Of a DNA stretch of 64,000 nucleotides, positions 1 through 64,000 are shown in pieces. Each line of letters begins with the position of its first letter. Within the stretch, counting starts at the first letter, position 1. The notes below the pieces were generated by a model. It saw only the letters and a program-made list of their open reading frames with translations, was not told the DNA's origin and ran no database searches. Source of the stretch: Trichosphaerium sp. ATCC 40318 (Eukaryota; Protista; Tubulinea). The DNA is taken from NCBI GenBank assembly GCA_038496445.1, contig JALMLS010000138.1, positions 186,001-250,000 on the forward strand. Reading direction: 5' to 3'. The position numbers were made by a program, and so were the translations under genes.

Positions 1-1806
1 AATTTAATAGTTGGAGTTGTAGTTGTAGTTTGTTTGTTTGCTGGAACGAACGCACAACTGCCTTGCAACCAATTCAACGATGGTAGATGTACCAATAACA
101 CTTGTCTTGCAGATTCCTCAACTTGCCAAACGTGTTGCAGTTAGTAGCTTAGTTTGTAGCCTTATTCTTAGCATATTTAGTTCGTCCAGAAGACATTGGC
201 TCCTCAACACTGGGTGTTTGTTACCAATACCTCAATCCAACAGCCCAAATATGCGACGAGAACTTTCAAGTGTGCGAATCTATACCCACGGACCCCAATG
301 ATCCTACCATATGCTTTGCTGGTATCCATAGGAACGTTTCTCAATGTTACGATCCTACGTCGCAACAATGCTTTGAGGGGGAAATTTGTGATGGCTTAAA
401 CAGTGATTATTGCCCTCCAGGTTAGCTTTTTTGTTACCGTTTTCAGTTTTTCAGTATAATCAGTGTAACAATATTAGCTTTAAGTGGAGGCCCTGGTGGT
501 TGTTTTATCCCTTCATCACAATCTTGTCTTTCTGGTAGAATATGTGACGGAACAGACGCCGCTTTCTGTCAATCCGGAGATACTTTCGCAGACGAAATCT
601 GTTTCAGACAAAACTCACAAACTTGCACCAACTTAGGAAATGGTATCAAGCCGCAAGTTTGCGATGGATTAAGCTCCCAATACTGCCCTGGTAAGTATTT
701 TGTATAAAATGAAAAAAAACCGCTAACGATGTAAAGCTGATAATGGAGATCCTGTCACATATCCTGGAGGTTGTTATGACCGAAGCAACCAGTCCTGTAC
801 AAACGGATTTATATGTCCTGGTGTGAACCAAGGTCATTGCAGGACAGCCAACGCAACTGTAGGAGGTTGTTATGATCTTGCAAGCGAACTGTGTCTTTCC
901 CAGTTTATTTGTCCTTTTGGCGAAACTTTGTGTCCAGGTACGCACTTCATGCCAAGCCAACACATACTTACTCGTTATAGTCGGTCGTTTCCCAGGAGGT
1001 TGTTATGACCCTGACGTAAACAGTTGTCTTGATGGTTTAACGGAATGTCTTAAAGAAGAGTTTATTTGTGAAGGTATAAAAGTAAAACTACAACAGTTAC
1101 TTAACGGATTATGAAGCGGGTTCTTTTGGTACCAATTATACTTGCTTCAACCTTCAGAATGAGAGCTGTATCAGTGGAGCAATATGTAATAGATCATCAA
1201 ATTATTGCCCAGGTAGCGTAGACGATAAAACAGAACTGCAAACTAATATACGGTTACTAGGTGCTGATGTTTGTTTTGATCCTAGCATTTATAGTTGCTT
1301 TAATGGAGAGCTTTGCATTGCCGGTGTAAATTGTTTCGTTGGTATGTCTTTTTTTGATGGATATGATGTTATTTACCGAAATATGTAGATGAGTTTCCAA
1401 CACTTTCGCCAACAGAGAAACCTACACCACCTCCTACAATAGCTCCTACAACACTACCTCCTACGACCGAGGCACCATCTACAGAAGCGCCTACAACTGT
1501 AGCGCCCACCGCAGCTGCAGATGAGACCTTAGGGAACCAAATTAATGCGATGTGGCTGATTCTTTTGGTTGCAACTATTTGTGCGTAATTTTTATTTTTT
1601 GCTGAGCTAACTGCTGCAGTGTTTTGTGTGTTTATTGTAGGCATGGGTTATTGCTTGAAAAGATTAAGATCCGGAGAGAGTCAAAAGAGTAACCCAGATA
1701 TTTATGTTGCCTTAGATAACATCAACTAGGCTACGAGCAACAAGACATTGAACTGGATAATGAAGGTGCACTATACGAGCCTGATGGAGGATACGATAGG
1801 GAGTGA
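1..1806 (+). CDS. Cys-rich repeat type I membrane protein (GGCYDP-type repeats, Pro/Thr stalk, TM, short tail); start codon just upstream of window
   Basis: Spliced translation: NLIVGVVVVVCLFAGTNAQ (signal peptide), repeats such as QCYDPTSQQCFEGEIC and GGCYDPDVNSCLDG, stalk PTLSPTEKPTPPPT, TM MWLILLVATILFCVFIVG, tail ending YEPDGGYDRE*. Many short GT-AG introns. Confidence 0.8.
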
Positions 1807-2388
1807 ATGTACCTTATTAATTTAAAAAGAATAAAAAGTTAGAATTGTTATGTTGAAAGCCGTTTTGTGTTAGAAGCACCTCTCTTGCAGAGACGAATTT
1901 GATTCAATATAGAGTAGTATAGTCCTCTAGCATCGAGAACTACGTCTTAAACAGAAGCAGATGACTCATTGTGTGAGCAAGGTTGAATTTTAAGAGGTTC
2001 CTAAATTTTACGACTGAAGTACCAAATTCTTTGGTTACGAAATTTTTTCTACTCTTGCGTGTAGGTTTAAAACAGTATTGCTGTTCGCTCACATTTCGAT
2101 CATACTTTCTCAACCATAGCACCGTTGCGTTATTCGGGAATTTAGTAAAATTCGTTAGAATTTGTCAAAAAAAAAAAAACCTTTGAATACAAAGTATGCT
2201 TGTTTCTGAAGTCGCTTTTTAAAGAAAATACAATTCCCAAAGGAGCATTAAGTTAATCAGAGTATATTCACAACACTGTAAGCAACTGGTCAGTTTTCAT
2301 GGATGTAGCTAGACAACATCTCAAGATACTTTTGTTCATTTTTGTTTTTTACAGGTTTATTATTAGTTCAACAAGTGTATTGAAAAGT

Positions 2389-3605
2389 TCATGCTGTATT
2401 TTCGACATCACCGATATGAGTGTCATCTCTCTCGCAATTATTTGAACCAAAGAGACACTTCTTGATTGCCTTAAAGCTTAGCACTCTAATATAAAATAGA
2501 AATCCAAGTAGCCTATCCAAATAGTCAGAAAACGGGTGGCTACAAAAAGAATACAACGTACCAAAAACCCAACAAAACTACAACAACTCCCACAATTGTT
2601 AGCAGTATAAATCCACCAGTAAATTGTTTTTCCAGGCTGTCGGCCTTTGGTGTCACTGTAGGTAGAATTGTCCTTGTTGGTGCCTGTGTTGGTTCTTGTG
2701 TTGGTGATGCAGTTGGAGCAGGAGTTGGCGTCATCGTTGGCATTGATGGAGCAGCTGTTGGTGATTAGTGCTGTACACAAGTTTGAACCAAAAAAAAAGA
2801 ACGAAAAGACGATGTATTGATTGAAATATTGTGGCTACCTTGTTTACAATCAACTCCTTTAGTGCATACACTACCTGTAGGACATTCATGTGTTGTGTGG
2901 TTAAAGCACTGGCTATCTACACCTTCAGTTGTTGCTAAAAGAAGAGTTATTTATTGAACGAAATATCAATTTCAAAAAGAACGTACATTCACAATAACCA
3001 AGTCCATGATCGCATACAATATCCTTGAAACAGTCTTGTGTACTTTCATCATAACAGGATAGCTTTCCACTCCTCACTTTGCAGAACGTGAGAAAACAAC
3101 TTTCTGATGTTAATCGGTCGTACGTGAACATAACTTCATTCCCACAGAACAATTGGTGTAACCATCTGCGCAACTGTGTACTTCTGGATCGTAACATCCA
3201 CCAGGATAAATTCCAGCTAGAAAACACATTAATTTCAATTTCAAATCAATGATTGATGTGGTACCTTGGCAATATTCCTCTCCGATATTACAAACGTTAC
3301 CACCCGCTACACAATGCTGTGTATCTAAATGGTAACATTCGCTCTCCATTAGTTCCTGGGTATTTGCACATACGCCCATGTTTGTCTCAGAACATATTTT
3401 ACCCCCCGCACACGATTGTTGAGAGCTATCAAAGCAACCACCAACACCAAAAGGACCTATTATTTGAGTGAGTGATTTTCATCATTGTAAAAAAAAACAT
3501 AGTTTTAGATTTGACGTACCTGGGTCGCAAATCGAGTACGTGCAATTCTTACAACATGCAAGAGAAGCAATAGATAAAATAAGAAGAGTGAGTAGAGTAT
3601 TCATG
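2389..3605 (-). CDS. Cys-rich repeat surface protein, transmembrane paralog
   Basis: MNTLLTLLILSIASLACC signal, GGCFDSSQQSC and GGCYDPEVHSC repeats, P/T stalk, TM FILLTIVGVVVVLLGFWLLGFLFYI, tail ending DVENTA*. Confidence 0.8.
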
Positions 3606-6150
3606 ATGAGGCTGTTGTTGTTGCGGTTGTAGTTGTTTGATATTATGATTTTTTAAGTGCCGTTTTAAGCAATATTTTATCAATCACTTCTTTGATTATT
3701 GGTTCATCAGTTTTCGATCTTATTGTGCTGTCCTGGTTCTCAATCTCAAGCTTCAAACTAATCACATATTGTTATAATGTGTTGGGTAGTGTGTACGTTT
3801 AATCGTTTTCGGCATAGCTGAAATGTATTTTCACTCAAGTTTTCAATCTCGTCACAATTTCGCTAGTGCGATTCTTGTATCCTATTGGACACAAAATAAG
3901 GGACAGCTCGAAGGCCGTCTACTCAATGTTGTTGGAGTTGATATTGTTAGCTAAACTGTTTTAAATTGAATCCGAAAGTTTTTTTTCTAGATAGAAAATC
4001 AGTCTCTTTTTTAAATCCAGAAAAGACAACGCAATCGCTATTTCTACGCGCAAAAAAGTGATTCAGACTGGTTTTACACATTTTTGAGAACAACATGTCA
4101 GAAAGTTGCTGTGCAACGAAAAAAGTTGCTGTGTACCTATTACAAGGCGTAAAAGACTGGCGGCTTATGTTTCACATTGGTTCTTTTCAATCTTGGTGTT
4201 TTAGTTTCAATACGGCCTGTGGCGCTCTTTCATTTTTCAATGCGTATGTAGTGACACAAGAGCAATCCCGTTAAACTGTTTGTAAAATAAAACCTCCGAT
4301 AGCATACTATTCCATGCGTGAGAGGCTTGATAGCTTTGTTCGACAAAGTACTACGCAAGGTTGTAAAAGTGAGGCCTTTTAATGGTGGAGCAAACTTTCA
4401 TATTGTATGAGTGTCAGTTATGCAAGATACCGAATTGTTTAAAATACTTAAGCATAGCTGCATTTTCTAGCCACAATTGTTCTACGATACAACTTGGTAT
4501 TGAAGCATTGTGCTGCCGTTTAGCGAGAACAACATATAGTTCCTTCAGCATGTATGCAAACGAGCAGCATACGTTGGCGCAGCGGTTGGTATTCATGAGG
4601 GAGTTGAGTTTTAGAAAACTACTGCGGACACTCTTTTCAATCACGTAGAGACAAACGTTGAGTTGTTAATTGATGTTGTTAATTAATATTACTTTTTTGC
4701 TACATTTGAGACGCAAGCTGATCGACAATCTCAAGTTCTCACCTGCACAATCTAGTTTTGTTTCAACAACTACAGTAAATATGCGTGCATAACTGTTCAA
4801 AGACTTTAGAACATTCGTACTGCAATGTTTCAAATTTGTCAAAAATTGTTTAAACCTTTGAAAAAGCTAAAAACTCAAGAACTATCATTAATAATACGCG
4901 CAATACATTGATCTAGACAAGTAATTTTAATGACCTCAACACTTAAATACAATGAACTTGTTTGGCTTTATTGCGATCGCTACAGGCTATCGTTTACTCT
5001 ACCAATACTGCCGAACAAGAATGAAAACTTCAACACAAAGATTGAAAGCAACCAATGTGAAACATAAGCCGTCAGTCTTTTACGCCTTGTAATAGGTACA
5101 CAGCAACTACAGCAACTTTCTGACATGTAAAAATGTGTAAAACCAGTCTGAATCACTTTTTTGCGCGTAGAAATAGCGATTATTTAAAAAAGAGACTCAT
5201 AATCCTATGCAACAACTAATTCGACCAACAAGATTACAACAATAATTTAACGCCTCACACATTCGAACTGATGAACCAATAATCAAAGAAGTGATTGATA
5301 AAATATTGCTTAAAACGACAACTCATAATACATACAACCGCAACAACAACAGCCTATCATGAATACTCTACTCACTCTTCTTATTTTATCTATTGCTTCT
5401 CTTGCATGTTGTAAGAATTGCACGTACTCGATTTGCGACCCAGGTACGTCAAATCTAAAACTATGTTTTTTTTACAATGATGAAAATCACTCACTCAAAT
5501 AATAGGTCCTTTTGGTGTTGGTGGTTGCTTTGATACCTCACAGAAATCATGTCTGGGGGGTAAAATATGTTCAGGATTGCTTATCGGTGTATGCACGAAT
5601 ATCGAGGCGCTTATGGAGAGCGAATGTTACCATTTAGATACACAGCATTGTGTAGCGGGTGGTAACGTTTGTAATATCGGAGAGGAATATTGCCAAGGTA
5701 CCACATCAATCATTGATTTGAAATTGAAATTAATGTGTTTTCTAGCTGGAATTTATCCTGGTGGATGTTACGATCCAGAAGTACACAGTTGCGCAGATGG
5801 TTACACCAATTGTTCTGTGGGAACGAAAATATGTAAAGAGGGAAGAGAGGCAATCTGTTACGATGAAAGTACTCAGGACTGTTTCAAGGATATTGTATGC
5901 GATCATGGACTTGGTTATTGTGAATGTACGTTCTTTTTGAAATTGATATTTCGTTCAATAAATAACTCTTCTTTTAGCAACAACTGAAGGTGTAGATAGC
6001 CAATGCTTTAACCACACAACACAAAATTGTTTTACAGGTAGTATATGTACCCAAGGAGTCGATTGTAGAGAAGGTACTTATTTCAATCAATACATCGTCT
6101 TTTCGTTCTTTTTTTATTCTCCTATCATTCAATCTTTTAACTTTTGTACA
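2780..6150. repeat. Inverted duplication: left arm about 2780-4200, right arm about 5030-6150, unique spacer about 4200-5030
   Basis: Reverse-complement identity of gene bodies (about 2800-3630 vs 5335-6115) and of upstream blocks (about 3660-3712 vs 5266-5316, and about 4000-4200 vs 5030-5196). Confidence 0.9.
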
Positions 6151-6354
6151 GCTCTAGTCCCAATAGATACCCCAACACGAATGCCAACTATGACACCTAC
6201 TCCTGCACCAACCGTATCACCAACTGTAGCACCAACATACACACCAACAAAGGCGCGAACACAAACTAAACAACACTCGGGATCTGCTTCAAACAGTATG
6301 ACGACCACAGTGATTATAGTAGTGTGTCTTATGTTTGCTATGGTTCACATTTAA
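5359..6354 (+). CDS. Cys-rich repeat surface protein, probable GPI-anchored paralog
   Basis: Same signal peptide and repeats as 2389-3605. Ends SGSASNSMTTTVIIVVCLMFAMVHI*, i.e. small residues followed by a terminal hydrophobic stretch and no tail. Confidence 0.8.
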
Positions 6355-6655
6355 ACCACCGAGAAATATATAAGCTACTGATGTCTCACAAGGACAATTG
6401 GAATTCATTTCGTTTCACTCAAAACCTCAAAAACAACTTCTCATTTTCAAACTCATGTTGCACTTAAAACCTTGTTTTGACATCCTTGTACCTAATTCAA
6501 ATAAATCACTTGTACATAAAACCAAACAATACTGATCATGGTCTCGTTCTCACAGGAATCGGAAACTTAAATTCATTATCAACATTTTGTGTAGCCATTT
6601 AGAAAACACATGCACGTGATCCTTTGCCCTGACGCTGTAGGAATAAAAAGCTCAA

Positions 6656-8886
6656 TGTGCATTAGCTGCCAACATCGGCCCATTCTGCGCTACATTACCT
6701 CCAGGACTAAATTTAGGCTGGACTTTTTGTGGACTGTATTAAGTGACATTTTAGTAATTTCACCAAAACCAAGAAGTTTACGCCTTGTCTATACTCTACA
6801 AAGTGGACAAGGTGGCTTAAAATATTTTGACGAACCGGCAAACTAACAAAGCTAATACCAGCTTGATGGCTTTTTATCTCGTTCTAATTCAGCGCGGGCA
6901 AGAGCGCAAAACAACTGAGTATGATTTAAAAACATCCAATTTATATATTGGTTCAGAGTGCGTGTTCAAGCCGCTAGTACAGAATTTCAGCTTATTGCGC
7001 ATTTAGCCTATCAACGGTCTCAGGCTTCAAAATACAATTACAATCGCGGTCAATCGCTCGCATCCACGCTGAAATCAGTCGCAGTAGCGAAGGCAAGGTA
7101 ATTCCAAAGTTAGATCGTGTCTTCATTAAATCGTCTACAACACTCCGAAAACATATAAAAGTGCCCTGACCTGCGTGGAGAGGCATTATCGCTCAATAAT
7201 GTCAGTTTTTAGCTGACTCAGCTTGTAGGTGCTCATAAATAATATTACAGGCGACTCTACGCGTCTCAATATCAATGGCATTGGATTGGGTACATAAACC
7301 ATCAATTGAATCATTTTCGCTCTTCAGAAAAAAGAAAATCAAAACAAACAGAATTCTGTTAGCTTTACGCCTTATTATCACTTAGGTACGCGTATGCGCC
7401 CACTAGAAAATGGAGATATGCTTGCAATTGGTGATAAATTTAAAGCACGTTATCAGGTTGTAAAGCATAAATCTATACGCATACGCAATCATCGTACGCA
7501 AACGCTGAAGCAAAATCAATGGTAGTTACATTTTTGTAGACACCATCAAAGAATCAACCAAATCTGAGATAGATAGTAAGAGTAAAAGTAAGCGCTTTTT
7601 TTCGGGCTTCTGTTTAATAGATTATAGCCAAACCAGAAGAACTACAAGCAATAGATTTGAGCGCGCTCGAGGACCGCTTTAGTAGTCCAATGACGCGGAG
7701 TGTGACATTTAAGGTAAAGAAAAGGTAAAAATAAAATAGAACGGTTTCAATCAGTCCTGTCTAACTCTGTTGTAGTGCAAGAGGTGTCAAGATACCAGAG
7801 GAGGTATAGTCTATTATTTCTAGTGGTTTCTTTAGTGTTAGAATGATACTAAACGAGTCTATAGATGAGTGTTGACACGGGAGAAAAGACTCTTCTTGAT
7901 TATTTTAATGCAAGTCAAGATCCAGAAAAAACTACTTCTGGCACATCAGACAAGGTTGTTGAGAGACCTAGAAGCTTATCTGATAAATCAGATAGAGCAA
8001 CTATATCAGTTTTTTCAAAAATCCAAAACGAGGCTAAGAGTACGTCAGAGATGAAGTGACGCCGTTTTGTTCATTGATTTTTTTTGATTTTTTTTTTAGA
8101 GTCACTTCGCCTCAAAAAAAAGAAAGGCAGACGGTCAGCAACGCCTATAGTTGTTCCAAAGAAGAAGAAAAATAAGAGCCTAAGAAGGCGTAGTACAACA
8201 TTAAGCATTGCAAATGATACACCATCACCTAGTACGCCACTAGTTTTCAGTTTTTTTTGAATTTGTCTGAATACACTTTTTTTGATTGATTTTTTCATAT
8301 TACTAATATCTCTAGAATCTAGTGATACGTTCCTCGCTAGGCGTAATTCAATAGTGTACGTCATTGACAAATGTGTGGAGTTACTTATAGTTTACTTGTA
8401 GTGTTAACAAGCGACGTTCAAGTAGCTTTAATAGAGTGAGGGAACCACCTGCTAGGACTATACAAATTACACAAAAAATGACAAAAGAAAGAAGAAGAAG
8501 TGCCAATATGGCAGACGAGAAGAAAAAAAATGCGACCTTAGCAGAATTGCTCAAGTACAAAGAAAAACGCCAAAAAAAAACTTGTTTTTTGTCTTTCGGT
8601 TCGACTTGTGTCTGTTTGCTTATTACTTTCTGTTAGAGCGAATGAGACTATTACAGAAATGTTGCAGAAGAATGTTAGGCTGCAACAACAATTACTTATG
8701 TTTCAAGGGAAGCATTTACATAAACATTCAGATGATGTTTTAGAACAATTAGAAGATGATTTGCGGGCAACTTTAGTTGCTGTGCAACGTGAGAAAGTAC
8801 GTGGAGTATAATTATATATTTTCGCTAATAACGCTTGTTAACAGAACGAGCGACAGCAAGAAAACGACTTTGTCGTTGTACCATAA
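6656..8886 (+). CDS. FHA-like domain protein with basic Ser-rich linker and C-terminal K-box-like coiled coil (start uncertain)
   Basis: Spliced: LRLVYTLQSG..LYIGSD..IQLQSRSIARIHAEI..NING..RPLENGDMLAIGDKFKARY (FHA pattern). Frame continues through RSVTF and RRxS motifs to LQQQLLMFQGKHLHKHSDDVLEQLEDDLRATLVAVQREK. Confidence 0.65.
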
Positions 8887-9372
8887 AATAAAAGAAAGAA
8901 ATGAACAAAAACGAAGATAACATTAATTTATTTATCATTGTTCTTCTGTTATTTTGTTCTCTTTTGTATCTGCTGTCACGTGATCGATTGGTTTTTCTGA
9001 AATTATAATTTTAGTGGAATGTGCGTACATCAAAAACAGTACTTGAGGTTGGTATGTTGTACATATTTTCGTGCTACTTTTGTACAAGCGTTTTTTTATT
9101 GTGTATCCTTACGGTATCACATAATTTTATATTGGAAGGACTGATGGTGTAGTAAGCTAATGAATACTTCCGAACGTCCTACATGCTATTCAAACAAGTC
9201 TTATTCCTCCATGACTCCTTCTCGCCCTCACTTTTCAACGAAATAGAAGTCACAAAGTGTGATTAAAACGAGCGAATATCAACCCTTATTAAGGTGAAAT
9301 AGTCCGAAAAACTAGAAATTTCGACAATTTTAGTTTTAATCTATTTTATAAAGTTATAACACAGCACACAAC

Positions 9373-9882
9373 ATGTCAACAGATAAACAAAAAACAACCG
9401 TGGAATACGTTCAAGAAAACTTGGCTGCGGCAGCTACATACGTTCAGGAGACCGTCGCTGGTGTTACACAACCAAGAGAACCTGCAGACAAACTAGCAGC
9501 TGCAGCTTCAACAGCTACAGATGCTGTAACCGAGGCAGGAAGCAAGGCTGTGGAAGCCGTCAGTTCAGCAGGAGAGTCTGTTAAAGATACCACCGTAAAA
9601 GCTACTTCAGACGCTATAGAAGCTGTTAATGAAGCCAGTAGCAATGCTGCAAAAGCTACAACTGAGCTTGCTGGAAATGCCAAAGAAGCAACCAATGAAA
9701 ACGCTCAAACAACACTCGAGTACATTCAACAGTCTGTAACGGACACTGCCACCTATGTCAAAGAAGCTGTCATTGGCACTCAACCTGAAAAAAAGGTTGA
9801 AGATGCAACAAAAGAAGTTGTAGATGCTGTAAAAGACGTAGGCGAGAACGCCAAAAAAGCTGTAAACGCGAGCACGGAGTAA
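9373..9882 (+). CDS. LEA-like Ala/Thr/Glu/Lys-rich helical protein, intronless
   Basis: 169-aa ORF with no Cys, Trp or Phe. Internal repeat TTVEYVQENLAAAATYVQETVAG / TTLEYIQQSVTDTATYVKEAVIG. Confidence 0.7.
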   Translation: MSTDKQKTTVEYVQENLAAAATYVQETVAGVTQPREPADKLAAAASTATDAVTEAGSKAVEAVSSAGESVKDTTVKATSDAIEAVNEASSNAAKATTELAGNAKEATNENAQTTLEYIQQSVTDTATYVKEAVIGTQPEKKVEDATKEVVDAVKDVGENAKKAVNASTE

Positions 9883-10086
9883 TCTAGAATAAACTTTCAT
9901 CCACATTTAGTTAGATTTTCCCAACTTAGTAGTCTAATGTAGCCAGATTTTCTCATAGTTTTTGACGTTTGCGGACCGGCACAACTTACAATATTTAATA
10001 CACCATACGTGTTTGTTAGAGATACTTTTAACTATTTTTAAACGATTCTGGAATTGACCATCAAGAACCAAAATTATCGATGATCC

Positions 10087-10974
10087 ATTTTCAGAAGTTA
10101 AATGTAATGAATGGCTTGCAAGATGACAACATTATTGAAAAGGAAATTTCTCATTATAAAGATCTAATCAATGGTGTATTATTTGGACGTCGTGTGTCCA
10201 CATGTCGACTTCACAGTATTTACTTTATGTCTTGATTTCGAAACTACAGTCTGTGTGGAAGCCCTTTTGGTTCAAATACATTAACTGAGATTCTTGTTGG
10301 CGTCTGTGGCAAAATGTAAGGAAAGTCAATTGCATAAACTTTCAGGAATACATTGGTTAAAAAGCGTAGGAAAATGTAAACAAGTAATATCCAGAGTAAC
10401 ATAATTACTTTCGAAAACCTTCTTGTACTTTTTTAACAATGAGAAAACATAGTCAAGTCTTTCTTGGTTGGTCAATATTTGCAACATGTTCAGTTATTAT
10501 TGAAACATCCACAAATTGCCGTTCTTTATTAGTAATGCTCTGCAGCGCCTTACGTAATGTAACGTTGTTTTTACTATTTTCGTATGCACTAGGAGGTCCA
10601 CAAGCTATTGTGGAGTTAGATAATGGTAGAATAAGCTTATATACGCATAAACGTACGATGTCAACTTGTTAAATAGTGATACTAACGTAGTTACGTCGAA
10701 GACAACATTACTGGGCCACCAACTCGCGGAAGATATGTAACACTACTCACATGGTTCTTTACAATGACTTCTCGACATTATGAGGGTCTAATATTCATGA
10801 TAGCAGTTGCTGCAATTCGTACGTTTTCTCCTTTTTTGGCAAGTTTCAACTTCACGTTGATTTGTACTTAACAGTATTCATTCATTCTTTGTTAGTATGG
10901 TTTGAACATAACTTTGGTATATGCTTCGACAGGCCTAGATATTTGGAAATCGCAGGCCATAGTGTGGAGGTGTG
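10087..10974 (+). CDS. Hypothetical membrane protein (5' exons unresolved)
   Basis: 3' exons splice in frame: YVEDNITGPPTRGRYVTLLTWFFTMTSRHYEGLIFMIAVAAILFIHSLLVWFEHNFG...VEV*. Confidence 0.4.
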
Positions 10975-11560
10975 AAACCTTTATCAAGCAAGCTTTTGCA
11001 GGTGTTACAATTTTTCTAATGTACAAAAAGAGAGAGCAGAGAACGATCAGAAAGACACATGTTGATATAAAACAATAATGAAACGTTATGGGTTTTGTAA
11101 AGAGTATATTAGTGCTATGTTTAGTAAACAAGCCTTTTCAAACGCCATTCTTGCGTCGTAAACTCTTTTTATTGTTCACGTGATAACGTGGCGCTGCTAG
11201 TGCAGTTTTACTCTTTTAGGTGCTGAATTAAAGCTATACGCGTTGTCCCTGACGCTATTTGGTAGCCACAGTTGCGTGGTTGTGTAGAAATTACAATGTG
11301 CGAATATAATAACCAGATGGCGCGATGAGATTTTAACAATTGTTCACCAAACATTTCTGATCAAGACCAAATACTCTCAAAAACCTACCTATACTATACC
11401 TAACATACAATTCTAGTTTGGAACGCAGTTTTTGTTGTAATACATGTTCTGGTAACAGCATGCGAACAGTATTTCTAACTTTTCTTCAAATTTTTTTCAG
11501 TGAAAAAAAGAGCCTATCACAACATCTGCAAAACCAAACATATTCAAACCTCACACCAGC

Positions 11561-12525
11561 ATGACAACACATAAACAATCAACCGAAATATGGCTCGTAA
11601 GACATGGATGTACAGATTACAACCTTGAAGGACGTGTACAAGGTACCTGCAAAACAATCAAAAGTGTGCTTGTAACAGTAGCTTACGGCTCTTTGTACTA
11701 GGTCATATTGATACCCACTTGAACGAAGCAGGCAGACAGCAAGCACATAAACTTATGCACTATCTCAGAGGACTAGATAAGCCATTCCACGCGATATATT
11801 CATCGGATTTGAGTAGAACTGTATGTCTTCTTCTCAATTACTAAACTCTTACACTTCAGATCTGAGATCGATCTTCGCTCCTTTACCTTACTGATGTTTC
11901 ACATAGAAAGAAACAGCGGAACCACTAAAGCGCGCATTCAATCTAGAAGTACAATGCGATAAACGACTACGTCTAATCAATAAGGGGACATGGCAAGGCA
12001 TCCCTCGTAATCAAGTACATCTTCGCGATGACTACAAACACTATAAAACAACAGATGCCATACCTGGTGGTGAGTCAAGAGCACGTACGTCTACTACCAG
12101 TCTAATTGTTTTAACATATTCTAACTTCTATTTCTAGAACTTAGAGCGCGGGCAACAGATGTATTTAAAGAGATAGTAGCTAAGCACAAAGGACAGCGTG
12201 TACTTATTGTAAGTTGAGAAAGCAACCATGGTTTTTTTTTCCAATATCAACTTTTTCGATCCAATTATCTCCTAATTTCTTTGTTTACTTTCAATCTGTT
12301 GTGTGATTGAGACGCTAATAATATCTCTAGATATCTCATGGAGGCACTATAAAAGCGATAATCACACACGTGCTCAGAGCACCAATTCATTCGTATTTTC
12401 CATTAAATATTACAAATACAAGTATTACGAAGATTCTACCTGAAGAAGAACATACTTTTGCTCGAGACGTTAAAGGAAAGATAGTAGCTATAGGTGCTGT
12501 ACCTCATCTGAATCAACAATTGTAA
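11561..12525 (+). CDS. Histidine phosphatase (phosphoglycerate mutase-like) family protein
   Basis: IWLVRHGCTDYN, IYSSDLSRT, IPGGES and VLIISHGGTI motifs across 4 introns. Confidence 0.9.
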
Positions 12526-12961
12526 CTTGGTAACCTGTGTTAATACCAGTTCATTGGCAATAAAGTAACTTATTTAAACAACGTTTGAGTAGCAAGTGTT
12601 AACGTGATCATCCATCATCCAACTACCTAACGCCACAGACTCAAAAAATACACAGGCAAAATTCACAGTACTAGGCAGAGTGACAAAGGAAAATTCTGTG
12701 AGGGACGAAGATACTAGCTTTTATCACGTGACACGAACTTTGTTTTTGACATATCAGTTCAACTGTAAACGCTCACAAGGACTCAAGCTACCACAATGTT
12801 AATCCCATGAGACCACGTATGCTGATTACTGTTGTACGACATGCATCTCAGTAGCTACTTCAATTCTTCAGAAATCCTACAAGAACCAAACTGCTTTTTT
12901 ATGGAAAATTGCTTCTTTTTGTTTTTCAGTTCTGTTTACGTCATTTTTTATAAATTACATC

Positions 12962-14033
12962 ATGTACGGCGGCGGAGCTCCACCACCACTCAGTAAGCGT
13001 ATCTTTGACAAGTATGATAAGGTACATCTGCAACTAAAAAAAAACGACTTTGCTAATTGGGAATAGGACGATAGCGGTTCTATCTTGAACGCTGAGTTCC
13101 AGGCTATGGTATACGAGCTTGGATACCATTTGAAAGATGAAGAAGTTGCTCTTGCTTTAAAGAAGTTAGACGCGTACGTAAAGCCAACTAAACAAGGATT
13201 TGCTTTCTTTGTACTCGTTTTTCGGTACAATTCGTTCTGACCCGCTAAATAGTAACGGAAGTGGCTCTATTGAATACAAAGGTACAGTAAACAGCGATTC
13301 CCACCCTTGTGAACGCGACAACACTTCGGCCTGCGAGTAATCTTTTCACAACAAGGCGTACACGCCACGTTCTTGTTTCAAGACGCAAATACAAGACCTT
13401 TCGTTTTTTGTAAACTACGGCCTTTGCTCACTTTGTTTTTTTCCAGAGTTCAAGCCTTGGTGGTCTTCTGATGATCGATTCGGTAAACTACAACTAACTG
13501 AAAAGGAGCTTGAGTCATTACAACAAGCTGTAACGTACTTTAACTACTTTGACAAAGACAGTACGCGATCCTTGTTTTTGTTGAAATAAAAAGAGTTTTT
13601 TTTTTTTGGCATTTCAACACAAAAACACAAATAACTTTTCATTCTCTCGCCTGACAACTATTGTTTATCGTTTTTACATATCTACTACTATTAAATGTAT
13701 CTAATATATGTTCAGAGAGTGGTTTACTAGCTGCAGGAGAGTTTACTGCTTTCCACAAAGTACGGTCTTTTTTTTTTTGAAAGGATTTAGTTCGAATGAA
13801 AATTAATGCTCTACTGTAGAATCTTGTTGATAATAAAGTGACTACAATGGACCACGATAGCCTTTTATCTACTCTGGATACTGATTCTACTGGAAGCATC
13901 TCATTCAACGGTACGTTTTGTTTCAATAAATGTTTGACAAATTGGGTCTTTTTGTTTCTGGACATATCAGTAATGTTTTTTTTCAGAGTACGTCAATTGG
14001 CTCCTCAAAACTGGCGCTGTAAAAGTAATGTAA
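12962..14033 (+). CDS. Calmodulin-like four-EF-hand calcium-binding protein
   Basis: Spliced loops DKDDSGSILNAE, DANGSGSIEYKE, DKD.SGLLAAGE and DTDSTGSISFNE. Confidence 0.85.
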
Positions 14034-14412
14034 GAGGTGTTAGTTCACAAGTAATAAAGACAACCTTCCCTTTCCGAATGCTAGGTTCATCTACAAACAA
14101 ACTAAAAATTGTACGATTGGTATTGAAAAATAAAAAATATTTTTTCTTAGACTGCGGTGCCTCTGCGTGAAAATTTCAACAGAAAAACTTACAATGTGGA
14201 TAACATAATTCTCTTTTTTCGACCAGCAAGGTAACTTTAGGAGTTTTGTTGCTTGGCTACGACAGCGATAATCCTAATTTAATCTCTCCCATGAGCAAAA
14301 GAAACCAAGCAAAGGTTCAAAAGGTTCAACACAATAAAAAAACTGAGAAACAAAGTAACAGGCAGCGTTTTAGTTAAAAGTTAACTCTTATTTGAATACA
14401 TCACTTTACAGA

Positions 14413-17400
14413 TTAATCTGAGGATTCTTCTTCAGAAGATGATTCTTCTTCAGATGATTCTTCCTCAGAGGATTCCTCTTCAGAGGAGGATTCTTCCTCA
14501 GACGATTCTTCTTCAGAGGATTCATCGTCTTCGTCTGATGATTCTTCATCACCAGATGATTCATCCTCATCAGAGGATTCATCGTAAGAGCTGGACTCTT
14601 CATCTACATCACCAGATGATTCATCATCGTCAGAGTCATCATCGTCATCGTCAGAGTCATCATCAGATTCAGAGTCAGAGTCATCATCGGAGTCAGAGTC
14701 AGAGTCGTCGTCATCATCAGAAGATGAATCACCGCCACCGACACCGACACCAACATTGACGTTAGCGCCACCGGACATTTCAGCACCATGTGGTTCCTTA
14801 GCACCACCAGATACTTCATCATCGTCACCCTTCTTTCTAAAGAGAAGTACGACAACGACGACAATAAGGATAAGTACAACAACGGCAACAATTACTACAA
14901 TAAGCATTAGCGACAAATGTCACAATATTGAGATCAAACCAAAAAAAGTTTCAAACCGAAAACTTGAACACGTACTGATACCGGCAATAGCACCACCTCC
15001 AAGACCACCATCTGGTGGAGATACGGCAGCTGCAGTTGGAGTGGCAACTGGAGCAACTGGAGCAACTGGTACAACAACTGGAGCAGTAGGTGCAGGTGTA
15101 ACAACAGGACGAGTAATAACTGGAGATGCAGCTACGTTCTAAATAAAATAATCAGACAACAGACTTCGAAAATGCAAGCAAAACAAAAGTGAAAAACGTA
15201 CATCAACACCAACAGAAACCCCGTTAGTAGCAAGAGCAGCACTCAAATCAGCACCAGAGGTAGGACTGTTTACAAAACCGACAACACCAGCTGTATCTGC
15301 AGTAGCAGAAGTGCTGATACTGTAAGTGGTAGCTGATTGACGTTTGGTAGCAGTGACAACTACGATAATAGGATCAACTGAAGAGTTGGTGACGGTCTTC
15401 CATGTGCTCTTGAGAGTTGTAATTTCATTGTCTGTGAGGGGACGGTCAAAGGTTACTAGAACTGTAATGTTTCCGTCAGTTGGGCATTGTTCGGTTTGTG
15501 CATCAGCAGAAGCCATCTCACTCTACAAACAAACATAACGGTTAGAACGAGGTAAAAAGACAATAAAATTGCTTTGGGTTAACAAGACGTACACCAAGAG
15601 TCCATTCAAGGGTAGTTGTGAAGTTAATTTGGACAAGACCAGTTTGGAAGTTCTTGTTTTCGAATCCAGAAGCAAAGCTGGTTGGTTGGTTGGTAACCTA
15701 AGTTTACGAATAAGAACACAACATCAAAGCAGATAAGATAGACGTACAGAAGCAGGTGTAGATCCATCAATCTCGAAAGTGTTCATGGCTGTTTGAGCAT
15801 TAATGGTAATGAGGTCAGAGCCTTGAAGGTTCCAGCCAACGAAAGCTGTGAATCCATTGTCGGTAGGGGAGATGCAATCAACGAATGGAGTAATGGTTAC
15901 TACAGCAGCAGCAGTTGGTGCAGTTGGTTGAACTGGAGCTACAGGAGCCATTGTAGGTGCCAAAGTTGTGACTTGTTGGCACGTAGTAGGCGCTGTAAAC
16001 TCAGGTACGATAGTAGTACCAGTAGGGCGAGTTGGTAAGATGCTTTGGATGACGTGAATGACACCATTGGAAGCTGGGATATCAGCAATACAGACAGGAA
16101 CTCCGTCAATAGTGATGGTAGAACCATTTTTGACAACAGTGATATTTTGCCCGTTGAGAGAAGTACCGACAAGTGTGGTACCCTCAGGCACATCAGCAGA
16201 GAACAAAGCAGCGCCTTCAACAATGTGAAAGTTCAACAAGGACAATAATCCAAGTCCCAAAGTGTCATTGGTAAGACTGTCAATCAATGTTTGGTTTGTT
16301 TCAGCGACAGCGAAAGCCTAAAGGAAATATCAGCAACAACTGGTACAATTATTTTAGAGAAAAACGTACAGCAGAGGCTGGTACAAAAGCAGTGAATGTT
16401 TTAGTGGAGTTGCCAATGTCAGCAAAAATACCAGCAGGAGCAGAGTTGATAATATTGCCAGCAACTTGGTTGAAAGTAGCAGTAATTGCAGAAAATTGGG
16501 TAATTGCAGCAATGGTAAAATCAGGATGGATGAGTGCGTTGTCAATAGCATGAGCGACACCATTAGAGGCGAGGACATCAGCAATTGCGACAGTAGCAGG
16601 GAAAGTTGCAGAAGGGTTGATCTTTACAGTTCCATTTACTACAGCTAACTCAAGTGAAGCAGAGTTAGCAGAGACGAGAGTAGCGCCATCAGAAATTCCA
16701 TCAGCGTAAGTCTACAAGAAAAATGAGTTCAAAAAAGAGAAACAAGGCAAAAAATACAAATATTGAGGAATTGAAGCAAAATACGTACAACGCCTCCAAC
16801 AGCATGGTACAAAACAAATTTTGAGGCCATAGCAGTGTCCAAAGCAAGGATATCAACAAAATCAGCAGGGAATTTGTCGAAAGCAGCGTTGACAGGACCA
16901 AAGACGGTCAAAGGAGTGTTGCTGTTGAGGGTAGGGAGCAATCCAGCGCCAGTAGCGAGCTTGGTGACTTGTGCGAGTTCGCTAGAACCAGCAGCAATTC
17001 CACCAATAGTGAGAGCAGGGAATAAAACTTTGTTTACTCCATGTATCATAAAGTTAGAAGACATAATATCTGCTTCAACAACGGCGGAAGGTTCGCTGGT
17101 TGGGTTTTGCAAAGCTGCATTAGGGTTGAGCTTGACAGTTCCCGAAACGTTAGTAGCTTGGATAGCTTGAGGGACGCTGGCGTTGAAAAAACTTGGCAAT
17201 TTGCTGTACAAACGGGTCTAGTCGTAAAGTTAGATCCATTTTTTGAGAGAAAAAAAACAAGCGCTATGAGAACGTACAGGAGTGCTTCCAAGGAGAGTGG
17301 CAGCATCGACAAAAACAGGGGAAGCTGGGTTAGTACTCCAAATGTGGTACTTGAGAACAGAAACAGTATCTAAAAGGATTTAGTGGTCGATTTCTTTTGT

Positions 17401-18551
17401 ACGTTGCGCATAAAAACAAATATAAATAACTACAAAAACCGTACCGTTAAAAGATCCAAGCAAGGCTTGTGCTGCAGTAAAGGCTTCATTGGTTGGAGCG
17501 AACAAGTTGTACATTCCAGTGCTGTTAGCAATAATGTCGGCAACAGCAGGATAAGCTTCAATAGCGGTAACGAGCATACTGTAGTTTGATAAACCTCTCA
17601 AAACCTCCAAAGCATTTTGCTTTGCTAAAAGTTAGTAAAGTATTCGTAAAGTAATATACGTACAAGACCGACAACAGGTGCTGCGGTTGTAGGAACAACA
17701 GGTGCTGCGGTTGTAGGAATAACAGGTGCCGCGGTTGTTGGAGCTACAGTTGTTGGAGCCACAGTTGTTGGTGCGACGGTCGTTGGTGGTCCAGCAGTTG
17801 TTGGAGCTACAGTTGTTGGAGGTCCAGCAGTTGTTGGAGCCATAGTTGTTGGAGCTACAGTTGTTGGAGCTACAGTTGTTGGTGCGACGGTTGTTGGAGG
17901 TCCAGCAGTTGTTGGAGCCATAGTTGTTGGAGCTACAGTTGTTGGAGCCACAGTTGTTGGTGCGACGGTCGTTGGTGGTCCAGCAGTTGTTGGAGCCATA
18001 GTTGTTGGTGCGACAGTTGTTGGAGCCACAGTTGTTGGTGCGACGGTTGTTGGTGGTCCAGCAGTTGTTGGAGCCATAGTTGTTGGTGCGACAGTTGTTG
18101 GCGCTACAGTCGTTGGCGCTACAGTTGTTGGAGCCACAGTCGTTGGCGCTACAGTTGTTGGAGCTACAGTTGTTGGAGCTACAGTCGTTGGCGCTACAGT
18201 TGTTGGCGCTACAGTTGTTGGAGCTACAGTCGTTGGAGCTACAGTTGTTGGAGCCACAGTTGTTGGCGCTACAGTCGTTGGAGCTACAGTTGTTGGCGCT
18301 ACAGTTGTTGGCGCTACAGTTGTTGGCGCTACAGTCGTTGGCGCTACAGTCGTTGGCGCTACAGTTGTTGGAGCCACAGTTGTTGGCGGTAACGTTGTTG
18401 GAGGTAACGTTGTCGGAGGTAACGTTGTCGGTGGTAACGTTGTCGGAGGTAACGTTGTTGGAGGTAACGTTGTCGGAGGTGGAGTCGCCTGACCAATAAC
18501 ACCACTGAGCAGCACAGCTGCGATAAATAAATAAATAAGACTGTTATGCAT
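14413..18551 (-). CDS. Fasciclin (3x FAS1) type I surface glycoprotein with PTTVA mucin stalk and Ser/Asp/Glu-rich cytoplasmic tail
   Basis: Signal peptide. FAS1 H1/H2 motifs LFAPTNEAF..DIMSSNFMIHGVNKVL, TVFGPVNAAF..DVLASNGVAHAIDNAL and TAFVPASA..DIPASNGVIHVIQSIL. TM VVIVAVVVLILIVVVVVLLF then RKK, followed by an acidic tail. Confidence 0.9.
17675..18480 (-). repeat. Coding 15-bp minisatellite encoding PTTVA/PTTLP units with higher-order blocks
   Basis: Tandem gttgttggagctaca-type units. Higher-order repeat PTTVAPTTVAPTTMAPTTAGP. Confidence 0.95.
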
Positions 18552-18926
18552 GGTTCGACAACGAGAGCTGTTGTTTAGGTTGCAGTAGAAGTTAAAAAAG
18601 GAAGTTAATGACTTAAGATGTTCGCGTTTACTTTAGGCGCAAGTGGGAGATATTCGGCTGAGTGAGCGCGTACAGAACTCATCCCTATCGTATTAAGCGC
18701 TTCCACTCTTTTTCTCTACATCTATCTTGAAAACTAACTATCTGAAGTTTTGGTGATGGGAAATAGGGATAACGCGCTAACTTTGCCGTAAAATACGCGT
18801 AAACAAAAAAAGAACACCAAAAACAAAATTAAAAAACTTAAGTTTTATCACCACACCGATAATAATAACAAGTATCTACATAGTTGGGTTTTGTGTAGTT
18901 ATACGCAAAGTTACAGTTTACTCGGT

Positions 18927-21900
18927 TTAAGAGGAGTATTGCGCTTTGTTCATCTTATGAAGCTTATCGCGCTCTTTTTTGATTTGCGCTTCCAATCGCA
19001 GAATAGCTGCTTGTTGGTCCAGTTTTGCAGTTGCGGCTTTTGCAAAAGAGAAGGCGCTGAAGTCCGTTTCCTCTTCTTCGTCGTCTTGGAATTTTGCTGC
19101 AGACGCAGCAGCGTTAACGAGTTGTCCTATGAAGTTATTAAAAAAAACTTCCATTTCCCAAGTAGACAAGAAATCACCAAAATAAGATGTTTGGTAAAAA
19201 TATTTTCGTACCAGTTGCGTGTGCGACTGCTTTTGCAGCCACAGACAATTTTTGTTGCGATGCGGAGTTAGGGTCAGCCTTAACTTTGCACGCGTAGACC
19301 AATTGTGCTGTAGCTGCGGCAACAGCCTTAGCTGTAGCTACGAGTTGTGCTTCGTCTACGTTATTGTCTACAGCTTCGTTTGCTGCTCCAACTAGCCGTT
19401 GAACTGTACCAGCAACGGCTTGAGCCGCAGAAATAAGTCCTACTATGTATTAGCGTTGCTTCAGAGTGTATGCAAGCGCACCATTGGCCCAAGTTGGATC
19501 AGCTTTGTACTTTCTACCAGCAGGCGTTTTGAATTTATCAATACGTTCTTGTTGTGCCACCGCTGCGGCTTCAACAAGCTTACCAGTAGCCAGAGCAATA
19601 GCTCTGGCAGCCTTTACAATAGCTTCTTTAATATCGTACTCGTCTAGTACACCAGGTGTCTTTGGTGTTTTACGTTGCGGTTTGTACGACAATAACTTTT
19701 GTGCGCACTCAGCAATGACAGCAGCTGCTTGACGTAGTTCGTCAGCTGCCATACTCTCTAGCGAGTTAGCATCGTCCTCAATCTTGAGGTCTGCTGTATC
19801 TGGTAATTTACGAAGTGCCTACCAAAATACATTAACAAAAAGGATACAGTTAAATAGTAAAGCCGTACAGCTTCGAGGTTTCTCAAGCACGTTGTAACTG
19901 CACCAGACGATTCCTCTAGTTTGCTTTGAGTTTGTTCGTCTTGTCTGTTCAGCTTTGAAGTATCAAGCATGCCTATCACAGCATTTGCAGTTTCTCCAGC
20001 CGCTACGACAATAGCCTATTGTACAAGATTAATTTAAACAGAAAGGTTATTCCAGAATATCGTACATTCTTAGCTTCATCATCAGGGCTGCCTCTAGCAA
20101 CAGGATTGGATGTGTTTATGAGTTTTTCCACTGCAGGGAAAGTATTTTTAGCTGCATCGATGAGTTCGTCTTGGTTAGCGGCGAACATAAGGTCCGCAGT
20201 GTTCGTGATGATTTCTTTCGCCTACAAATGCGTAAGATTTAGTTTTGGGAAGGGTAAAAACGAACTACAAGTTTTTACGAGTAGAATTCTCGAACGGGTA
20301 CACTTACAGCCGTTACTACATCTTGCGGCGAAGCAGATTCAAAGCCGTCGCCAGGGCTCTGTAAGAATTGTAGAATTTGTTTCTTAGCAGCCTCAACAGC
20401 CGCTTCTCCTTTTGCGTGGACGTCCAAAGCACTCGTTGCGGTAGCAATGAGCTAAAGAGAGTACTGTAAGCGCGTCGTTTGTTGCAGTAGTTTGGAAGTT
20501 TTTCCCGGTTATACTTTTCTTACCTCCTTTACATTTTCTACAATTGCTTGTTGCGATGACGCTAGCAAAGTTTGTACACCTTTGTCACCTGGTAAGCGTT
20601 GGGCATCCTTTGAAGCCAAGATAATTTGTTGTGAGGCGATAGCTAAGAAAAATGATGAGAAACACTTTTTTTTTTTTTTGAAACGCACCCAATGTTTTGG
20701 CTGTACCAAGTACAGTTTGTTGTGTATTTGGGTCTCCGAGTCTGGATGCAAACAATGACGTGGCATAAGCGACGCGCACAATACATTGTGCAGCTTGCAT
20801 GGCGGATTCACCGAGTATCTCTTGAGTCTGTGATGCAGACTTGGCCATCTTGACAGACATCTTTGCCATGGTGTTGGCAATGCCGACAAGGTTCGTTTGA
20901 AGGGTAGTTAGAGGCTGGGCTATAGCTTCCTTGGAAGGCTCGAATTGACTAGCCTGAGCGTACATACTACTAGTATCCAAATTGACCTACAGAGCATGTC
21001 AGAAGCGGTTCAAAACTGCGAAAACAAAAAACTTACAATGATCTTTCTGATATTTTCTCCAGCCTTGTCGCATAGCATTTCACCGACAGCACCTTTTCTT
21101 ACGGCCTCAAGGAGGTCCTTGATAGCTTTACGAGATGCTTCAGAAGCATCAGTCAAGTCTTTTTGGTATTGTTGGTTCGCAGAGTCAGTTGCGCACTTGA
21201 AAAAAAGAGATGTAAATAAAGTGTTTCAAAGATAGAAGTAAGCTGCGTACCAATTTAGACTTAGCTACTACAGACGTTGCTTGTGCAGCCACAGTCAAGG
21301 CGGCTTGTTTCATGGTCTCCTTGGCTTCAGCACTGGAGGTTGTGGCGATAGCCTTCTTGACAGTATTGATGAGAGTATCCACTGATGTACCGATTCTTTC
21401 GGCTTCAAGACCGACAGCGGCGACGTTCTTCTTGTCGACAGTACGAATACCATTGACAGCTTGGAAGAAGCTGGTAGCATCTTGAATGAGTTGTTCTCTG
21501 TGCACTTGGTATGCTCGCTTTGGAGGCGCAGCAAGAGGAGTATTAAAAGCTCTACCAGCAGCATTGAGTTTGGCAACAGTTTTGTCTAATTCGCTCAAAA
21601 GGTTGACATTGGAGATTACAACACTAACGAGGTTTCCTACAGCTTCAGAGGCTTTCTAAAATACATTGTAAGTGTTTGATAAAGAGCTAAGAATTATATC
21701 ATTACCTTGACCCTAGCAACAATTTTAGTGCCAGAAGCAGCATCTTGGTTGTTGTAGTCTCTGCAAGATACAACCAAATCACCAACTGAATCAGCCAAAA
21801 TTTTGGACAGATTGAACAACTGTCGGCGCTGTTGGTTATCGGTAGTAGCAGAAGCTGCATTTTCTGTGGCAGCAACGAGGAGAGGCATGTCCTTTTGGAC

Positions 21901-24900
21901 TTTTTTGGCTGCAATAACGAGTTCTTGTGCTGTGCCTTGAACACCAGATACAAGTATTTTTACGTCATCAGCAATAAGCTAAAGCACAAAGTGTGTTAGA
22001 GAAAGAACGAATGAGCTAAACAATCGTAGTACCTTCGCAGTATCACCGAGTTTAGCTTGAGCATCAGGGAAACTGTCATTGGTGTTTTGTGCTTTCCACT
22101 CTCCAACATCAATATTGATAACAGCAGCGTCGAGTTTTGTCGAACACTCTTGCAATACACCCATAGCAACTTGACATTGCTTAACACCAGGGTTGAGGCC
22201 AAGAATGACACGTTGAAGATCTTTGAGATTGGCCGTTACATTGGCTGTATTTTGGTTCAAGTCATCTTGAGCAAGTTTAGATTCACCGTTTGAAGCAACA
22301 GCGGCTCCAGCACGGATTAAGCTCGCCGCGGACACACCGAGCGTCTTGACGGCAGTAGCGAGTTTTTTGGCGAGTTGCTCAGGAACGATATCAACAGAGC
22401 TACCACCTGGGCCACGTTTAGTTGCTTCAAGGTTAGAAACCTTAAGCTGCAAATCTTTGGCGCAACCGACAAGTACGCGAAAGTTTTCTGGTGTTCCTTG
22501 TGTAGATAACTTGGCAGCATTGGTGAGACGGTTGGCTGCAGTTGCCATAGCACGAATGCAAGTCAAGAGTTTGGCTTTGCGAGCATCATCACTTTCAGCT
22601 TTAGCCATTTGCTTTGCTTCATTCATGAGTTCAGTAGCAGAGAGCTAAATTAATTAGTGAGTGGCAGATGATTTAAACTTAAGGGTTGAAGAGCTTACCG
22701 CAGCTTGCTTGGTAGCAGCCAAAACCTTTCTTGTGTTTGTGTGCTCCTTGATGATTACTTGACCGCATTTGAGAATCTTTGTAGCGGCAGGAGAGAACTT
22801 GGCTACTTCACCTTTTGAAGCCGAACGCGAAGCTTCTACAAGAGCGAGTACAGTAGCAGCAGTTTGCTTAGCAAATACACCAAGTTTTCCTGGAGCAGTA
22901 CGTGCAGATGAAAGAAGACTAGGGAGGGCTTGAGCCATACCCTTTGAACCCTTTGAAAACTCAACAAGTAGTGTTGGGCGCGCTTTACCGACTGCACCGT
23001 TCAAGTCATCCAAACTAATTGGTATGTGAGAATTTTGAACAGAAATTAAAATTGATAATGTACTTTGCAAGAGCATTGAGGATGTCTCTGCTTGCTTGAC
23101 CGCATTCTGGAGATACAACACCGCCAAGAGATCGCATCAAATCTTCAATAGATTTGCTGACTTGTTCCGAGGCAGCACCGAGATTTTCTACGCTGCTTGA
23201 ATCTTTACTGGCAACTGTGCCTTTGCAGGCATTGAGCAGGGATCCCAAAGAGTCAGCCATTGCACGGGCTGCATCCAAGATATCCATTTTCATTTGCTCG
23301 TCATCAGCAGCTGAAGCAGCGATGTTAACAGATTGAAGGGTTTGGCGACCAGTAGAGAGCACTAGGCGCGCTGCAGAACCCAAAGCTTCTGGGTTGTTCT
23401 TGGCAGTGGAGGAAGCTTGGAGAACAGAGGCTGCTAAAGCCTTGGTGACCATCTCCAATCCTTCAGCGGCATCCTTAAATGATACAGATGTGACTTCACC
23501 GCTAGATAGTGTATCCTTCAAAGTGTTTAAGCGCTTAATGGCTTCATCAGCTTCTCTGGTTTCGAGACCAGATGCAGCTGCTACAACAGAAGCAAGAGAT
23601 CCCTTGGCTTTACCTTGGTCGAGATCAACCTAGTGTAGGTGTTAGATTAACCCATGCAGTAAGAAGTTACATACCACTTTGTTGAGATTTGGATTTCCTT
23701 TCTCCAAAGCGAGTGAACGAGAAGATTTTACGAGGTTTACAATGTCTTCGTTCAACTGTTTACTTGCGCCAATGACACGCTTCTGCATTTGTCTATCTTT
23801 TGTGGTTGAAGCCACAGCACGTGTTGCGTTGGCCATTTGATTCGCAGCATCAGCCAACTCTCTTGTTGGTTGTGAGAGGGAACCGCCTTGTTTTGCGGTT
23901 TGTACAACCTTGTTCAAGGCACCGATAAGATTCTTTTGAGCCAAGAGTAGGAGATTCCTGGCGTTATCTCTGTTTTGTCCTGGGATAGGAACCAAGAGAC
24001 CTTGCTCAGCGCTGAAGAGAGCAGCATCAAGGTCAGAAGAAACCATATCAAACTCTTGCATGGCTTCTTCAATAGCAGCTTGGCCTGTAAGGCGTCCTAC
24101 AACTCCACTTGCTTTGTTGAGGGCTTGGATGGCTTCCTCCAATTCGCCAGCAGCTGCAAGAACGGCTTGGCGTTGATTTGGTTCGTTAAGGTGTCGTGCT
24201 GCACGTTTAGTGGTTACAACAAATCCTTGCATTGGAGGCAATGATTGTGTGCCAGTTTGTAACAAATCTGTTTGGCGAGCCATGTTGTTTGGATCGCGTG
24301 TGGCTTTACCAACAGCTTCGACCAAACCTTTTACAACGTGAGTCATGGTATGTTGACCTTGGTTCAAGTTGTTGCGTGCAGTCTAAACAATAGTCAGAAT
24401 AACATATTGGTAATTTGATGTCGTACCGCATCAGTAACGTGTGGAACAGCAAGACGTGCTGTACCATTAAGTTTGACACCAGCGGCAGCACAACGCTTAG
24501 CATAGTATCTCAAAGTAGTCAAAGCGGCTTCTTTACTGTCACCAACAATTGCCTATTAAACAAAACGTAAGAAAACAGCATTTGAAAAACAAATCCTTTA
24601 ACGCACCTGTACAGCAGCTTGCACGGACTTTGTAGCATCAACCAACGCTTGTTGGTTGTTTGGGTCATTAGGATTTGCGCTGGCGGCCTTAGCGGCAAAT
24701 AAAAGCTTCTTCAAGGCATCGGTTGCGGCTTTTCCAGCCTTTCCGAGGCGCTCTCTGGAAGCTGGGTCAACTACCTTGGCGAGCTTGTTTGAAACACCAA
24801 TAATTTGATTACATGCAGCAACACTGTCCTTCGAGTACTTAATAATAGCTTCGCCGTTTGTAAGATTGGCGCTAGCACTGAGTAAGTATTACAACGTAAC

Positions 24901-27773
24901 TTTGTAAACTTACCGAAGGTTAGATATAGCACTGTCAAGAAGAGCGCGAGGTCCTTCGAAATCGAGGTGCTCGGCGCCTCTAGGTTCAGCAGAGTCTAGG
25001 GATGCCAACATGAGATTAATGGCATCAGTGACACCTTTAGCGGCCCAGTTCAAGCGATTAACTGTATCAGCAGGGACGTTTGAGTTAGATACGGAGCCCA
25101 AGACATTAGTCGTGATATCAGACAATAATACGCCAGAGTCCTTAACTTGCTTACGTACTACTGCATCGATGAGAACAGGTGCCAACTGGTTCAAACTAAC
25201 AACAGATTAGAATAAAAATTGATGGTTTCATACTGTTAACGCACGTGTTACATAAGTACTTTGAGGCAACTTTAAGTTGTTCACCTTCTTCAGCAAGACG
25301 TTTTTGGTCATCAGCGCTAGGTGCTTGTTTTGAAGCTTGTAGGGTAGTTTGGTATACAGCGTCCATATTTGCTTCAATGTCTTGAACACACTCGACTACT
25401 AGCATAGCAGCACCCTATCAAAAACAGTTAGTAAATAAAATCATCTACAAAATAGGCGTACCTTATCTGTAAATTTACCCAATTTAGAGCTATTGAGGAG
25501 CATGGTAGCGGCTTGGAAAGCGCGCTCTGCTTGCTCTAGCTCTGCTTTAAGACGTGGATTACCAGGATCCTTTGCTAAGTTATTCGCACATTCTAACATG
25601 GCTCGAATAGCATCAGCTACAGCTCTGGCGCCATCAAGGGTTGGGAGTTTATCTGGACTTTGTGCGGCCATATTCTTGGCTGCGGATGCAAGGCCCATCA
25701 TATCATTCATGAGCATCTTGGCGATATTATCAAGATTAGCAGTATTGACATTATCCATCATAGCTTCAGCAAACAGTTTTTTTACATTATCGTCAATACC
25801 CTGAAAAGAAGTAAGATTAACACCACTGATGGATAACATAAAACTTTGTTAAACCGTACGTGTTGATGTTTCATCAACTGATCGCCCCATTGAGCAACTG
25901 TTAAGCTACTGCTAGGGTCAAAGCCTTCAATACCCTTTTCCATATCTGCTGTCAAAAGCGAGGAAGCGCGTAAGGCCGAATTGAGGTCAAGCACATTTAC
26001 TTTTTGGGCGCTAGGAAACGCCATTTTGGATTGATTATTTTGGTTACCAATCTGACCCATTTGGCTTCTGATGAGACTACCAATTTGTTGGCCGGGTTGG
26101 AAGTTACCGAGATTTGCTTGGCTATATCCTGGAGCGCCCGGCATACCCATAGTCATAGCAATACCAGCTGTACCACCAGCCTAGACACACTTGTGAGAAA
26201 TGGCTCGCCAAATACTGTTATTTTATCAGCAAACGTACGAAAGCCATATTTTCTTCGTGAGCAACCTGAGCATCCTCTTCAGTCATGTGTGATGCTACCT
26301 CCTTTCTAGACTTGAGCATAATATCAATATAACCAGCAAGCAACTGAGATATTTGATCTCCTTGTGTAGTCTGGTATGTAAAGTAATCTTCTTCATAATC
26401 ACCAAAATCGAGTGTGAACGTTTGTGGTGTGGCGGCCCAACGTTTCATTTGTGTAATTCTCCACTCTTTAATTACAGTCTGAAAAATAAATAATTAGCCC
26501 AACTAAAAAGAGAAAACAACGAGACATACCCTTGTGGCGAAGTCCATCAAGATGAGAGACTCACGAGTAATACCAAGGAGGTGGATAAGTGGCTTTTTCT
26601 TTCCACGGATGCGCTTCTTTATTTCGAAAAAGGTGATACCATACGTCTTCAACGAACGCACCAATTGTACGTAGCGGTATTTGGCATTAATATCTGACAT
26701 ACCAACAACCTTTTTGTGTGCTGAAAAGATATCACGTTCAACATTCTTGGTTTTGCGAAGTTGTTCTGGCAAGTACTCGTTGAGACTAGACTAGTTTAGA
26801 AAAAAGCTGAAGCCCGAAAAAGAAACTTTTTTTTTGTTTCACATACTCGAGGTAGCCGGGCTTGTGCTTGTTTGGGTTGTAGTTACCAAAGGCAATCTGA
26901 ACTTGGAGTGCCGCTAAATCGCGCGCTTCGTCTTTGCTGCAAGGATACTTGCCGTGGATAATAGCGTTCTTAGACTATACAAAGTATCAGAAGAAAGCCT
27001 CAATGCTATAAAAAGTACAAAGGTATGTTTTAATTACAAAAAAAGATTTAACTAAGTTAATTATTCAACGAACCTGAACGTAGATAAGATGGAGTTGAAC
27101 TGGATCATCACGATCTACTGTGTCATCGGAAGAGAAAAACTGTTTGGAATACAATAAAACTTCGCTTTCTTCGATATCTTGGTCGTACAAAGTACGTGTT
27201 TTGTCAAGCCAGTCAGCTACAAGCTTGCGTAAATATTCAAAATACTTTGCAACTACCAAAAAAATAGCAAAAAAAAAAACCAAGCAACGGTTGTTTCGGC
27301 GCGTACTCTCTAAAGCGCCTTGTTTCTTGAGAGAAAACTCTTCAACACTCTTGATACCAAGTTTTGCACCAATAACGTTACAAATGTGCTCAACGGTTTG
27401 CGAACTATCTATTATGATAGTTTTTATAGTGTCGTCCATAAGTTTTACTTTGATAGGTCTGTGCTTTTTTTTATACTCTACTTCCGTCTACCAGCGCGTC
27501 AATAAGCATCTACAGTGACTGAAAACAACTTACGTTCTGACCACAACCGTAAAATTTTAGCGTTCTGTTCAAAGCGAACCAACGTGGTTTAGTACCACGT
27601 GCGGCAGGCTGAAACAGACCATGATCAGCACCACCTTGGTCTGTTTTTTCCCTGATCTCCTTCAAAATTTCAACAATGGCTATATCTGGCGGAAAGCGCA
27701 TGGTCTTTATCAGATCGGTTCGCACGATCTTAATCTTGAGCGCAATGAGCTGTTGCGAGCTTCCGATACTCAT
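18927..27773 (-). CDS. talA: Talin (N-terminal FERM head, Ala-rich helical rod, C-terminal I/LWEQ domain); no villin headpiece, so talin A-like
   Basis: F0 LKIKIVRTDLIKTMRF..DHGLF, FFSSDDTVDRDDPVQLHLIYVQ, AKYRYVQLVRSLKTYGITFF, KRWAATPQTFTLDFGDY, ISQLLAGYIDIMLK, YKADPTWANGL, QAAILRLEAQIKKERDKLHKMNKAQY. Confidence 0.95.
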
Positions 27774-28129
27774 CTTGCACCAGTTGCAATTTACTCGCTA
27801 AAATCACTTGTCAGAAATGAACAGCGTACAGTTAAGCGTTTATAGGTATTTAACAACTAAAATAAGGTGCTAACGCGCAAACTTTAGATCTCGCATTCAA
27901 AAAAGAATTGCGTGCTGTGGGTATATATTCTGGAATAGTTGAGGCACTTCAATAAAAAGTTGGGTTGTTTTTCACCCAATTGTAATGTATTTCTGCAACA
28001 AAAGGTAGTACCTTGTGATTAGTTGCACTTCAAGGTGCAGGCTTCTATATTTGGTATTTTGTTGACTTGCAAAAGACGCTTTTTGTATTTTGGCGATTAA
28101 TTTGTTTATTGACATTGGGTTTCGTTAAA

Positions 28130-29148
28130 ATGCTTATTGTTTTGGAGAAGAGGCATAAACAAGACTTGTCGTTTGCTAAAGGCATCGATGCCAGTGGTAT
28201 GTAACAAAATTGTACCAAAAACGTTTACACTTCAGAATTCCGCTTTCATTGATCGTTGGTATAGCTTTGGCCAAGTTATGCGAGAAAACAGCGGATATAA
28301 TAAAGCTTGGACCAAAAGATAAAGACAAAAAGCTATTTGCTAGCGCTGCGAGTACGTACAATTAAAAACAAGAGCTAATTCAGCCTTAAATCGCACAACC
28401 TGTCAAACAATATTTTTCTACGTGCCAAAATATCCCTACAAACGCTACTACGCGTCCTCAATCAGGAAAGTTCAAAAGAAAATGACACATTGTAGAACGG
28501 TTGAATATTAGTGCTGCACAAGTAGAAAGAGGTGTAGAGGCGCTGTGCTACTTGTTTACAGAAGCAGCGAAGATCTCATTGTCAGAACTGGATTTTATGG
28601 ACTCGCTTCTCACACTGGAACTACCAAAAGACCACAACAAAGTACTTAAAAAGGTGAGGGAGGAAATACGCAAGGGTAGAGATATTAACTGCTGGTAGGC
28701 TTATTTAACAAACAAATCTTTTATTCGTGCAAACTTGAATGACTTGTCGTTCTCTTTACCCCACTACTCGGACCTGGACTGGCGATTGGACTTTGAGGCA
28801 CGTGTTGCAATAATTGCGCGATAAAAATAAAGATCGAAAGTACATTCAGCAATTGTTTAAATAACTCATAGGTGGCATCACGCACTATGCATGATAAAGC
28901 ACGACCTATGTTCATGATGAAACTTTCCACAGTAGATGACAATGGTATGGTTTCTAAAAACGTTTCAGCTTTCTTTTTTCGAAAGTTGTCATTCCCAAAA
29001 CTTTAATATTAAAACGACTGTTTTAGAACTCACGACGCGCTACCTACAGAGTGACTATTCAAATCTCAAACACTTAACAGCAGAATTAGAAAGCGCATTG
29101 AACGAAGCACAAACCCCGTATGCCCGGCGTGTTGCAAGGAATATTTAA
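28130..29148 (+). CDS. COMMD2: COMM domain-containing protein 2
   Basis: Spliced: VERGVEALCYLFTEAAKISLSELDFMDSL, SLPHYSDLDWRLDFEVASR, LQSDYSNLKHLTAELESALNE..ARRVARNI*; colinear with human COMMD2 as recalled. Confidence 0.92.
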
Positions 29149-29438
29149 AGTTTGTATTTTTGGGACCACTCTTTAACTCGGTAGTAAATATTAAGGGATA
29201 TCACTAGAGTGTCATTTATTGTAACAATTGCGCATGTACTGTACAGACGCGTTGATTTGTGATTGCACTAGTTTTGTGCGTGAAACGGGCATGTTCAATG
29301 AACATATTCTGTTTACTGATCATAGGTGTAAAAGGAAGTAACTCACGAAGGGAGCCACGCAACCTATGGGCCTTGTAAATAACCTAGTATAAACACCATA
29401 CTAACCATAGTAATCCCGAACACCACTAACGGCTCAAA

Positions 29439-31275
29439 ATGAGCCAACCACAGCAACGCTATCATGATTTCATGCACATCGAACAAGCCCCCAATAATGA
29501 ACTCCTTTCGGCCGCAAAACGTCAGGCACAGGCCATGCATACGTCACGACTAAGATTAAGCACTCTATGCGAAATGCAGAACCTTTCTTACAACGAAACT
29601 CACAAATGCTGGGCTATGCTCACGCTACAAACAGATCCAGTTGGCAAGCGCCCCAAACGCAACAATTTTGTGGACTTTGTAGTATGTATAGACTTGAGCG
29701 CAAGTATGAAGACACAATCAAAATTGGCCTTTGTTCAAGCGAGCATTGAATATTTATTGGACAGACTGGACGAACGACATAGGTTTAGTCTCGTAATTTT
29801 TAACCACGTTGTTCAACAAGTAACAGACCTGATCTCCTGTACACAACACAACAAAGAGGTAATCAAGCGTCACCTCAGAGGATTAACGCCCAATGGCTCA
29901 ACAAACATCAGCGGGGCATTATTTAAAGCAATAGAAATTTTAAACCGCAGAGGTGACACTTCAGGAAGAATTGCGAGCGTAATGCTCTTTACAGACGGCC
30001 TTTCGAACCGCGGACCCACAGCAGGTGACACTTTGGCGAAACTTGACAAATTGCAACTGCCACGAGGCTGTATAGTCAATACATTCGGTTACGGGCGAGA
30101 CCACGATTCTAGAATGCTGCACGGTATCGCCATGCGCTCGAAGGTATTTGCTGAACGGTCTCTTAATGAGTTTTTCATGTGAAAATTTGTTCCCTCTTTC
30201 GTTCACGGACACTGAATGTTCGCTAACCGCTTTTTGCAGGGTATTTATTACTACGTCGAGACTCAAGATGCCATTGCGGCCACATTTGGGGAATGTGTAG
30301 CAGGGATTTTATCAACCGAAGCACACCAGATTGTAGTGTCAATGAGAGGTCAAGATGGTGGGAGAATTGTCACTTTAGCGAACCCTTACCCTGTTATTGA
30401 ACGACGAGTAGCCAAGGTACATTTTTGCCCAAATTAAAAAATGATTCCCATTAAAATACCTTGGCTCACTTTCCTTTTTCTGCAGGATTATGATATTAAC
30501 TTGGGGTTAATGTATTCTGGCGAGTCGAAGTCTTTATTATTTAAAATGTCCCTCAGAAAACTAAGACAACCGCAACCACTGCACGTTTTGGCTTTGGTCA
30601 CAGTAAAATACGTGAGCACGCTCACTGGTCGTCGCGAGATTGTTCAAGGCGCTATACAAGTAAGAAGACCTAACATTTGCCCTGCTGAGCCAATACCTCT
30701 TCATTTGGATCAACAAATTAATAGGTTCGCACGAACATAACTTTAATACAAGAAAAATAAAACTATTCTACAAATACTAACATCCGCTTTTTTAGATATG
30801 CTACAGCCGTAACAATACAAAAAGCGATTGGATTGGCAGAAAAGAACAATTGTGCTGAAGGCTTAAATATTTTGCGTGATTTTTCTCAACGAATACGAAA
30901 GTCTGCCTCGGCAGATCAGCCGTACTGTGAAGATTTATTAAAAGACCTTGAAGATGTTATGAAAAGCATGACGAGTAAGTGTGGCGACAAAAAAAAAAGT
31001 TGGCCGAAGTGAAGACTAATTTTTTTGTAGACAAACAAAATTTTTCGGGTGGGATTCATATGGCGTATTCGCTATGTGCAATGTATTATATGGAACGATC
31101 AACAGGTTCACGCGTTTTATCAAAGAGAGACGCTCAGCGACATGCTGGTTACGGTTATGTTACGGTGCATCAAGCACTTGAAGCTAGAAATGCAATGGCG
31201 TCAGCACGTAGTTATGTAACTGGCTACGCGCTTAAACAAGGTTCACTCAGACATGATCCAATGGATACAAACTAA
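29439..31275 (+). CDS. von Willebrand factor A (vWA) domain protein with C-terminal beta and helical extension
   Basis: MIDAS residues CIDLSASM, GSTNISGAL, MLFTDG, then TFGYGRDHD. Four introns splice in frame. Confidence 0.88.
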
Positions 31276-31734
31276 AATGTCCCTGTGAATCCCCAATTTT
31301 TTCCAGCTAGGTAAGTTTTGTCTTTAAACAGAAAAGGAATTCCTTTTTTTTTTCTTTCGGGTTTTTCTTAATTTCTTTTTTTAGAGGTCGAATGCTGTGC
31401 CGCGTTGTAAATAGTGTACTTGTAATCTGGCGACATAAATTTTTTGGCCTTCTTATTATACCAACAGCTGAGCGATCGGAGGAGAAATGTATCATAGTGA
31501 TAAACAAATTTGTCTCCTCAAACTGTCTTTGTTTTTTTTTTTTAAGTTGTGACTAAATTAAATGTCTGGAAAGTTATTTGAGTGGACGTAGCCAGCGCAC
31601 AAAGTGTTGATAAAACTGTATTGTCAACATCTTACGAAGGTTTAACTACCAGTGTTCTGATAGGCTATCATACAAGTTTATTTGGTTTTCTTTCAATGTA
31701 CAAGGATATTTCTTACAGCTGTTATGACCAATAT

Positions 31735-34700
31735 TTATGCTGTAACAAAGTAGGAGGCATTTTCGTTACTATGCTCCCTTTCATTGTCTCTTGATATATC
31801 CTCATCAAAAGCTAAATTAATCTGTACTGATGTTTGTCGTATATCGCCACTTGTGTAAACTATTGGCCAACTAAAAAAAAAAACTTGAGTAACAGAAGTC
31901 AACAACTTACAAGAAAAAAAACATACCCTCCATCTGAATCGAATATGCCAGCAGCTGAAGCAATTACCAAAGTATCAGCACTAGTCACAGGTACAAACAC
32001 AGGGATAGGTCGAGGGACAGAGCTAACCATTGATGATACCATTCTTACATCAGTATTTTCAGCTTCATATGCAATAGTTCTACCATTAAGTGTCGTAAAT
32101 CTACCACTACCTGCGTCTACAATAATAACACCAAGGGTCTCTGTAGCTCTTCTGCGGTCCAAATCTTCACCAACATGCTTACCAACATTGATTTCAAACC
32201 TGTCTGGTGGAGATATTGCAAAACTTCCAGAAGCCCAAAAAGAACTCCATTTGGCATCATTAGCAGTCATTACTTGTCCAAGTACAATAGGATTAAAGTA
32301 ATCGCGGGTCTCAAGCTGTTCTCTATTTTGACTCCAAGCGCCTTCGAATGCGGTAGTGGTTGATTCTACTCTTCTCGCTTCCATTTGGATACCATGAGTT
32401 GTCTATAAAAGAGTGAGTTTTTGTGAATCTGCAGATCGCGCAAATACGTACAAACGAGTAAACACCTTCGTCTACTATGACACAAAATACACTTGTTGGA
32501 GGTGCAATACCTTCTCCAGCAAGTTGCACACGTAGTCTTATTCTAAAAGAGGATACTACATCGACACGGACTACTCTAGGTTCCCCGGAAGTGTACGAAG
32601 GTGTACAAACAACAACCTTTTGTATACGTCAGTATCATAGTTTGATTTTTTTGAGGGTTGATTTACGCACCATACTGTTAAAAACTGACGCAAGATTGAA
32701 TACTTGCCATTCGTTTGTCAAAGTTTGTCTAATTTCCAAATAGTTTATATTTACGCGACCAGCTGTAGGAGTAGCAGTGGGCGGACTTGTTACTGGCGGA
32801 CGGGTAGTTGGTGGATTTGTATTTGGAGGGAGTGTGGTTGGAGGACGTGTAGTTGGAGCACGTGTTGGAGGGAGTGTGGTTGGCGCAAGTGCAGGAGCAC
32901 GTGTAGTTGGAGAACGTGTAGTTGGAGCACGTGTCGTTGGAGGACGCGTGGTTGGAGCGCGTGTAGGAGGGCGTGTGGTAGGAGGACGGGTAGTTGGAGC
33001 GCGTGTAGTTGGAGCGCGTGTAGTTGGAGCACGTGTAGGAGGACGTGTGGTTGGAGAACGGGTCGTTGGAGCACGTGTCGTCGGAGCACGTGTGGTTGGA
33101 GCACGTGTTGTTGGAGCACGTGTTGGTGAGCGTGTTGGTACTTCACCTCCACAGTCCAAAGGGAAGTTAACAGTAGCTATACTACCGTCTTAAGTGAATG
33201 TTAGATTAAGAGTTTTTTGAGGTGAGGATTATGTGCCTGCAAAGAGAATTGGATTTTGACCGCCTCTAGGTGCTTGGAGTGTGTCAAACTTTATATTATC
33301 AAGGTGAGCTAGGCCAACTGGAACTTGGAATTCAAGTTCAATGGAGTCAATATCACCAAGAACTTGTGCGAAGGAGCTCAATGAATTTCCATTTACATAG
33401 ACGGTTGTTCGGCCAAGCTTTGTAAAAATTAGCTAAAACGCTGACCAAAGGATTTGTATTGATTTTAGAGATGGTTTCAAAAAACGTACAAGGTCATTAC
33501 GGTCAACGGTGAATTGCTGCCATTCTTGAAAATCGGTGAGTTGGAAGGGTATACCTACTGAAACACCAGACTGCACGAATACGTTAACTTGAGTATCAGT
33601 TGCGAGTGTAAACGTCAGTTCTGTTGCTGCACCAATTCTTAACCGGAAGAATGAGCTTGTTGCTGCAACTACATGGCAGTGTTAGCACGTGTGAAGTCTT
33701 TCAAGAAAGCAAAAAAAAAGTTCAAGAAAGGTTGCTTTTGTTTAGGTGTTCCTATTTGAACAATAGTTATTTTCGAGGTACTTGTACTTACAGTCTCTAC
33801 TAAACCTGAAATAAAAAGAAGCCAATATCCTTCTTGTATTTGTGTCAATTGAAGGGGCTAGAACAATCGTAAATTTTTCTATACTCCGGTGATTGCCAAG
33901 GGCTAAGTATCTACTACCCTAGAATTTATTGATTTAGTATTCGAGAGATAATTTTTTGATGGATAACGTACCTGTGCGGCATCTCCTTCGACTACATTTG
34001 CAAAATCATTATTAAATGCTCGTCCTACAGGCATTGTCTCAAAGTTATTCGAAACAGGGAAAGGAGCAAGTATTCTTTTTCCGATCTGATTTTCTTCATT
34101 TTCTATTGTGAAACCAGATACTTTTTGTGGAATGATAACACTAGTAGAATTATAAGGAAAACAGTGTATAGGAGCCTTTAAAAAAACCCCAACAACATCA
34201 ACGTACGGAGCTCCGACGCTAGCGGTTTTAAACATTTCGTCATTCTGGAGATCTTGAGGAGAGATTGAATTCTCAAACCTTGATCTATCAACTTGGTATC
34301 TAAAGGTAATAGTTTTAGTATTTATTTCTCTATACTGTAAGTTCTCTATCTTTTTTTTTTGCTCTTTCTTTCAGTTGATTCACAAAAGTCGTGTACCCTA
34401 GTTTGTAGAGTTCTCGAAGAATAGAGGCTTTGATGCCAATGGTAGTGTTCTTGACGTTGTGATTTAGGCCGCTAGAGAAGTTCAGTATTTGGTTGGAAAA
34501 AAATGTGGCAGCTAAAGAAAATGTTGTTATTATGACGTACAGGCAGTAAAGTAGTTGGCGTTCTATCGTAGCTTGCAGTTTACCATCCTTAAGAGCTTTT
34601 TCCATGTATACTCTGTCTATTTCTATTATTGATATAGCCTGTAGTTTCGTAGTTAGACGATTATTTCCGTGCGTTTCAACCAGTGAAAAAAATAAAATAA

Positions 34701-35966
34701 AAAGGATCCTCAAAAATAAATTTACCGGTAGATAACTGCCAGGGCGAACATGAGTAGGACCAGATCTGATAGCTTGACGTTTGTTCTTGTTGTCTAGTAC
34801 TTCGTTAGTTTTTTTTGCGACAATGTACGGAAGTACTTACCGGCCGACATTATTTTTGCGTGAACATTCAAATCATCAACTATGTTATGTTAGTTATCGC
34901 TGTAAAATAATCACGTGTGATTTTTTGTGTACAAATTTAGAAAGTTTCACGTAGAACTTCCTACAATAGATTTTATTTCTGACGCTGTACCTTCAATACC
35001 ATCAATAAAAATGTTAGGAATATCCCTTGTAATAAAAGACTCGATTATTTGTCTAGCACGTTCGAAAACTTGGACCTAAAGCGCTATGAGTGAATCTTTT
35101 TTTTGCATTTTATTTTTTATTCGTCGGGTTTTTTGGAAATTTCTTACTAACAAACAGGCAAAGTAGAACTTTTTATGCACGCAAAAAATATTAATAAACA
35201 AGAAAAAGAATGAGATTTTTTTTTCCCTTTTTCTCCAACAAAAAAAAAAGGTTAAAACTCTATCCTAATGGAGAGATAAAAAAATTACATTTTTTTTGAA
35301 CTTACGATTTCACGTTGTTTCGCTAGCTCTCGTGAGAACACATATGTTATCTCGAAAGTATCCTCATCACCAATGGATTTTTTAGATGTTGAACAGTCAG
35401 TACTGCCTCCATCCTACAACAAAGAACGTGTTAACAAACGACACAATCTTTTTTTGTAATAAAATTCTTGAGTTCTTGAAAAAAAAAAATACACGTACCA
35501 CAATCACCGGGTAGCTCTGACCACCTTCTAAATTATCAAAAACAGCCCTTCCATCACCATCTAGTGGTTTTAGTTATTACTAATACGTGTCGTAACTGCA
35601 TTTGGCTCAAATGTCGGAAATTTTCAAAACTAGCGCTAGTTTTCTTGTAAAGTAAAGTTATGACCTGTCTACGCGTGTTGACGCGTAGATAGATATAAAT
35701 TGAGCACGTGATGAAAGGTTTTTAATTTTAGACAAGAAAAAATTTTGTTTCGTACCTGACTCAGCCATTAACTCGTTAGAATCGCAATTGGCATTAAGGT
35801 TACCATCGATACAAAATTCTATGCCTTCAAGAGGTGGTTCATCACTTCCTCTCACACCGTTACCGTTGATGTCGTTGTAGACGTTAATATCTATCCTAGC
35901 GCCCTGTACGCTTGTATGAAGACATAATACAAGTAACAGTGTTATTATAGGGGCACAAGGAGCCAT
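31735..35966 (-). CDS. Secreted mosaic protein: SdrD-B-like domain, degenerate leishmanolysin-like (M8) domain, beta-rich region, PTTRA stalk, C-terminal beta-repeat region
   Basis: Signal MAPCAPIITLLLVLCL; VYNDINGNGVRGSDEPPLEGI; FERARQIIESFITRDIP..VDDL..SGPTHVRPGSYLPAISIIEID..ATIERQLLYCLG; PIVLGQVMTAND, GKHVGEDLDRRRATETLGVI, DEDISRDNEREHSNE. Confidence 0.75.
32765..33140 (-). repeat. Coding 12-15-bp tandem repeat encoding PTTRA/PTTRP
   Basis: Tandem gttggagcacgtgta-like units. Confidence 0.9.
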
Positions 35967-37855
35967 TGCGTTGCTCTTGTTGTTAGCTTTTATGTAAAAA
36001 TGTCAACAAAACCTTAGAAAAGTGATTTTTTTTTGTGTCATAACTTACTCTCTCTGATTTTGGAGAAACAATCCTCGCTGCAAGTTTAATAAATAACATT
36101 CTCTAACCGATAGGAGTAGTGTAGCTTCACATGTAACAATCTCAATGAGATTTCATCTCTTAGGGAACTTCCGAGCCCACAAATTACTTCTCTTTTGCCG
36201 TAACCTGTAAATTTCGACGGAGACTGAAACATCTCCGTTGAAAAGACTGCAGTCTGCACGTATTCTTTTGTTATGACTCACAAAACACCTATGTTTCCCA
36301 GCCTTAAACAGAGCTTGATGTATATAAAAGGAATAAGCACGTGCTTGTATCGGGTGTAACGTATAGCGTCATTCAATTTGAGATTTTTTTTAATTACATA
36401 TTAAACTTTGGCCAATCGCCTTTTACAGAAAGACGCCATCCAGAAGAGTGTTGATGAACTTGGCGTAGTTTTTTACAACATTTACTAAAACTCTTTGTCG
36501 TAAATTGACGATACTTGATGATGTTATGCTCTCTGGGCAGTAGACGCGAAAAAACACTTTATCCTCGTGTAAAAAAAGATCAAGAAAGAAAATTCGGTTG
36601 TTCTGATGTTACGATGTAAGAAGGAAAACTGGTGCCATTGGACTTGTTTATTTATGGTAAAGTCGCTCAGTTCGTTAAATAGCCTGTGAATGATTTCATG
36701 CCTACTTACGAGGAGTATCATGACTTCAGGAGAAAAATGTAATGTCGTGCTATGTTGTTTCAGTTTTCTCTACACGTCACGGCGAAAAGTTTCAGGTTTG
36801 TGTGATGTAATACTGCGTGAAGCACAGACAAAATTGAACGCCTCTGGTACCGGTACTACTTTCTTTCAACCGCCACAGACAATATCAACGCCACAGCGAG
36901 TGTTTGATGTGTTCTTGGTCAAAAGTGAAAGAAACAAACGTCCAACAATTGTCTGCACTATTTTAAGAATTGTCACGTGGCGTTCTTCAGAGCAATATAG
37001 ATACGAACGCCATATTTTTCAAGGTATTAACTAGAGGTACTTCTTTATAAAAGGGAAAAAAGGATGCGCAATCTGGTGAAGTTCCTTACAGTTAAAACAA
37101 TACAACATATCAAAAGTTTTCCTTTCTTTTATTCCGCTTAACCGACATAAAATAGATGAGATAGTAGGAGGTACAGTGGTTTCTGGGAGTGGCGATTTTA
37201 CGGTATTGTGTTGGCCTTAGAAAATATACTGGCAATGTGAATGGCTACTATCAATTGATAAAAATACAAAGTAGATTAAAGGAAATTTTCAAGGGAGTTA
37301 CTAACTTCCGGTATTAATTAACGCCCTGAATCACACTGTATGGAACTACTAATGAATAGCAGATACAACCAAACAACTCTAGGCATCGTGGGCCATCATA
37401 AATTGTTGTAAAACTGAACAGAATAGTAATAAACCTTAAGCACGTGTTTACTTAGTAATCTAATGCTTTGTAAGAGCTAAGGCCTCATGGTACGAGCACA
37501 GGTTACTGACACACCTCAAACAAGGCATTATTGATAACAAGCATTACCATGCTGCAAATATAAAGCTCACTGTTGCGTTACTATTACGATCTTGTTTCAA
37601 CATTTTATCACGATTGAAAACTATCAAGGCACTCACTTAGAACATCTTGCAGGTGGTCAACAATATTATTGTATTGTAAAAACGTGATAAGTACCGCGGT
37701 ATTCCATCACCACAATCTGCTGACCAAAGGTTAGACAACAACGACAATACGAATACGTACAAAACGGTTCACATAGCTTTGGTAGGCAAAGTCGCTTGCG
37801 AATTCGTATTTACAACCACAATCGTCATTTCTTTTATACAATAACACCCTCAAAG

Positions 37856-38788
37856 ATGTTTCGCATTTGCCTTGTAAGAAACTTTGCCTTTTGTAAAAGT
37901 TCTAGAACGACCTTTAGTTATTGACTTTTCTTACAGTTCGCTATCTTCATTTGTGTCGCTCTTTCGAACCCAAATGACGGCTTCCAACTTACTTCAGCAG
38001 CGTTTGAGAATGGTGGAGTGATCCCAAAGACTTATGGTTGTCTCCATAGTAACCTAACTACGATAGAACCTTCCGTACGAAAAAAAGAGGTTTTCATTAG
38101 TTTTAATATCTTTGTAGCTACCACTTCAATGGGAAGAGCCAGCGCTTCAAGTATTTAGTTACGTGGTTCTCGTACATGATCCTGACGCTGTTCCAGTACG
38201 TTTGGGCTCTTTTTTCCGCAGATTTTGTATTTTCTTTCTGCTGCCATCGAATAATCACGTGACAACTCCTTTCGGTGGGTTTTTTGTTTTGTTTTGTTTT
38301 TTGGTCTATTTGTGTAACTTATCCTTGCGGTATTTATTGTGTGACGTCACTGTTGTTCTTTTTTTTTTTTTGACCTAGTCGTTAGGATTTAGGTGTTGAC
38401 GTTATTCATTGGCTTGTTGTAGATATCTCACCATTTGTAATGGGACTACCAGCAAATGCAAGTCAATACGATATGCCAAAAGGATCAATAGAACTAGAAA
38501 ACTCTCTTGGTATCAAAAGGTGAGTAACACTCAAACTTATTCAACCAACATTTTGTTTCCTTCTTTTCTTTTTTTGATCCTGACTTTTCTTGAAGGTACC
38601 AAGGTATGTGTCCTACATATCCAGATACACATAATTATCATGTTCAAGTCTACGCACGAAGCACAAAGTACACATCACTTGATGTAAGCAGTAGAGATTC
38701 TCGTATTGTTATCAAGCAATTAATGGGAGATGGGATGACAATTGCTACTTCTGCAGACCTTGTTGGTAGTTACCAGTCTACTCCTTAG
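37856..38788 (+). CDS. Secreted PEBP-family protein, YbhB/YbcL (prokaryotic) type
   Basis: Signal MFRICLFAIFICVALS; FQLTSAAFENGGVIPKTYGC, SLPLQW, VLVHDPDAVP, IHWLVVDI, YQGMCP..HNYHVQVYA. Confidence 0.85.
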
Positions 38789-39151
38789 ATCTTTATATAA
38801 AAAAGAAACAAATAAACTATTCACAAACAGTAGCCGAGTATAAAGAAAACAAACTTAAACGCTAACACTTGTTCGAAAAATCTCACAAATCTTGGGTGTA
38901 GCGTTTCTCACGTGACAAGTACGCGTGATACTACTTATTATTTCTACTTCGTTAAACCAAACGAAAGACAAGAGCCAAGGGTTCAGAACTGAACCAACCA
39001 TTAATGGTTAGGAAAAAACTTACACAAGTTTTTACAAAAGCTTTATGTTCTCATTTGCTTTTATTGAATTTTTTTTTGAATTCAAAAAGGAGTAATCAAA
39101 AGTAAAGAACTTACTTACTATGTACTATATTTTATACTTAAAAAAGTACGA

Positions 39152-40692
39152 TTACATTTGAATATAACTGTTTGGAGTTTCGTATGTCTGTGGTTTTCTT
39201 AGGACAAAGAAAGCGACAATAGCAATTATAGCTACAAGGAATAGACATCCGAATACAATACCAACAATACCTACAACTGGAATACCACCTGAACCGGAAT
39301 CTAAAACAAGAAAGTTAGGAATTTAAACTCAATACAATAGCACAAGACGGACAAAAAAGAAAGGATTTTTTTGGTTTTTTGGATTTTTTTTTGTTGGGTC
39401 ACGTGACTAAAAACTACTTGGTAATGTAATTACACAATTATTAAAAGCAACAAAATTACTAATTTTTTTATGATCTAGCAAACACCACTACATCGTTCAG
39501 GCTGCTACTGCCTATTTTGATGTTCGCGATGCAAAAAAAACCAAAAACCAAGACGTACTGTCATTTGATCTTGACTCCTCAGCTTGCTTGAAACTACCAC
39601 TTGCAGCGGACATTACTGAGTTACTCTCAGAGAAAACCTGGTAGATGAAAGTGTACTTTCCTTTACCATTCTTACATTTAGATGATACAAGCGTTACTTC
39701 ACCATCAGAGTATTTTTCTAACGAAGAAAAAAATAAATGACTTAATCCACGTGCTTGCGCCTATTTTGGCGAAAAAAGTGCTAACAAAGAAGTACGTACT
39801 CGCAACCTTAGCAAGAACCTTTTGAGCTGTAACACATTTTTTTCTGGTGATTTTTAGAAGCTCCTAAAAAACAAAGGTTAGAGCGTATTAGGTTGTATAC
39901 TTCACATACTGCTTGAGGGTATCCGCAATTGCCTGTTGTAGGTGCTACACCTGCTGTAGGAGCTAATGTCGTCCACCATCCAGTTGGTGCAACAGGTGGT
40001 GTAGGATATGCTGTTGGAGCTGGCGATGGTGTTGGGTAACCATGTGTAGGAGCTGATGTCGGCCACCATCCAGTTGGTGCAACAGGTGCTGTAGGATATG
40101 CTGTTGGAGCTGGCGATGGCGTTGGGTAACCATGTGTAGGAGATGTAGGTGCTACAGGAATTGATGCTGTTGGACCTGGCGATGGTGTTGGGTAACCATG
40201 TGTAGGAGCTGATGTCGGCCACCATCCAGTTGGTGCAACAGGTGCTGTAGGATATGCTGTTGGAGCTGGCGATGGCGTTGGGTAACCAGGAGCCAATGTA
40301 GGTGCACCTTGTGTTGAAGGATGACCAGGTGTAGGAGCCAACGTCGTCCACCACCAACTTGTAGGTGCTACAGATGACGATGTTGTAGGACCTGGGTAAC
40401 CAGGTGTAGGAGCATGTGTTGTAGGCATCGTTGTATAATGTGGATAAGGTGAATAGGTGCGGGGAGCGCTATTACCAGGAGCTTGTGTTGTATAATGTGG
40501 ATAAGGTGAATAGGTGCGAGGAGCGCTATTACCAGGAGCTTGTGTTGTAGGCATCATTGTATAATATGGATAAGGGGCTTGCGTTTTAGGTGCCGCAGGA
40601 CGCTCATTACCAGGTGCTTCTGTTGCAGGTACTCTTGTCTGGCAGTAACAGCTAGCTACAACCAATACGCATAGTAGTATTACTTTTTGCAT
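39152..40692 (-). CDS. Pro/Thr/Tyr/Trp-rich mucin-like type I membrane protein
   Basis: Signal peptide; repeats HGYPTPSPAPTAYPTAPVAPTGWWPTSAPT; small Cys-containing domain; TM VVGIVGIVFGCLFLVAIIAIVAFFVL; tail RKPQTYETPNSYIQM*. Confidence 0.82.
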
Positions 40693-41281
40693 CTTTCGTT
40701 GCGTTCCGTGTGCAAAAGGGAATAAACAGAATTAATTGGGCTTTTTTGGCCATTTAGTGAATAACAGCGTGCTGCTCCGTGTTCGTATTCTGTAATGTAA
40801 GTACAGCGCTTATGGTACACTATGCCTGGCGTTTTGCATGGTGGTGCAAATGGTAAGGATGCAAACCACTTGAGATGCCAGTATCGCTTGTAGTTGGAAG
40901 TACAAGTATAGTAGGGATTCGGATGCGTAAGTTCAGCCTTTTTAGGAACAACGTATTCACATTTGGGTATTTGTCCTTAATGTTAACCTTGAAACGGTAT
41001 TCCTTATACAACTAACGAATCTAGATAAATACGGGAACGGCTTCCAAAAAGGTAGAACGCGTTCTATTCGAAGTCTTTTTATGCCTTGAAGTTTCCATTG
41101 CGTAAGGGTCGTGGGGCTGTGACGCAGCTGTATTTATAAATGTTATTTTATCAAGCGTTTATTTTTTTTTGAAGTCGTTTTTTCGTTGACCATCGCACAG
41201 CTACTTGCGCTTGTACAAGTAAACTTTAATTTTTTTTTTCTCTTTTTTTTTTTTGTACTCTTTTTGACGTTTTTGGGCTTT

Positions 41282-44098
41282 CTAAGCGACATCAATTGTT
41301 TTACCCTTCAAAATTTTACCCCATCCGATCAAACTAAATAACAACAGTAAGAAAAAAGGATAAAAAAACAGTAAAAAGTTGATAAAGAGGTGACACTTGG
41401 TCAGAATTCATCAAAAACCAAAAAAAGTACAAAAAATCCTTTTTATTTTGCCACGTACCGCCAATGCTTATCTACTCTTCTGCTAAGAGCAATCTTCTCG
41501 CCTGCTTGTGTGCATACAGGTTGCAATAACGCCAATTTAGCCAAATCAGCCTGAGTTAAATGGTCAACATCTTCAAAATTAACAAAAACGCTACGCGCTA
41601 AAAAGAAAAAAAATAGAATCTCCGAAAAAGGGTATCTTACCTTTACTGCAATAACTCTACCTCCTGTTGATGTAGAACCGATGTTTACCATCAAAACTTC
41701 ACCACGTTGTAGTTTGGTAACCTTGTAGAGTGACGTAAGCAAAAAACCTCCAGATTACACAAGTACTAACCTTGTTCTGTTGTCCTTCGCTACGGACACC
41801 GAGTAAACGACGCAACAAGAAGAAATTGACCTCAATTTCGGTGAAAATATCAGGAAGAGATCCAACAGCGCCAATAACTTGACCAACCAATCTAGATTCA
41901 AGAAAATCAAAAAAAGTTGAAGAATAAAAGGGAAGTACTACTCAAACGGAAATTCGCAAAAATTTGATTTATCAATAATCGTCTTCACGAAAAAACCCCA
42001 CTACAAATCACGAGGATTTTTTTGTAGATTTGTAGATTGGAAATTAATAACGGTACCTATCAGCACGACACAGCGTTGGATCAATTTTAGTACCAACACC
42101 AATCAAACCACCAGGTACAGCATACATTAAGCTATTTCTCTCGGCAAACAAGGAAACGATAGTACTGAATATAGGCTTGCATGATACTGTATCATCTTCA
42201 CCTGTTGTAAAGATACCAGGTCGTACTTCAATCTTATCACCAACCTAGTAGAAAATGAGTAAAAACAAGCCTACTAATAACACAAAACTCTCGCAACGGT
42301 AAAAAACGAAAATGAAACTCAAGTTGTTTACATGTGCGCGTAAACTACGCGAAACTTACCTTCAATACACCAACCATGATACTTCCACCAGCGACACCTC
42401 CTTTGAGGTCTTTGACTTCTGATCCCTGTGCCAGCGGTTAGTTTGAAGTTTTAAGCGAAAACTTGTTTTTTTGCTTATAATTTAAATGGAAATGGCTACT
42501 CACAGGCTTGTTCACGTCAAAAGATCGGATAACGATTAGTTTTGGCGGAGCCAAGAAATCGCGCTTTGGAATTGGGATTTTCTTGCAAATGTACTCGAGT
42601 ACGACTTCTACATTGTACTGTAGTTGCGCTGATATTGGAATAATTGGTGATCCTTCAGCGATAGTGCCTGTATTATCGAGTTAGGTCCGAAATCAAAAGA
42701 AGTCAAAAAAAAAAAGAAGTTCGCCGCTTTTGCTTGTTTTTCTACTTGTGCCACTAAGCTTGCCTTTAATGAAACGCATAATTTGCTTGTATTGGTCTTG
42801 AGCATCTGTAGGTCGAATCAAATCGATTTTGTTCTGAAGAATGAGAATGTTCTTTAGTCTCATAATATCAATAGCAGCCAAATGCTCTGACGTTTGAGGT
42901 TGTGGGCAAGGTTCGTTACCTACATAGAAATTATTTAATGCACAATAAGGACCACACAACGCAATCGTTCATAGAGAGGAACACTGTTAAAAAAACGATT
43001 TTAAACTGAACTTTTGGTTACACTAAAAAACACTTTTAGTACGTACTTGCAATCAACAATAAAGCGGCGTCCATAACGGCAGCACCGTTCAACATAGTTG
43101 CCATAAGAATATCGTGTCCGGGACAATCTACAAATGACACATGTCTAACAGTAAACAAAGTAAGTGCAAATAACGTGGGTAGTGAAGGATCAAAAGTACA
43201 AAGTTACATTTCATTTAAAATTCAGTTGGGTGAGACAATTTCTTTTTCTTTTCGGCAATACGCGTTTTTCGTTATGTAATGGAGTGTTTTAAGGTAGTGA
43301 GAAAAAAACAAAAATAATACAACCAGGCGCAGTATTTTTTTTAAAAATGCGTCTAAACGCGGAATATTGACCGCCTTGCGCGGTTCTTTAAGTCTCTGGG
43401 TGCAAGCAGTTGCTTTAGGTCAAAAAAAAAGAGTTTTCGGTAAAATAGCGTTTTTCTGGTGGATAATCAAATAGCGCTCGTAGGTTTCCTCAATGGACTC
43501 CAGGTTAAATATCTAGACGTAATTCATACCTCATAAGTTGCATTTTTCCTGTACATCCTTCAGCGCGGCAAGGAGGCTCATCCTTCATTAAACTACCGTA
43601 TGAAGCGTAGCACTTTGGTCTAGGGCAAGTCTCATCTTGGCACTTGAAAACCTGTATTTATTGAGTACGATACTTGGGAGGTGGGTTTTTAGAACCTTGG
43701 CGTTAGCGTAACCAAGTTTAATGGTAATATTACGCTCCAGTTCATTCTTAAATTTGACTGTCTATAAAATGCGTTTAGAGGGCTGTACGGGTATATGTGG
43801 TGCCAAATCACGGAATTATGCGTTTTGGCCAAAATGCGACAATTACCTTTACGCCTGAGATTGCCTTCACTACAGTCGATTTACCGTGAGATACGTGACC
43901 AATTGTTCCTTATTTGCGTAAGAAACAATCAATAGCCTATAATATTGTACCAATATTAATAGTAGCCTGTCTAGAGATTACTTGTGGGCTTAGAGGGTTT
44001 AACTCTTCAATTTTGAGTCCCTCAAGGCTTTGTTCCTTTAAATGAGAGGTATCAGCAATATCTGCGCCAGAGAAGGATTGAACAGTTTCGTCTGTCAT
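41282..44098 (-). CDS. EIF2S3: Translation initiation factor eIF2 gamma subunit
   Basis: [82 protein letters not shown]. Confidence 0.97.
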
Positions 44099-44210
44099 GT
44101 TGATTTCTAAAACTGACGGACAAAGCTTGACTTCCGATGCAAAAAAAAACCAACAACCACTTCCAATGTTCACAGTATTGTAATCTTAAAAGTATGTATT
44201 TGTACTGGAT

Positions 44211-47200
44211 TCACATAAACGCTTGTCTATACGAACTCACAAGCATGTCTTGTCCGGTGATGATGAGCTGTCCTTCGAGGTTTGAAATGGAATCACCAAA
44301 AGCAAGTTTATACTCTCCTGCACGAATCCACTCGTCTCCTTTTTCATCAACAAGAGAAAAAGCACGTGGAGGTACTGAAAACCAAACCTGAATACGATTA
44401 GCAAGCACAGAATGTTTTCTGGATAATACAAAAAAAGCACATACCACCTGGCTTGATCCGGGTTGAAGAAGTCTAACGCGTTGGAAGTCAAACAGCTTTC
44501 TAATCGGTGCATCTGTATGGTTACTAGATACAAAACCAAGCACGCTCACATCAGAAGCAACCTGCCCAGTATTGCGAACGGTGACTTGATAAGGCACGTC
44601 TATTTGTCCGTTCATCACGTGTGCTTTAGCAAATTCGACTGAGGATGCTGTTATCTGGTTTGTAGATGATGTGTATTCGAAAGTAGTGTAGGATAAACCA
44701 TATCCGAACTCCCACAGAGGTGTTCCAGTATAATAACGATAAGTAATACCACCTAACGCGGTCAGATAATGCTACTTGTTAGATTGTTGTTTCACCTTTG
44801 TTTCTCATGTTCATGTTTTCTATATCACGTGTTATAAAATCAGCGGGATAGACCGTATTTGTGAGTCTTCCAGAAGGACTCACATCACCATAAAGAATAT
44901 CTGCAATAGCCTCACCTACACTAGAGTGAGTATGATAAAATAGTATGATAATGGAGTGAAGTTCTTACCGCCAAGTTCTCCAGGATAAAAAGCATCTACA
45001 ATCGCATCAACATTATCTTTGGTCCATTCTATTGCCAATGGTCCGCCATGAATTAGAACGACAATTGTTGGTGTCTAAACAAAGAAACTCAAAAACAACT
45101 GCTTCGTTTGTAAAAAAAAGTACCTTTGTTGCTTGAACAGCCTTTACCAAATCTTCTTGAACTCCAGGAAGGCGCAAGAAAGATCTGTCATGTGCCTCGC
45201 CTTCATACGAATCACCGCCTACCTTTTCTTCACCTTGTCCAGCATACAAACCGACAAAAACAATAGCATAGTCTGAACGTTTTGCTAGTGTTGCAGCGGC
45301 AGCTATACCTGATTTATTCTGGTTCCCCAAGTCACATCCTTGAGCGTATCCTGATATCTTCACACCTCGTCTTTTTAATGCCTGGTAAGGAGACCAACTA
45401 TTAACGAGTGTATTTGTTCCAAAGTAGTTTGAAAGCATTGATTGGGTTGCATTAAAATGAGGTCCTATGATTGCAATGGACTTATCCTTTTGGAGCGGGA
45501 GCACATTGTTTTTGTTCTTTAGCAATACTATGCTCTGAGTTGCTGCGTCTAGAGCCAGTTTTCTATGATCTGGAGAGTCTACAAGTTCAGGACCAAATGT
45601 TCTGTAAATGACGTTCTAAGAAGTGTAAGAATACAGAAAGTGTCAGTAAAAACTTCTTTTTTCTCTTCCTTTCAGTAACACTTACCTCGTCCATCTCTCC
45701 AAGCATGAATAGATGCTTCCAAGATCGTACAAAAGCAATATCAACATCTGATTCGTGTAAGACACCACTTTTGACTGCATCAGGTATAGTGGCCTCATAG
45801 AAAGGACCACAATTCATATCACATCCGCCTGTTAATGCAACACGTGCTTTTTCGTACACAGAACCGTTGTAGTGAAGCTTGATGTATTCACTAAATGCTC
45901 CATCTTCAATACCAATAGCATGGCAGTCGCTCGTTATGAATCCGTCAAATTGCCATTGTTCTCTAGCAACACCATTCATAAACGCGTCATTTCCACATCC
46001 AGGTATGCCGTTGACCGCGTTGTACGCACACATGATTGAATGAACATGTGCGTCCTCTACAGCTGCTCTGAAAGCAGGCCAGTAGTATTCTACTTGATCT
46101 TGCATGGTAACAATAGCATTAAAGTTCTTTCGAGTGACCTAAAAACTGTCAAACTAGTATCGGTATTCTATAGATTCACTGTACCTCTCCATTTCCTTCA
46201 ACGTCGTAGTCGGCATAGTGTTTTGCTGTCGACACAACCTTTATATATTTAGTGTCTACACCTTCTTGCATTCCTCTTGAGTAGTGTGAAACGTATTCGG
46301 AAGTTAGGAAAGGATCTTCGCCAGGCACTTCTTGTCCTAAAAAACCCCAATTAACACAACTTCAGAAAAAACAACACTTACCTCTACCCCACCTTGGGTC
46401 TCTAAACAAGTTTACATTAGGCGCCCAGAATACCAATCCCCCAATATCTTGGTTTCTAAGAGCTCTAGCCTCTGTAGATATCGCACTACCTACAGATCGC
46501 CACAATCTAAAAAAAAACTGTTAACAACAAACGCTCACAGTTTTGTTTAGCAATTACGTTCTATTAAAGGAAGCGCCCATTAAAAGAGCATGTGGAAACG
46601 ATGTAGGACATCCGGTGTTACCATTTACTGCCTTACCACATCTTGTTTTAACGCCATGAAGAGCTTCAGAAAAGGGTAACCTTCGAACCTTTTTTGGATT
46701 ATTTTAGTCTTTACTGATATGCTATTATGCAAAACCCTTACTGCTAGTCTTGGTATGCCCTGGTTAGTGTTTGCCAATGACGACGCTTTCTCTTCAATTG
46801 AAAGCCTAGAGACCAAGTCTTTCGCTCTTGTTACTGCATCTAGCTTACTGTTACAGTAAGGGTAGCCGCTTAAAGGTGGCTTGCTACAAGATACGTTCAA
46901 CTCAGTTCCAAAATCAAGACATAGATTTGGGTCCACTAATGAAACGAATTGTTTGGTGCTTTTGTTAAACTTCCAGCGCTGTAGTTTACTAAAAGATATT
47001 ACTAACACGTCACGTGAATGATCATGTGAATACTACCTTGACTTTTCGCATTTATCTAACCGAACAACAGCACCGTGGTATGGTGCCATTGAAGTTAAAC
47101 AGAGTGTATTGTCCTCTTTAACTGTGATTGTTGTTTCGCTGTCTAGCGCCACGCTCCATTTTTTATTATCGCAATATCGCTTACTTTCGCCCACGTGCGA

Positions 47201-47567
47201 TATACAGCCGTTACAACCAATGCACTGCGAATTTGTTTGCCCCTAAAGCGATGTAAATAGTATAAAGTAGTAAACTACTGTGGTACTTCAAGATAAAGGG
47301 TTTTATCACTGAGAGCCCATTTCTGGAGTTGGTTTTGTGGTTGACACGTGAAGAGCTGCAAATTTGCTGTTGTAGGTATACTGGCGCAAAAAGGCAATAT
47401 AAAAAGAAGCAATAAACACCCACGCTACGAAAAAAATAAGGTCATTCAAACGCGAAAGTTGTTCTTGCCATTATTGAGACAACTTTTGTGTTAAGAGAAA
47501 ACTAAGCGAGTTGTGGCTTATTCTAATTCACATATTGTCTAAATAAGTTGTGAAAACAGACTGTCAT
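44211..47567 (-). CDS. Glycoside hydrolase family 3 beta-xylosidase-like enzyme with N-terminal ricin-B lectin domain and C-terminal Fn3 (start exon inferred)
   Basis: Ricin QxW motifs ([16 protein letters not shown]); [51 protein letters not shown] (nucleophile Asp), [20 protein letters not shown]. Confidence 0.93.
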
Positions 47568-47936
47568 GACAAACTGCTAAGTTGACACAATCATGGAAAC
47601 ACAAGAACACACGTCATTTATTTGCTATTGTTTCGTACCACAAGGACGGCTGCTATATCTCCCTTGAAGGCGGCTATTTCACCTGCAACCAACTTATCTT
47701 ATTTTTGTGGTTCATAGTCAATTCCACGTTTTTACTTTTTTTGCAAATCCAGATTGCACTAGCACGTGTAACACCTAATTTTGGGTCTGGGTTGGACTAC
47801 TCAATTCGTAAAGGTCTTGGTGCCAGTGTAAAAACGTTAAAGGCTTTCAGAGAAAGTAATTTCCAACGGTGACATAAGTGTCGTATTTTACAAGAGTGAT
47901 ATCAACCAATACAACATTCAAAAAAACACTTGCACA

Positions 47937-48658
47937 ATGGAAGTAGTACAATTATCGCAACTGTTGCCGAATGAAGTTGACAGAAAACGAAAGGCTTTTG
48001 CTATTGTACTGAAGGGTTTCTTAACGCGTGGAGAGACAGAAGCAATAATAAAAGAGATAAATAGTGGTGGTTTTACAAATCAGTTAGAACAAAACAAAGC
48101 GCTCCGAAATGGTGAGAGGCATATGTTCGACGATAAGAAACTATCTACAAAGCTGTACAAACGAATTAAAAAATACACGCCTAAAACATGGAATCCAAAC
48201 GATTGTGCTCACGGAAACATTAACACGCAATTGTGTAAGCTTCAGGCAAGAGAAAAAATGGTTTTAAAGTCAGTGGCCTAAACGAGCGCTTTCGTTGCTT
48301 AAAATACACAAAAGGTAAATATTTCAATACGCACATAGACGGGTACTTCATTAGGCCAGACGAGAATGGCATAGAAAACTTAGTATGCGAACGCGGCGTA
48401 TTAACCGTCCAGATGTACCTAAACGTACAAGATTATATAGGAGGCACAACGCGATTCGTGCATAACCGATGCTCAAGTTATTTATCCAATGGATACTGCT
48501 CAGGAATCAAATGCGAAAACGGACTTTGTCTTGACCCACCTGTTGAAAGTGGTGATGCTATTATATTCCAACATGATTTACTACATCAAGGGTCCGTTAT
48601 AGAGGAAGGAACAAAGTACACTTGCAGAAGTGAGGTTATGTATAAAGCTCAAGTCTGA
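47937..48658 (+). CDS. 2OG-Fe(II) oxygenase, prolyl 4-hydroxylase-like family
   Basis: GLNERFRCLKY, HID (HxD), TVQMYLN, GGTTRF, FQHDLLHQG, KYTCRSEVMY. The frame change near 48235-48275 needs a 35-nt intron or an indel. Confidence 0.85.
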
Positions 48659-49163
48659 ACAAAAAACTCTTTATCAGGTGACTTAATTAGATCAGGAAAT
48701 TGTTTCGTATCTCAACAAAGCTGGTTCGGAAATAAACATTACTATGTACAAACTGTTTGGGTCATTGGTTTTTTTTAAAGAGCAAGTATTGTCAATAACA
48801 ATAACGCTAAAGCACTCAATATCATCCTTTGTATACAATGTGGACATTGTCTTAGATCTGAAACTAATGGTGTGCGTGGTGGAGGTGACAATTGCCTATT
48901 ACTTGCGTGTTTTACCTGAAATGCTATTGTTAGCGTAAATCTAGTTTGTTACCGATGCAGGTACCTACCACACCAAAGCTATCCTATTGGTGTATCCTTA
49001 TGGAGTACTTTGTGGGGAAAGAAAAGATTGGAAGTACAAAGAATGTATTGAAAATTGAAAAAAAATATGTGCTTTAGGAGCAGTGATGGTCATTTTTATT
49101 TTAAAGTACACGTGATATTTGGAACAAAAGAACATAACTATCTTGTTTTATCCAGTTACCACC

Positions 49164-52038
49164 TTAGAGATTCCATTCTGGAGTAGCCTATTCAGATATG
49201 GGTTAGCAAAACCTTAGAAGGACAGGGCTTAAAATAAAGTTGACAACACGTGCCACTCCTTGATTCAAATCTGTTAATGCCATTTCATCAATCTGATTCC
49301 ATTCTGTATTATCAAGTTGAATGTCATCATGTGTTTGTCCAGGGTTAAAGAAATCATCTCCACCACTGCTACCGCCATTATTATTTTGTACAATAGCTTG
49401 AGTATAATTATCTATACTCTCAACAATACTATCTGTTGAAGAAGGTTCCAGTGAATGTATACCCAAAGGACGTGTAATAAAATCTTCTTGTTGTTGATTG
49501 CTACTTTCATCATATTGTCTTTGTTGTTGAAATTGCTCTTGTAGACTAACAACACAAGCGTTATTAGTTTGTCGTTGTTGTTGATTGAAATTAACTACTA
49601 CTTCCTCGTCTTGAAATGGTCTCGCTGCTAGCGTTAAGTCATTCCTTATTGGAGTAGGTTGTAGTTGTTGTGGCAGCTGTTTGTCATCTAAAATGCCAAA
49701 TGCTTGTGCTTGTATCTTTGTTAACATTCGTATTACACTAGCCTTTCGAAAGGTTGAAGCACAGCTCTTTTGCTGATGTGGTGCAAAATCACGGTCAGGT
49801 GGTTCTTTTGGTGTGAATAATAGCTAAAGGTAACGTTAGAGTTATTCTTGAAAAAAAGCACGTGCCTTACAAACCTTCTTTGCAAGCCGCCATCTAAGTT
49901 AGAACAAAAAAAGTTACATTTGATGGTTGTTTAGATATCGCGATTACTCGGAGACTTACTGTTTTGATGCCTCTCTTAGTCTTTCCAAGACTACCACGAA
50001 CTCGTTAGGAGCATCAAGCTCAGAGAAAATCTGACAGAGAAATTAGAAGAGTAATTAAAGAATGAACCGAGTAAAAGGATATGACGCTTCTATTACACTA
50101 CATACCTCTAATAGCATTTTTATAAGGTGTACGCTTGTCAGTCGTATTTTGGAAAAAGTTTCTAACTTCTTAAAGCCGGAGAGAATCGTCTAAATCCAAC
50201 ACTGTTAACAGGATCCAACTTTTCCAAAAACAAACAGTAGAGCTCTTACAATATAGGCGTTACTTCGCTCTCCACAAGCCAGTTGGAATTTAGATCTTGT
50301 GTACATGAGCATCATACGTGTATGAAATCCTTTAATATCTTCAGAAAGGGCATCTGCTTGCATAAGCCTCAACTACAACAATATGAGTATACTTCGAAAT
50401 ACCGGTTTATAAAACTTTTCTATTATGTTTGTACCAAGCAGTTTGCCTTTTCACCTGGACTAAGTGGTTTACCTTTACTTGCAGCTTTGCGTATCTATGG
50501 AAGTCAGCAGTGCAATTCACAACAATTGTAATGTTTGTCATGTTGCTTAAACTAACAACCAACTAAACGAAAAAAAAAAGACGCAGCAAAAAAAGACAAA
50601 AGAGTAAGTACATCTGCGCTGACTTGTGACATCAAACATAATATTAGAGAAACTTTTTCATATCTTTTGAGCTTATGTAGTGCGCCTAAAATGAATTTAA
50701 AATCATGTGTTATTCTCTGACAACGTAACCAAATTCCTTTTTTTTTTTTTTGTTGAAATTACAGATTAATCTTTTGCCTTTACGTACCTTCACAAGATAC
50801 CATAAGCGAAACAGAAGTCTCCTGCATTCTTGTTATCCTAGATTTAGCAGACCCACCACCAAATTTTATTTCATGAAAATCAACCATTTTTAACACGTGA
50901 TTTTCTAGTTCTGTTCGTGACTCTATTTATTTTATCATTAGAAAAAACTAAACTTTATAATGTCGAACCTGGTGGTTTGATTTGTTTAAATTTTCTTGCT
51001 TGTTCACATGCTTGTCTTACGTATTGTACAGAAGGAGAAAGTTCTGTGTCGAAATATGTCATTACAGCAAGGAGAACATCACCCGCTGTGTTCGTTGTGA
51101 GTAGTCAAGATTAAAAGAGGTAATAAATATACGCACATGCTATTTTAAGATCAACGACATCATCAAGAAGTTTCCAGTGTTGCATGGCAAGCTGTTTCAG
51201 CTGGTTCTTCTGTTCGGTGTTTCCTGAAATAAAAGCTCCAAGTGCAGCAGCAGCATACGTTTGATATGATGTAGGACTCACTTCAAAAAAACAGTAAGTT
51301 CAATACCTTACTATAGAATTTCGTGCCTTTAGTGAGCGGTGCTCTTGTTGCATCAAGAGGTAACAGTACATCAGCAATGTGTGCAATATCGATATCATAT
51401 ACTGCATCGACATATGCATATACAACATTCGCATTCACCTAAAATAGAATCCCGTAAGCATTTTTGGCGTTTTTTCTAGTTTTTTTGAAAACAAGATTTC
51501 CTGCATTTGTTGTTTGTTAAATGGTAAATAAAAGACACAGATCAGTTATCAGTAGCTAAAGGTTATTTTAAAGCGATTTTGACTTTTGTTCCCAAAAAAC
51601 CTTTCTTAGACAAAGTTGTACAAAGAGCACCATACCATTTGCACGCCCACGTTTGAAGCAGATAACGTATGCGTCATGGCCTGATCTAAACTGTCGTTTT
51701 TATGTAATTCTGCGTTTTGTATTGTCTCCAATTGTTCTTGTTGTTTCTGTACGAGTGCCTCCAACTCTGCTATCCTATCTAGGTACTTTTGGCGATAGCC
51801 TGTAATTATCAGTACAAATTACGCGCGTTTGCGTACCTGGACGCGGTCCTCGCTTTTTTGGAGCAACGTAAATACATTCGCTGTTACTTTTCAAACACAC
51901 AGAGCAAGGTTGACCTATTTCGCTGTAAACTCGCTTGTTTAATAGGTATTTACCTCTATCACACTTATCATGTCGTTTACGGCACCTCAAACAAGCCTTC
52001 TTTGGTGTAAGCTTCCGTTTCTTCCGTGGCGGCTCCAT
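49164..52038 (-). CDS. Zn(II)2Cys6 binuclear cluster (Gal4-like) transcription factor
   Basis: PPRKKRK NLS; ACLRCRKRHDKCD..QPCSVCLKSNSECIY..KKRGPRPGYRQKYLDRIAELEAL; helical middle region; Q-rich and acidic C-terminus. Confidence 0.9.
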
Positions 52039-52350
52039 ACACGCCCCGTTACGAATTGTGACGTCAAGAAAAACAATTAAGGCACAAAACCAAAACAGCT
52101 GTTTTGTTCGGACACTTCACCCAGAAAGATCCAAAGGTCATTAGATAGCTAACCATCCCAAAGTAGAGTAGATCTCCTTCGAACCTTCTTTGGCGTGTTC
52201 TAGAAATGGCATGCCAAGTACTTCTCTGTTTTAAAATGATTCCGATTGAAATACGCTTTATTTACATTATATAACATTTATGAATAGAAGACAATATAGT
52301 TCTGGCCAACGGTGCTGTTGGTCCATTTTAGGTTTTTTTGTTTTCCCTTT

Positions 52351-53497
52351 TTATAAGAGCTTGTTTGCGTAGAATTTAGGGTCCTCGGTGCTTAGATATA
52401 AGCCGAGGATATAACAAACAAGTCCAAAAACTAAACAGAGAATAAGAAACTGCAAAATTTGTAATTTACATTTCTATTTTCTTTGGTACCTGCAATGATT
52501 GTATTCCATAATTCTACCTCGCTTCTCTCATACCATAAAATACCTGTATATGCCATGATAAACAATGTATTGATACGTACAAAGCCCAATGCGTATGGCT
52601 TGTACTCCTACAATTGAGTTAAAATAATATTTCGCTGTGCGGTACAGAATTTTTTTTCCTTCAAATAAATGTTGTCTTTTTCGTACTTTGAAAGGATACT
52701 CAACAATCGTAAGTAATGAAATACAAAGCGCAGATAATATGACACCACAGCAATACTCTAACGATCCTGCTATTGTGACCTCTGAGTAGTCATAGGCGGC
52801 AAACATTGTGCCAACACCCATTGTTGTAACAAACAATGCAATGAGAGGTAGAACTATACTCTAGTGAGCGTATGAACCAAATAAAACAATACAATATCGA
52901 TTTACACGTGAAAATCGTGAAATGTCACAAGTCATACAAAAACAGCAAGAAAGTCATTTTGTCGTTACCAAACTGCAATAACATGTACGTACACAGTATT
53001 CTATGCGCCCATTTATGCTTTAAGGCATCTCTAAAGTGGTATTACTTCGAGACCAAAATAAAATAGTGACAAAGTCTTTTTAACTCCCAATATGTCAAAA
53101 CCAGCCAATACGTACTTGGTCCTCATGAGCATGAACACGTTCACCAAGAACCATGGAGAAATAATGCCAAACATGTATCCGTATGCGTGAGCAGTGTCGT
53201 GGTGCTCATAGTGGTAGTGTGGGTCACCTGTTACATGTTAATAACGTGGGTACTTCTTATCAGTTAGATATTTAGATGAGATAGCTTACAAACGCGTTGT
53301 AGTACTGTAAAATGATTCAAAATGCTCACTTACCCCAATGATGGTTTACAACTCTTGAAATACCGCTTACTATATCTCCAATAGCTGGTGAGCGTTAATG
53401 TAACGTCTTACAGCTTCCCACGTCATAACAATTTAAAAAACGTACCTGCAGCAAATAAAACTAATGTAGCCACTTGAAGTACTGCAGCAGACCTCAT
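52351..53497 (-). CDS. Hypothetical multi-pass membrane protein with His-rich loop
   Basis: Spliced: MRSAAVLQVATLVLFAA..VNHHWG..DPHYHYEHHDTAHAYGYMFG, then several hydrophobic segments, ending FYANKLL*. Confidence 0.6.
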
Positions 53498-53573
53498 TGT
53501 TGTTGAACTTGTTCTACTGTGACTTAAAAAGACTTGCTTATGGTGTATTTTGGTTTATTTTGTGAATAACACA
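53498..53573. promoter_or_regulatory. Putative bidirectional promoter (76 bp between divergent start codons)
   Basis: Divergent ATGs at 53497 (-) and 53574 (+). Confidence 0.45.
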
Positions 53574-56500
53574 ATGGCGCACAACAGACAGTCACGAGGT
53601 GACCGTAAACCTGTTGGGGGGTCTTCACAAACAGGAGAGCAACAGAGCGGCTTCAGCAAGTTCTTTTCCAAAGTAAAGGCTGTGTTGAACCCAACTGTAG
53701 AGTACGACATTAAATTTTTGCATTTGTGGTTTTTGGTTTTATTCTGTTGCGTTAATTTTAGCAGAGTTGGCGATGGATACGACGATCGATACTATCAACC
53801 ACGCGAAAAGCTTCCTCCGTTTAACAGAGTTGCTTATTGGAAGCAAGAATCAGCTTGGACACTCGCAGACAAACGTAGCAAGTATGTAGTTTGCAAGAGA
53901 GCGGTTTATACGCGTTTTTACCTTTATCACCCGTTCAAGAACTAAAATAACGGGTAAGGTATGAAACTGTCGAGTTCCTGCCTCTAGATGACTTGCCATC
54001 ATGGGCGGACGTTGCCGAATTAAATAAAGAAAGTTTGGGTACGACAACAAATTCTGCTTTAATACTTTTTATCGCTGCATACGCTTTATGAGATTGCCTT
54101 GTAGCGTTTTTCAAATAATAGATGCTATTACAACTTTTTGCAAGAGAATATTTGTATTAAATCGTATTCTAGACCGTAAACAAGCGGAAAGAGATGTTGA
54201 GGTTGCTAAATACAAGACTAAAGAGTTAAAAATCAAAGATCTAACTAATGATCCACATCCGTCTTCTTTCTTTCCACCAAGCGAGGAGATAAACCAGAAA
54301 GTATGCATATGGCAAGGCGACAGTACGTTATAAACTGGAAAAGCAACTAGACAAAACAGGAAGACGAATGTCACATTCCCTTTAGCCTAAACAGCTTCAT
54401 TTGTCTTTTATTTTTTGTTCTCTACAAAAAGGTACAATGCTCTAATAACCTTTACTAGTAACACGACTTGAAATTGATGCCGTTGTCAACGCTGCTAATG
54501 CTGCACTCGCTGGAGGAGGTGGAGGTATGTACCACTGTCATAGGATCAATTTGTACTCTAAAAGAAGTCATTCTTTGAATTGAACCATTTCGATTCATAC
54601 TGTCTTCTGGAGGCCTTCCGAAAAGTTTACTGTATTTAATATCTATTATAGTGGACGGAGCTATCCACAAGGCTGCAAGGGGAACGCTTAGACGTGAAGA
54701 AAAATCCCTCAATGGATGTAAAACTGGATTTACTAAAATTTCGAAAGGTCATGGTTTGCCCGCCTACTGTACGTACTCTTTGATCACGTGACTGGCTATT
54801 TTTATCATTATTCCATGTTTATGCTGTTTGTGTAGTTATTTTGCACACTGTCGGTCCACGGATGGGCTTTATGGACCGCAAACTCCCTAAGCGGAAGCTT
54901 GTTAGTTGTTATGAGACGTCCTTAGAGTTAGCAAAGAAATATGGCATTCGCACTCTTGTACGTTTTTTTTCTTACACTATTTGCTATAACAGTATTCTCA
55001 CTGTTGATTGTAGGCTTTTTGTTGTATTTCAACGGGTGTGTATGGTTATGATAATAAATTTGCAGCACACCATGCTATGGAAGGAGGTACGTAGAGCATT
55101 GGTCTCAACATTCAGTGGAATGTTAATACAAGCTAACAACACAACAGTACGAAGATGGCTTGAGACAGATGACAATGGTGATTATATTGATCGTGTTATA
55201 TTCTGTGTATTTGCAGATAAGGACAAGGAGTATTATTATAAATTTATTCCAATGTATTATCCTCCTGTATATGCTGATAGATATGTTAAAATGCCACACC
55301 ATATTGACGATTGGTACGTTTGTTTTTTTTTTCTGTTATTTCTTCATCTCTTGCCGTTTATCAACGTGATAATGTTTTAACATAGTACATAGGTGGACTC
55401 GCGTTGAAAAGAATTTTGCAGAGTGCCCAAAAAATGCGGACGATTTAATGGCAAGTGAAGCACTTTGAATTTGTTGTGGTCTTATTATCAAATATGTGAT
55501 ACTTACTTTTTTTTTAGTCTGCTATTAAAGGACTACATCAAGGATCTAATCTGGACCTCAGTGGACTAGATAAGTTTTTCGAAGAGCACATGGATGACAA
55601 GCGCCGAACAGAATTTTTTGAAGAGCTTCTACCTAAAATATTTAAGCTTGCTAAGAGGTATGATTGATTCTTTGAGTAAAATCGCCACTGTCACTTGTGA
55701 TGTCATTCAGCACGTGGCTCAAATTGTTAACCTGTTGTATTAGTGTTTCTACGATATTTGGCGCTAACAATAAGATCCCTTATTGCTACCAAGGTGATAA
55801 GAGAAAAGTCACAATTGGTCAGAAACAAGTATGTCTAAATACAAATTCGTCAATTTAACTTAATACTCTTTTGTGTGTGCTAACTGTATTATTAATAGAT
55901 TGCTGTTTTGACTGCTTGTGCATTTTTTTGTTGGCTACCAAAACAAACGTGCGTTTCTTTTATTTGTTCTTCGCTGTGGTCTTGAGGAGTTGTTCTGTAT
56001 TTTTATTAACCAATGGAATAGGTTCCATGGTCAAAAGTTATGTGAGAGTAACTTTTTTGATCTTTATCGCTCAACAGATACACCAGTTGAAAAAATTCCA
56101 ACAGTATGTAGAAACATTTAACATCTTCTTCTCGTTTAATCTCCTTTTTGTAGTCTCACGATCGCTTCCCTTCTGTCCCATTTAGTGATGATTATCCATG
56201 GGAAGCTGATTCCGATAGTGATTCAGATGATGACGATGACGATGATGATGACGATGACGATGACGACGATTTTGAAGATGGTAAAAAGCGAAAGAAACCA
56301 AGCCACTCAGATGAAGGTGACGAGGTCACAGTATCAGAAAACTCCGATGATGCCAGTGGCGAAGAGAAAGATGAAAAGAAGGATGTTAAGAGCAAGAAAT
56401 CATCTTCCAAGAAAAAGTCTGAGAAAGCAGAAGCCAGCAGTGATGAAGGAACAGAAGAGGAAGGTGAAAAACCTAAAGATAAAAAAGAAGCTTCAGAAGA

Positions 56501-58561
56501 AGATTCTGATACTGAAGTTAAAAAGACTAAAGCCACTAAGGCTGATGATAAAGGAGAGGATAGTGGTGATAGTGCTGAAGTCGAGAAGAAGTCATCGTCA
56601 AAGAAAAAAGGAAAAGAAGAAATGAGCGACGAAGAAGATGAGAAACCAAAGGAAAAGAAACCTAAGGTAACAAACTTTTTTTTTCCTAAATGTATAAGTT
56701 GCTAACAGTACTACCCAAGAAAAAGAAGAACAAACCATTGGTGCCTGCATACACAGATATCCAAGCAGCAAAGGTAACAAGCTAATAGTTTTATTAATGT
56801 AACTGACAGAGAATTAGTTAAATTCTTTCATTAATTACTTGAAAGTATCCACAAAATCTAGTACGTCTCATCTTGATTAACTTGATTACGCCTATTACGT
56901 GGTATTTATACTGGAACCTAGAAGCGCCTAAAGGCAATGTTACCTTTGTTCGTAATTCAAACTATGGACCAAAGATAAATTGGAAACAGAATTCACGTGT
57001 TGTTGGTGAACGTTTAGATTCTGAAACACTTCAGTTCTCAGCAGAAGGTACTCTTTAATAGCTTGGTACATTTTTAGTGATTAAACCTGTTTAATAGACC
57101 AAAGCACATTCCATGATAGCTGGCTTCAATTATATGAAACACCTCGTGTCTTTGGGTCATCTGTATTTAACGTACGCTTTTCTGACAAAGTTGGAACATA
57201 ATAATTGATATTGTCTTCTCTTAGTGGGATAAGGACTACATTACAACCTCTGAATCTAAAATTCTTGAATACAACGAGTTGTGGATAGCAACTTTATTTT
57301 GCCCTGCATTAAAGTACGTTATGACAAGCTCATTGCTTTGTACTTTTTGTAGAAAGGTTAATTTGACTTTACCGATTTTTTTTAGTCGCAAAGAGTGGTT
57401 AATGGTATCAGGCATACAAAGATATAATACTATTTCTGATGGACCAAAGTTTAAAGTCAGTTCTGTTACTGATGACACTCCATCGTACGTTGTTTTTAGT
57501 CGGCTCTTTAGAGCACAACAAACAAAAAAGCACATTTAGAGTTACACCTTTTCTGTTCTGTTTTTGCCTTTGTTGAAGGCTATCTACTGATAAGTCTTGG
57601 ATTGACATTAATGATTTTATGTTAGTGATAAGAATATTCGTGATACCCACATGGTATTCCTTACTCCTTACACATGCTCAAGCAAGGAACAAAAATCCCA
57701 GCTTAATAGAAGTCATATTACTATTGATCTGTTTAAAATGCATCGTATCATCGATGCTGGATCTGCATCTGTTAATCTTGTCATTGGTGACTGGGGATGT
57801 TCTAAAGCATTTAAAGGTGATATCAAGATCAAATCGCTTATGTGGATTATTGCTGCTTTGAGTACAGCTGAAGCTGAAAAGAAGCCTAGAATAACCTTCT
57901 CTAAAGAAATGCCTTTTGAGGTTAGTCACCCCTTTTTTGCTTTTTTATGAAGAAACTGCGTGATTTACTCACTTTATTTCTATTTTAGCAAGAGGTTGTC
58001 AAGATGTTACATACATTAAAGACTCAAGAGGTTGAGATGGGCCACTTGTACCGTATTCTTGCAACAGGCATTCCGGTACTATTTTTTGAAGGCATTCTAT
58101 TGAAGCTAATGTTATTGTGTTCTAGCTCCCTGAACATGAAGCAATGAAAAAGAAGGGTACACTACCAGATGATGTACAATTTGGTGATGTATACGATCGT
58201 CTAATGATTCGATTTAAAAAATGGAAGAAAGAGCGTGATGCTTTAAGAAAACAACATGTGCGCTTAAATACTTAAGTCATTATTTTTTCTTCTCTTCTCT
58301 TTGTTCTTTTCGCTCACTGACTGGTAACAAATAGGAGAGAGACCAAAAAATTAGACAAAAAGAGAGGGAGTGGCGCCAGAAACAACTAGAGAAACAGCGT
58401 AGAAGGCAGAAGAAACTGATGGAAAAGGAAGTATGTGAATCTTTCCCTTCTTTTTTTTGCTTTTTTTTTTGCTGGTTTTTAGTACTTATTAAGTTTAATA
58501 GGGTTATGATTCGGGTAGAGGAGGACATAGTAGCAGATCAAAACCAAAGTCTCCACAATAA
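53574..58561 (+). CDS. MacroD-type ADP-ribosylhydrolase fused to a degenerate PARG domain with an acidic/basic insert and C-terminal coiled coil
   Basis: MacroD: [56 protein letters not shown]-like: [57 protein letters not shown]. Confidence 0.85.
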
Positions 58562-59156
58562 ATTACCCAAAAAAGATTTCCTTACACTTTTAGAATGTGT
58601 TCATTATTTCACTTCCGATACAAGCTGTTTCACGTCATGTACTCCCTACAGTTACTACTGGCGTTTAGCATGCTCTCAGACCTCACAATAAGTGTTATCT
58701 GTAAATATCCAGGTCAAACCCACCATGCTAGCCACGTAGAGTCAAACTGTGTCAGTTTCTTCCAAAACCTATTCAACAATTGCGTTGATAAATGCAGCCG
58801 CTTGTCTTAACACAGCGGACATTGTACCATAGAATGTAAAGAGGTATATGGTGCTGGTAGAACTAATTTTTACTCATTTAATCGATCTTTATATATTCTG
58901 GGTTTCAAACTACTGCAATCGATCATTTGTTTCTCATTTTGTTCATCACGTGAGCTTGTAGTTTTTTACCAAGCTAGAAGTACTTATTTTCTATATTATA
59001 CGTTACACGTTATTAGGCACGTATGAGTAGTGATAAACTAAAATGGGTAGCTCTTATAGATAATATATGTCACCTATCAATGACGTTCAGCAATTTACAA
59101 CTGTTTACGTCATTATTAAGTACAATTAACTTCAAACTAGGTACATAATATTGGTA

Positions 59157-60521
59157 CTACTGTGATAACAAATCAATCCTCATAGCGTTCATCTCTGGGG
59201 TTAACTTGAAATCACGTGAGAAGAAACCGAGAAATGTAAATAAAATCAAAACTTCAAACAATATGTACGTTAGGATTACATCTTAGCTGAGTTGATCCAG
59301 GGTACGCAATAGGCGTTGTTGGATATGGAAAGTCATTTGGGGCCATAAAATATGGCGCTTGCTCACCTAATTCATGTAGCGTTAGTCTATCAATACTTGG
59401 AACGGAGCAGCGTAAATATAAAGTTGTATTGTTGATATCTTAAGCGTTTAAGTACCTGAGACTCTATCAATGGTGATTGCTTCTCTAGGATCTTCAGAAT
59501 TGGTAGCAAGTAACCTATCATCGTCAAGTACAGTAAGACCGTGTACACCTGGAATTGATTCACCCAGTTGTGGAAGAGATGTTAATGTTATTTGATTCGG
59601 TATTACTGCAAACATAAGAGCTATATCTACTATCAAGATAGATGTACTAATACCACGATCAAAAGAGTTCGCCAAGTACATAATATCGCTACCACCACTT
59701 GTCACTAGTATTGTGAAAAACTCAAACAAGACATTGAAACAAGTTGTGAAAGAATAAAAAACATTGAGGCTGAGACACTTAGTCACGTACTTCCGTATAT
59801 TCTTTTCCCTGTAGCCGAAAGGGTTATAGCTATTACTTCTCTAGGAGATATACAATCATTGGTATTTGTGATATCAACGGTGTAACGGTCAATTGCCTCA
59901 GAAAAAGGACGGATTGCTACAAAACGAGTTTTGTCAATAAACTGGCCAAAGTGAATGTCTCTTGCTATAGACCCAGAACAAATCTCGGTATTATCAGGTG
60001 CTCTTACTGATACCCTCGCATTAGAATCTTCACTGAGTATAACGACAATCATCTCTCCGTCCAACGAAGGTACTAAATTGTATTAACTGAATTAAACCTT
60101 CCTTCATGAGATACACTCATAAACTAGAAAATAAGGCCGTACTGACTGCTACAACTCTTTCGGTGGTGCCTGGTGTAAGTGGGTAATCAGGTGTTAAACC
60201 AGTATTAGTGAGACCTACAACCAAGAGATTAGTTTGAAAGTGAGCATCGTTTGGGAGAGGAGTACCATTGAAGATTAAGTCTGTTGAGAATACCTCAACA
60301 ACATTGTTTGAGGCTGTACATTTCGTGTTCCTTTCCATCCATCTTGTCCAGAGTGGCGAAAAACGTTTACATGTAACCTCATTCAAACAAACTTTAAAAA
60401 CAATGAATGGGATGCCAAACGTACTGAGAGCATTACATAATCTAATTTTCGTTCCTTCGAGTTTGCACTAAATATTAAGTCCGTTATGTATTGGATGACT
60501 TCTATACTTTTAACGTACCAT
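59157..60521 (-). CDS. Hypothetical beta-rich (propeller-like) protein; both ends uncertain
   Basis: ORFs 60117-60386, 59783-60064 and 59448-59786 are linked by plausible GT-AG introns. Segments such as GVHGLTVLDDDRLLATNS look like propeller blades. Confidence 0.5.
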
Positions 60522-60823
60522 GTGCTATTACTTACCCTACATTTACTCTCAGTAGATTTTTATGGCTTTGACCATTCAACGCTCCGACAAACTGTACATG
60601 AAAAGTGGTTGGTGGAAACCTAATAGTGATATCTTCATGTTGGCTTAACGGGTTCCTTAACAGCATTAATAAAAGGCCGTCCGTTTGCTTATTTTCGCAA
60701 CTTGAGGTATGCACACGTGTTTTGAATATTGAAAAAACTGAACTAACTTGGTTACAGGGTTAGTCGGAGCAAAGTCGTAGTTAAAACATAAATATTAAGA
60801 TCAACAGCCAATATACGCAATTT

Positions 60824-62453
60824 ATGGCAGAACCACAAACTTCAGAGGTTAATTTACAATATGTTAACCGTTTGGCCACTGGCGACAAACATTCAATGGT
60901 AATCGCAGACGATGGCTTTGTTTACACGTGGGGAGGAAACGATGACCGCCAATTGGGTAACACAGACGAAGAAAAGAGTTCTATCGCAAGACCAATAAAG
61001 TCACCCATAAATATCGTCTGTATTGCTGCTGGATACGAACATAGCCTTGTACTTGATTCAAACGGTATTGTGTATTCATGGGGCAATAATAACAATGGAC
61101 AATTGGGTTTGGGTCACTTCTTGTCGCCTGTTTCGTCACCAACACGTGTTCCAAATCTCAAAAATATCATGAAAGTCACTGCCTATGATGTGAGCATGGC
61201 GTTATCACAATCAGGTAATGTCTACTCTTGGGGAGACAACAAATGTCGTGGATTGGGTCATTCATTCGACAAGGAGAAAGTTTCATCACCAGCGGTGATT
61301 CCTCATCTTGAAAATGTTCAAAAAATTGAAACAAATTGTTATGTAAGTGGAGCAATGACATCAACAGGTCATGTCTTTCTTTGGGGAACAACATTTGATG
61401 AAGCGATAGATAAATCATTATTCTTGAATCCAAAGACAATTTCACGTGTTCCAAGCATTGAAGATGCCACCGATATTGCCATTGGTCATAAACATGTGCT
61501 TGTTCTCCTCAAGTCAGGACAAGTATTTTCTTTTGGACGCAACTGGTATGGGCGTCTTGGGTTGAATGTTCGTCGTGACAAGGACGGCCAAGGTATCATC
61601 AAAGGACTGAATAACATTGTATCTGTCCATGCTGGTCTTTGGTCATCATTTGCGATTGATGATGAAGGTTGTTTGTTTGGTTGGGGTCAAGTGGAATGGA
61701 TTGATTTGTTTGAATCAAACAAACCATTAAAATTACCTGGAAAATATCTTGCGTTTGCAACTAAACGATGCCATTACTTGGCAATATCTCTTGATTTCAG
61801 ATTGGTTACAGGAGGTCGTAATTATTATGGAATAGCCGAACCACAAAAATTGATGTTCAAAAACCACAAAAAGGTACTCAAATCATTTATTGTCAATGTG
61901 ATGTGCAAACTGTTTGTTTAGGTAATCCAAACTCAAATGAACACTTCAGAAGAGATACGCAAAGAGTTGAAACAAGACCCAATATTACCACAAAAGTCAT
62001 GTATCAACAAACCAGATGTGTCTTTTGTTGACAACAAGGTACTGACAGTGAGATCTTCAGTATTAGTTTTTATTTACAATTTGTACTTTTAAGGGTGCAC
62101 CTATTGGACATGATTTATCAAGTACTGAATCATCTCCACAATTACCTAATGTAGATGTATTGAAAACTGTATGAATTATGTATTGCATTTGTTTGACTAA
62201 CACTTCATATATCTAGAATCCGATGCCAAGAACACCCGAAAGAAAAGAAAAATCAAGTACTCAAATTGAGTGGGCGAGTGTTTTGATATCAGCAGGGCTT
62301 GGCAAGTCAAGAGCACAACATTTTGGATCGAAAATGAATCGTGCGTGTTTTGAATTGAATGATGTCACAGGCAAGGTTATGAAAAGACTTGGATTCGATC
62401 CTTTAGAGCGTCTTGACTTTATTGAGTACCAAGACAAACAACTGCAATTGTGA
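60824..62453 (+). CDS. RCC1-repeat beta-propeller protein with C-terminal SAM-like domain
   Basis: RCC1 repeats (IAAGYEHSLVLDSNGIVYSWGNNNNGQLGLG etc.). Downstream exons end EWASVLISAGLGKSRAQHFGSKMNRACFELNDVTGKVMKRLGF. Confidence 0.85.
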
Positions 62454-62556
62454 ACATGTTGTTGAAATAAATATAGTCTATTTAGTATATGCCAGTTTTG
62501 TTAAAGCGATAGCAGCGGTCTGATTGTATTATCTTGTATCATATGATATTATTTGA

Positions 62557-63088
62557 CTACAAGGTGGACGCATACGATATCTTCAGTAAATGCCTTAACA
62601 CCTCAGTGACAAGAGGCAACAAAACTCGCTGCACTGCATACAACAATCCGTGATTTCTGATAAAAATTCGAAGCCATGTATCACTAAAGATGTAGTATAA
62701 TACCAATCCTAAACACATGGGTTTCTTTGCGCCATGTGTATAGTCAGCAAATGCAATTGCAAATAAATAGGCATTGAAACAAGTCAATAGAATGAAAAGA
62801 GTGCTTGGTTCATCAGTTGAAGGTGGATTGGACATCATTGGGAGATGATACCGGTGCTTCTATTGGTGGAGATATTAGTGGTGTTGTTGGAACAACCCGT
62901 TGTCGGTAGTGTTATTTTGTGAGGCCAATAAAACAGTTGTAAATATACTAGTATGTTGCCATTGTATTCATCGGTTATTGTTGCTTTGGTACCTGGCTTA
63001 CAGTAGCTTTAACCTTCAGAACAATTGTTCGCAATGGTATGAGACACCATGAGTAGAACGAGAAATAGAGAAATATCAATGATCATCA
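62557..63088 (-). CDS. Small putative membrane protein, possibly frameshifted
   Basis: Signal-like MIIDISLFLVLLMVSH, P-rich segment VVPTTPLISPPIEAPVSS in one frame, and the hydrophobic ORF 62557-62838 in another. Confidence 0.35.
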
Positions 63089-63656
63089 TCAGAAAGAGTT
63101 GTTGTTGCGCTTGTTGTTGATTTGAAATTTTAATCAATCTCGTCTAAGTGGAGCAATATGCAACGTGGAAGAGAACGTCTGTCTTGTTTGTGTAGTTGGC
63201 CTCGGCGTGATGTTTTGTTAAGAGTTACTATTATTTGAAGAAGTTACTTTGCAATTATGTGTTGTATACCACTGTTTGGTCATAAGAAAGATCAATCTTC
63301 TTACGGCTCAATAGGAAGTTGCAACTTGTTGGTTTATAGCCAAATTTTATTTTTTCACAAGTAGTTAGAATAGTTAAAATTAAGGACGACCAATACGGGA
63401 TGCACGTTTTAGGGCTTTGATACCTTCATCAGTTACTAAAGTGTAACGTTACAATTAAATTGTATGTCGCGTGATAATACACATTTTTAGTATGTCGCTT
63501 TTGGTGGTTGTGTGATCTTGTTTTTTAGTGTAGAAATAAATTCAAACTGGTAATACGGTTTTATTCTAAGACTTCAGCTTGATAAAAATCTTACAGGTCG
63601 CCTTTGGTAAGACATTTGCTACTCTTGATAGATGGATTTATTCAAATTGACAATGA

Positions 63657-64000
63657 TTATTCGATGGTGCTGGCAAACTCAAAGAAAGCTTTGTGTGCTT
63701 CTTTGTACACAGGATCTTTCTTGACTTTTTTGAACAAAGAAGCAATCTTTTTAGGAAGAGCTTCCTTGTATCCAGTACCAATAGCTTGAGCAAGAGAAAC
63801 ACAAAGAGTATAATCAGCCATGGATACAGAGTATCCAACCAAGAAACGTGAGTTCTTGAAGTAGTTCTTTTCATAGAACGCTAGCTAAACAGACGGTAAG
63901 AAAGAAAAAGGAAACACAACAACAAGGTTGGTAAAAATATACCTCAGCTTGTAGTTTATCAGTGATCTCTTTCAGCTTTTTAGGACATGACTCTCTTGGA
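63657..64000 (-). CDS. Glutathione S-transferase, C-terminal domain (theta-like); 5' part outside window
   Basis: LQAE|LAFYEKNYFKNSRFLVGYSVSMADYTL carries the GST N-capping motif (FLxG..S.AD). Confidence 0.75.

Follow-up and report, generated by a model that had tools for sequence, protein, structure and literature searches.

Genes A and B are head-to-head paralogs at positions 2389-3604 (minus strand) and 5359-6354 (plus strand) of the window, i.e. the whole 64,000-nt stretch of Trichosphaerium sp. ATCC 40318 DNA that was analysed here. The pair very probably represents an old inverted duplication under patchy concerted evolution by non-crossover interlocus gene conversion. Along the two genes, four near-identical tracts alternate with three patches that are approximately 31% apart (permutation p<1e-4), and this mosaic recurs in a second assembled haplotig.

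Gene models and predicted anchors

The models of both genes were derived from the sequence alone and comprise the following features.

2389-3604, minus strand: gene A, seven predicted exons, 290 amino acids, with signal peptide, five four-cysteine repeats, Pro/Thr stalk, transmembrane segment and a tail of about 33 residues
3604-3520, 3456-3265, 3216-3124, 3076-2987, 2934-2839, 2754-2562 and 2512-2389, minus strand: predicted exons of gene A
3077-3123, minus strand: intron of 47 nt present only in A, at the usual inter-repeat phase-1 position of the family
2488-2611, minus strand: predicted transmembrane segment of A, split by the intron 2561-2513
5359-6354, plus strand: gene B, five predicted exons, 246-251 amino acids depending on the choice of the last acceptor, laid out as A but with a GPI-like end
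5359-5443, 5506-5697, 5746-5925, 5978-6073 and 6152 or 6167-6354, plus strand: predicted exons of gene B
6277-6354, plus strand: rule-based GPI-like signal of B, consisting of Ser-Gly-Ser, a polar spacer, 14-15 hydrophobic residues and the stop

The repeats shared by the two proteins are about 28 residues long. The introns of gene A are of the GT-AG type with lengths of 47-84 nt, and its reading frame is open in both haplotypes. A and B do not differ in exon 1, which encodes the signal peptide, nor in introns 2 and 3, as the original prediction had stated, while intron 1, also counted there as identical, differs by one homopolymer T (63 vs 62 nt). The 47-nt intron 3123-3077 was probably lost in B rather than gained in A, because the neighbouring gene as well as the paralogs on contigs C150 and C5 have a donor site following the corresponding repeat.

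The anchor types were judged by hydropathy and omega-site rules, the GPI rule asking for small omega residues 17-31 positions from the end. These predictions agree with the earlier assignment of a transmembrane segment plus tail to A and a GPI-like end to B, which combines a signal peptide with omega candidates at 20-24 residues before the C terminus, a polar spacer and a hydrophobic run. The tail of A depends on the predicted 49-nt intron inside the transmembrane segment; at this position the C73 paralog also has an intron, which is confirmed by a transcript-derived protein. If the intron 2513-2561 (minus strand) were retained, A would stop after about 24 hydrophobic residues, and A alone could thus yield transmembrane and GPI-like forms through splicing. 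An alternative splice adding a tail to B was judged unlikely, since it would need a 32-nt intron with a weak donor and an acceptor at which the alleles differ by three changes. Remote homology between the transmembrane-intron region of A and the 3' end of B was not significant (p=0.08). With expression and anchor type both predicted, A and B are probably ordinary co-existing cell-surface proteins, one transmembrane and the other GPI-anchored.

Layout of the inverted repeat

Self-comparison of the window paired the arms 2674-3712 and 5266-6250 in an alignment of 1057 columns (84%), and the blocks upstream of the two genes pair in the inverse sense as well. The inverted repeat of two divergent genes with their upstream blocks is therefore real, with innermost arms separated by 817 bp of unique DNA in place of the roughly 830 bp given originally.

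3605-3712, minus strand: 5' flank arm of gene A, partner 5266-5358
4033-4207, minus strand: upstream homology block of gene A, partner 5025-5181, 86% with 53 identical bp inside
4208-5024, no strand: unique spacer, in identical orientation in the second haplotig

Neither further copies of the upstream block elsewhere in the genome nor a match in Rfam were found. A bacterial promoter scan was not applicable here and its result stayed at chance level. The same self-comparison of the window revealed three internal tandem-repeat regions (17725-18487, 32776-33140 and 39955-40629), the first of which resembles the coding sequence of the Pro/Thr stalk. At 9373-9882 (plus strand) lies an open reading frame of 169 codons, rich in Ala, Thr, Glu and Lys and with short repeats, whose composition we take to be LEA-like.

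Tracts and patches

The mosaic consists of the following stretches of gene A, each given with its partner in gene B.

3427-3604, minus strand: converted tract 1, covering exon 1, intron 1 and the start of exon 2, partner 5359-5535, containing the SNP 3498/5465
3350-3426, minus strand: divergent patch 1, repeat 1, codons 39-64, partner 5536-5612
3139-3349, minus strand: converted tract 2, 211 bp identical, covering the end of exon 2, intron 2 and the start of exon 3, partner 5613-5823
3036-3138, minus strand: divergent patch 2, end of repeat 3 and linker, partner 5824-5876, including the intron present only in A
2889-3035, minus strand: converted tract 3, covering repeat 4, the shared intron 3 and the start of the next exon, partner 5877-6023
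2829-2888, minus strand: divergent patch 3, repeat 5 and the start of an intron, partner 6024-6078
2792-2828, minus strand: converted tract 4, 37 bp identical within the last shared intron, partner 6079-6115

Over the four tracts (3604-3427, 3349-3139, 3035-2889 and 2828-2792 in A) only one substitution between A and B occurs in 572 bp (0.2%), and the longest identical run reaches 211 bp compared with a shuffled mean of 45 (p<5e-5, 20,000 permutations). Each tract covers an intron, and synonymous sites are likewise matched; hence, constraint at the protein level cannot account for them.

The strongly differing exon patches noticed originally are present at codons 39-64 and 119-137, and a third one was found at codons 169-185. 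For patches 1, 2 and 3, pS amounts to 0.65, 0.46 and 0.30 and pN to 0.24, 0.31 and 0.22, respectively, values that come from small counts and, for patch 2, from an uncertain alignment. Because pS exceeds pN, the patches look like old, fixed divergence under constraint. Allelic differences inside the patches amount to 0.5-1.7%, and hypervariable or hypermutated cassettes were ruled out, since the alleles are nearly identical there and dN is below dS. Thus, the comparison of identity and dN/dS bore out the mosaic along the genes but showed the patches as fixed rather than variable.

Comparison with the second haplotig

The genome search found a single further copy of the A/B pair, on contig G000:C489, which runs parallel to this region at 94-98%. 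There, the spacer points the same way as in the window, with which it and the gene ends are collinear. The patches of A stay with the transmembrane end and those of B with the hydrophobic end, and the comparison of the two assembled haplotigs found no A/B chimeric genes in the second one. Inside the tracts the paralogs are 0.2-0.9% apart and the alleles 0.7%, while the flanking alleles differ by 0.9-1.3%. At the intron-1 SNP 3498/5465 both paralogs are alike within each haplotig. The SNP 3426/5536 (Ser/Thr), the first site of patch 1 and present in both paralogs, is swapped between them across the haplotigs. Two of the five allelic sites of B coincide with sites among the six allelic ones of A (P=5e-4, for two assembled haplotigs only). 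Together with the sites fixed between the paralogs, the four copies hence display all three possible bipartitions (paralog-fixed, haplotype-shared at 3498/5465 and swapped at 3426/5536), and all three groupings among four sequences require repeated exchange.

Other allelic differences were noted as well. In the second haplotig, 24 bp are inserted in frame into the Pro/Thr stalk of A (near 6545-6570 of contig C489), and a Ser-to-Pro change at codon 116 of B removes one N-glycosylation sequon. On the same contig, 11412-11760 and 12849-13181 form a 72% direct repeat, of which contig C40 also carries a copy about 4 kb upstream of the window.

The promoter of B differs between the haplotigs.

4705-5265, plus strand: upstream region of B that is replaced in the second haplotig by an inverted copy of the upstream stretch 3795-3713 of A, with a 4-nt microhomology at 4701-4704

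The inserted inverted copy is about 83 bp long, and the 5' flank of B is A-like there. The haplotype-shared SNP in intron 1 goes together with this event, of which the swapped SNP and the tracts are independent. The junction has the form of a chimera from multiple displacement amplification (MDA), namely an inversion with deletion at a short microhomology. Such chimeras are mostly inversions with deletion, arise within 10 kb and are primed at 2-21 nt of complementarity (PMC1855051). The copied stretch shows 3-4 differences from either A allele and matches neither exactly, which favours a genuine event, even if polishing could blur this mismatch. We regard a genuine event as somewhat the better supported reading, and an MDA chimera as a serious possibility that falls short of an even chance. 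In vivo, the junction would represent a one-sided conversion with end-joining closing the other side.

Origin of the mosaic

Gene conversion, as already proposed in the original prediction, is supported by the identity of introns and synonymous sites, the low distance between the paralogs in the tracts and the two shared SNPs; the latter, together with the promoter of the second haplotig, fit recent interlocus conversion. In the likely course of events, the copies would first have diverged to about 30% at the DNA level, with B losing one intron and the C-terminal anchors becoming unlike. Breaks in one arm may then occasionally have been repaired off the nearby inverted arm by non-crossover conversion, each repair rewriting a tract of about 40-210 bp, while dense mismatches or indels, as in the intron present only in A, the stalk and the anchor, would have shielded other stretches. 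Selection may also hold repeats 1 and 5 apart. It was considered for patch 1, because this patch is free of indels and spans repeat 1; it shows no non-synonymous excess (dN<dS), and selection against its homogenisation is a tentative suggestion, with the chances leaning against it.

Comparable cases are known. In Caenorhabditis elegans, adjacent inverted paralogs have been documented to undergo conversion with tracts that extend into introns; the hsp16 modules and hsp70-7/hsp70-8 are also head-to-head neighbours with intron-spanning identity and segregating converted alleles (PMC3966223). In contrast to these heat-shock pairs, A and B encode surface proteins whose predicted anchors are unlike, and the genes differ by one intron. 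Divergence peaks within converted sequence have been described in Drosophila, and the Teshima-Innan model, applied to CG18281/CG17637, matches the A/B pair in its islands of high divergence in homogenised sequence that are the same in both alleles (PMC2588116). Different from the Drosophila case, the A/B patches show no non-synonymous excess, in a comparison that covered a single species.

It had further been proposed that a crossover between the arms inverts the middle like a shufflon. The geometry behind this idea was right: with identical tracts of up to 211 bp at distances of 1.7-2.8 kb, inversion is feasible, and now and then a crossover could exchange repeats between the two anchors. Were it to fall in tract 1, the promoters would trade places; in tract 2 or 3, repeat 1 or repeats 1-3 would pass from one anchor to the other. 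The tracts kept alike by conversion would then serve as crossover sites in a multinucleate amoeba, whose nuclei or clones would differ in orientation and display hybrid transmembrane/GPI proteins. The promoter junction of the second haplotig could come from the joining of a standard and an inverted allele, and the swapped SNP 3426/5536 looks reciprocal. However, both haplotigs show the same orientation and keep each patch strictly with its own anchor, and the patches lack polymorphism between alleles. A silent cassette is unlikely, the frames of A and B being intact and each with its own start and upstream region, and the locus yielded no recombinase gene. A search of the genome for tyrosine recombinase (PF00589), which an intron-split gene could escape, found none, and serine recombinase (PF00239) matched only on contig C482. 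The two equal-scoring open reading frames there (3775-4173 and 16772-17170) may belong to a contaminant or a mobile element. Inspection of the tract borders found no short shared recombination motif, the homology being long and patchy. The orientation was read from two assembled haplotigs; the single public sequencing run that turned up reaches 269 bp here. Redundans discards alternative contigs, such that a minority inverted form could go unseen. The R64 shufflon and the Hin, Gin and Fim systems likewise use inverted repeats whose crossover exchanges parts of surface-protein genes, but the A/B locus apparently lacks their local recombinase, conserved short crossover sites, silent cassettes and, in two haplotigs, an alternative orientation. 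Hence, a recombinational switch that flips the middle at a useful rate is very improbable, and the same holds for nuclei or clones of different orientation. If true, it would represent a DNA-inversion switch that governs a surface receptor of a free-living eukaryote without any recombinase, and it would be of wide importance.

Assembly collapse or polishing artefacts in the identical blocks had been named at the outset as what would refute the idea. A reading of this kind was weighed, in which polishing or read correction homogenised the arms or amplification chimeras gave rise to part of the pattern. The published draft of Trichosphaerium sp. ATCC 40318 (70.87 Mb, 37.7% GC, mean intron 75 bp) was obtained from REPLI-g amplified nuclei, and the likely source genome was assembled from such DNA by Canu, polished three times with Pilon and processed with Redundans (PMC10521059), steps that could distort single SNP calls and the promoter junction of the second haplotig. 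Against this stand the tract borders shared by both haplotigs, which retain private SNPs within the tracts, and patches that are in frame and rich in synonymous changes. For the junction, the inexact match of the copied promoter and the required second switch back into B argue in the same direction. As an explanation of the tracts the artefact reading is weak, and overall it appears very improbable. Recent duplication followed by fast positive selection in the patches, without any conversion, would fit the radical amino-acid changes in the inter-cysteine loop of patch 1 and the restriction of patches to exons while the tracts cover introns. The many synonymous changes (pS up to 0.65) with dN below dS largely refute it, and it leaves the intron difference and the shared SNPs unexplained, so that hardly any probability remains for this scenario. 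Patchy conversion between old inverted copies therefore stays the preferred explanation.

The repeat family and its distant relatives

The repeats of A and B belong to a family of at least nine genes on contigs C40, C5, C52, C73, C150 and C189 with transmembrane or GPI-like ends. As both end types recur across this dispersed family, the anchor difference between A and B is a family trait. A larger relative with about nine or ten cysteine repeats, stalk, intron-split transmembrane segment and tail is located at 1-1806 (plus strand) of the window, and its last repeat matches PF10645 weakly (E 0.004). A two-repeat transmembrane member was found at L009:5990-6600 (minus strand; G000:C40, about 182,000-183,300), and facing away from it lies a frameshifted fragment like repeats 4-5 of A and B (L009:7080-7290, plus strand); judged from these remains, the two form a second, decayed divergent arrangement.

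Homology searches were done with single exons, and three of these searches additionally used the natural open frame 5508-5924, in which intron 2 is read through. Word-based searches, Atlas features and PDB sequence searches gave no match for A and B, and the homology searches found no orthologues of A or B. The repeat profile retrieved the transcript protein P0004 (MMETSP0405) from Trichosphaerium sp. ATCC 40318, which is 87-93% identical to the C73 paralog and has repeat, stalk, transmembrane segment and tail as in the layout of the A/B family. It represents a different family member, approximately 34% identical to the A/B exons.

The repeats of A and B appear distantly like the Pfam Carb_bind domain (CBM52, PF10645). 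The A/B exons themselves gave no match to PF10645 at all, and the repeat of the neighbouring gene scored 17.8 bits, below the Pfam cut-off of 25 bits. The family profile retrieved the PF10645 proteins P0002, P0003 and P0005 above cut-off, and 26 of 62 aligned relatives match PF10645 weakly (E<=0.05). The pattern C-Y-D-P-x4-C-x2-G-x2-C of the repeat is shared with PF10645 and galaxin-like cysteine repeats. Eng1 of Schizosaccharomyces pombe contains three copies of CBM52 (PMC9609564); unlike such PF10645 proteins, A and B possess neither a catalytic domain nor a PF10645 score. A first structure model was poor (pLDDT 54). A model of two repeats reached pLDDT 90 with short beta strands, and showed weak shape matches to galaxin-like/Carb_bind clusters (TM 0.55) and granulin (Z 3.6); a Foldseek search with it gave no match. 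The cysteine-rich repeats are possibly glycan-binding or adhesive.

Collectively, the locus is a new instance of a known process with an ordinary cause, the concerted evolution of inverted paralogs, and the second haplotig shows conversion still active, which makes it a tidy case in a little-studied amoeba. Furthermore, the analysis points to a previously undescribed family in which a mucin-like stalk carries CBM52-like repeats and whose role may lie in adhesion or the recognition of glycans.

Follow-up and report, generated by a model that had tools for sequence, protein, structure and literature searches.

A MacroD-type macrodomain fused to a PARG fold whose catalytic loop is rewritten in Trichosphaerium sp. 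ATCC 40318

Gene structure and transcripts

The window, i.e., the entire 64-kb stretch of Trichosphaerium DNA analysed here, harbours on its + strand a gene (53574-58561) of 26 exons and 25 introns (44-141 nt), which codes for a protein of 1033 amino acids. Along the protein, a MacroD-type macrodomain is followed by a PARG catalytic region that is split by a 177-residue insertion, and by a Lys/Arg-rich tail. A single frame is kept through all exons, and the introns are of the GT-AG or GC-AG type. A previous sequence-only reading of the locus had recognized the continuous frame correctly, but estimated about 17 introns.

Spliced RNA contigs from two studies (runs X1 and X2), which are at least 99% identical to the window, back exons 1-3, 7 and 9-26 and contain 19 of the junctions. 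X2 record 4 splices exons 1-3 together, X2 record 6 joins exon 9, which codes for the last strand of the macrodomain, to exons 10-15 (10-14 representing the helical part of PARG), and X1 contig records connect exons 14-26. The contigs also define the end of exon 1 (53701) and the start of exon 2 (53765), and they divide the stretch 56818-57047 into two exons (56818-56860 and 56922-57047). The intron between exons 10 and 11 (55451-55517, + strand) is of the GC-AG type with a GCAAGT donor; the corresponding joint in the X2 contig (55449>55517) fits also one place rightward. For exons 4-6 and 8 the contig pieces examined lie elsewhere, and the model draws on the open frame, on GT-AG sites and on motifs that continue unbroken from one exon into the next. 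The motifs WQGD/ITRLEID, GGGG/VDGAIH and LPAY/FILHTVGP (slashes indicate junctions), which are continuous in the spliced product, are taken by us to resemble MacroD1/2.

The contig coverage is divided between the two runs, X1 comprising the 3' half only (exons 14-26) and X2 mainly exons 1-15, and the whole coding sequence is contained in no single contig. A separate, shorter transcript is possible, given that X1 is confined to the 3' half.

Homology to PARG begins directly after the macrodomain, with neither an intervening stop nor a promoter-sized gap. The macrodomain and the PARG-like parts form one transcript unit, and the splicing of exon 9 to exons 10-15 in X2 record 6 counts against the objection that they might be two separate genes.

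The macrodomain and the PARG fold

Exons 1-4 (53574-54322, + strand) encode an N-terminal extension (residues 1-159) that leads into the macrodomain and ends with KVCIWQGD; exon 4 matches no Pfam family. The extension presumably resembles that of MacroD1/2. The MacroD-type macrodomain itself is encoded by exons 5-9 (54459-55313, + strand; about residues 159-335), of which exons 6 and 7 match Pfam Macro, and it comprises the motifs Nx6GGV, VDGAIH and GVYG. Both MacroD signatures, as defined in PMC10951314, are found by regular expression: the catalytic-loop signature Nx6GG[VLI] at residues 172-181, within a motif at residues 169-186 already quoted in the sequence-only reading, and the diphosphate-loop signature G[VIA][YF]G as GVYG in CISTGVYGY (residues 264-272). 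HTVGP is located at residues 223-227. In the PDB, exon 6 matches, best first, MACROD2 (1.3e-5), trypanosomatid macrodomains and MACROD1, and among exons 4-6 and 8 it is the only one aligned to MACROD2; exon 7 matches GDAP2, MacroD-type hydrolases and MACROD2. Pfam, the MACROD2 match and the two signatures support the assignment to the MacroD type and the view of an intact domain, which we predict to be an active hydrolase of mono-ADP-ribosyl Asp/Glu esters and O-acetyl-ADP-ribose. Human MacroD1 and MacroD2 (PDB 2X47, 4IQY) share the class signatures and the Asn, Asp, His and Gly positions; unlike the Trichosphaerium protein, they have no joined PARG fold.

The remainder of the protein shows the two sub-domains of canonical PARG (human catalytic domain, PDB 4B1H; Tetrahymena PARG, 4EPP) in the same order, and a canonical PARG profile built from 23 sequences matches both of them with a total of 100.8 bits. 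Exons 10-14 (55393-56103, + strand; residues 340-478), which X2 record 6 links to exons 9 and 15, encode the helical, PARG_cat_N-like part (profile domain 1, residues 391-470, 24.9 bits; weak Pfam PARG_cat_N match of exon 11). Exons 16-23 (56744-58063, + strand; residues 658-934) encode the macro-fold part (profile domain 2, residues 662-934, 73.7 bits; Pfam PARG_cat_C match of exon 22, E 8e-6). PARG is reached only via profiles and via exon 22, which phmmer aligns to human PARG. Besides the profile alignment, the fold is indicated by an AF2 model (pLDDT 83.6) of the relative P0001, not of the Trichosphaerium protein itself, whose input alignment included canonical PARGs; this model superposes on solved canonical PARGs at a TM of about 0.7, with values of 0.74 for human PARG (E 7e-16) and 0.77 for an Atlas PARG cluster. 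The alignment and the model support a true canonical PARG fold with complete helical and macro parts, and together with the splice in X2 record 6 they bear out the proposal that PARG accessory and catalytic regions are joined to a MacroD domain.

P0001 is the only relative found. A search of 1.84 billion representatives with exon 22 matched P0001 and an insect PARG fragment only, word-indexed searches with P0001 and with the family alignment yielded no further members, and two metagenome scans as well as one viral scan gave no matches; since P0001's own contig was likewise missed by them, these negative results carry little weight. P0001 is transcribed, collinear and 28% identical overall; phmmer found no match for it in the PDB, and it was aligned with the exon pieces by MAFFT with canonical PARGs included. 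In its contig (L001, 1792 nt) the charged linker is preceded by in-frame stops, and a macrodomain is absent. The 5' end suggests a truncation or a chimera, and the contig is therefore uninformative on the conservation of the fusion. In the literature searched we found no description of a MacroD-PARG fusion, in agreement with the initial impression that it is new.

The PARG region is interrupted by a disordered-looking insertion (residues 479-655; 56154-56737, + strand), which lies between positions 87 and 89 of the canonical PARG profile, in a loop of the helical part. It is composed of 21% Asp, 21% Lys, 16% Glu and 15% Ser, includes a poly-Asp run and a KRKK motif, and has a collinear charged counterpart in P0001. 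Collinear with P0001 is also the C-terminal tail rich in Lys, Arg, Gln and Glu (residues 965-1033; 58204-58561, + strand), the junctions of which are present in an X1 contig. The basic motif, the poly-Asp run and the K/R-rich tail hint that the protein is probably nuclear.

The rewritten loop and the ligand-side residues

The catalytic loop (residues 733-759 of the spliced product) is interrupted by an exon junction, and the junctions 57047/57098 and 57171/57225 are seen in an X1 contig at a depth of 23. According to the profile and MAFFT alignments, DFAN is changed to YETP and GGG to GSS in its first half (57124-57171, + strand), and VQEE to TTSE in its second half (57225-57257, + strand). 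Accordingly, the PARG signature GGG-x(6-8)-QEE gives way to GSS-x11-TSE, or to GSS-x10-PGE in P0001, where DFAN with the buried Asp737 and N740 reads YATP. In human PARG numbering, the replacements are D737>Y, N740>P, G745/G746>S, Q754>T and E755>S, to which Y792/Y795 and N869 are added outside the loop. Retained from canonical PARG are G744, E756, an NPEL-like NEL, W870, G871, F875, D878 and the LKxL..AA helix, while a diphosphate-loop residue, the charged insertion and the N-terminal MacroD domain are additions. The loss of DFAN..GGG..QEE between preserved flanks (NELWIATLF, residues 765-773) had been noticed beforehand, and all motifs quoted at that time are present in the spliced product. 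No exon encoding GGG..QEE is hidden in any frame of the 64-kb window, which rules out its restoration by alternative splicing.

The single Glu remaining in the loop is E758 (codon 57252-57254). It aligns with human Glu756, a placement on which the profile, MAFFT and the 7-residue spacing to NEL/PEL agree; Glu756 is the catalytic acid/base of PARG (PMC3519477, PMC7050489). PARG activity is abolished by the bovine equivalents of D737N and E755N as well as by human E755A (PMC3519477), and Arabidopsis PARG1 is killed by replacement of the third Gly, and AtPARG2, a natural paralogue with GGL, lacks activity (PMC4287526). Judged from these mutational data, PAR glycohydrolase activity has very probably been lost, since the residues that hold and activate the distal ribose are gone.

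To call the fold “dead”, as the sequence-only reading did, captures the loss of the signature, but not the retention of E758 and the conservation of the loop in P0001. Both proteins share the pattern Y-x-T-P-[KR]-x-x-G-S-S-x-F, with 8 of 16 positions identical versus 28% identity across the domain, and the rewritten loop ranks among their best-conserved stretches. Moreover, the derived residues D737>Y, A739>T, G745/746>S and Q886>W are common to both. The loop thus looks selected rather than decayed, and its conservation together with the common derived residues speaks against a neutral decay of the active site.

Changes extend to the ligand side of the cleft. The diphosphate-binding loop (residues 865-876; 57786-57821, + strand), as aligned by phmmer to residues 418-446 of human PARG (PDB sequence), deviates from the canonical GNWGCG-AFGGD by N869>D, G873>S, one inserted residue and G876>K; W, G, C, A-F and D are kept, and the loop has fewer Gly. 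The Tyr clasp (YTGYA, 792-796) is absent, the aligned residues being I-S-D-gap-G here and T-V-D-K-D in P0001. Both proteins retain E727, W870, G871, F875 and D878; F902 is present in the Trichosphaerium protein but not in P0001. Due to the loss of the Tyr clasp and N869, the replacement of G873 and the insertion in the diphosphate loop, binding of ADP-ribose is uncertain, which weakens the PAR-reader part of the originally suggested PAR-binding or scaffold role.

Possible roles and known counterparts

MacroD enzymes perform a step that PARG cannot: they remove the last ADP-ribose from Asp/Glu. The Trichosphaerium protein would combine two ADP-ribose-related modules in one chain, an N-terminal MacroD-type hydrolase and a C-terminal PARG fold that does not cleave. 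Jointly with the basic tail and the acidic/basic insertion, the PARG fold may direct the MacroD eraser to targets that are ADP-ribosylated or bound to chromatin, either because the remodelled cleft binds an ADP-ribose-type ligand, or because the PARG fold binds a partner protein. We give an even chance to the reading that a non-catalytic PARG fold is maintained by selection and steers a linked active MacroD eraser to its targets. The Glu756 equivalent kept in both proteins counts against it, as a pure binding module needs none.

The PARG fold might instead be nucleotide-free and serve structure, oligomerisation or protein interaction only, leaving targeting to the insertion and the tail. The rewritten catalytic loop, the diphosphate loop with its insertion and fewer Gly, the missing Tyr clasp and, in P0001, a loop reading STWGGEQMFQAD and the loss of F902 are all compatible with such a role. 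However, both proteins still have E727, E756, W870, G871, F875 and D878, and conservation of the former active-site loop exceeds the domain average, a pattern unexpected for a ligand-free cleft, and we regard this explanation as unlikely, if credible.

Alternatively, the fold may still be a hydrolase, which employs Glu758 and the new loop (Tyr, Thr-Pro, Gly-Ser-Ser) on a different ADP-ribose linkage or substrate, yielding an all-in-one eraser with two activities. A Glu that aligns to the position of the catalytic acid/base, the high conservation of the rewritten loop and the common derived residues, which suggest a stable new site, fit this idea, and there are precedents in the DUF4804/MavL macrodomains, which show Arg-specific activity with a different catalytic loop (PMC10951314), and in bacterial ARH3-MacroD fusions, proposed to be all-in-one erasers (PMC4245714). 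Against it stand the replacement of at least four residues, each of which canonical PARG needs on its own (PMC3519477, PMC4287526), the missing Tyr clasp and the altered diphosphate loop, and we find this alternative rather improbable. The most far-reaching reading, according to which the conserved loop (Tyr-x-Thr-Pro-[Lys/Arg]-x-x-Gly-Ser-Ser-x-Phe ... single Glu) would be a new catalytic or recognition site, defining an as yet unrecognised class derived from PARG and specific for a ligand or linkage of its own, and acting here in series with MacroD as a one-chain, two-step ADP-ribose eraser, is a shade more doubtful still. An erroneous merger of neighbouring MacroD and PARG-like genes, or a decaying pseudogene, finds some room in the split contig coverage, but is largely refuted and highly improbable given the exon 9-15 splice, the immediate onset of PARG homology, the single frame over 26 exons, strain differences in the coding sequence that are mostly synonymous (6 of 8) and the collinear transcribed relative.

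The steering of an active MacroD eraser by a non-catalytic PARG fold has partial counterparts. Arabidopsis PARG2 is likewise a natural, expressed PARG fold with a changed signature Gly and undetectable PAR glycohydrolase activity (PMC4287526), a loss that is predicted here. In AtPARG2 (GGL-x7-QEE), QEE is unchanged and the site largely preserved; the protein shares 52% identity with its active paralogue and is devoid of a fused macrodomain (PMC4287526); the Trichosphaerium protein, with its rewritten loop, is far more diverged. Bacterial fusions of ARH3-like and MacroD domains also unite a chain-degrading module type with a macrodomain that removes the terminal ADP-ribose, but there the chain-cutting module has an ARH fold and both modules keep their catalytic residues (PMC4245714), in contrast to the eukaryotic PARG fold and rewritten site described here. 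In PARP9 (MD1 eraser and MD2 reader; bioRxiv 10.64898/2026.08.12.744356) and PARP14 (PMC10470015), an active MacroD-type eraser and a non-hydrolytic macro-fold module share one chain, as would be the case here if the predicted eraser activity and loss of hydrolysis hold true. The second module in those proteins, a MacroH2A-like macrodomain, has demonstrated binding, whereas here it is of the PARG class and binding is only proposed.

The literature searched contained one case of a natural non-catalytic PARG fold, Arabidopsis PARG2. To our knowledge, PARG is treated as a single-function family, with hardly any work on natural non-catalytic PARG folds. The significance of the locus lies in a transcribed, diverged PARG fold, the loop of which is conserved in a distant relative, and in its fusion to a MacroD domain of the type that carries out the step impossible for PARG. 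If the PARG fold reads ADP-ribose, the protein would be a reader-eraser composed of two macro-fold classes and a possible source of a new module for the detection of PAR or MAR; a rewired hydrolase, on the other hand, would give the PARG class a further linkage specificity.

Gene structure and transcripts

The MacroD-PARG gene (53574-58561, forward strand) lies in a eukaryotic region with short GT-AG introns. Its model was built from open frames and splice sites and then revised against RNA contigs; it comprises 26 exons encoding 1033 amino acids and ends with a TAA stop at 58559-58561. A search of sequencing runs revealed near-identical sequence in two studies (runs X1 and X2), and the contigs placed on 53400-58700 are spliced and therefore RNA-derived. 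Matching contig joints were found for the introns 55314-55392, 55451-55517, 55658-55743, 55829-55898, 56104-56153, 56667-56719, 56774-56817, 57048-57097, 57172-57224, 57314-57385, 57485-57625, 57921-57988, 58076-58125, 58258-58334 and 58431-58501, including one confirmed GC-AG intron (55451-55517, donor GCAAGT). GTACG is the commonest donor start (11 of 25 introns, nine with GTACGT). Contig pieces and their loose ends also define exon 1 (53574-53701), exon 2 (53765-53881) and the separation of 56818-56860 from 56922-57047 as two exons. Exons 4-6 and 8 lie outside the contig pieces shown and are based on frame, splice sites and motifs continuous across junctions, which we take to be MacroD1/2-like; exon 6 is the one aligned to MACROD2.

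The last macrodomain strand (RVIFCVF) is encoded by exon 9 and the PARG helical part by exons 10-14. One X2 contig (record 6) splices exon 9 through to exon 15, and thus the fusion proposed by the sequence-only reading sits on one RNA. X1 records 1-3 extend over exons 14-26, broken once by a 15-nt gap within open exon 15. No single RNA contig spans the whole coding sequence, and the restriction of X1 to the 3' half is most simply explained by 3' bias; a shorter additional transcript may also exist.

On the reverse strand, a spliced gene (53100-53490) apparently starts about 85 nt upstream of the MacroD-PARG ATG (CAT at about 53486-53488), yielding an apparent head-to-head pair. An X1 contig ends there at 53446 with a spliced continuation, and the product features an initial hydrophobic stretch and a His-rich HYHYEHH motif. 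Further neighbours are a reverse-strand ORF fragment encoding a Zn(2)-Cys(6) binuclear cluster domain of fungal type (51775-52038, E 1.4e-6) and a forward-strand 365-aa ORF with strong RCC1-like repeat matches (60824-61921, WD40_RLD 4.7e-69).

Macrodomain and PARG-like fold

Pfam Macro matches exon 6 (E 1.6e-4) and exon 7 (E 3.3e-6), each alone. Among PDB entries, exon 6 ranks human MACROD2 first, followed by trypanosomatid macrodomains and MACROD1, and exon 7 matches GDAP2, MacroD-type hydrolases and MACROD2. The MacroD class signatures Nx6GG[VLI] and G[VIA][YF]G (PMC10951314) are both present in the spliced product, as [10 protein letters not shown] and GVYG, and the Asp/His pair of VDGAIH is also kept. 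The domain is thus intact, as first read, and on account of these matches, signatures and the VDGAIH pair is predicted to be an active MacroD-type hydrolase.

In the C-terminal part, exon 22 on its own matches Pfam PARG_cat_C (E 8e-6) and exon 11 matches PARG_cat_N weakly; a phmmer search of the PDB with exon 22 is headed by eleven PARG entries, aligned on the diphosphate loop. An HMM of 23 canonical PARGs (GGG-x7-QEE in 22) matches the spliced protein with 100.8 bits in two pieces, the helical part (aa 391-470) and the macro fold (aa 662-934). A 177-aa insertion (aa 479-655) separates the two; it is rich in Asp (21%), Lys (21%), Glu (16%) and Ser (15%), and contains a poly-Asp run, KRKK and [10 protein letters not shown].

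Searching sequence representatives with exon 22 retrieved one relative, P0001 (540 aa), encoded on an intronless JGI contig. It aligns collinearly with aa 510-1027 (E 6e-53), over the charged linker, PARG-like domain and basic tail. The 5' end of its contig (L001:1-140) contains stop codons in frame and a short ORF on the opposite strand, probably reflecting chimeric assembly at a low-complexity stretch. The 5' end of P0001 is truncated or chimeric, and therefore uninformative on a macrodomain. Additional searches, including metagenome and viral scans that also missed the contig of P0001, found no further family member. An insect match, P0002 (Homalodisca), repeats the PARG C-terminal segment four times in tandem, probably through faulty annotation or assembly.

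An AlphaFold2 model of P0001 residues 125-410, computed from an alignment that included canonical PARGs and the window exons (pLDDT 83.6, pTM 0.80), superposes on human, mouse, rat, fly and Tetrahymena PARG structures (TM 0.69-0.75, best E 7e-16) and on an Atlas vertebrate PARG cluster (TM 0.77); bacterial PARGs match far more weakly. Together with the two-part HMM match, the predicted model confirms the PARG fold. It does not extend to site detail, since it leans on canonical alignment rows and depicts the relative.

A rewritten and conserved active site

HMM alignment, MAFFT and hmmalign concordantly place the active site (human numbering; residue roles after PMC3519477 and PMC7050489). V736-D-F-A-N740 reads L-Y-E-T-P in this protein and V-Y-A-T-P in P0001, G744-G-G746 reads G-S-S in both, and V753-Q-E-E756 reads T-T-S-E and I-P-G-E, respectively. 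A single Glu is left, E758 (codon 57252-57254); its counterpart in the alignment is Glu756, the acid/base in contact with the 1''-OH (PMC3519477, PMC7050489), and E758 lies seven residues ahead of NEL/PEL, the same spacing as Glu756. Lost are Asp737, Asn740, Gln754, Glu755, both Tyr-clasp tyrosines and Asn869; in canonical enzymes Asp737 is buried and serves a proton relay, Asn740 and Glu755 contact the 3''-OH and 2''-OH, respectively, and Glu727 contacts adenine N6 (PMC3519477, PMC7050489). In the diphosphate loop [12 protein letters not shown], Gly873 is replaced and one residue inserted. Both proteins keep Glu727, Gly744, Glu756, Trp870, Gly871, Phe875 and Asp878, and this protein, unlike P0001, also Phe902. 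Adenine-side and phosphate-side residues of the cleft are partly retained, but the Tyr clasp and Gly-rich loop are changed, so that the cleft may or may not still bind ADP-ribose or PAR. The canonical set has 69 columns with conservation of 90% or more; of these, this protein keeps 34, P0001 keeps 26 and 23 are kept in both.

Substitutions in the bovine enzyme equivalent to D737N and E755N eliminate activity but leave inhibitor binding largely intact, and the human E755A mutant is inactive (PMC3519477). Replacing the third Gly of AtPARG1 (G264L) inactivates it, and no activity is detected for AtPARG2, a natural paralogue with GGL (PMC4287526). Because five such mutation-sensitive positions changed together, canonical PAR glycohydrolase activity is very unlikely. 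The loss of the PARG signature stands, as no frame of the window contains an exon encoding GGG..QEE.

Of all 16-residue windows compared between this protein and P0001, the rewritten loop ranks in the top two for conservation (8/16 identical; overall 28% identity over 252 aligned columns). Derived states common to both are D737>Y, A739>T, G745/746>S and Q886>W. Within the coding sequence, the window and RNA contigs differ at eight sites, six synonymous and two conservative (A66S, F800Y). These patterns speak for selection on the rewritten site rather than neutral decay.

A proposed MacroD eraser on a PARG-like fold

According to a survey of PAR systems, the extra domains of eukaryotic PARGs comprise PBZ, a Nab2-type zinc finger, G8, a transmembrane segment and Ribosomal_L32e; a macrodomain is not listed. 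The survey presents bacterial fusions of ARH3 and MacroD as potential all-in-one erasers (PMC4245714). Full-text literature searches turned up no description of a PARG-macrodomain fusion, also under such names as Macro-PARG or pseudo-PARG, in agreement with the initial view that none was known; domain-architecture databases may catalogue it without a paper.

The reader-eraser interpretation holds in part: the MacroD domain with its signatures, the PARG fold with a rewritten site and the fusion RNA support it, and the role of the fold has two rivals. A rewired hydrolase is a serious one, since conservation extends to both the catalytic Glu and the new loop, and DUF4804/MavL illustrates how a changed catalytic loop in a macrodomain can go with a different specificity (PMC10951314). 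The other is a ligand-free scaffold. The spliced RNA contigs on the locus, including the one across exons 9-15, largely rule out a merged-gene artefact. We favour a MacroD eraser attached to a PARG fold that is non-catalytic but kept by selection; the fusion protein would probably be nuclear or chromatin-associated, and the PARG fold and its charged appendages may supply targeting.
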